In this document: positions 1 through 37,367 of the stretch, one piece after another
Position numbering within the stretch: the stretch's first letter is position 1
Layout of the letters: every line of letters starts with the position of its first letter
From: Barthelona sp. PAP020
Taxonomy: Eukaryota
Assembly: GCA_040182905.1 (NCBI GenBank)
Contig: JARQWU010000076.1
Coordinates: forward strand, 1 to 37,367
DNA: 37,367 nucleotides
Direction of reading: 5' to 3'
Made by a program: the position numbers and the translations under genes
The notes under the pieces: model-generated
Database searches by the model: none
What the model was told of the DNA's origin: nothing
What the model saw: only the letters and a program-made list of their open reading frames with translations

Positions 1-144
1 TTTGGTAGGATAGAAAAACTCGATCAATTTATGAATTTGTATTTAATAGATGCGGAAGAAAAAGATGTTAAATCAGGAGAAGTTAAAAAATTGGGAAGAA
101 TTCTGTTAAAAGGTGACGCAATCGCGGCAATTTCGGAAAATTGA
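1..144 (+). CDS. SNRPE: Sm-family snRNP core protein, SmE-like (3' part only; 5' end lies outside the window)
   Basis: Not in the ORF track. Frame 1 reads FGRIEKLDQFMNLYLIDAEEKDVKSGEVKKLGRILLKGDAIAAISEN-TGA. It has Sm1 (D.FMNL.L.DAEE) and Sm2 (LGRILLKGD.I) motifs, closest to SmE. Confidence 0.8.
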   Translation, partial: FGRIEKLDQFMNLYLIDAEEKDVKSGEVKKLGRILLKGDAIAAISEN

Positions 145-402
145 TCATTATGCACAGATAATATATTCATTAGGAAATTATTTTTTCATTTAGAAATGTT
201 TAAAAGAGCTGTTAGTTCCTTTTTTTTCTTTTTTTTTTTGAAACAATTTATTAGTAAAGTTTTTTTTCTTTATTATTTCATTAATAATTCATTGAATTCA
301 GCTGAAAAGCTTGTATGTTCAAATTAAAAAGGGAAAAAAAAATTGCAGAATTCAATCAATTTATCTGGTAAATCATAATTTAAAGCTAATAAAATATATC
401 AT

Positions 403-933
403 TTAAATCCAACTGATAGCTCCGGATTCCATTGGTCTTTCTTCATAGTCGTTTTCAATGTCTTCTTTCATTTGGGTAAGATATTGAATGCTGCCTCTAA
501 TCTTAAACAAAGAAGGCTCTACAATAATATCACTTATAGTGGTAATTGCAACACCATTTTCTGTATCAATTTTTTCATCTTCGGTTTCTTTGTAATGACA
601 TTCAATTCTTTGAGGTCCCATACCCAAAACTAATGTTTGTTGAGCATGATGTGGTTGTTGTGCTATTGTTAATGGAAGAATTTCACCTTTAAAAGGACGA
701 AAGACTATTGCCTTAAAAGAACAAGAATATAAAGTCTCACCATAGTAAGCAAGGCAAAATCCATCGCTAATTTCAATTCCTTCATCTAAAATCATTATAA
801 TCCAACCGACATTTACAAAAAGTTTGCCTTCTTTCTCTCTTCTCAATTTTTTAATAATAGTTTCCTTATATTTCTTATCCAGTTCATTTGGTTTCAAAGT
901 TATATCGTGAGATAGATTCAATACAAAAAACAT
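403..933 (-). CDS. RPB7: RNA polymerase II subunit RPB7-like
   Basis: The N-terminus MFFVLNLSHDITLKP and the FKAIVFRPFKGEI motif are typical of RPB7. The C-terminal S1 region is divergent. Confidence 0.8.
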   Translation of the reverse strand: MFFVLNLSHDITLKPNELDKKYKETIIKKLRREKEGKLFVNVGWIIMILDEGIEISDGFCLAYYGETLYSCSFKAIVFRPFKGEILPLTIAQQPHHAQQTLVLGMGPQRIECHYKETEDEKIDTENGVAITTISDIIVEPSLFKIRGSIQYLTQMKEDIENDYEERPMESGAISWI

Positions 934-1079
934 GATGGCAAAAAAAAAAAAAATGTGCTTTGAATATTTTTGTTTTTATAAAGATTAAAAGTAAGAAAAG
1001 AAACTCACCTTATCAATACATATGTAAAAACTTTAGTTATTAAAAAGAACAAAAAAAAAAGAGATTGAAATTTTTCACT

Positions 1080-2309
1080 TTACGAAATTTCAGTTTCTGT
1101 GATAAAATTTTGATCTTTTAACCAAAAAACCAAAGAACTCTTAATTCTTTGATAGAAAAATGAATTTCCTCTGGATCTTGAAAAAACAATTTTGGAAAAG
1201 CAAGTTTCATGCTCATAAAAAAATATAAGAATCGATGTTTCAATTTTTTCATCTGCAAAATCTAAAACAACGAAAGGATTCACAAATTCTTCATCAACAG
1301 CAACATTCTTCAAAAAACGTGATTGATTGTCTTTGTAAAAATGAATCCTCTCAATAAACTCATTGAAAGATAATTTTGTTAAAAAATCACTTGAAATTTT
1401 CAAGGAGACCCTTGTTTTCAAAGAATCAATTGTCCGTTGAACACCCATCAAAACTCTCAGATCTTCATTGACTCCTAGGTTCACCAATTGTTTATTGTCA
1501 TGATTTTCAAGAATATTTACAGTTTCAACGTTTCGAATTTGTTTAAATAAATCATCTTTCAAAACATCTTCAATACAAGGTCTTAAAAGAAAATTAGGAT
1601 TCAGCATTCTTCTGATTAAACGTCGACATTGCTGTGGGATCAAACTTTCATCATAAGTTCCATTGTTCATAAGGATCAAAGTATCAAATGTAAGTTTGGG
1701 ATTGAATGGATACTTCTTTGCTAGGCAGGTAAAAAATAAGACGCCTAATGCCCATATATCAACCTTTTTGGCATCATATTGTCCACCGTTATTAATGAGC
1801 TCAGGTGCCATATAACCTGATGTGCCAAGAATTGTGTGATTATCATAAGAAGAGTCATATGACTTCGCAAACCCTAAATCAGCCAATTTAGGAATGCTTT
1901 TTTCATCTAATAAAATGTTTTCTAACTTTATATCACGATGACAACAATTTCGAAGATGTATGTGTTCAATAGCACAACAAATTTGATATAAAAAGGAAAT
2001 TATTTCGTTAATTTCAAAAGTTTCTTCCATAATATAATCAAATAACGTTCCTTTCGAACAGTATTCCATAATAATATAATAATAATTCCTTGATTTCAAA
2101 ACAACTTTTAACTCAACAATATTAACATGATTAAAAGTTTTTAACATTTCCATTTCTTTTAAAATTGTTCCTTCAACATCATTTTTAAGAGGTATTTGTT
2201 TCATTGCGAATTCTTCTTTTGTTTCTTCATCTACAACTAAATAGACTTTTCCTTGGCATCCAGTTCCTATTAAACTGGTTTTAATATATTTTCCAACCTT
2301 TTTAGCCAT
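1080..2309 (-). CDS. Ser/Thr protein kinase, CAMK group (SNF1/CIPK/Chk1-like)
   Basis: Contains the GTGCQGKV loop, FAMK, HRDIKLEN, DLG, GTSGYMAPE and DIWALGV motifs. The C-terminal FSRSRGNSFFYQRI resembles a KA1-type tail. Confidence 0.9.
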   Translation of the reverse strand: MAKKVGKYIKTSLIGTGCQGKVYLVVDEETKEEFAMKQIPLKNDVEGTILKEMEMLKTFNHVNIVELKVVLKSRNYYYIIMEYCSKGTLFDYIMEETFEINEIISFLYQICCAIEHIHLRNCCHRDIKLENILLDEKSIPKLADLGFAKSYDSSYDNHTILGTSGYMAPELINNGGQYDAKKVDIWALGVLFFTCLAKKYPFNPKLTFDTLILMNNGTYDESLIPQQCRRLIRRMLNPNFLLRPCIEDVLKDDLFKQIRNVETVNILENHDNKQLVNLGVNEDLRVLMGVQRTIDSLKTRVSLKISSDFLTKLSFNEFIERIHFYKDNQSRFLKNVAVDEEFVNPFVVLDFADEKIETSILIFFYEHETCFSKIVFSRSRGNSFFYQRIKSSLVFWLKDQNFITETEIS

Positions 2310-2628
2310 TTAATTGAAAAAAATAGATACATCTTCAAAATTTTCATACTAGCCATTTTTACATTTGTTAAAATTTTTTCCATTTTTCATTATTTTCTCA
2401 TGTGAAGTCTTTTTAGAACCTTTTAGACTATTTTTGAAAACCAAAAGATGAAAAAGGAAAGTACCAAAATAATATTCCATTGTTTCTTCAACAAATCATC
2501 TTCACAATAATTTAATAAGTTAATTAATTATTCTTCATTTACAAAAAAAATAATAATAAATAAATGCAGGCAAAGAAAAAACAAAATTAAATAAATACAA
2601 TTTTACAAGTCATTCATCATTCATATTT

Positions 2629-5600
2629 TTACGAAATAGTCTGTGTGCTATTTTTTATTGAAAATATATTTCTTTGGGTATTATTTTCCTTAGTTATTTC
2701 TAAATCAATATCTTCTCTATTATAATATCCATAAAATTGAATAATGGGATTAATCACATCATCATCTCTAACATTTTTACGAAACCTTAAAGAAAAATTT
2801 AGGTCTGGAGGTTTTGTAATATCAACAAAACCAGTAAATATTTTGTATAAGGCAAAAACTTCATCACCCTGTTTACTTAACCAAATTATTTCATCAGAAA
2901 CATTATTGTTTGAGTATATATGTGAACTACAACCTGCTTTTCCATCAAAAAAAATTTGAACATCCTTGTAACATTGCATGTGGATATGAAATAAAACGCA
3001 GATATGCAACAACTTTTTTCTTTCACCTTTATGATCATTAAAGTCAAAGTTGAATTCGAATTCGAATGGATACGATAAATTGGTGGATTTTTTAGTTTTG
3101 CAAAAATCACTATCAGATTCAAGATCACAGCCAACATTAAACTTAAAAAGAGAAGCATTTGGTATTCCAATTGAAAAATAACCATTTTTTCTTTCGCTAA
3201 ACAATGAATTTAACGCTTTGGATTGTAAAACATTCAGAGGACAGATCAATAGAATATTGTCACTTTCAACTTGATAAGCATTTCTGTGAACATCACATGT
3301 TGTATTAACACAAGAATATGAATGAGCAAAGCTTGAACCATTAATTGAAAATACTGAATAAATATCTTTGAAGCAATTCCAGGTCTTTAAAATGTTAAAA
3401 TCTTCATCATCAATGTCATTTCCTGAAAAATAAAGGCTACAATTTCCACTTAACATAAATGATGTGTTATGTGGATAGCTTGGCCTCAATAAGTCATGTC
3501 CCTCCAGTTTCTGCATTCCATTGATGTACAAATTTAACAAAATACGGGGATTAATTTGAATCTTGTTAGGACTACCCGGATCAATACTGAAACAACCATC
3601 AATCATGCTGTAAAAATGTTTTGTGACTCTGAAAAAATTAAGTTTCGAACCTTCGCAACGACAATCAAAAGAATAATAGGGAATTTCTATATAATAAGAA
3701 TTTTCAACTTTAATGACTTTTAACAAATAATTTAAACATCTTTTTGATGTCAAAAGATTCAAAATTGAATAAAAATGACAACCCTTGTTGTGGATTGATT
3801 CCTTTTGAATCACAATGTCATTGGAAAAAGTCAAGTCAAAGATGACCCACGAATCAACATCAAAACCAGCAATTTGTCTGAATTTCTGAGCCGTAAAAAA
3901 TGGGTATTCTGATGAATCAACAAATGTTGATGTTGATGAATTTGAACTGAAAGTTCGGTTTAATGCATCCAAATTTGAAGGAGAAACAATTGATGAAGAA
4001 GATGACTCACTATTCACATCATCAAAACCCAAATTTGGATTAGTAAGAGCATTGATATCACGAGTTTCGCAGTTATCTCCACATTTACTCAAACCAGACA
4101 CATCGAATAACTCACGTATGCAGAAATAATCATCAAAAAAATTCTGTACTTGTTTTTGAACATCATCAATAATGTGTAATAAGGTTTTTGAAAAAACTTC
4201 TACCTTCTCCACCGTATCTTCTTCTAATCTCTCCATTGTGTCTTCTTCTACTTTCTTTTCTATTATGTCTTTTTCTAATCTCTCCACCGTGGTTTCTTGT
4301 GATCTCATCATTGTGTGTTCTTCTGCTTTATTCTCCATCATATCATGTTTTATCATCTTTGGAAAGATATTTTTTTCATTATCGTAGCATTTTCTTAAAA
4401 AATCAACGATGTCAATATCAACATTTAATTTGAATAGCTGTAGCAAAATCAAATGATTGTTAAGAGAATATTTAAACAATAAGCTAATTGGAATCAAAAT
4501 CAAGAGGAAAGTAAACAGAACAAACCATAACACTTTGTCTTTACTGATTAAAAACCAACAATTCAAAGAAAATAAACATCCAAATATTAACATAAGTAAA
4601 TGCAAATATTTTGAAACATCTTTTGTTGAAATTTGATTGAAATCAGTTGCAATAGATGGTACTGTTAAGATTGAAAAAACATCTTTTGAAAAAAAATATT
4701 TCATATCATTAATTTTGGGTAATTGAACAATACAAATGATGAAGATAGGGAAAATGAACAATAACAAAACCAAACTGATAGCATAAAAGTTGCCTTCACC
4801 TTGATTGTAGATGGTAAAAATCAATATTATAGCTAAAATGAAAAAAATTCCACAAAACCAAAGATAACCAGAATTGAATTTCTCTTCATTGTCTTTGGTA
4901 CGATACAAATGAAAGTCTTGAGTATAAGCATAAAAGAATGCGAGAATAAATAAATTAATAATCAAGGTAAAAACAACAGTTGACGCACGAAACAAAAAAT
5001 CATTTGAAAAAAATGAACTGACAAAATAACTAAGAATACAAGTGAATACTGTTATTATGCTAAACATAATAATAAAACTCTTTGATTTGAATTGAAAATT
5101 GCTAATCTTTTTAAACCATAACCATAAAAACATATAAATATCAAATAAAACAATAACTAATAAATAAAAGTTTAACAATAAAGAATCTTTAACAAAAAAA
5201 TGTTGAAATATATATGTAACAAATAAATTTGCAAACATACTCAACCGAACACATTTAAAATTAAAAAAATAACTTTTTGATTCATAGATTGGTTTGACAT
5301 ATAACAGTAACGGCAAAAAATTGATGAACATCAAAAAAACATTAAACAAAAGAAATAATCCTGCTAAAGGCGTTGTATCCCATACACATAAAATAATACC
5401 TATAAAAATGCTAATAAGAACTAAACAACAAATTAAATACTTAGGACTAACTAAATATGCATCTTTTTCATTTTCACCTGTTTTAAATGAAATATCTTTT
5501 GATTTATGGGTTTCTGCCACATATCTATGTAAATCTAAAGTATAAAAATCATTGTTAGCAGTGTTATTCATCCTTGAAAAATACGTCTCAAATAAATAAA

Positions 5601-7008
5601 ATGATTTAACTAAAAGGAAAAAACAACAGAAAAAAAAAGGTATGAAAGCAACATAAATGGTAACAATCTTTGAAGAAGTCACCCAAAAACAAAAGCCTGA
5701 ACTAAACAATAATACTAAGATAAAAAGTACTACTTTCCAAACTTCCAATTCGATTATTTCATTGAATTTTTGCAAATGATAACAAACATATGTGCAAACT
5801 ATTGTTAATATAAAGAAAATTAAAAAGCAAAAGAAAAAATCGAATTGTGCATGATGATTCTCTTGCATCTTGATTAATTTCAAGGAAAAAGAAAAGCTTG
5901 TTAGATTTAGCTTATCGATCAATCCTAAAAAGAACAAAGAAATCAATTCACCACAAGTAAATACAAGCAAAATTTTCCCCCAAGTGCTGAAATGTAAATT
6001 AAATAAAGATGAGGTAAAAGAATGAGAATTACTGTCAATCAATGGAAGTGTGTTATCATATGTGAAACTGGTATTTGTATTATGATTTGTTGTTGTAACA
6101 TCAGTATCAATATCATTAGTGGTAACAGTCACTTTCGAAACAATATAAAATGTTAAAATGATAAAGAGGATAAAACTGTTCATTAACAACCAATAATCTT
6201 GCGGAACCAAAAGCATAGGAATTCTTGGAATTCCAAAAATTATATATTTAAACAGTGGCCAATCAATAAATATGGCTGAATTTAAATTGGTCAAGTCATA
6301 CAACATTAAAGTAAAAATTTTCAATATATTAACACCTGGATGAACCATTAAATCATTAGAAAAGAAACACTCACATGTGAAAAGTATTACAACTAATACT
6401 ATATATATCACAACACAAGTAAACAAACTGAAAGAATTGTTTTCAAGAAACTTTGCTAAAAAATATGTGTGAGAATCACAATCAACCAAAAAAGGCTCTT
6501 TATTCACTTTATTCACCTTATTATTCATTCTTTTACACTTTTTTTTTCCTAAATCTGAATCAATATCTTCAAAATCATATTGATCAACAAGAGGTGCTTT
6601 GATTTTAATCTTTGAAGCAAAAAATATAGGTATAAACAAAATGGTTGATGATATAGTGTTTAGTAAATTTTGGATAGAAATTATTTCATAAATAATATAC
6701 CATACAAATATAGATGACAATATTAACACAATTTTCTTAAAACTTTGAAAGCAAAAAAGCCAATCATTAGTGAAAAATACTTGCATACACAACATCAAAG
6801 GAAATATTAAATAAACCTTTTCAATGTCTGCTTTAAACACAAAAATAATTATTACTAATAATATTAATAACAGCCATAATGCTGCAAATATAAATATTTT
6901 TAATATCTTTGTCAAAAAATCTTTCTTTTCAACAAAAGAAATTAAAAAAGAATACATAAGATATAAAAACACGACAAATCCCCAATAACAAGCTATCAAA
7001 ACATTCAT
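2629..7008 (-). CDS. Large multi-pass membrane protein with a divergent C-terminal calpain-like (CysPc) domain (DEK1-like architecture)
   Basis: The first ~850 aa are stacked hydrophobic helices. The C-terminal part has calpain-like motifs in the correct order: DIVIQ..GCHFYSIL, INGMQKLEG, AHSYS, LLICP and NGYFSI. Confidence 0.6.
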   Translation of the reverse strand: MNVLIACYWGFVVFLYLMYSFLISFVEKKDFLTKILKIFIFAALWLLLILLVIIIFVFKADIEKVYLIFPLMLCMQVFFTNDWLFCFQSFKKIVLILSSIFVWYIIYEIISIQNLLNTISSTILFIPIFFASKIKIKAPLVDQYDFEDIDSDLGKKKCKRMNNKVNKVNKEPFLVDCDSHTYFLAKFLENNSFSLFTCVVIYIVLVVILFTCECFFSNDLMVHPGVNILKIFTLMLYDLTNLNSAIFIDWPLFKYIIFGIPRIPMLLVPQDYWLLMNSFILFIILTFYIVSKVTVTTNDIDTDVTTTNHNTNTSFTYDNTLPLIDSNSHSFTSSLFNLHFSTWGKILLVFTCGELISLFFLGLIDKLNLTSFSFSLKLIKMQENHHAQFDFFFCFLIFFILTIVCTYVCYHLQKFNEIIELEVWKVVLFILVLLFSSGFCFWVTSSKIVTIYVAFIPFFFCCFFLLVKSFYLFETYFSRMNNTANNDFYTLDLHRYVAETHKSKDISFKTGENEKDAYLVSPKYLICCLVLISIFIGIILCVWDTTPLAGLFLLFNVFLMFINFLPLLLYVKPIYESKSYFFNFKCVRLSMFANLFVTYIFQHFFVKDSLLLNFYLLVIVLFDIYMFLWLWFKKISNFQFKSKSFIIMFSIITVFTCILSYFVSSFFSNDFLFRASTVVFTLIINLFILAFFYAYTQDFHLYRTKDNEEKFNSGYLWFCGIFFILAIILIFTIYNQGEGNFYAISLVLLLFIFPIFIICIVQLPKINDMKYFFSKDVFSILTVPSIATDFNQISTKDVSKYLHLLMLIFGCLFSLNCWFLISKDKVLWFVLFTFLLILIPISLLFKYSLNNHLILLQLFKLNVDIDIVDFLRKCYDNEKNIFPKMIKHDMMENKAEEHTMMRSQETTVERLEKDIIEKKVEEDTMERLEEDTVEKVEVFSKTLLHIIDDVQKQVQNFFDDYFCIRELFDVSGLSKCGDNCETRDINALTNPNLGFDDVNSESSSSSIVSPSNLDALNRTFSSNSSTSTFVDSSEYPFFTAQKFRQIAGFDVDSWVIFDLTFSNDIVIQKESIHNKGCHFYSILNLLTSKRCLNYLLKVIKVENSYYIEIPYYSFDCRCEGSKLNFFRVTKHFYSMIDGCFSIDPGSPNKIQINPRILLNLYINGMQKLEGHDLLRPSYPHNTSFMLSGNCSLYFSGNDIDDEDFNILKTWNCFKDIYSVFSINGSSFAHSYSCVNTTCDVHRNAYQVESDNILLICPLNVLQSKALNSLFSERKNGYFSIGIPNASLFKFNVGCDLESDSDFCKTKKSTNLSYPFEFEFNFDFNDHKGERKKLLHICVLFHIHMQCYKDVQIFFDGKAGCSSHIYSNNNVSDEIIWLSKQGDEVFALYKIFTGFVDITKPPDLNFSLRFRKNVRDDDVINPIIQFYGYYNREDIDLEITKENNTQRNIFSIKNSTQTIS
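4195..4345 (-). repeat. Short degenerate coding tandem repeat in the linker of the membrane calpain
   Basis: The peptide TVERLEKDIIEKKVEEDTMERLEEDTVEKVE repeats internally. The DNA repeats TTCTAATCTCTCCA twice and has related (T)CTTCTTCTA units. Confidence 0.5.
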
Positions 7009-7160
7009 TTAAAAAAAAAAAGAAAAACTCCTCATGTTTTCTCTTTTTTTTGGCAAAATTTTCCCTAATAATAATGATAACCATATGTTAATTTGAAAAA
7101 TGACAAAAAATTCATAAATTTACAAAATTACAACAGGCTTCATAATTTTTGATCGTGCAA

Positions 7161-9098
7161 TCAATTCAATTTGAAGCCCTCTTCATCGGAATCTTCAGGG
7201 ACAATTGGACCATAATCATCGATTTTAAAGCCAAAAAATGATTGATCATTTTTCTCAACATCCACGTCCATTTTCATATTCAGCACAAACTCATTTCTCA
7301 TATGGTTTACAATTTGGGATCTCTTCAAAAATAATTCCATTAACAAATCTCTCTGTCTACTTGTTAATCTTGACATTATCTCCATATTAGTATTTTCGTA
7401 TTTTACAGCATCGTTGTTGGCGAATTGTTTGGATTGATACTCCTGTAATACTCGTCTGGTAACATTTACACAATCCATAAAGAAATCAATGAGCATGTTT
7501 CTCCTTAATTTCAGACGTTCATTGTAACAACGTACTCTTCGCAGATTAGTACGTTCAATACCCAATAACTCAGAAGTTTTAGTGATAGAATTTCTGATCA
7601 ACAATTCAGATTGAGTTCTTGATATTTCTTCATTCAGTTTTCTCGCATCAACATTTGGGTCTTCATCCAATATTTCCTGTAACTCTTTCGAAATATTCTT
7701 TGGTGAATGCATCATAGAAGGATCTGTGTGTTGGAAATAATTCCTTGGATCTCTAACATCGTTATTTCTTGGTGTATTCAATCTTGTTGATCTAGTTGTT
7801 GAATTCTTGTAATCTTTAAAACCTCTTGAAGAACGGGAACTTCTAGGCGTTTTTCGCACAGATCTACTCGTAGCAAGTCCAGATCGAGCTGTATTAACTG
7901 TGGATTCAAGACCAAATTGCTGAAAATTTTGTCTTTCAGAAGTCATTTCAGATAGCCGTAAATTCTCCTTCTTTAATTCTCGACAAATTTTTTTGTTTTC
8001 TTCACAAGTTTTTATTTGCATCTGAAGATACTTCTTTGTCTCTTCGTTATGGATCTTTAAATTCTCCAATTCATCTTTTAAATCCTCAATAGACTGAATT
8101 AAAACATCTTGTTGAGATTCGTATCTAGCCCTCGAAGTGTCCAGTTGCTTTACAGTTTTATCAATTGTTGAATGCTCTTGCTTTCCAGAACTTATCCTTT
8201 TTGTCTTGGCATTAAACGCTTTCTTTGCTAATTCTTGTTGTCTATTTCCTAAGTTAGGCATTTTGACCAAAAAATCACCCATCTTATCTACAATAGAATG
8301 AGCTACTTTCCATAAATCACTCAAATCCGAAGGATCTTTGACAGTACGAGCTTGATGTTGATGATTGTTCGATCCAGTGGATATTATGTGCACCGAAGAA
8401 CGTAGAAAATTTCTCAATTCATCTCTTTCTTTCTGAATCGCCTTTAAACGTCTCCCATAACTAGATATACGTTTCTTTAATTCATGTTTTCGAAAATAAA
8501 TCGCATTATTCAATAAGTGCTCATTTTGTCGCATATCCTGTAAAGCTCGTAATTTGGTGTAATAATTTGCACTGGAAAAATTTGTTAAATGGGGCGTTAG
8601 AGGCCGACTTTTACTTGATCCTTTACCAGCATACAATGGATCATTTTGTAGTTTGTAAATTTCAGAACCTTCAACACTTTGATTAAATGGAAACGGAAAA
8701 TTGGGGTTCTTTTCATCACCTTTGTTTTGAGAACTTCGACCAGTATTCAACAGCGATTTCTCTTCCTCAAAATTATCATCATCAAATTTGTTCATGTATT
8801 CTTCCAATCCCAAATGAATATAATCATTTGAAATACCTACAGAAGATAGTGATTCGTTGGAATTAATTCCTAATGCGCCAGGCATCTTTTTAGCTATGCC
8901 TTTTCCATAAACATCCAATTGCTTTCTTAATTCAGCATGTGTATATTCGTAATTCTTTTTTAAGCTGGTCATTTCAAAATTTAGCCAATCATTACCCTTC
9001 TTGAAGCCTCTATCTTGTTGAAAAAATTGAATTGATTTTTCTTCTTTCTTTCCAATCATTGTTTTTATCATTTGAACATTTCCTTTGTAGATGATCAT
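7161..9098 (-). CDS. Hypothetical coiled-coil protein (possibly cytoskeletal or basal-body associated)
   Basis: 645-aa ORF with heptad-rich segments and an S/R/T-rich linker. The C-terminal DFFMDCV...LTSRQRDLLMELFL weakly resembles BBOF1/CCDC176-like tails. The start could be a downstream Met. Confidence 0.65.
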   Translation of the reverse strand: MIIYKGNVQMIKTMIGKKEEKSIQFFQQDRGFKKGNDWLNFEMTSLKKNYEYTHAELRKQLDVYGKGIAKKMPGALGINSNESLSSVGISNDYIHLGLEEYMNKFDDDNFEEEKSLLNTGRSSQNKGDEKNPNFPFPFNQSVEGSEIYKLQNDPLYAGKGSSKSRPLTPHLTNFSSANYYTKLRALQDMRQNEHLLNNAIYFRKHELKKRISSYGRRLKAIQKERDELRNFLRSSVHIISTGSNNHQHQARTVKDPSDLSDLWKVAHSIVDKMGDFLVKMPNLGNRQQELAKKAFNAKTKRISSGKQEHSTIDKTVKQLDTSRARYESQQDVLIQSIEDLKDELENLKIHNEETKKYLQMQIKTCEENKKICRELKKENLRLSEMTSERQNFQQFGLESTVNTARSGLATSRSVRKTPRSSRSSRGFKDYKNSTTRSTRLNTPRNNDVRDPRNYFQHTDPSMMHSPKNISKELQEILDEDPNVDARKLNEEISRTQSELLIRNSITKTSELLGIERTNLRRVRCYNERLKLRRNMLIDFFMDCVNVTRRVLQEYQSKQFANNDAVKYENTNMEIMSRLTSRQRDLLMELFLKRSQIVNHMRNEFVLNMKMDVDVEKNDQSFFGFKIDDYGPIVPEDSDEEGFKLN

Positions 9099-9321
9099 CC
9101 TAAAATTTTCGTGTTCTCTTTTTTTTGAAGAAGTGTTTTTGGATTTTTTTAAATATGCTTAATTATTTGTTTCAACTCACAATCAGTTTACACACATAAA
9201 CTTCTTAGTTGCTATTTACTATTCTGCGCCCTAAAAAATAATGAAAATCAATATTAAACAGAAATCAACAAGAAAACTACATACATATTTATGGTTATCA
9301 TTTTTTCAACAAAGTAAAAGG

Positions 9322-11529
9322 TCAAATATTCTTCAAAATAAACTCTGTCTGCTTGGATACATCACTTAAAACAGACACATCATTCTTTTCTTGACCTTTT
9401 GCCAATAATTTAGAGAGAACACTCCTGAATCCCAAAAGATTAACTTTTCTGATATGATGCAAGATTTCAGTGGCAAAATAATGTTTGTATTGAGGGTCTT
9501 TAATTTGGGTTAATAACTTCAACAGATGATTTTTGGACAGATACACTTCTTTATCAAAGTTATAGTTTGGCTGATGAAACATCAAGTGAGTTATTAATAT
9601 CAACAAAGAAGCCTTTCTAATTGTCTCATGTTGAAGGTTTTCAAACAACAAAAGGAGGGTTTCAAGGTTAATTTGGTTCATCACATCCTGATAGATACAA
9701 AACTTGTTTAAACTTAAGGCATCATGCATACTGAATGACTGTTCCATATCAAAATACTCAACTTCCATAAATAAGGGATAACCTAACAGTTCAACATACA
9801 TATCAACAATACAATAAATAGTTTGAACTGATTCGCAAGTTAATGTAATGGAGTGAAGACTTTTTTGAAAATCTCCGAAGATCCTGAGGAAAAGCTCAAT
9901 CTCATTGTCTCTTATCAAGGTGGAAAATACATTTCTAATAGCCCTTATGACATAAGGAAAATACACAGGATTAACTTTTTCAAATATGGCAAACAATTCA
10001 AAGTTTTCAGAAATTGCACCCAAAACACCTTTAGCTTCACGATAAAGATATGAACTCAAGTATTTAGACATTTCCAATGGATCTTTTTGAGTCAAACCAA
10101 CAATGTGATCCAAATTAAATTTTTCAACAGAAAATGAGTCAACATCTAAATACTGATCAATGCTGTTAAAGTAATTTAACATCAAATCTAGAATAATGTT
10201 GTGATTGATACTATTCGTCAACGAATCAAGGTAGTCCGGATCCGGATGAGAAGAAAAGAGTAATCTTAACATATGAGAATGATTGGATGGGATGCGAAGT
10301 TCTTTGGGGAATATGGTTGACAAAGAGGTAACCAACAAACTTTTAACAATGTCTTTGTTCTGAATTTTCTCATCCAACGTATACATAATGGCGAATAAAC
10401 GCACAGTCAAAACAGGAGAGTATAACAAAAGCTCGAATAGATACCAATTCACATCTACGTTTTGAGCAGAAAGCAACAGCCCAATGAAAATGTTAGTGAT
10501 GAAAAAATGGGTCTGAATATCCATATAATGTGTGCTAAATATAGCTAATTCACCCATAATGTCGATATCCAAATTGATTTGGCCAACATCACTCTCATTG
10601 AAAACAGACGTCAAACACTCACACATCAACTGTTTCACTTCAATGGACATATCTTCACGTTTTATGTTGGTTAACATCAAAAGTGTCTTTCTTTGTAGAT
10701 CTGCCTGATAAGTCATGTTAATATCGTCATTTCTAATACCAATGAAAGACAGATATTTTCCTGCATATTTAAGTGTCTCTAAGCACCAAACAATGTTTCC
10801 CCTTTCAAACTGCAATGTGAGAAGGAACAATAGTACATGAGGTATCCCCAGAGTGTACCATTTCGCAATATATCTTGCAACTTCTTCAGGTTTAAGCTTT
10901 AAGCAATCTTCATAAGTGTTCACTTCAATCCTTTTCTTTATGAACGAAAAGTCATCAGTCTTTATTATTCTTTCAATACTTTTACAACCTTCAATTGTTA
11001 TCAGTGGTGATAACCCAAATGCATAAATTGGTAAATCCATCAATTTGGGTAAAATGTTTGATGAGGTTTTTCTCAATCCGTAGGTATCAAGAAAATATGT
11101 CCTTAAATATTTCATTACATAATCTGACTTCTCAAAAGCCATGTCTTCTTCAATAACAGTGGATTTAGAATTGTTTAGAACATATGAATTTTGAGAAATC
11201 AACTCAGTCAAAATATCATTGCATATCAGTTTAATAAAAGGTGCTGTATTTTGATCGTTTAGAAATTTTGAACAAAGATGTTGAATTTTCTTGACAGTTG
11301 AACTTGTTTTAGGGGGATAATATTTTACGCTAATTAAAACAAGTTTTAACGTTCTGATAATCACATAATAATTATTTACACTCTCACATCTGTGGATTAG
11401 ACTAATATAACATTCGTTTCGACTAGTATCAATTGAGATCAACTTTTTGAACATTTCTACCTCATTCATTGAGGGAACTTTTTCTTCTTGAGTATTAATT
11501 CGTATTGCTTCGGCGATTTGTTCTTCCAT
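9322..11529 (-). CDS. Hypothetical helical protein, possible VHS/ENTH-like N-terminus
   Basis: The ORF track starts at a non-ATG codon (11688); the first ATG is at 11529 (MEEQIAEAIRIN). The protein is Leu/Ile-rich and predicted helical. Function not recognised. Confidence 0.65.
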   Translation of the reverse strand: MEEQIAEAIRINTQEEKVPSMNEVEMFKKLISIDTSRNECYISLIHRCESVNNYYVIIRTLKLVLISVKYYPPKTSSTVKKIQHLCSKFLNDQNTAPFIKLICNDILTELISQNSYVLNNSKSTVIEEDMAFEKSDYVMKYLRTYFLDTYGLRKTSSNILPKLMDLPIYAFGLSPLITIEGCKSIERIIKTDDFSFIKKRIEVNTYEDCLKLKPEEVARYIAKWYTLGIPHVLLFLLTLQFERGNIVWCLETLKYAGKYLSFIGIRNDDINMTYQADLQRKTLLMLTNIKREDMSIEVKQLMCECLTSVFNESDVGQINLDIDIMGELAIFSTHYMDIQTHFFITNIFIGLLLSAQNVDVNWYLFELLLYSPVLTVRLFAIMYTLDEKIQNKDIVKSLLVTSLSTIFPKELRIPSNHSHMLRLLFSSHPDPDYLDSLTNSINHNIILDLMLNYFNSIDQYLDVDSFSVEKFNLDHIVGLTQKDPLEMSKYLSSYLYREAKGVLGAISENFELFAIFEKVNPVYFPYVIRAIRNVFSTLIRDNEIELFLRIFGDFQKSLHSITLTCESVQTIYCIVDMYVELLGYPLFMEVEYFDMEQSFSMHDALSLNKFCIYQDVMNQINLETLLLLFENLQHETIRKASLLILITHLMFHQPNYNFDKEVYLSKNHLLKLLTQIKDPQYKHYFATEILHHIRKVNLLGFRSVLSKLLAKGQEKNDVSVLSDVSKQTEFILKNI

Positions 11530-11758
11530 TAATTCATAAATTTCATATAATTTAATTATTTGAAATAAAATCTTTTGGCAAGAACTCTCGAAAAAATCGA
11601 CAAAATGAAAATTCTCTTTCCCACCTTTATTATTGGGTGAATTGCATGTATTACCGTTGAATAGCTGAAGATATAAAAAAGAGAGCAAACGCCTTCAAAT
11701 TCCTTTATTCAATAACAAACGCCAAAACAAAAAATATTCAATTACCCAATTTACACAA

Positions 11759-12994
11759 TTAAGCTTTCACACGACGATTCTTTTCAGGGTTTTCGACTAA
11801 TTCGTCAAAGAAATCAGCGACATTTTCAACACGGGATAAAAGAGTAACGGCAGCCATACCATAAAGCTTATGACTGGCTTCTTTGTATGTCTTAACACGA
11901 TGTTCTTCAAAGACATCACCATCAACTTCACCAACAGGACAAGAAACACCAGTGATATCAGCAGGAAGACAATGCATGTAAGTAGCATTGTTGGTCTTTT
12001 CCATTCTTTCACGAGTGCATTGCCAGTCAATATATGTCTTATTGGATTCCAAAGCTTCCTTTTCCAAAGCCTTCATGTCAACCTTACCACCACGATAAGC
12101 TTCGGTTCTCTTTTCCATGATGAACATTGGAGCCCAAGATTTGGGATAAACAACATCAGCATTTTCAAAAGCTTCATCCATGGATGAAGAAACAGTGAAT
12201 TTACCACCGCTCTTTTCAGCATTTTCCTTGGCAACTTCCATAATATGGGGCATCAATTCATATCCATCAGGATGAGCCAAATGAACATCCATTCCGAATC
12301 TGGTCATGAGAGCAATGATGGCTTGAGGAACAGATAAAGGCTTACCATAAGAAGGAGAATAGGCCCAAGTCATGGCAATCTTCTTTCCTTTTAAGTTCTC
12401 AACACCACCAAAATGATCAATCAAATGTAAAAGATCAGCCATAGATTGAGTGGGATGATCTTCATCACATTGAAGATTGATAACAGTGGGACGTTGGTTC
12501 AAAACACCTTCATTGAAACCAGCTTCAACAGCTTCAGCGACTTCAACTTGATACTTGTGTCCTTCACCAATGAACAAATCGTCACGAATTCCAATTAATT
12601 CAGTGAAGAATGAAATCATGTTGGCGGTTTCACGGACGGTTTCACCATGAGCAACTTGAGACTTGGATTCATCCATATCATTAACGGTTAAACCAAGCAT
12701 AGAAGCAGCAGAAGCGAAAGAAAAACGGGTACGAGTGGAGTTATCACGGAAATTGGAAACTGCAAGTCCAGAGTCATAAAGACGAGGAGAAATATTTGCC
12801 TTGTGCAATTCTTCCAAAATTTGAGAAACAGTAGCAATAGCCAGAATATCGTCATCAGACTTATCCCAAGTTCTTAAATAATCAGTTTTAAACATTTCAT
12901 GGTTAAAAGAACGTAACTGAAAAGTTAGAATGTCAAATCATAAACTCTGTGATACTTTGGTAATAAGGTCTTTAATATGAGTGAGATCAGCCAT
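11759..12994 (-). CDS. ygeW: YgeW-family knotted carbamoyltransferase (2 exons: 12994-12956 and 12916-11759; 398 aa)
   Basis: Has FRDNSTRTRFS, GETVRETANMISF, NLQCDEDHPTQSMADL, WAYSPSYGKPLSVPQ, YPKSWAP and YMHCLPADI, all characteristic of YgeW. Splicing a 39-nt GT-AG intron restores the N-terminus MADLTHIKDLITK|LRSFNHEMFKTD. Confidence 0.93.
12917..12955 (-). other. Spliceosomal intron (39 nt, phase 0) in ygeW
   Basis: Minus strand reads GTATCACAGAGTTTATGATTTGACATTCTAACTTTTCAG: GT donor, in-frame TGA, CTAAC branch site 5 nt before the terminal AG. Confidence 0.85.
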
Positions 12995-13350
12995 TGTGGG
13001 TATATATCGATAAAAAGATAAATGGATAAGAATTGGTTTACAGATGTCAAAGTTATTCGTGAATTATCTTTTGATAAAATTTTTTCACATTCTTGACCTT
13101 TCAATACTTTTGAATTGTCGATCAACAAGTTGAAATATTGTTCATGATAAGTATATTTAACCAAAAAATAAAAAGTGCACACTTTTTTATTTGCTCTTTA
13201 TCAATAAGTCAATAATAATGATTTAAGTTGTATTTTATTGATAATTTTTCAAAAAAAAAGAACATTTTCAAAGCTTCTCTCTCTAAGTCAAACGAATCAA
13301 TTCTCAAAAAGTCCTTTCCTTTTCATTTACTTTTTTTTTATTGTGTTTCA
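12995..13350. promoter_or_regulatory. Putative bidirectional promoter shared by ygeW and ygeY
   Basis: 356 bp between two divergent ATGs. Contains 8 GATAA/TTATC motifs and a central palindrome AAAAAGTG-CA-CACTTTTT (13170-13187). Confidence 0.6.
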
Positions 13351-14886
13351 ATGACAAATCTTGATACAAAGATTGCCGAATTAGCAGAAAAATATACTCC
13401 TCTTGCAGCTGAAATTCTACGTGAAGCTATTCGTATTCCCGCTGACACCTATGATGAAAATCTTTCTGGTGGTATGTCCAATAATGAAGGACCTCGTTTG
13501 GAATATTTGAAGAAGCGTATTGTTGAAGTTGGTGCTGTTGCCTCTGCTGAAGATGTTTGGTTTGATGATTTTGGTAATCTTATTTGGAAAGTCATGAACC
13601 CTAATGATGGTGTTGAACCTGAAAAACGTCGTGTTGTTTGGTTTGATGGACATACTGATACTGTTGATCCTCTTCGTGCTCAATGGCAAAAGAAAATTGG
13701 TGGTGGTATCGATTGTTTCAATGGACTTGTCGATCCTGAAAAGGTTGATCAAGAATTCCTTCGTTCTCAATTAGGATATTTACCCCCCAAAGAAGAATGG
13801 GATCAACTTATTTTTGGTCGTGGTAGTGCTGATCAATTGGCTGGTGTCATTGATCAAATTATCGCCACAAAGATTTGTCTTGAATTAATTGAAGAAGGTG
13901 CCCTTGATGGTGTTGTTATCTATAGTATTGGAACTATTGCTGAAGAAGACAATGATGGTGGTGGTCCCATGTTCATCATTCGCAACGATCTTCCTAATCA
14001 TCCTGAAATGGTTCCTGATGTTGTTATTATGACTGAAGGTACCGGAGAAACCAATCTTGGTGCTCTTGGTATTTATCGTGGTCAACGTGGTAGAATGCAA
14101 ATTGAAGTTGAAGTTGTTGGACAATCTGCTCATGGTTCAATGCCTCATATGGGAAAGAACCCTCTTGAATTTGGTGCTCGTATCATTGCTGAAGCTTGTG
14201 ACAAGTTTAATGAAAAGATTGGTATCTTAGACCATGAATTCCTTTCTCAAGGTACTAGAACTGCTTCTTGGTGCAAGATTGACACTCCTTCTGACTGTGC
14301 TGTTCCTGATCGTTTCGTTTTTAGATTTGATAGAAGAATGACTGTTGGAGAATCTCCTGAATTCTGTTTACAACACATTGAACAACTCGATTCTGTCAAG
14401 TTTGCCCGTGAAAATGGTTGTCAAGTCAATATCTCTGTTCCCAGATACAATCTCAATTCTTGGAGAGGTGTTCCTGCTGATAACGACCAAATTTATCTTG
14501 GTTGGGTTACTCCTGAAGAACATCCTTCCATTCAAGTTGCCGTTGATGCATACAAACGTATGATTTCTCCTCATCTTGAAGATTGTATGAACAGAGATAT
14601 TACTGGAAAGACTTATCACATTCCCAAAGAACCCAGAGTTGATCGTTGGATTTTCTCCACTGATGGTGTTGGATATCCCATTCCTAAGGACCAAAAGGAA
14701 GTTAAGGTTACAGATTACAAAAGATGGGTTCAATCTGGTGATTTTATTCATCCTGCAATGCTTGGAATTGGTGCTGGTTGTGAACACAACACTCACAAAA
14801 TTGGTGAATTTGTTGATATGAGAGAAATGCGTCACACCATTGCTTTCATGGCCAGATACCCTTCTTTATTTGTCAGTCAACAATAG
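13351..14886 (+). CDS. ygeY: YgeY-family M20 metallohydrolase (long form, 511 aa)
   Basis: First ATG is at 13351 (the ORF track start at 13228 is TTG). M20 metal-ligand motifs are DGHTDTV, GRGSADQ, AEED, TEG and HNTH. YgeY-type motifs are YRGQRGRM, EFLSQGT, PSDCAVPD, DRRMTVGE and DRWIFSTDGV. Confidence 0.88.
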   Translation: MTNLDTKIAELAEKYTPLAAEILREAIRIPADTYDENLSGGMSNNEGPRLEYLKKRIVEVGAVASAEDVWFDDFGNLIWKVMNPNDGVEPEKRRVVWFDGHTDTVDPLRAQWQKKIGGGIDCFNGLVDPEKVDQEFLRSQLGYLPPKEEWDQLIFGRGSADQLAGVIDQIIATKICLELIEEGALDGVVIYSIGTIAEEDNDGGGPMFIIRNDLPNHPEMVPDVVIMTEGTGETNLGALGIYRGQRGRMQIEVEVVGQSAHGSMPHMGKNPLEFGARIIAEACDKFNEKIGILDHEFLSQGTRTASWCKIDTPSDCAVPDRFVFRFDRRMTVGESPEFCLQHIEQLDSVKFARENGCQVNISVPRYNLNSWRGVPADNDQIYLGWVTPEEHPSIQVAVDAYKRMISPHLEDCMNRDITGKTYHIPKEPRVDRWIFSTDGVGYPIPKDQKEVKVTDYKRWVQSGDFIHPAMLGIGAGCEHNTHKIGEFVDMREMRHTIAFMARYPSLFVSQQ

Positions 14887-15004
14887 ATACAATGAATAAT
14901 AAAAAAATTATTTATAAATGTAGCAATATGCTTACCAATCACTTTTTTATTTTGTTAAAGAAACTAAAATTAATGTCGAAATTGGAATGGGATAAAAGAG
15001 GAAA

Positions 15005-15268
15005 TCAATTTAAATGATCGACAAAAAAATCATTCACATTCAATATCTTTTCAGCTTGTGAGGATATGAGTTGTGCTGTTTTTCCTTGTGGCGCGATTGG
15101 TACACTCAGATCATAATTTTTGGACAAAATACATTTTTCAAAAACGCTATCAGTTATAGAAAGAACCAAGCTATATCTGAAATATTTTTGAAACTCTCGA
15201 TTAACTTTCTGTTGTGTTGATTGTGATAAATGGAAATATTTGATTCGTTCACCCTCAAAATAAGCCAT
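15005..15268 (-). CDS. Divergent small Tim chaperone-like protein (Tim8/9/10/13 family) lacking most of the twin CX3C cysteines
   Basis: 87 aa. ITDSVFEKCI aligns to the family pattern LTDxCWDKCI, and LISSQAEKILNVNDFFVDHL aligns to CLxNCVDRFIDTSxFIVxRF. Only one Cys remains. Confidence 0.5.
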   Translation of the reverse strand: MAYFEGERIKYFHLSQSTQQKVNREFQKYFRYSLVLSITDSVFEKCILSKNYDLSVPIAPQGKTAQLISSQAEKILNVNDFFVDHLN

Positions 15269-15451
15269 AAAAAATCATTCTCAAAAAAAACACTCTTTTT
15301 TATTTCTTACATATAGATTACATATTTCTATTCAAAAAAAACGTTTGAAGGACACATTGTCAACAAAACAAAAAATAAAATTGAAAAACTTTACAAACTT
15401 TCTTCACTCACAATTTTTTTTTGTCTTTTTTGATAATTTTTCATCTTAAAC

Positions 15452-16597
15452 ATGTCTCATCGTAAGTTTGAAGCACCCCGTCATGGTTCTCTTGGATTTC
15501 TTCCTCGTAAGCGTTGCCGCAGAGTTCGTGGTCGCGTTAAAGCTTTCCCTAAGGATGACAAAGCCCAATCTTGCCATTTAACTGGTTTCATTGGTTTTAA
15601 GGCTGGTATGACTCACGTCGTTCGTGAAATGGACGTTTTAGCTGAAGGTCCTGTTCCTGAATTACTTGATGCCGTCACTATCATTGATTGTCCTCCTATG
15701 ATTGGAATTGGTTTAGTCGGTTATATTGAAACTCCTCGTGGTCTTCGTACTCTCACTACTGTTTGGACCTCCAACTTGGATACTTCCGTCAAGCGTCGTT
15801 TCTATAAGAACTGGTATCGTTCTGAAAACAAGTCTGCTTTCAAGAAGTATACTTCTGAATTCAGTCAAGAAGAAGTTAACCGTAGACTTGGTCTTATTCA
15901 AAAATACGCTACTGTTGTCCGTCTTATTGCTCATACTCAACCTGCCAAGACTCCTCTTGCTGTTAAGTCTGCTCATATTATGGAAATTCAAATCAACGGT
16001 GGTTCTGTTGAAGAAAAGATTGAATTCGGTAAGAACTTGTTCGAAAAGGAAATTCCAATCGACTCTGTCTTTGAAGAAGGTGAATTCATCGATACTATTG
16101 GTATTACCAAGGGTAAGGGTTTCGAAGGTGTCACTACTCGTTGGGGTACTCGTCAATTACCTCGTAAGACTAACAAGGGTCTTCGTAAGGTCGCCTGTAT
16201 TGGTCCCTGGCATCCTGCTCGTGTCAGTTATACTGTTCCTCGTGCTGGTCAAAACGGTTATCATCATCGTACTGAAATCAACAAGCGTATTTATCGTATT
16301 GGAAAGCCTGAAGATTCTGAAAACGCTTCTACTAAGTTCGATATTACCAAGAAACAAATCACACCCATGGGTGGTTTCCCTCATTATGGTTGCATCAACA
16401 ACGATTTCCTTATTCTTAAGGGATGTGTTGCTGGTCCTAAGAAGCGCGCCATTACTCTTCGTAAGTCTATTGTTGCCTTACCTAAGCGTCGTACTAAAGA
16501 ACAAATCATTCTTAAGTTCATCGATACCTCTTCCAAGATGGGTCACGGTAGATTCCAAACTCATGCCGAAAAGGTTAAATTCTACGCTAACCACTAG
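15452..16597 (+). CDS. RPL3: 60S ribosomal protein L3 (uL3)
   Basis: Starts MSHRKFEAPRHGSLGFLPRKR, with GLRKVACIGPWHP, ITPMGGFPHYG and LKFIDTSSKMGHGRFQT. Strong high-expression codon bias. Confidence 0.99.
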   Translation: MSHRKFEAPRHGSLGFLPRKRCRRVRGRVKAFPKDDKAQSCHLTGFIGFKAGMTHVVREMDVLAEGPVPELLDAVTIIDCPPMIGIGLVGYIETPRGLRTLTTVWTSNLDTSVKRRFYKNWYRSENKSAFKKYTSEFSQEEVNRRLGLIQKYATVVRLIAHTQPAKTPLAVKSAHIMEIQINGGSVEEKIEFGKNLFEKEIPIDSVFEEGEFIDTIGITKGKGFEGVTTRWGTRQLPRKTNKGLRKVACIGPWHPARVSYTVPRAGQNGYHHRTEINKRIYRIGKPEDSENASTKFDITKKQITPMGGFPHYGCINNDFLILKGCVAGPKKRAITLRKSIVALPKRRTKEQIILKFIDTSSKMGHGRFQTHAEKVKFYANH

Positions 16598-16696
16598 ATT
16601 TTTTAAATTCAATTTATTATAAATGAAGACATTAGGTGATTTTTATTATTTGTGAAAAAAAAGAAGTGATAAAGTTTTTTTCTTGATAATTTATTA

Positions 16697-17269
16697 ATGG
16701 ATTTTCGATTATCCTTACTTTCACTGTTTGATGAATGTGATCCAGATAAACTTGGAGAAGTTTCAATCGAAACAGTTTCAAATAGAATTTTGGATATATA
16801 TCCCAATTATTCGGACAATAAAAAGTTTATAAAGATGATAAATCAAGCTATGTCAAAATTATCATCAAACGAAATGACAATAAAAAGAAATGATTTCATT
16901 TTGTTTGAAAAGCAATTAAAACAATCGGTTTTTGATGCACCATACCGATATGTGTTTTCCTTCTTTGATAAAGATGATAATGGAATGTTAGAAAGACCTG
17001 AATTAGCTCGATTATTCAATGATATTATGGGTTTATCATTAACTAGAGAAGAAATCATCGATACTTTTAATTTAGTTGATCAAGATGGCAATGGAGCAAT
17101 TGATTTCAACGAGTTTAAATTTTTATGTCAAAAAGTTTGTTGGATTCCTGATATTGTTTTTTCGGATCTTGATGTTATCACTGGTAAATTAATTTTTGAT
17201 GACATTGAATTAGATGATGAAGAAGAACAAACAGAAGAAACTTTTACCGGTGAATTATTCAATAATTAA
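16697..17269 (+). CDS. EF-hand calcium-binding protein (calmodulin-like)
   Basis: EF loops DPDKLGEVSIET, DKDDNGMLERPE and DQDGNGAIDFNE, followed by an acidic tail. Confidence 0.88.
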   Translation: MDFRLSLLSLFDECDPDKLGEVSIETVSNRILDIYPNYSDNKKFIKMINQAMSKLSSNEMTIKRNDFILFEKQLKQSVFDAPYRYVFSFFDKDDNGMLERPELARLFNDIMGLSLTREEIIDTFNLVDQDGNGAIDFNEFKFLCQKVCWIPDIVFSDLDVITGKLIFDDIELDDEEEQTEETFTGELFNN

Positions 17270-17495
17270 AGTCTTTGTAAAATTGTATTGTTTTTTTTTT
17301 TGCCTGCTTTTTCAAAATTTTTTTTTTTGAACAAATTTCGACAATGATAAACAAAAAGAGAAAGGAAATTGTTTTATATTTATACAACATGCGTGAAAAA
17401 TTGTCACTCTTCTGAAATCAAAAACTAAATTATACACTACTGAAATTATTGACAAGACAAATATCATCAAACTCACAAAAACCATTATTTACTTT

Positions 17496-19001
17496 TTAAG
17501 CCATACCATCAAAAAGTGTGGAACCATCTTTAGTCTTGATACGTTTGCGACCATCAGGATACAAAGTTTCAGTTCTGTCATCAAAAATATTTTTGATTGT
17601 CCCATCTGTATATATTCTTTTCTTCATTCCATTTGCAAAGGATATCTCTTGTTGACCATTTGCAAAAACAACATGTCTTTTTCCATCAGAATCAATGGTT
17701 TGGGTGGTGCCATCTGGAAACCTACTTTTCTCCTTTCCATCCATCCATATTTCCTTTTCAGTTCCATCAGGAAAACGTATGAGCTTGGTTTGATCAGATT
17801 TATGAATTTCAATTTGACCATTGTGAAATTTAAAGATCTGGGTGTCATCGTTGTAGGTTACTTGAGTTGTGTCTACGTCTCTGTAATAATAAACAACTCT
17901 ATTAGTCGATAATACTAATTTCTTAACATCACCCTTTGAAAAGAACACATAAACAATGGAATTGGTGTAATCTTCTCCCGAAAAGCCATGTGCCTGAAAC
18001 CATGTGGTAGGAACGATTTCTTTGATGGTACCATTTGTGAATTCAATGATACGGCGTCTAAACGGTCCAAAAGTCTTTTCAATTTTACCATCATCATGAA
18101 CTTTTCTGGATAGCAATGTTTCATCTTGCAGAGGATTAATCCTTGGTTTTAAATTGGTCAAAATATCAACAGGATCAATGTAGAAAGGAGATGCCTTGAA
18201 ATCTACCGATTTCACATCTTTTTCAGCAATATTAACAACTTCTGAAAAAGCACTATTTTTATTTGTGTGCAAACTATGATTTTCGCTTTCATTCAAACGA
18301 TCATCTTGATCCAAAGAAGTTCCACTGACTTTTTCTTCAATTTTTGATTTATCTTCCTTCTTTGAACCTTTTTCAACTTTTGTAGGACTTTTATTGTTTA
18401 TTGTGGGTGTTTTATCCTTAGATTGCAATGCAGCATTTAAATCAGACTTCAAACGGTTATTTACAGCATTTAAACGAGAAATTCGTGTCTTATACAACTC
18501 TTCTTGCTCATTTAATTGTTGTTTTAATTGAGATATTTCCGATCTGCTCTCTCTTGTCTGATTTTGCTCTCTTAATTCTCTTAACTCATCATTAGCCTTC
18601 ACATTCAATTGTTTAAAATGAGAAACTTTACTATTTAACTCTGAAATTTCCTTTTCATGCAAACTTTGAATATTCTCAACTTTATCCTTTAATCTTTGAT
18701 TCTCGGTTTGCAATTCCTTATTTTTATTCATTAATTCATCCAGTAAATGATTGTTATCTTTAATTTTAGGGGTAACTTGAGGAACTTCCCCAAAGATTTG
18801 TTTGTGATTACGTGAATTCACAACAAAATTATTTGCAGGTTTAGTTGTAAGTAAACTCTTTTTGATCATGTTTTGAAATTGATTTTCAATGTTTTCGAAT
18901 TGTTCATTGGAAATGATATTATCAATGAAATTATCATGGTTTTTAATATTATAATATTGTATTAAAGACAAAATGATGATATTTTCATCTGTTGAAGCCA
19001 T
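17496..19001 (-). CDS. CENPJ: SAS-4/CENP-J (TCP10 C-terminal domain) centriole protein
   Basis: N-terminal coiled coil followed by the glycine-repeat TCP domain (IEFTNGTIKE, FSKGDVKK, VVYYYRDVDTTQVTY, FHNGQIEIH, FPDGT repeats, YPDGRKRIKTKDG). Confidence 0.85.
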   Translation of the reverse strand: MASTDENIIILSLIQYYNIKNHDNFIDNIISNEQFENIENQFQNMIKKSLLTTKPANNFVVNSRNHKQIFGEVPQVTPKIKDNNHLLDELMNKNKELQTENQRLKDKVENIQSLHEKEISELNSKVSHFKQLNVKANDELRELREQNQTRESRSEISQLKQQLNEQEELYKTRISRLNAVNNRLKSDLNAALQSKDKTPTINNKSPTKVEKGSKKEDKSKIEEKVSGTSLDQDDRLNESENHSLHTNKNSAFSEVVNIAEKDVKSVDFKASPFYIDPVDILTNLKPRINPLQDETLLSRKVHDDGKIEKTFGPFRRRIIEFTNGTIKEIVPTTWFQAHGFSGEDYTNSIVYVFFSKGDVKKLVLSTNRVVYYYRDVDTTQVTYNDDTQIFKFHNGQIEIHKSDQTKLIRFPDGTEKEIWMDGKEKSRFPDGTTQTIDSDGKRHVVFANGQQEISFANGMKKRIYTDGTIKNIFDDRTETLYPDGRKRIKTKDGSTLFDGMA

Positions 19002-19056
19002 TTAAAAACAATAATTAATAAAAAAAAGAAGGAATCAATTTTTTTTATAGAGCAAG

Positions 19057-20469
19057 ATGACGGAAGACAAAACTGATTATGAATATTTAATAATAGGCAC
19101 ACAACTTCCAGAAGCATTAATTTCAGCGAGTTGCAATTATCATGGCAATAATTGTTTTCATTATGATTTTAGTCGAAAATATTGTGGTTTATGTTGTTCT
19201 TTAACATATCATGAACTTTGTAATTTGTTAAAAAATAAAGAATTCACATTTGAAGATCAACAAAATATTTTGTATGAAAATAATGAAGTAAAATCTGATT
19301 TTATTTTGCCTGCTTTAAAGTTTCATGGTAATGTTGAAACGTTTATTGAAAATAATAATTTTTTAAACATGAGAGAAGTGTTTTCGATAGATTTAGCTCC
19401 ATCATTCACATTATGCAATTCACCTCTAATAAAATTCATTTTTAATACGAATGTTTCTTATCACATTAAATTTATGCATTCTGAACATATAAAAGTTACC
19501 AATGATTTAAATGAGTTTTCATCAATATTACAGAATCGAGGTGATGTTTTTAAATCAAAATTGAGTTTGCCTGCAAAACAACGATTTATGCAATTAGTAA
19601 GATTAATTCAGTCTGATGAAAATATTGACATGACGTTAGCGGAATATTTAGGGAATAGATTTTCGAAATTTGAAAAAGAATCCATTTATGCAATGTTAGA
19701 CATTACCAATGGTTTTAATATTAGTAAAAATAAGGATATATTGATGTTTGAATGTAAAGAACGAATAAAACGATTTGTAAGTTCGCTGGGACGATTTGGT
19801 GATTATCCTGCTTTGTACCCATGTTATGGTTTTGCTGATTTACCCCAGGGATTCATTCAAACTGCAGCATCATTTAATGGTACTGTTATTATGAATGGTA
19901 CAATTACAGTGAGTGAGAATAGTTTTGAAGTTAAAGATTATAATGGTAGCGAAATATTTAAATACGATAAAATGATTATTTCAACAGAACAATTACATTA
20001 CACTGACCTTGATAAAACTCTTGGAATTGAATTGATAGAAAGTGGAAAGATTTTTCGTATTGTTCTATTAACCAAAACAAAATTTATTGAAGAAACCAAT
20101 TTTTCCACTCAATTTTCTGTACAAAATGATTCGTTGCTAGAAAATGTTATGGGGATTCAGTTGACAAATGTGTGTAAATGTGTTGGCAAAGAATGGCTTT
20201 TGTATCATTTTGTGATGATGAACGAGCATGATTTGACAGTTATGCTAGAATTGATTCAAAACAAAATAGACATCAATGATTCATTATTGTTCAGTTTTGT
20301 GTTGAATGAATATGAAATTGATGAACAAACGTTACCAGAGAATGTTTTTGTTTTAAACACTAAATATTGTCGTGAAGGAAGCTTTTATTTTAACCAAGCA
20401 GTTAACCTTTATTCAAAGTTGGGATTTAATTCTGATGATTTTGCATTTTCTCATAAACAACAGGAATGA
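19057..20469 (+). CDS. Rab escort protein (REP/CHM, GDI superfamily)
   Basis: Motifs YEYLIIGTQLPEALIS, FSIDLAP and RGDVFKSKLSLPAKQRFM, plus the REP-type SLGRFGDYPALYPCYGFADLPQGF. Confidence 0.82.
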   Translation: MTEDKTDYEYLIIGTQLPEALISASCNYHGNNCFHYDFSRKYCGLCCSLTYHELCNLLKNKEFTFEDQQNILYENNEVKSDFILPALKFHGNVETFIENNNFLNMREVFSIDLAPSFTLCNSPLIKFIFNTNVSYHIKFMHSEHIKVTNDLNEFSSILQNRGDVFKSKLSLPAKQRFMQLVRLIQSDENIDMTLAEYLGNRFSKFEKESIYAMLDITNGFNISKNKDILMFECKERIKRFVSSLGRFGDYPALYPCYGFADLPQGFIQTAASFNGTVIMNGTITVSENSFEVKDYNGSEIFKYDKMIISTEQLHYTDLDKTLGIELIESGKIFRIVLLTKTKFIEETNFSTQFSVQNDSLLENVMGIQLTNVCKCVGKEWLLYHFVMMNEHDLTVMLELIQNKIDINDSLLFSFVLNEYEIDEQTLPENVFVLNTKYCREGSFYFNQAVNLYSKLGFNSDDFAFSHKQQE

Positions 20470-20544
20470 AATAAGAGAATTTCTTTGCGTACATAAAATG
20501 GTAAGTATCAGTATTGTTTCAAAACAATAATTTTTTTTTTTTTT

Positions 20545-20644
20545 TAAGAGTGTTCTGAACCATCCACGCAAAACGAACCAGTTTCAAGTACCCCCAAACT
20601 CTAACCGAGAACAATACAGATCTTTATAAGCATTTATTATTATT
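20545..20644 (+). repeat. Dispersed repeat, copy A (100 bp, lacks the distal GTCGTGTGA end)
   Basis: TAAGAGTGTTCTGAACCATCCACGCAAAACG...CAAGTACCCCCAAACTCTAACCGAGAACAAT...ATTTATTATTATT. Near-identical to 23372-23480 and inverted relative to 22731-22839. Confidence 0.92.
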
Positions 20645-20682
20645 ATTCAGCTAAAAAGAATTGATGATCAAAAACAAAATAT

Positions 20683-20931
20683 AATCATCCATTAAAATTT
20701 GGTAGTTGTCTTAAAGGTAGTACTCAAAGATATTTAACTTTGTTACACTTTGGTTTAATAGGTCAAGTACCATTACAGACTACTGAATTAAAAAGAGCAT
20801 TTCTAAATCCACCAGAAAATTGCTCATGTCTTGCTGATGAAACTTTTATTTCATTGTGGTTAGATAAAAAAATAAAACTGTCCCAAATACCACAAGAAAT
20901 CAAAAAAAACATCCAAAAAATAAAACCATAA
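20683..20931 (+). pseudogene. Degenerate hAT transposase dimerisation-domain-like relic
   Basis: The frame reads HPLKFG...QRYLTLLHFGLIGQVPLQTTELKRAFLNPPENCSCLADETFISLWL. This resembles the hAT C-terminal pattern PLxFW..YPxL..IP.S...ERxFS..RSRL..ET..L. There is no ATG. Confidence 0.4.
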
Positions 20932-21121
20932 AAAAATTATTTTTCTTTTAAGACCAGCACTTGAATGAAAAAAAAAAATTAAAAATGAGGCTTCTTTCAG
21001 ACAAAACAAGATTTAATCTCACAGTAATAATATGAAAAAAAAGTTTGAAAAAAAATTGACTGCTTGAAAAGAAAAAGAAATCTGTCTTTTTTTTTTCTTT
21101 TATCAATGCACCAATTTTAAA

Positions 21122-22414
21122 ATGGAGTCAGAAAAAGAAAACGTAAAAGAGAAAACCAAAGATTTAAATGAGATTGAAACTTTTTTTGAGGTTAAAAGTA
21201 TTGTTAATGTTGGAGAAAAAATTCATGAAATTTCAGGATTCTCTAACAGAATTCATTGTATTGATTTTTCGAATGATGGGAGTATATTTGTTGTTTGTGT
21301 TGATAATGATACTGAGGATGAATCAATGATGATTTTTGATTCAGAAACTTACACAAAAATTCACAATATTAAAGTAGATCGACCTTGGTACTGTTGTTTC
21401 TCTGCAGATAATCTATATTTAGCCATTTGTGATGATTCATTAAAAGTACACATTCATCGAAATGACCGCAGCAAAAATTTTGAATGGATTCAAACTTTGG
21501 ATGCTGACACTGAAACTTATTCTTTATGCTTCTCTAAAACAGATAGCAACATCCTCTTTTGTGGAAGCACGTCTGGAATGTTGACAAAGTTTGACATACA
21601 AAACGGAGAGAAATTGAACTCTTGTAAGCCAGTTAACGATCAATTTATTTGGCGAATTGATGTCAATCCCGAAAACACTTTACTTGCGGCAGGTAGTGGT
21701 GATAACAATCTGTATGTTGTTGATATGGAAAGCTTCAATTTAGCGTGGAGCGTATCTAATCACACAAGCTGTATCTGTTGTGTACAATTTAGCCATTCAG
21801 GGGAATTTCTCATCAGTTCTAGTGAAGATGGCCATGTCCATATGTATAGTGTCGCAACCCAAGAATTGATTCATTCTATGGATATAATCACAGAAGTTGG
21901 TGACAATGAAAACATTTTCATTGAATATGTGAAGTTTTTTTCAAAGGACAGACAAATTTTAGCTCTCACCCGAGGGAAATTTTTTATTATAGATGTGGCG
22001 ACTTTCAAAATTACACAGGTTATCGATGCAAACCTCGAATTAAATTATGTCGGTGTTGGAATTTCGAAGGATGAAACGCAAATTTTAGTCGGAAGAACAA
22101 ATGATTGTGCTTTAGATGTATATGCTACGAATTTGTTTGCAAATAATGGCTTGGAACAGGAAATTGATCAATTGATTAGTTTTTCCAGAAAGTACAATGG
22201 TGGAGTTATTCTTGCTGCAAAAAAGTATGAATACTTTCATACCAATTTCATTCGTACACTCGTCAATGCTGGTTTAGTTGTAAGGCAGGAAGAATTTGAT
22301 GATATCATCAATCTGGTATGGGATCTTGTGGAATGGAATGGACAGAACAATGGAAATTTAGAAGACTTCATGCAATTGGACACCAGTGATGATGAAATAA
22401 CTGATGATGATTGA
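21122..22414 (+). CDS. WD40 beta-propeller protein with a distinct helical, acidic C-terminal domain
   Basis: Repeated WD40-like blades (IHCIDFSNDG, CCFSADNLYLA, SLCFSKTD, LAAGSGDNNLYVVD, NHTSCICCVQFSHSGEFLISSSEDGHVHMY). Confidence 0.88.
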   Translation: MESEKENVKEKTKDLNEIETFFEVKSIVNVGEKIHEISGFSNRIHCIDFSNDGSIFVVCVDNDTEDESMMIFDSETYTKIHNIKVDRPWYCCFSADNLYLAICDDSLKVHIHRNDRSKNFEWIQTLDADTETYSLCFSKTDSNILFCGSTSGMLTKFDIQNGEKLNSCKPVNDQFIWRIDVNPENTLLAAGSGDNNLYVVDMESFNLAWSVSNHTSCICCVQFSHSGEFLISSSEDGHVHMYSVATQELIHSMDIITEVGDNENIFIEYVKFFSKDRQILALTRGKFFIIDVATFKITQVIDANLELNYVGVGISKDETQILVGRTNDCALDVYATNLFANNGLEQEIDQLISFSRKYNGGVILAAKKYEYFHTNFIRTLVNAGLVVRQEEFDDIINLVWDLVEWNGQNNGNLEDFMQLDTSDDEITDDD

Positions 22415-22730
22415 GTTTGAGTTTTCGTATGAAAGTGTTGAGTTTTTTCCTAACTTTCCCAGCACTCTTCATATTTTAAACTAAAAACATGATTATAAAA
22501 AATCAGTTTGCTGGTTCCAAAATTTCCAGCTTCATTTGTGTGCTCAAAGTAATCTCTATTCTGATATCAAGTTATCAAACATTATCAGTGAGGTTAGAAC
22601 ATACAGTTATATAATAGTTTATAAGACTTTAAGTATGGAGACACTGTTTCCAATCAGAATTATCTTAATTCGGAACACAAAGAAAGAACGTGAATTTGTT
22701 TGATTGATAAATGAGATCAAGTAAACAATT

Positions 22731-22839
22731 TCACACGACAATAATAATAAATGTTTATAAAGATCTTTATTGTTTTCGGTTAGAGTTTGGGGGTACTTGT
22801 CACTGGTCTGTTGTGGTAGATTGGTTCAGAACTCTCCTA
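22731..22839 (-). repeat. Dispersed repeat, copy B (109 bp, inverted orientation)
   Basis: Reverse complement reads TAGGAGAGTTCTGAACCAATCTACCACAACAGACCAGTGACAAGTACCCCCAAACTCTAACCG...TTATTATTATTGTCGTGTGA. Confidence 0.92.
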
Positions 22840-22955
22840 TTAAAAAAATGGAAGGTTCTTTCCCAGGGCGAAACTTAAACAAAATAGTGTTTGGAGCCGT
22901 TTAGAATATTCTTTACTTGACCTCATTTTTGTGAAGCGAAGCGGGCATTTCATAA

Positions 22956-23321
22956 GAGAGCAACAACAAGAAAATTTTTGGATGCGTTTGTGTCAGTCAA
23001 GCAAAACCCACAATATGCCAGTCTGTTTCCCTACGCCAAATCAACCAGTACCAGAGATTAATCCTACAAAGTTTTAGCCTGGAGCAAGAACTTTGCAGGA
23101 AAAGAGAAAAGAAAGTTTTCTGGTGCAGGAAAAACTTTCCCGCCACTTCTGAACAAGTTCGAATTTTAAAATTGGAAGATGTTATCAAATTAAACCAAAA
23201 TTTAAACATGGAGGATCAACAAAAGGCTGATTCTTTTTTTTTACAAAGAACATTCAGTTTACGAACCAAACTCAGATCACGAATTGAAAAACACCAACTA
23301 GCCAACCTTCTCATCCTATAA
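22956..23321 (+). pseudogene. Possible second hAT dimerisation-domain-like relic (121-codon open frame, no suitable start)
   Basis: Contains VFWCRKNFPATSEQVRIL and ends QRTFSLRTKLRSRIEKHQLANLLIL-TAA. It lies between inverted repeat copies B and C. Confidence 0.3.
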
Positions 23322-23371
23322 TCCTTGTAAAAGCTTTTATAATCATTTTCTGTTTTGCATCATGAATTTTT

Positions 23372-23480
23372 TAAGAGTGTTCTGAACCATCCACGCAAAA
23401 CGACTCAGTTGCAAGTACCCCCAAACTCTAACCGAGAACAATAAAGATCTTTATAAATATTTATTATTATTGTCGTGTGA
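23372..23480 (+). repeat. Dispersed repeat, copy C (109 bp)
   Basis: TAAGAGTGTTCTGAACCATCCACGCAAAACGACTCAGTTGCAAGTACCCCCAAACTCTAACCGAGAACAATAAAGATCTTTATAAATATTTATTATTATTGTCGTGTGA. Confidence 0.92.
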
Positions 23481-23570
23481 ATTAAAGCCTTTAATTTTGC
23501 CCTTTCGTTTAACGTGAATTATTGTTTTGTAAAAATAGAGACTCGATCCTTGACCTTGTGTCTTTTAAGG

Positions 23571-23575
23571 AAAAA
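23571..23575 (-). terminator. RNA polymerase III terminator (T5) after tRNA-Leu
   Basis: TTTTT immediately follows the tRNA discriminator base on the minus strand. Confidence 0.7.
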
Positions 23576-23657
23576 TGCAAGCGGTGGGGCTCGAACCCAC
23601 GAACCACTCGGGACTGGGGCTTAAATCCAGCGACGTTGACCACTTGTCTACGCTTGC
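23576..23657 (-). tRNA. trnL-UAA: tRNA-Leu(TAA), 82 nt, no intron
   Basis: Acceptor GCAAGCG/CGCTTGC plus discriminator A; D arm GAC..TGG..GTC; anticodon loop TT-TAA-GC; long variable arm; T arm GTGGG-TTCGAGC-CCCAC. Confidence 0.95.
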
Positions 23658-24328
23658 ATAAATGTATTTTTTTCTTTTTCCAGTAATTAATATAAACTAT
23701 GAAAGCAATGAATCAAAAAAGAAAATTTTTTCATCAAATTTCTTCAATTAAGGAAATTATTTTCAAGTTAAGAAGCACTGTACGTATAAGTGAATAAAAA
23801 TGAATAGTGTTTGTTTGGTTAAAGGCTTTCGAAGCCCCATTGATCTTTTGAAAAACTTTAGATTTACTAAGGTAAAGTTTAGACTTTAATATTTTGCTTT
23901 TGCAAAAACACAAAAAAATAGTATTGAAGAATTTCTCCGAAATTCTCCTACTTGATCGTTCCAATTACATTTCAGTCCCTCAATTCCCCCCCTCCCCCTC
24001 TTGGGATTTTGACTGAAATTTGCTAGAATGAGTTTTCTGAGTTTACTTGCTTTGCAAATAAATATAGTTGTTTCACAACTGGACCAATTGATGGCAATTT
24101 GATTTTATGGATAAATTATGAAAATTTGAAAAAATGACAGAATGAAGTAAGTATCAAAAGTTTTGATGATGTATTTATCCTTTTTCTATTTGAATATTCA
24201 CTATTCACTCTCATTCAAAACACTCTGACGTTTTTTAATCTTAAAATAAAAAAGAAATAGAAAAAAAAGACTATTTTTATGGTGTTAACACAATAAACAA
24301 CAAGACGAATCAATAACAGAAAAAAAAT

Positions 24329-26767
24329 TCAATCAATAACCAATTCAATTTTTTCATCTTCCACATTATGTGTAGAGGTGTGAGTATTTTCTTGTGTAGT
24401 TTCTGTATCACTGTCATATTCAGTATCACTGTTTCTATTGCTATTTAATATTACCATAACATCATCGTTAACGATGATATGACTATTTGTTTCAATATGT
24501 GAATTTCTATTGGTGTTCAGAAGGGTCTCATTCTGCTTACTTTCATTAAACATCAAAAAACTATTGTTCATATCAATAATACCATTAGACGGTTTACGCA
24601 AGACTATATTTGGGTTGGTACTTAGATGATGTAAAAATAGAGATAAGAAAGTCCCAAAATAACAACTATCCAAAAATAAATTATGTCCATAGCCTTTGAA
24701 AACGTTTGAAAACCAATTGGTTTGCTCCGAATTCCAACTAATGTTGACGGAAATTTCGATATGTTTAATTTGCTCATGAAATTTGTTAATTGCACGATTT
24801 ATCTCACGATAATCATGCAAACAACTTACATCAGTGTTTTCAGTGTCTAAATTATTAGAAGTAGAAAACGGTAACATTAATGAAGAGAAAGAAGGAACAA
24901 ACAAGTCATCAACAGAACTAATCAACACAAAACAATGTAAATTTTGAGCGAAAAACTCACCATACTGGAGTATTTGTAACAAATGATCTTCACACTGTAT
25001 TATTTCTTTTAATGCTTCGATTCTCAATATCATTGCTCCCAACGAAGTAGCAGATTTGATTAAAATGCTATTATCACTTGAACCATAAATACCACAAAAA
25101 GGAACAGCAATGGCTACGTAACCATAATAATACTTAAAAAACTTTTGTAATTTTGAATCTTTCAAACTCAGCAAAGCAATTATTCCTCCCATTGAATGAC
25201 CAATCCAAAAGATATGATGTAATTTGAACGGTAATGAGTCTAATTGCGTCTTAACAGTATTTATCACATCCTCCACTTGAGTTAAAACAGAAGCATGTGA
25301 GTCTAAGGCAGGTATAATAAATTCGGCATTGGGGAAAGAAATCGACAGAAAACTTCGAAGTTTCAACAGATCAGTAGGCGCACTTTGAAAACCATGACAC
25401 AAAATGATAATGTCTTTTCGTTTGTGACCGGTAGTAGAACCAATATTGTTGGTTTTTAGTGATAACTTTTTGGTCTCAAAATCAAAGGGAAATCGAGTGA
25501 TCAAAAAGAATGGATGCGAATGAGGCGTATTACTGTTATTGGCTTCAATTTCTTTATTAGAGTTATTGATCAATTGTGAAAGACAAAAAGGAAATGTATT
25601 TGAAGGAAAAAGACAGATTTTGCTAAATTCTTGAATTTCTCCAAAAATATTATGTTTTTGATGGTGTGAAAACACAGTTTCCAATATGTTTTCCCGTAAA
25701 TCATTGATTGAATACTGGAAAAGATCAATATTAGCCTTTAGCAAAGAAAAAATATGTGGCAGGGTCTTATAGAAATTACGTTTGATTAGATACTGTAATG
25801 AAGCAATATTACGCTTTTTACTAACCAGTAGTATTGTCAATTCACATAGATCAGCATATTTAAAAAAGTTATCCTCTAGCACTTGTAAATTGATAGTTTG
25901 TTCACGTATTTCACATCGTTCTGTTTCATACTTGAATTGTTGACCACAGATCAACCCATGTTCATTCTTGCTACTTCTCATTAATCTGTAGAATTCAATC
26001 ATGTTTTCGTAGCATTCAATGATCTCTTCATTTATATTCACATTCTTTGGATGAATCAGCAAATTACTAACTAATTCGGTTGTAATCTTGCCAACATTAT
26101 CAATACATTCACAAAAACTTTGAAAAGTATCCTCACTGATCATGTCCTTATGAAATAACATCATATTGATATCCTCCTTTTCATCAATTTCAATGTTGTT
26201 TCGTTTGAAATGATGATAAACGATGGGATCAGGCAAAATAATGGTTAAAAAATTCCCAATTCCTTCAAAAAATCCAACAAAATTTTGGATAAAAGGACAA
26301 CGAAATAATTGCATCTTTGGTTCACTGATATTTAGGTGAATCCTACTGCTAACAAAACTTTCAAATGATTCGATTGATATATCAGTATTTTCTGTCAAAT
26401 ATTCATCAGAAAAACATTTTTGATATAATATAATATCAAAACTAACTATGGGCACTTTATCTTTATAAAATGGTGCTTTAATAAGAAAATTTATTCCTAA
26501 ATTTCCTTGATTAAATATCTTTTGTCGATGACTTAAAATAAAAGGGTCAGAATAGAATGAATTATCAAATTCATCAAAAAATTTATTGTTTGGTAAATAT
26601 TTACCATTTAATATTGTATAATATGATGCTACTATCTTATCATCTTCATTATTAATCCGGTCATTAACAGGTTTAATCACATAACGACATAATTTTCTTG
26701 AAGGTCTTGATAGAACATATAATCTATCAATAAATAATGAAAAAAGACAACAATAACTAAGTTTCAT
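24329..26767 (-). CDS. FAM135/DUF676-like putative serine esterase or lipase
   Basis: Motifs IILCHGFQSAPTDL, nucleophile GHSMGG, VPFCG, SSVDDLFVP (Asp) and GYGHNLFLDS (His). The true start may be at 26856 across a homopolymer frameshift. Confidence 0.82.
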   Translation of the reverse strand: MKLSYCCLFSLFIDRLYVLSRPSRKLCRYVIKPVNDRINNEDDKIVASYYTILNGKYLPNNKFFDEFDNSFYSDPFILSHRQKIFNQGNLGINFLIKAPFYKDKVPIVSFDIILYQKCFSDEYLTENTDISIESFESFVSSRIHLNISEPKMQLFRCPFIQNFVGFFEGIGNFLTIILPDPIVYHHFKRNNIEIDEKEDINMMLFHKDMISEDTFQSFCECIDNVGKITTELVSNLLIHPKNVNINEEIIECYENMIEFYRLMRSSKNEHGLICGQQFKYETERCEIREQTINLQVLEDNFFKYADLCELTILLVSKKRNIASLQYLIKRNFYKTLPHIFSLLKANIDLFQYSINDLRENILETVFSHHQKHNIFGEIQEFSKICLFPSNTFPFCLSQLINNSNKEIEANNSNTPHSHPFFLITRFPFDFETKKLSLKTNNIGSTTGHKRKDIIILCHGFQSAPTDLLKLRSFLSISFPNAEFIIPALDSHASVLTQVEDVINTVKTQLDSLPFKLHHIFWIGHSMGGIIALLSLKDSKLQKFFKYYYGYVAIAVPFCGIYGSSDNSILIKSATSLGAMILRIEALKEIIQCEDHLLQILQYGEFFAQNLHCFVLISSVDDLFVPSFSSLMLPFSTSNNLDTENTDVSCLHDYREINRAINKFHEQIKHIEISVNISWNSEQTNWFSNVFKGYGHNLFLDSCYFGTFLSLFLHHLSTNPNIVLRKPSNGIIDMNNSFLMFNESKQNETLLNTNRNSHIETNSHIIVNDDVMVILNSNRNSDTEYDSDTETTQENTHTSTHNVEDEKIELVID

Positions 26768-27291
26768 TACATTATTAACATCAGTTACAGATTCATTAAA
26801 AAAAAAGAAAATTGTATAACATTATTTTCAGAAATTACTATTTTTTTTTCGTTCATGTTTACATGTGGTAAATGTTTTGATTTAAAAACTGAAATCGGAA
26901 ATTTATTAGTTGGGGAAATATGGGAATTAATTGTTGAAAAGATTTTTTTTTTTTAATTCTTTTGTTTCGATATTTTGCATGATAAAATATTTTTTGTTTA
27001 TTTCTGTTTTTTGATTTTATATTTTGGTAAGTCGAAAAGGAAAAAAAAAGTATTGAGCTAGATTTTGAGATGCTTTTTTGACCCCTAGAATTAATATCCA
27101 CAAAATGTGTTCTTTGTTTTGAATTTGTTAATTCATGATAATTCCTATGAAGGAAATCTTTTTGATGTGCCAAAAATTAAAAGAAAAACAAAAAAAAATT
27201 AATTTCTTGTACAATCATCATTTATAATTTAAAATTTTATAATTTCAATTTATACATTATAAAATTCATTTCTCACTTGTCTTTGAACGTT

Positions 27292-30200
27292 TTATAATTC
27301 ATTCAAGTTTAAAGATCTTGGAGAAGGAGAATTCAATTGATTTCTTTTTAAATGATCAACCATTTTATTCAAAGTATCACATTTTCTTTGTAAAACTTCG
27401 ATTCTTTTGTTCAATTTAGTATTTTCGTTCTTGATACTTGAAAAATCAGCATTTGCATGGCTTGGAGAATTCATGTTGAAAGTATTGAAAGACATTCCAG
27501 GAGATAAAGTTGGATTACCATTAAATGTGCTGGTCATTCCAAAATCATTAACTGAATTGTCTGTATTTCTTATATATCTTTGGGCAATTTTTAATTTTTC
27601 CAAATTTTCATTCAATTGGTTGTTTAATTCATCAATCTCAACTTTTTGAGCTTCAATTTTTTTCTCTTGATTTTCAATTTTTTTGTTGAATTCTTTATCT
27701 TTTTGAACGTTTTCATTTTGTAAAAGGTTGATTTTTTGAGTTAATTCTTGGGTTAATGCTACTTTTTGGTTTAAATTCATAGTATGATCCAAATCATGTT
27801 TTTCAATTTCAATTGCATGTAATTGTTCTAAACTATGAATTTCGTCTGATAATTGTTTAATATTTTGATCCTTTTCAAGCAATAATTGATTCAAACGCTT
27901 TTTTTCTGTTTCTTTTTCTTCTTCATATTGTAAAACAAAACTATTCAATTTCTTTTCATTTGAATTCTTTAATTCATTCAAATCAAGTTGCAATTCATTA
28001 ACTTTTTGTTTTAATCTTTGATTATTTGCTAACAAGTTTTCTTTTTCTTTATTGAAATCATTAGTAAGTTCATAATTTTCAGCATGTAATTTATTGATAA
28101 CAATATCTTTCTCTTTCATCTTAGCAATATTCTGTTGTAAAGCTAAATCATTTTGTTCTTTAATTTCAACAATATATTTATCAAATTTTTCTTTTTCTTG
28201 TTCTTCAATGACTTTAAGATATTTTGTTTGATCTCCATATTTCAGATTTAAAGTTTCAATTTCTTTTTCCTTTTCAATCAAATTCTTATTCAATTTTTCT
28301 TTTTCAATTTCAATTTCTTCTTCTTTTTTAATCAATATTTCTTCAAAATCTTTAATCTTTTCATTTTGTTCAGCACATCTAGCAAATAAATCTTCTTTGC
28401 TACGTTTAATATCCCAAATCTCATTCTTTAATTTCATTTCATCTGCTAAATGTTTAGTTTTTAAGAAATCTTCCAAATTTATTAAATTAGCTTCTTTTTC
28501 ACTTAAATTTCGTTTCAATTGTTTCTTTTCTTCTCTTTCAACTTCAAATTTATGTTTTAATAATTCAAATTCTTGAGTTACATTCAACTTTTCTATTTTT
28601 AATTTTTCATATTGTTCTTTCAAATTCGTCTTTTCAATATTCATCGAATTTTCCAACAATTTCTTTGAATTATCACTTTCTTTTATTCTATCTATCAATT
28701 TATTGCTGTTTTCAATTAAATTTTCATTCTTCATTTTTAAATTACTATTTTCTTGTTCTAATTCTTTGATTAAATTCTCTTTGCTCTTAATAGCATCAGT
28801 AAAACCAATAATTTCTTCTTCATGATCCTTTTCAAATCTATTGAATAAATTCTTTTTCTCTTCAATAATACGATTATTTGTGGTTTCTAAAAATTCAATC
28901 TTTTTCATGTAACCATTATTTTGATCAACTATTTGAATAAGTTCTTGTTCTTTATCTTCTATATTTTTTTTTTGTATCTCAATAATTTCATCAAAGTTCT
29001 GATTATTTGTTTCTATTTCATTGATATGATTCGTTAATTCATTGATTTCTTTAATATAATCATCTTTCATTAAATAAAATTCTCTCTGAATATTTTCATT
29101 TTCTATTTTTATAGTGTTATAAAGTCTTTCTATTTGTTCAATATATTCTTTTGAATTCTTTAATTCTTCAGTCATTTCATAACTATATTGAGCAAATTTT
29201 TCGTAAAATGCTTTTGAATTCTCTTTTAATTCACTTAATTCTATGGTTAATTCTTCATTATTCTTATTGCTATCATCTAAATCCTTAGTTAAATTTAAAA
29301 TTGTTTCATTCAAATTTTTATTTTCGAATTCAAATTTCAAAAAATCTTCTTCTTTTTCTTTAACAAATCTTTCAATATCTTTAGCAAATGTTTCTTTTTC
29401 TAATAAAATTTCATTTTCTAATGATATAATTTTTGTTTCATAATTTTTACAAAGCTCATTCAATTCATTGATTTGTTTATTAGCACTATTTATATCTAAT
29501 GTAAGATTTTTATTCTCTCTGGTGTAATTATCAATCATCAATTCTTTCTCTTCTCTCAAATCTTTTAATTCTATCAATAATTCATCAATCTTCGATAAAT
29601 TCATTGTCTTTTCATTCTTTAAATCACTCTCCTTTAAAGCATATTCTTTAATCTGACAATTTAAATCCTCAATCTCATCATTCTTTTCTTTTCTTTCCTT
29701 TTCTGAACTCCTTTTCAATTCAATAATACTTTCATTACGTTCTTCCAATTTAATAATCATATTTTCTTTTTCAATCTTCAATTCATAATTTATTTCATTC
29801 AACTCTTTGTTCTTTTCAATCAAATCAAGATTTATTTTTTCCCAATCAGTCCTCCATTTCTCTTGATTATCATTCAATGTATGAATTTCTACTCTTAAAT
29901 TGTCATTTTCATCTTCAAAAGCTTTATTCTTCATATCCAACTCAACAATCATTTCATCCTTCTTTTGTAATTTTGTGATTAAGGTTTCTTTATCCTTTAT
30001 TAAGTCTTCAATATTCAAATTCAAAGTATCCTTTTCATTATTCCATTCATTCTTCATCATTTCATGAGATTCAACAAATTCTTCATGTTTTGAAGTAACA
30101 CTATTCAAATTGTATTCTAATAGCTCAATTTTTTTTCTTAAATCTCTTTCCATTGTGATAGATCCTGCTGTTTTACTTTCAGCTTCTTGTAATTTCCTTT

Positions 30201-31365
30201 GTAAATCAAAAATTGCTTTTTGTTTCTTATTTTCTCGAATTTCTGCTTGTTCTTCATTCATTTGAATATTTTCTTCCAAAATAGTACATTTTTCTCGATA
30301 ATCTTTTATTTCCATCTCTAAATTATTGTTCATTCTACACATACTTTTTAATTCCTTTTCAAATTCTTTGATATTTTCATTCAAGCCTGAAATTAAGATA
30401 TCTTTCTCTTTAGCAAATTCTTGTTGATCTAATTTCATCGTTTCATATTCATTCAAAAGGGAATCATGTTTATCGGCTAAATCTTTATACTTTTCAACCA
30501 ATTCTTCATAAATGTATTTTGTTTCACGACATTCACTTTCTTTCTCTTCAATTAAGGTCTTATAACGTTGTTTCTCTTCATTCTTTGTATTTAATAACAT
30601 ATTATATCGTTTTGTTAATAAAGTAACTTTTTCTTTAAAAGTGACAACCATTTTTTCAACCTTTTCATTTAAACCAGTAATTTCATTATTCTTTTGCATT
30701 ATTTCAAAATCTAATTCTTGACATTTGTTATCTAAGATATCTTTATCATTGGTTAATTCAGTAATTAAGTTATCACGATAATCAATTTGTTGAGTGGTAT
30801 CTATTTGCAAATTTTCAAACTCCTTTTGTAATTGTTCAATAATTCGTTGATTAGCAAAATCTTCAGTGTCATGCTCATTTTCTAAATTCTCAAAATTTTG
30901 TTTCAATTCTTCAATTTCTTTTTCTTGCAATGAATGATTTTTTTTTAATTTTTCATTTTCTTCTTTTAAACTTTTAATTTGTTTGTTCAAATTATCAATA
31001 TTAAATTTATTTTCATCAGTTTGTTGTAATATAATACTCTCTTTTGAAAAAAGTTGAGAATTAATACTTTCAATCTCTTGTTCTAAATTCTTTTTTTCTT
31101 TAATCAAAGTGTTATTTTCAACTTCTTTTAATTGAATACTCTTTTTTAACTCAAAAATCATTTTTTCTTTCTCTTTCATCTGTATATTATGATTATCTTT
31201 TAAATTTTTAGTTTCTTCATTATTTTGTTGAATTTCAACACGTAATTCTTTGATATTTTTTTGTAAATCCAGAACATTTTTGGATTTTTCTTCATTCTCT
31301 TCATTTAATCGAGTCACAAGAATCTTAAGTTTTGTAACACTTTCTCGATCATTATCAATTGACAT
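27292..31365 (-). CDS. Large coiled-coil protein (1357 aa)
   Basis: Uninterrupted E/K/N/L-rich heptad sequence with an S/P-rich C-terminal tail. No family recognised. Confidence 0.8.
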   Translation of the reverse strand: MSIDNDRESVTKLKILVTRLNEENEEKSKNVLDLQKNIKELRVEIQQNNEETKNLKDNHNIQMKEKEKMIFELKKSIQLKEVENNTLIKEKKNLEQEIESINSQLFSKESIILQQTDENKFNIDNLNKQIKSLKEENEKLKKNHSLQEKEIEELKQNFENLENEHDTEDFANQRIIEQLQKEFENLQIDTTQQIDYRDNLITELTNDKDILDNKCQELDFEIMQKNNEITGLNEKVEKMVVTFKEKVTLLTKRYNMLLNTKNEEKQRYKTLIEEKESECRETKYIYEELVEKYKDLADKHDSLLNEYETMKLDQQEFAKEKDILISGLNENIKEFEKELKSMCRMNNNLEMEIKDYREKCTILEENIQMNEEQAEIRENKKQKAIFDLQRKLQEAESKTAGSITMERDLRKKIELLEYNLNSVTSKHEEFVESHEMMKNEWNNEKDTLNLNIEDLIKDKETLITKLQKKDEMIVELDMKNKAFEDENDNLRVEIHTLNDNQEKWRTDWEKINLDLIEKNKELNEINYELKIEKENMIIKLEERNESIIELKRSSEKERKEKNDEIEDLNCQIKEYALKESDLKNEKTMNLSKIDELLIELKDLREEKELMIDNYTRENKNLTLDINSANKQINELNELCKNYETKIISLENEILLEKETFAKDIERFVKEKEEDFLKFEFENKNLNETILNLTKDLDDSNKNNEELTIELSELKENSKAFYEKFAQYSYEMTEELKNSKEYIEQIERLYNTIKIENENIQREFYLMKDDYIKEINELTNHINEIETNNQNFDEIIEIQKKNIEDKEQELIQIVDQNNGYMKKIEFLETTNNRIIEEKKNLFNRFEKDHEEEIIGFTDAIKSKENLIKELEQENSNLKMKNENLIENSNKLIDRIKESDNSKKLLENSMNIEKTNLKEQYEKLKIEKLNVTQEFELLKHKFEVEREEKKQLKRNLSEKEANLINLEDFLKTKHLADEMKLKNEIWDIKRSKEDLFARCAEQNEKIKDFEEILIKKEEEIEIEKEKLNKNLIEKEKEIETLNLKYGDQTKYLKVIEEQEKEKFDKYIVEIKEQNDLALQQNIAKMKEKDIVINKLHAENYELTNDFNKEKENLLANNQRLKQKVNELQLDLNELKNSNEKKLNSFVLQYEEEKETEKKRLNQLLLEKDQNIKQLSDEIHSLEQLHAIEIEKHDLDHTMNLNQKVALTQELTQKINLLQNENVQKDKEFNKKIENQEKKIEAQKVEIDELNNQLNENLEKLKIAQRYIRNTDNSVNDFGMTSTFNGNPTLSPGMSFNTFNMNSPSHANADFSSIKNENTKLNKRIEVLQRKCDTLNKMVDHLKRNQLNSPSPRSLNLNEL

Positions 31366-31728
31366 GTTATTGGTTTAATTTTAATTTCAAAAACAAAGAT
31401 TCAATTGCCTTTTTTTTTTTTGGATAAACTTTTTATTTTTGATTTTTTTTTCTCATTATTAATCGCTATTATTCTTCATTCATTAATTTTTATCTTATAT
31501 TTATTCAACAAAAAACAAATGATGGTCAACTAAAATTGAAAATTAAGAATTTTTTTTTGAACAATTTTTTCTTTCAATCAAATATCTTGTTAATTATAAA
31601 TTCAATATAAATTAAATTGGGAAATAACTTTAAAAAATCTCAAATTTGAAATATTAAGACTATTTGGAGAAAAAAGAATTTCTTTGATCCACATTAAATC
31701 CATTTTTTTGGTTTTTTTAATTCACAAA

Positions 31729-32769
31729 ATGAGATATTTCAGTTTACTACTTGTTAGTTTAATTGTTTTAAACTTTGTATTTGCATTGGATTGTCCCAAA
31801 GCTCCTTCTTTCCCAGGAGATCGTAGATCTCAACATTCTCGTTTACGTGTTGCTCAATTTAACGTTCAATTTTTATTCGATGGAAAGGGAGTACATTCTT
31901 TCAAGTGTCCAGGACAATGTGATTGGACCAGTCAAGCTGAAGCCCAGAAACATATCTCAGCTGTTGCTAAAACTATTGAAACCTTTGATGCTGATATCAT
32001 TCATTTAGCTGAAGTTGAAGATTGTTCTGTTTTAAGTTCTGTATTATCTCAAATGTCCAATGGAGATCAATATCGTCCTTATTTAATTCAAGGTAGTGAC
32101 ACTTATTTGGGACAAAACGTTGCTTTATTAACTCGTATTGATCCTGTCAAGGACTTAGATCGTGTTAGTGATCAAGGAACTTATCCTCTTTCTGGTTCTA
32201 AATGTGGTTGGACTAAGTCTGGAGGAACTACTTTATCAAAGAATTTATTGGCTGCTTTTGAAATTCCTCATCCTTCTGGTTCATTTACTTTAGATCTTGC
32301 TGGTGTTCATTTTATTGCTCATCCTGATGATAAGAAAAATTGTGCCAAGAGAGAAGCTCAATCACTTTTGTTGGGTCGTGCTGTTTCTCGTACTTTTAAG
32401 AGTGATTATGCTGTCATTCTTGGAGATTTTAATGATTATGATGATGCCATTCCTGACTCTTTAGGAATGACTTCTATTGGTCAAACCAGCAAGATTTTGA
32501 AGGATCTTGGATTTAGTGCTGCTATGGCTAAGGTTGAACAGTCTGAACGTTGGTCTTCATTCTGGAACAGAAATCATGATGGAAAGGATTGTGGATTTAA
32601 CTGTCATTCTCAAATTGATCACATTTTGTATAAGAAAAATATGGAAACTGCTGTTCAAAAAGTTTTTTATGACCACAATCATGCTGCTGGAAGAGGTACT
32701 TATGTTAGTGATCATTGGGCCGTTTTGATTGATTTTGACGCAGATAAGTTATCCCAAATGGCAAACTAA
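31729..32769 (+). CDS. Secreted endonuclease/exonuclease/phosphatase (EEP, DNase I-like) family protein
   Basis: First ATG at 31729 gives a signal peptide MRYFSLLLVSLIVLNFVFA. EEP motifs are QFNV, LAEVED, GVHF, LGDFND, QIDHIL and VSDH. Confidence 0.88.
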   Translation: MRYFSLLLVSLIVLNFVFALDCPKAPSFPGDRRSQHSRLRVAQFNVQFLFDGKGVHSFKCPGQCDWTSQAEAQKHISAVAKTIETFDADIIHLAEVEDCSVLSSVLSQMSNGDQYRPYLIQGSDTYLGQNVALLTRIDPVKDLDRVSDQGTYPLSGSKCGWTKSGGTTLSKNLLAAFEIPHPSGSFTLDLAGVHFIAHPDDKKNCAKREAQSLLLGRAVSRTFKSDYAVILGDFNDYDDAIPDSLGMTSIGQTSKILKDLGFSAAMAKVEQSERWSSFWNRNHDGKDCGFNCHSQIDHILYKKNMETAVQKVFYDHNHAAGRGTYVSDHWAVLIDFDADKLSQMAN

Positions 32770-32946
32770 TTTTGTAAATAATTTTCAATTTTTTATTTGA
32801 AGAATTGAATTTCAAACTGGTATAAAATGGAAGAATTGAAGTTCAATTTTTCTTTTTCCTTTGGTTTTGTCAAAAAATTGTAAAAAAGAAAAATAAAGAA
32901 AAATACATTTACACAACATTGAAAATTGAAACTGAAAATATTCTCT

Positions 32947-34575
32947 TTAATTTAAAATGTTCTTAATTTGAATAAATTTCTGTTTCAATTCCTGATTTTC
33001 CTTGGTCAATGCTTCAATGGTAGCTTTTAATCTATTAATCTCTTCAGAACTGTCATTGACTGCTTTTTCCTTTCTTTCATCTTCTTTCAATTGCATATCA
33101 ACTGCTTCAGAAATTTCAGGCTCAACATTTTCAACTTTGGTCTCTTCATGAGCAGCAATTTCTTCAACTTTGGTTGTCAATGTCTTTTTAGCAGTTTCAG
33201 GTTGATTATCACGCTTAGTTTGCTGTTGAGCATATCTATTCTTCATTTCCTCCAATTTGGAACCTGAAAATTCTTCTTCTTCCTTTGCTTCCTCTTTAGG
33301 TTCTTCAACAACTTCTTGTTTAGATGCTTTTACAGGAACTACTTCAGCTTCAGGTTGTTCAACAATTTCTACTGTTGGGGCTTTACCATCCTTTGTAACA
33401 ATTTCACCTGTGAGAATATTCTTACGAACTAATTCAGGAACTTTTCCAGCAACAAACTCTTCAGCAGAAGCTCCAGGAACAGCAGCAAATGTATTAGGAA
33501 ATAAGGCAGGATCTGCAATGTCAGTTCTTCTGGGAATATAGAAATGGACTGCAATAACTTCCTTGTCTGCCACAGCATAAATACGATCAACTTCGTTCTT
33601 ATTATGATCAACAGAAGATTTAGGTGCAAGATCAAAACCATAAAGTCCAAAGGACACAGAATGATTGTTCATTTTGTAAAATCCAGGATCATTGGGAATA
33701 AGCTCATAAGCTCTAATCATACCTGAAGATCTAACCATAGCATAAGCAATTGCTAAATCTTGATCAATTAATAAGACAGGACGTCCTTCGGAGGCACCCA
33801 CTTCAATTTTACATGTTTGCTCCAAGGTAGAGGCGTTATAAAAGATTAATTCAGCACGATTTCTCTTTGAAGATGCACCAAAAATTGCAAAGGTTTCAAG
33901 AAGATTGACATAGCCAACTGAAACATTACGAGTACTGAATGTAGTTTCCATTGTACCAAGGATAGCATTTTCAAGAACATTCCAAGCAGCAATGAAAGAT
34001 GATCTTTCAAATTGATAAACAGCATAGATAACATTACCAGCTTCATTCCAAGCAAGATCTGAAACAGTACCATCCAGCTCAGTTTCAACAACATATTCAA
34101 ATTCAGGGTTGAAAGAAGTAACAACAAGTTTATTACCAATATGAACAGCAACAATATCACTTACAGCAGGATTAAATTTGACACAACGTGCGTTAACACC
34201 GTGTGTGGAGAAAACAAATGCAGGTTCTCTGCAAACATCATCCAATTCACCAACATTAGCTGGAATATTCCAAAAACAGACATCCCCATTCTCACAAGCA
34301 ATAGCTAAACGATTTTCGTTAAATGGATCCCAAGCTACAAAATTGATCTTTCCACCATATTCAACATAATAACATTGACGACCAACACGAATTCCTTCTT
34401 GACGATCAAAAATACCAACTTTAGATGCTGTTCTGTCAATATATGCAATATACTTGGTATTAACAACCATTGACGTCATAACACTAGAATCAGTTGGTCT
34501 AACATCTGTTATATTTTCTTTTTTTTCAAACTTAGTAAGATTGTTGCGGTACAAAGAACGTGTACGTGGTTCCAT
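32947..34575 (-). CDS. Coronin (WD40 actin-binding protein)
   Basis: Likely start MEPRTRSLYRN at 34575 (coronin RxSKYR-type N-terminus). Has WDPFNENRLAIACENGDVCFWNIP, FYIPRRTD..ALFPNT and a C-terminal coiled coil. Confidence 0.88.
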   Translation of the reverse strand: MEPRTRSLYRNNLTKFEKKENITDVRPTDSSVMTSMVVNTKYIAYIDRTASKVGIFDRQEGIRVGRQCYYVEYGGKINFVAWDPFNENRLAIACENGDVCFWNIPANVGELDDVCREPAFVFSTHGVNARCVKFNPAVSDIVAVHIGNKLVVTSFNPEFEYVVETELDGTVSDLAWNEAGNVIYAVYQFERSSFIAAWNVLENAILGTMETTFSTRNVSVGYVNLLETFAIFGASSKRNRAELIFYNASTLEQTCKIEVGASEGRPVLLIDQDLAIAYAMVRSSGMIRAYELIPNDPGFYKMNNHSVSFGLYGFDLAPKSSVDHNKNEVDRIYAVADKEVIAVHFYIPRRTDIADPALFPNTFAAVPGASAEEFVAGKVPELVRKNILTGEIVTKDGKAPTVEIVEQPEAEVVPVKASKQEVVEEPKEEAKEEEEFSGSKLEEMKNRYAQQQTKRDNQPETAKKTLTTKVEEIAAHEETKVENVEPEISEAVDMQLKEDERKEKAVNDSSEEINRLKATIEALTKENQELKQKFIQIKNILN

Positions 34576-34828
34576 TGGAAAAATGATACAAAAAAAATCA
34601 AAATACTCACTTTTCAAAGAATGACCTTCAGATTGAATGAAAGTCATCTTTTTTTTTTATATTTTTTGACACAGAATATGCTCTTTATGCTGTTGTATAT
34701 TTGAATTGTTTTCTTTCAAGTAAAAATTTCATTTTTTTCAATTGTATTTGATTTCACCATTTGTACAATAGACTTTATGCATAATACAAGAAAAAGAAAA
34801 ACAACAATACATTTGTTAAAATTTATTT

Positions 34829-35419
34829 CTATTCACGAGGGATGGCTTTACGAAGGGAATCAACCCAAGATTCCAATTCTTCTCTGGTATCAGTATACAT
34901 ATAATAAGTTTTTTGTCCAGGTGCGGTTAGCACAATGCAATTTGTGTCAGCAGATAGACCGAGTTCACCTTTTAAATGAATATCACATTCATAGACTTCA
35001 CTTTCACAGCCTAAAACAATGGTGCCTCTGGGCTTTTTTTCTGAAGGATGTGAAAAGTACCTTAAAATGCTGTCACGAAGAACAAAATATCTCTTTTTCC
35101 AATTTCTAATAAAATGACCTTGCTTTGTCATATATCCATTTCTACGTATTGCCGAAGGTTCAATTATTTCCGCAACAACATGAGCGTTATTTGAATCTGA
35201 AGATATATCGGACAAATAATTATAAGGACAATATCCAACCTTTTCAGAATCTTCTAAACGACATTTCCACATACCAGAAGGATGTTTTTCTAAAACACAT
35301 ATAATATCACCAGTATTAAAAGATAACTCATTTGGAACACGAGCAGAAAAATCAAACATGGCCTGCATACGAATCACATTAGAAGATGTATCTTTTGTCA
35401 TATTCTTTGTTTCAGTCAT
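34829..35419 (-). CDS. SH3 + PH domain protein
   Basis: SH3: AMFDFSARVPNELSFNTGDII..GMW..GYCPYNYL. PH: GYMTKQGHFIRNWKKRYFVL..ELESWVDSL. First ATG at 35419. Confidence 0.9.
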   Translation of the reverse strand: MTETKNMTKDTSSNVIRMQAMFDFSARVPNELSFNTGDIICVLEKHPSGMWKCRLEDSEKVGYCPYNYLSDISSDSNNAHVVAEIIEPSAIRRNGYMTKQGHFIRNWKKRYFVLRDSILRYFSHPSEKKPRGTIVLGCESEVYECDIHLKGELGLSADTNCIVLTAPGQKTYYMYTDTREELESWVDSLRKAIPRE

Positions 35420-35587
35420 AAATAAAACTAACAAAAAAAAATTCAACAAATTTTTTTTGTTTGTTATTATTTTTTTTAAGTTTTTAGTTTTTCGTTGAGA
35501 TATATAATATAAAAATATTCTAATTCAAGAATTATTATTATTTTTTTTGTGAATAATAATATTTCTTTTTTTAATTTTCCTTCGAAT

Positions 35588-37367: not shown

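Follow-up and report, generated by a model that had tools for sequence, protein, structure and literature searches.

A head-to-head YgeW and long YgeY-like gene pair in Barthelona sp. PAP020: candidate lower steps of a 2,8-dioxopurine pathway in a eukaryote

What are two genes of the type that serves anaerobic purine degradation in bacteria doing side by side in the genome of a metamonad, a flagellate that avoids oxygen? The window analysed here, the whole 37,367-nt stretch of Barthelona sp. PAP020 DNA, carries ygeW and a ygeY-like gene head-to-head, both intact, with eukaryotic genes on either side (Table 1). Pfam matches in the window include RPL3, Rpb7, the Tcp10/SAS-4 C-terminus, the GDI family, WD40, SH3-PH and PTH2, among others, and bear out an earlier sequence-only reading of an intact pair set among eukaryotic genes; its statement that the two genes are co-directional in E. 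coli also holds. Because 11 E. coli cluster proteins compared with the window by tblastn matched only ygeW and ygeY, the cluster in the window consists of two genes. The reductive urate pathway, whose bacterial biochemistry has been described (10.1101/2025.04.24.650524, PMC12507026), was solved in 2025 and is said to be restricted to selected anaerobic bacteria (PMC12990295). Does a eukaryote run it? Judging from sequence, we think it reasonably probable that the pair makes up the lower part, the one that yields ATP, of a 2,8-dioxopurine pathway in a eukaryote, predicted to be run by the protist itself.

Table 1. Features of the divergent locus and its reference gene
Feature	Position	Strand	Remarks
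ygeW exon 2	11759..12916	-	YgeW, of the knotted carbamoyltransferase family; whole protein 398 aa
ygeW intron	12917..12955	-	39 nt, phase 0, spliceosomal, GT...AG; in-frame stop inside; branch-point-like CTAAC near 3' end
ygeW exon 1	12956..12994	-	13 codons, ATG at 12994; after splicing, frame identical to P0121
Spacer between the two start codons (ATG to ATG)	12995..13350		356 bp, AT-rich, about 24% GC
Long YgeY-like M20 metallo-amidohydrolase	13351..14886	+	511 aa, without intron
RPL3	15452..16597	+	Pfam PF00297; eukaryotic flank and codon reference; context, outside the system

The start of ygeW had been placed at 12895, the short intron having been overlooked; it is corrected to 12994 on the minus strand. 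The spliced frame is identical, letter for letter, to the transcript-derived protein P0121 (398 aa; EukProt, Barthelona sp. PAP020), and an intron at 12955-12917 gives the sole ATG/GT/AG combination found that yields this protein. A second intron-like motif, at 22427-22462, yields no long frame. The product of the neighbouring gene differs from its transcript protein, P0001, at one of 511 residues. The codon adaptation index relative to RPL3 is 0.61 for ygeW and 0.63 for ygeY, against 0.26-0.55 in a further 15 genes of the window, in agreement with the RPL3-like codon usage read from the letters, though with one gene as reference the index is a rough proxy for expression. Intron, transcripts and host-like codon usage together confirm that the genes are integrated in the metamonad nucleus.

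Is the head-to-head arrangement itself meaningful? It had been read as a kept unit, which the comparison does not support: the order is not conserved in any of the five relatives compared by locus tag. Divergent orientation is common in the window, occurring in four of 17 adjacent gene pairs. That two pathway partners should be adjacent is nevertheless unlikely by chance, we infer, and the spacer is possibly a shared promoter. An inverted repeat at the spacer centre (13165-13192) was dropped as a signal, since it is at chance level, being matched by 20 of 100 shuffles. Scans for sigma-70 promoters (14 found, 14.8 expected by chance) and terminators (0) concern bacterial signals that are inapplicable to a eukaryote.

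The YgeW protein clears both curated cut-offs for its family (NCBIfam PRK07200, 609 bits against 453; TIGR03316, 604 against 500), as do six named metamonad proteins, and it falls below those for ornithine transcarbamylase (OTC; TIGR00658, 131 against 281 bits; PRK00779, 123 against 306). It is 56% identical to E. coli YgeW over 394 aa, with the YgeW-specific segments and motifs aligned, and the carbamoyl-phosphate motifs STRT (73), HPTQ (167) and HCLP (328) are conserved. Its best PDB matches, by sequence, are 2yfk and 3q98.

For the second gene the label ygeY stands only in part. The protein falls short of the YgeY cut-offs (TIGR03526, 173 against 321.5 bits; PRK13004, 196 against 321), as bacterial long forms likewise do, and it is 28% identical to the 403-aa E. 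coli YgeY, with several insertions, large ones among them. YgeY is nonetheless its best-scoring family among 19 NCBIfam matches, and the metal ligands are kept: H101, D103, D161, E198, E199, E229 and H482 align with metal and catalytic positions of YgeY and DapE. The roles of these residues as metal ligands and general base are ones that we presume from the M20 family at large. The score against ArgE/DapE is low (TIGR01910, 65 against 218 bits), so that both window proteins stand apart from the ordinary OTC and ArgE families, as the original assignment required. The predicted model (pLDDT 88) has a DapE/ArgE fold; no close relative was found in the PDB, and atlas look-ups gave M20 and PLP clusters only, with no protist range. 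On its scores and alignment, the 511-aa protein is a sister subfamily of YgeY, not canonical YgeY.

How widely are these genes held? Both are common to barthelonids, Skoliomonas and Preaxostyla, and published orthogroups add parabasalids and fornicates, so that the other protist homologues which the earlier reading proposed to seek do exist, and the idea of acquisition by one protist alone is set aside. Orthogroup counts given here refer to the 19 metamonad taxa of supplement file 3 of PMC10703272, in which the long YgeY orthogroup (including P0005) has members in 17 taxa and that of YgeW (including MONOS_603, which is P0243) in 13. The published labels of these orthogroups, peptidase for long YgeY and ornithine transcarbamylase for YgeW, are wrong. 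The six named long YgeYs of eukaryotes all belong to a single clade, which also takes in eight unnamed rows (SH-aLRT 99), and within it lies the C-terminal half of P0344, a 963-aa fusion of YgeW and long YgeY. In trees both window proteins group with Skoliomonas proteins. A single metamonad YgeW clade was not recovered in free YgeW trees (fast and quick), and a constraint to one such clade is not rejected (p-AU 0.66); no donor lineage can be named from the YgeW trees. The T. foetus member P0349 is without metal ligands, and for this reason parabasalid entries may be inactive. On this distribution and the single long-YgeY clade, the genes are old, not the recent gain of one protist.

What company does long YgeY keep in bacteria? 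The 73 loci collected (L001-L073) comprise one bacterial genome bin and 72 metagenome contigs, many of them short; a single-protein scan of genome contigs gave one locus. A ygeW-type gene is present in 47, directly upstream in 42 and on the opposite strand in none. Other partners are xanthine-dehydrogenase-type genes (29 loci), ygfK (28), ssnA (22), carbamate kinase (20), cysK-like (16) and thrC-like (11) PLP genes, and hydantoinase (4). Short YgeY occurs in none of the fetched DNA of the 73 loci, nor does any match to E. coli YgeX. The bacterial long YgeY is a resident of urate-degradation clusters.

By homology, YgeW would cleave 2,3-diureidopropanoate with phosphate and release one of its ureido groups as carbamoyl phosphate, from which carbamate kinase, known in relatives by label, would make ATP, and long YgeY would hydrolyse the remaining ureido group to give 2,3-diaminopropanoate. 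Labels and shared distribution suggest candidates for the other steps: a cysteine-synthase-like and/or threonine-synthase-like PLP enzyme might replace YgeX and deliver pyruvate, SsnA and dihydropyrimidinase might open the rings, a DPD paralogue could take the place of YgfK, a part played by UacX in C. difficile, and a second xanthine dehydrogenase could serve as urate reductase. The proteins show no evident presequence of mitochondrial type, which makes the cytosol their likely location. Most likely the metamonad ancestor already had the lower genes, received from an environmental anaerobe with a long-YgeY cluster; since then they would have been dispersed, joined in a single fusion or, in PAP020, kept side by side.

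YgeW and long YgeY were linked to their bacterial families by alignment, the partner orthogroups through annotation labels and the names of their best hits. By label, the PMC10703272 orthogroups place SsnA in 16 of the 19 taxa, cysK-like and thrC-like PLP enzymes in 14 each, carbamate kinase in 17, XDH-1 in 16, XDH-2 in 13, DPD in 14, YqeB in 8 and dihydropyrimidinase, as two orthogroups together, in 15; candidates for the partners that had been called for, carbamate kinase included, are thus present in relatives. The presence profile of the thrC-like group is the same as that of YgeW in 18 of the 19 taxa, and that of XDH-2 in 17. All nine candidate groups are absent from both Giardia and Spironucleus, against two of 14 broad control groups, a control that is not function-matched. 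Metabolic gene loss is general in these two genera. The searchable part of the metamonad tables holds no 'ygfK', 'selenate' or 'diaminopropionate' label, and ygeX and ygfK have therefore probably been replaced by other enzymes. From the YgeW and YgeY counterparts in the window and the related mislabelled genes across metamonads, relatives likely run an ATP-yielding purine breakdown.

Might the protist possess only the lower steps, and take the same ureido compounds from bacterial prey or neighbours, its own xanthine dehydrogenases and DPD serving in ordinary roles? We regard this as unlikely. The xanthine dehydrogenases and DPDs listed in relatives have eukaryotic best hits, and mammalian XOR does not perform the DOPDH reaction as described, both points against the preferred reading; a eukaryotic type of upstream redox enzyme would suit such a truncation, as would the missing ygfK label, the patchy YqeB and Kipferlia, with only two of the nine candidate groups. 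Against it stand the occurrence of SsnA-labelled genes, the second xanthine dehydrogenase and YqeB in the same taxa, the agreement of the XDH-2 and YgeW profiles, and the coupling of SsnA to the reductase step (PMC12507026).

An equally improbable reading is that the pair belongs to pyrimidine breakdown, uracil being converted to N-carbamoyl-beta-alanine by DPD and dihydropyrimidinase, and the last step being taken by a recruited YgeW (phosphorolysis to carbamoyl phosphate) or long YgeY (hydrolysis). M20-family ureidopropionases exist, the large insertions of long YgeY could alter specificity, and DPD is annotated for pyrimidine catabolism. Since the searchable annotations contain no 'ureido' or 'nitrilase' label, beta-ureidopropionase seems to be missing. 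One ureido-cleaving enzyme would suffice for this route, which leaves SsnA, the two PLP enzymes, XDH-2 and YqeB unexplained; the purine-cluster setting of bacterial long YgeY and the YgeW-YgeY fusion, which fits two serial steps, also speak against it.

That the genes are simply what their annotations say, with YgeW serving the arginine deiminase pathway as a second OTC and the M20 protein being a peptidase or deacetylase unrelated to it, is very doubtful: the Blattamonas and Paratrimastix source labels read ornithine transcarbamylase, and T. marina is in the YgeW group and missing from the true OTC group, but the scores lie well below OTC and above YgeW cut-offs, and true OTC forms a separate orthogroup (16 of the 19 taxa), which Giardia and Spironucleus retain although they lack YgeW. 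Bacterial contamination or a chimeric assembly is hardly conceivable, for while the nearest unnamed homologues look bacterial (about 60-66% identity), the intron confirmed by the transcript protein, the host-like codon usage and the grouping with Skoliomonas contradict it.

We return to the preferred reading, an ATP-yielding 2,8-dioxopurine pathway run by the protist. A more ambitious form of it, which we advance tentatively, is that purines were already fermented anaerobically, all the way to pyruvate, ammonia and ATP, in the last common ancestor of metamonads, by a hybrid of lower genes from bacteria (YgeW, long YgeY, SsnA, YqeB and two PLP enzymes) and paralogues of eukaryotic xanthine dehydrogenase and DPD put to new use. 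This hybrid may persist, strongly expressed and under wrong labels, in gut oxymonads and free-living flagellates, and possibly in Trichomonas vaginalis. If true, no reductive urate pathway would precede it among those of eukaryotes, and it would be a second way, besides arginine, to make ATP with carbamate kinase, an added ATP source and probable electron sink for mitochondrion-reduced eukaryotes. Metabolic reconstructions would be corrected where they use the labels 'OTC', 'cysteine synthase' or 'threonine synthase', gut and termite flagellates would become candidate urate recyclers, and there would be culturable hosts in which to study long YgeY and the PLP pair, both uncharacterised. The PAP020 paper has ATP supply depend on cytosolic acetyl-CoA synthetases (10.1101/805762). 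The M. exilis genome paper describes that organism as without purine catabolism (PMC6759080); M. exilis encodes members of the YgeW and long-YgeY orthogroups. A literature search, judged by title among the matches listed, with subscription papers and bioRxiv supplements outside it, found no report of the reductive urate pathway in eukaryotes. Nor did searches for metamonads with ygeW, six TVAG identifiers, or Barthelona/PAP020 with arginine or carbamate kinase find a paper; PMC12483993 gave no match, and in the accessible part of PMC11316075 the text lacks 'carbam', 'purine' and 'arginine' and the five supplements covered give no pathway term.

How does the locus compare with known systems? 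With the bacterial urate/2,8-dioxopurine pathway it shares a true YgeW, whose active-site motifs are conserved, an M20 hydrolase nearest to YgeY and, as predicted for the protist, the coupling of carbamoyl phosphate to ATP. It differs in that the protist genes are eukaryotic, intron-bearing, divergent and dispersed in relatives, the YgeY is long (511 against 403 aa), and the relatives are without ygeX or ygfK labels in the searchable tables, their upstream enzymes seeming eukaryote-type. The uncharacterised environmental long-YgeY urate clusters have the same long hydrolase (52-62% identity), and both of their PLP labels, cysK-like and thrC-like, recur among the orthogroups of the protist's relatives; the bacterial genes, however, are co-directional, and 38 of the 47 YgeW-type partners are of a divergent type, unlike the protist YgeW, which is canonical and head-to-head with its partner. 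DapE/ArgE M20A hydrolases (PDB 7uoi, 4o23, 7rsf) resemble long YgeY in fold, by the predicted model, and in di-metal ligand set, but at 12-16% identity, far under family cut-offs and in another gene context. Like the metamonad arginine deiminase pathway (ADI, OTC, carbamate kinase; PMC5052871), with which it probably shares carbamate kinase, the window pathway would have a catabolic transcarbamylase feeding that kinase for substrate-level ATP; yet YgeW is of another transcarbamylase family, the knotted one, in a separate orthogroup and with a different predicted substrate, and Giardia and Spironucleus retain OTC and carbamate kinase where YgeW is gone.

What kind of hydrolase does the plus gene encode? 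YgeY is the best family for the protein and every M20 metal and catalytic position is retained, so the ygeY call of the sequence-only reading stands as to nearest family, but at 196 bits the protein falls below the curated YgeY cut-off of 321, and it is better described as a long sister form. It shares 28% identity with E. coli YgeY, was modeled (pLDDT 88) with a DapE/ArgE fold, and belongs to a subfamily of about 510 aa with many environmental relatives at about 60% identity. We retrieved 81 bacterial and metagenome loci (the metagenome part being the best 80 of 557 matches from 13 of 64 parts); exclusion of eight with short YgeY left 73 long-form loci, many of them short. A ygeW-type gene is found in 47 of the 73, directly upstream in 42 and on the opposite strand in none, and further neighbors are xanthine-dehydrogenase-type genes (29 loci), ygfK (28), ssnA (22), carbamate kinase (20), a cysK-like PLP enzyme (16), thrC-like genes (11) and hydantoinase (4). 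None of the 73 carries a short YgeY alongside the long form, and none gave a match to E. coli YgeX as query; two of them, L042 and L044, resemble eukaryotic transcripts. Given these neighborhoods, long YgeY therefore fills the YgeY slot in bacterial urate clusters. Nine of the 47 partner genes are canonical, like protist YgeW, and 38 are divergent, which counts against a simple one-operon donor. Bacterial long YgeY is usually accompanied by the divergent YgeW-like transcarbamylase, which forms its own clade and at 379 bits scores under the curated cut-off of 453.

In bacteria, according to 10.1101/2025.04.24.650524 and PMC12507026, 2,3-diureidopropanoate loses one ureido group through the action of YgeW, ATP being made with carbamate kinase, YgeY takes off the second, and YgeX yields pyruvate; the two sources disagree on which group leaves first. 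By analogy, the window YgeW would split off a ureido group of 2,3-diureidopropanoate, with ATP gained through carbamate kinase, and the long YgeY would remove the second. Are partner enzymes present in related protists? The orthogroup data of the PMC10703272 supplement cover 19 metamonads, exclusive of barthelonids. The long-YgeY orthogroup q2001380, which includes Trimastix_PCT|538 (our protein P0005), is found in 17 of the 19 taxa, and the YgeW orthogroup q2001822, which includes MONOS_603 (our P0243), in 13. By label, carbamate kinase is found in 17 taxa, SsnA in 16, XDH groups in 16 and 13, DPD, threonine synthase and a PLP 'subunit beta'/cysteine synthase in 14 each, dihydropyrimidinase groups in 9 and 10 (combined 15) and YqeB in 8. 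The PLP-group label agrees with that used in the Atlas for the bacterial cluster enzyme, a link by name without alignment; the threonine synthases, whose best hits are bacterial, are likewise tied to the cluster enzyme by name, without alignment, and their presence profile equals that of YgeW in 18 of the 19 taxa. Giardia and Spironucleus are both missing from 9 of 9 candidate groups of at least nine taxa versus 2 of 14 control groups of that size (Fisher p 7e-5, relatedness and function ignored; controls from one 44-row block, counted by eye). Chilomastix caulleryi has eight of the nine candidate groups and just 3 of the 14 controls, the pattern that we infer would arise if these transcripts were abundant and the data set shallow. 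Orthogroup q2002000 (supplement file 3) has a pathway-like distribution without Giardia and Spironucleus, and could be a further pathway component.

On these analogies we think it fairly probable that the protist runs the full purine breakdown pathway. The case is weakest for the upper steps, because the best hits of the listed metamonad XDH and DPD entries are eukaryotic, mammalian XOR differs from urate reductase, and the labels 'ygfK' and 'diaminopropionate' are missing from the portion of the metamonad annotations searched. In C. difficile, PMC12507026 indicates, a PydA-like protein is known as a YgfK stand-in. It is improbable that the protist scavenges the intermediates without a full pathway of its own, and a pyrimidine route via N-carbamoyl-beta-alanine likewise seems an unlikely explanation. 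Much less plausible is that YgeW is an OTC, the label carried by members of q2001822: in the same supplement a distinct true OTC group is found in 16 of the 19 metamonads. The minus-gene protein exceeds both curated YgeW cut-offs, misses the OTC cut-offs by far, is 56% identical to E. coli YgeW and retains the carbamoyl-phosphate motifs; judged by its sequence it is a true YgeW, as first proposed, and not an ordinary OTC.

Contamination is barely conceivable, since splicing of the ygeW intron reproduces the transcript protein P0121 exactly, direct evidence that ygeW is integrated in the nuclear genome and transcribed; the chimeric assembly that the sequence-only reading had allowed for is made very improbable by the same match. 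P0121 (EukProt) is identical to the minus-gene product and P0001 agrees with the plus-gene product at 510 of 511 residues; both come from Barthelona sp. PAP020, an anaerobic, free-living metamonad. The pair is indeed intact and head-to-head, with eukaryotic genes on either side, and its RPL3-like codon usage is borne out by adaptation indices of 0.61 and 0.63, higher than those of all 15 other window genes tested (0.26-0.55). Among 11 E. coli cluster proteins tried against the window, none beyond ygeW and ygeY matched. The window RPL3 is short (381 aa), seems to lack a segment near residue 60 that we take to be usually conserved, and is absent as an exact sequence from the protein collection searched. 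Elsewhere in the window an EEP-family nuclease has a signal-peptide-like start, a weak ExeM/NucH match and high codon adaptation (0.55); speculatively, such a secreted nuclease could supply purines. The N-termini of the window YgeW and long YgeY are acidic.

Features of the window, a bacterial partner gene, and locus tags in relatives
Feature	Position or tags	Strand	Remark
ygeW start codon	12994	-	spliced frame reproduces P0121 letter for letter
ygeW intron, 39 nt, phase-0	12955-12917	-	removal yields P0121 exactly
RPL3	15452-16597		
Intron-like 36-nt motif	22427-22462		just past WD40 gene stop; rejected, removal restores no coding frame
EEP-family nuclease	31729-32769		
Divergent YgeW-like transcarbamylase	L001:8688-9845		also in 37 further loci
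ygeW/ygeY apart	RCL1_004001/004417; P9112_003104/002893		
ygeW/ygeY apart	MONOS_603 vs 1296/4780; BLNAU_3580/10628 vs 15628; PAPYR_676/7431		

How widely are the two genes shared? Among the best 120-150 matches, long YgeY was found in Skoliomonas isolates TZLM3-RCL and TZLM1-RC, Barthelona PCE and Trimastix marina, with a divergent copy in Tritrichomonas foetus, and YgeW in three Skoliomonas isolates, Blattamonas (two), Monocercomonoides and Paratrimastix; we assume that isolates labelled 'Eukaryota sp.' belong to Skoliomonas. The long-YgeY tree, a quick search on the 41 rows left from 199 after thinning at 68%, places all six named eukaryotic rows and eight further rows in a single clade (SH-aLRT 99), within which barthelonids and Skoliomonas join at 96, and at 95 with Trimastix added. 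This clade, and the spread of the orthogroups over 17 and 13 of the 19 metamonads, speak against acquisition by this one protist. For YgeW (52 rows left from 263 after thinning at 73%, two odd-length rows removed beforehand) the tree groups the window protein with Skoliomonas at 83 and gives the Preaxostyla clade 100; the 52 rows do not resolve a union of the two, and when 12 rows were constrained to stay together the likelihood rose by 11 units (p-AU 0.66), so that a single grouping is a possibility that the test does not reject. Neither tree identifies a donor lineage, and the single donor that the sequence-only reading proposed to test for could not be named. Nor is the head-to-head unit conserved: by locus tag, assuming that tags follow gene order, ygeW and ygeY are far apart in five of five relatives. 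The arrangement is thus local, either a relic of ancestral linkage after inversion or a re-clustering. An inverted repeat at the center of the spacer between the genes proved to be at chance level.

Some related proteins are variants. P0344, a 963-aa protein from an ENA record, is YgeW fused to long YgeY; it has protist-YgeW motifs, and its hydrolase half lies inside the eukaryotic long-YgeY clade. In P0345 (JGI record, 889 aa) a long YgeY carries a basic, targeting-peptide-like extension at its N-terminus and an alpha/beta-hydrolase domain at its C-terminus; gene calling may have fused separate genes here. Metal ligands are missing from the T. foetus copy, P0349, and parabasalid long-YgeY activity is therefore in question. 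With P0352, P0354, P0356, P0359, P0362, P0372 and P0408 this copy forms a divergent group, likely a membrane-anchored pseudoenzyme, marked by a hydrophobic extension at the N-terminus and by loss of metal ligands.

The YgeW assignment touches earlier accounts of protist metabolism. T. marina is in q2001822 and not in the true OTC group q2001360 (PMC10703272 supplement file 3); the arginine deiminase pathway described as 'complete' in this species may therefore depend on YgeW. Mitochondrial targeting signals are predicted for P. pyriformis YgeW (PAPYR_676) and T. marina carbamate kinase in supplement file 2. P. pyriformis YgeW is AGH33869.1, and we infer that it is probably the gene reported as 'OTC', with 1486 reads versus 640 for the kinase, in PMC3596361. 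An automatic label 'YgeY family' is already attached to PaPyr7431 in a supplement. PMC12990295 describes the pathway as confined to anaerobic bacteria, and according to PMC6759080 M. exilis is without purine catabolism; our search of the open-access literature found the pathway unreported in protists.
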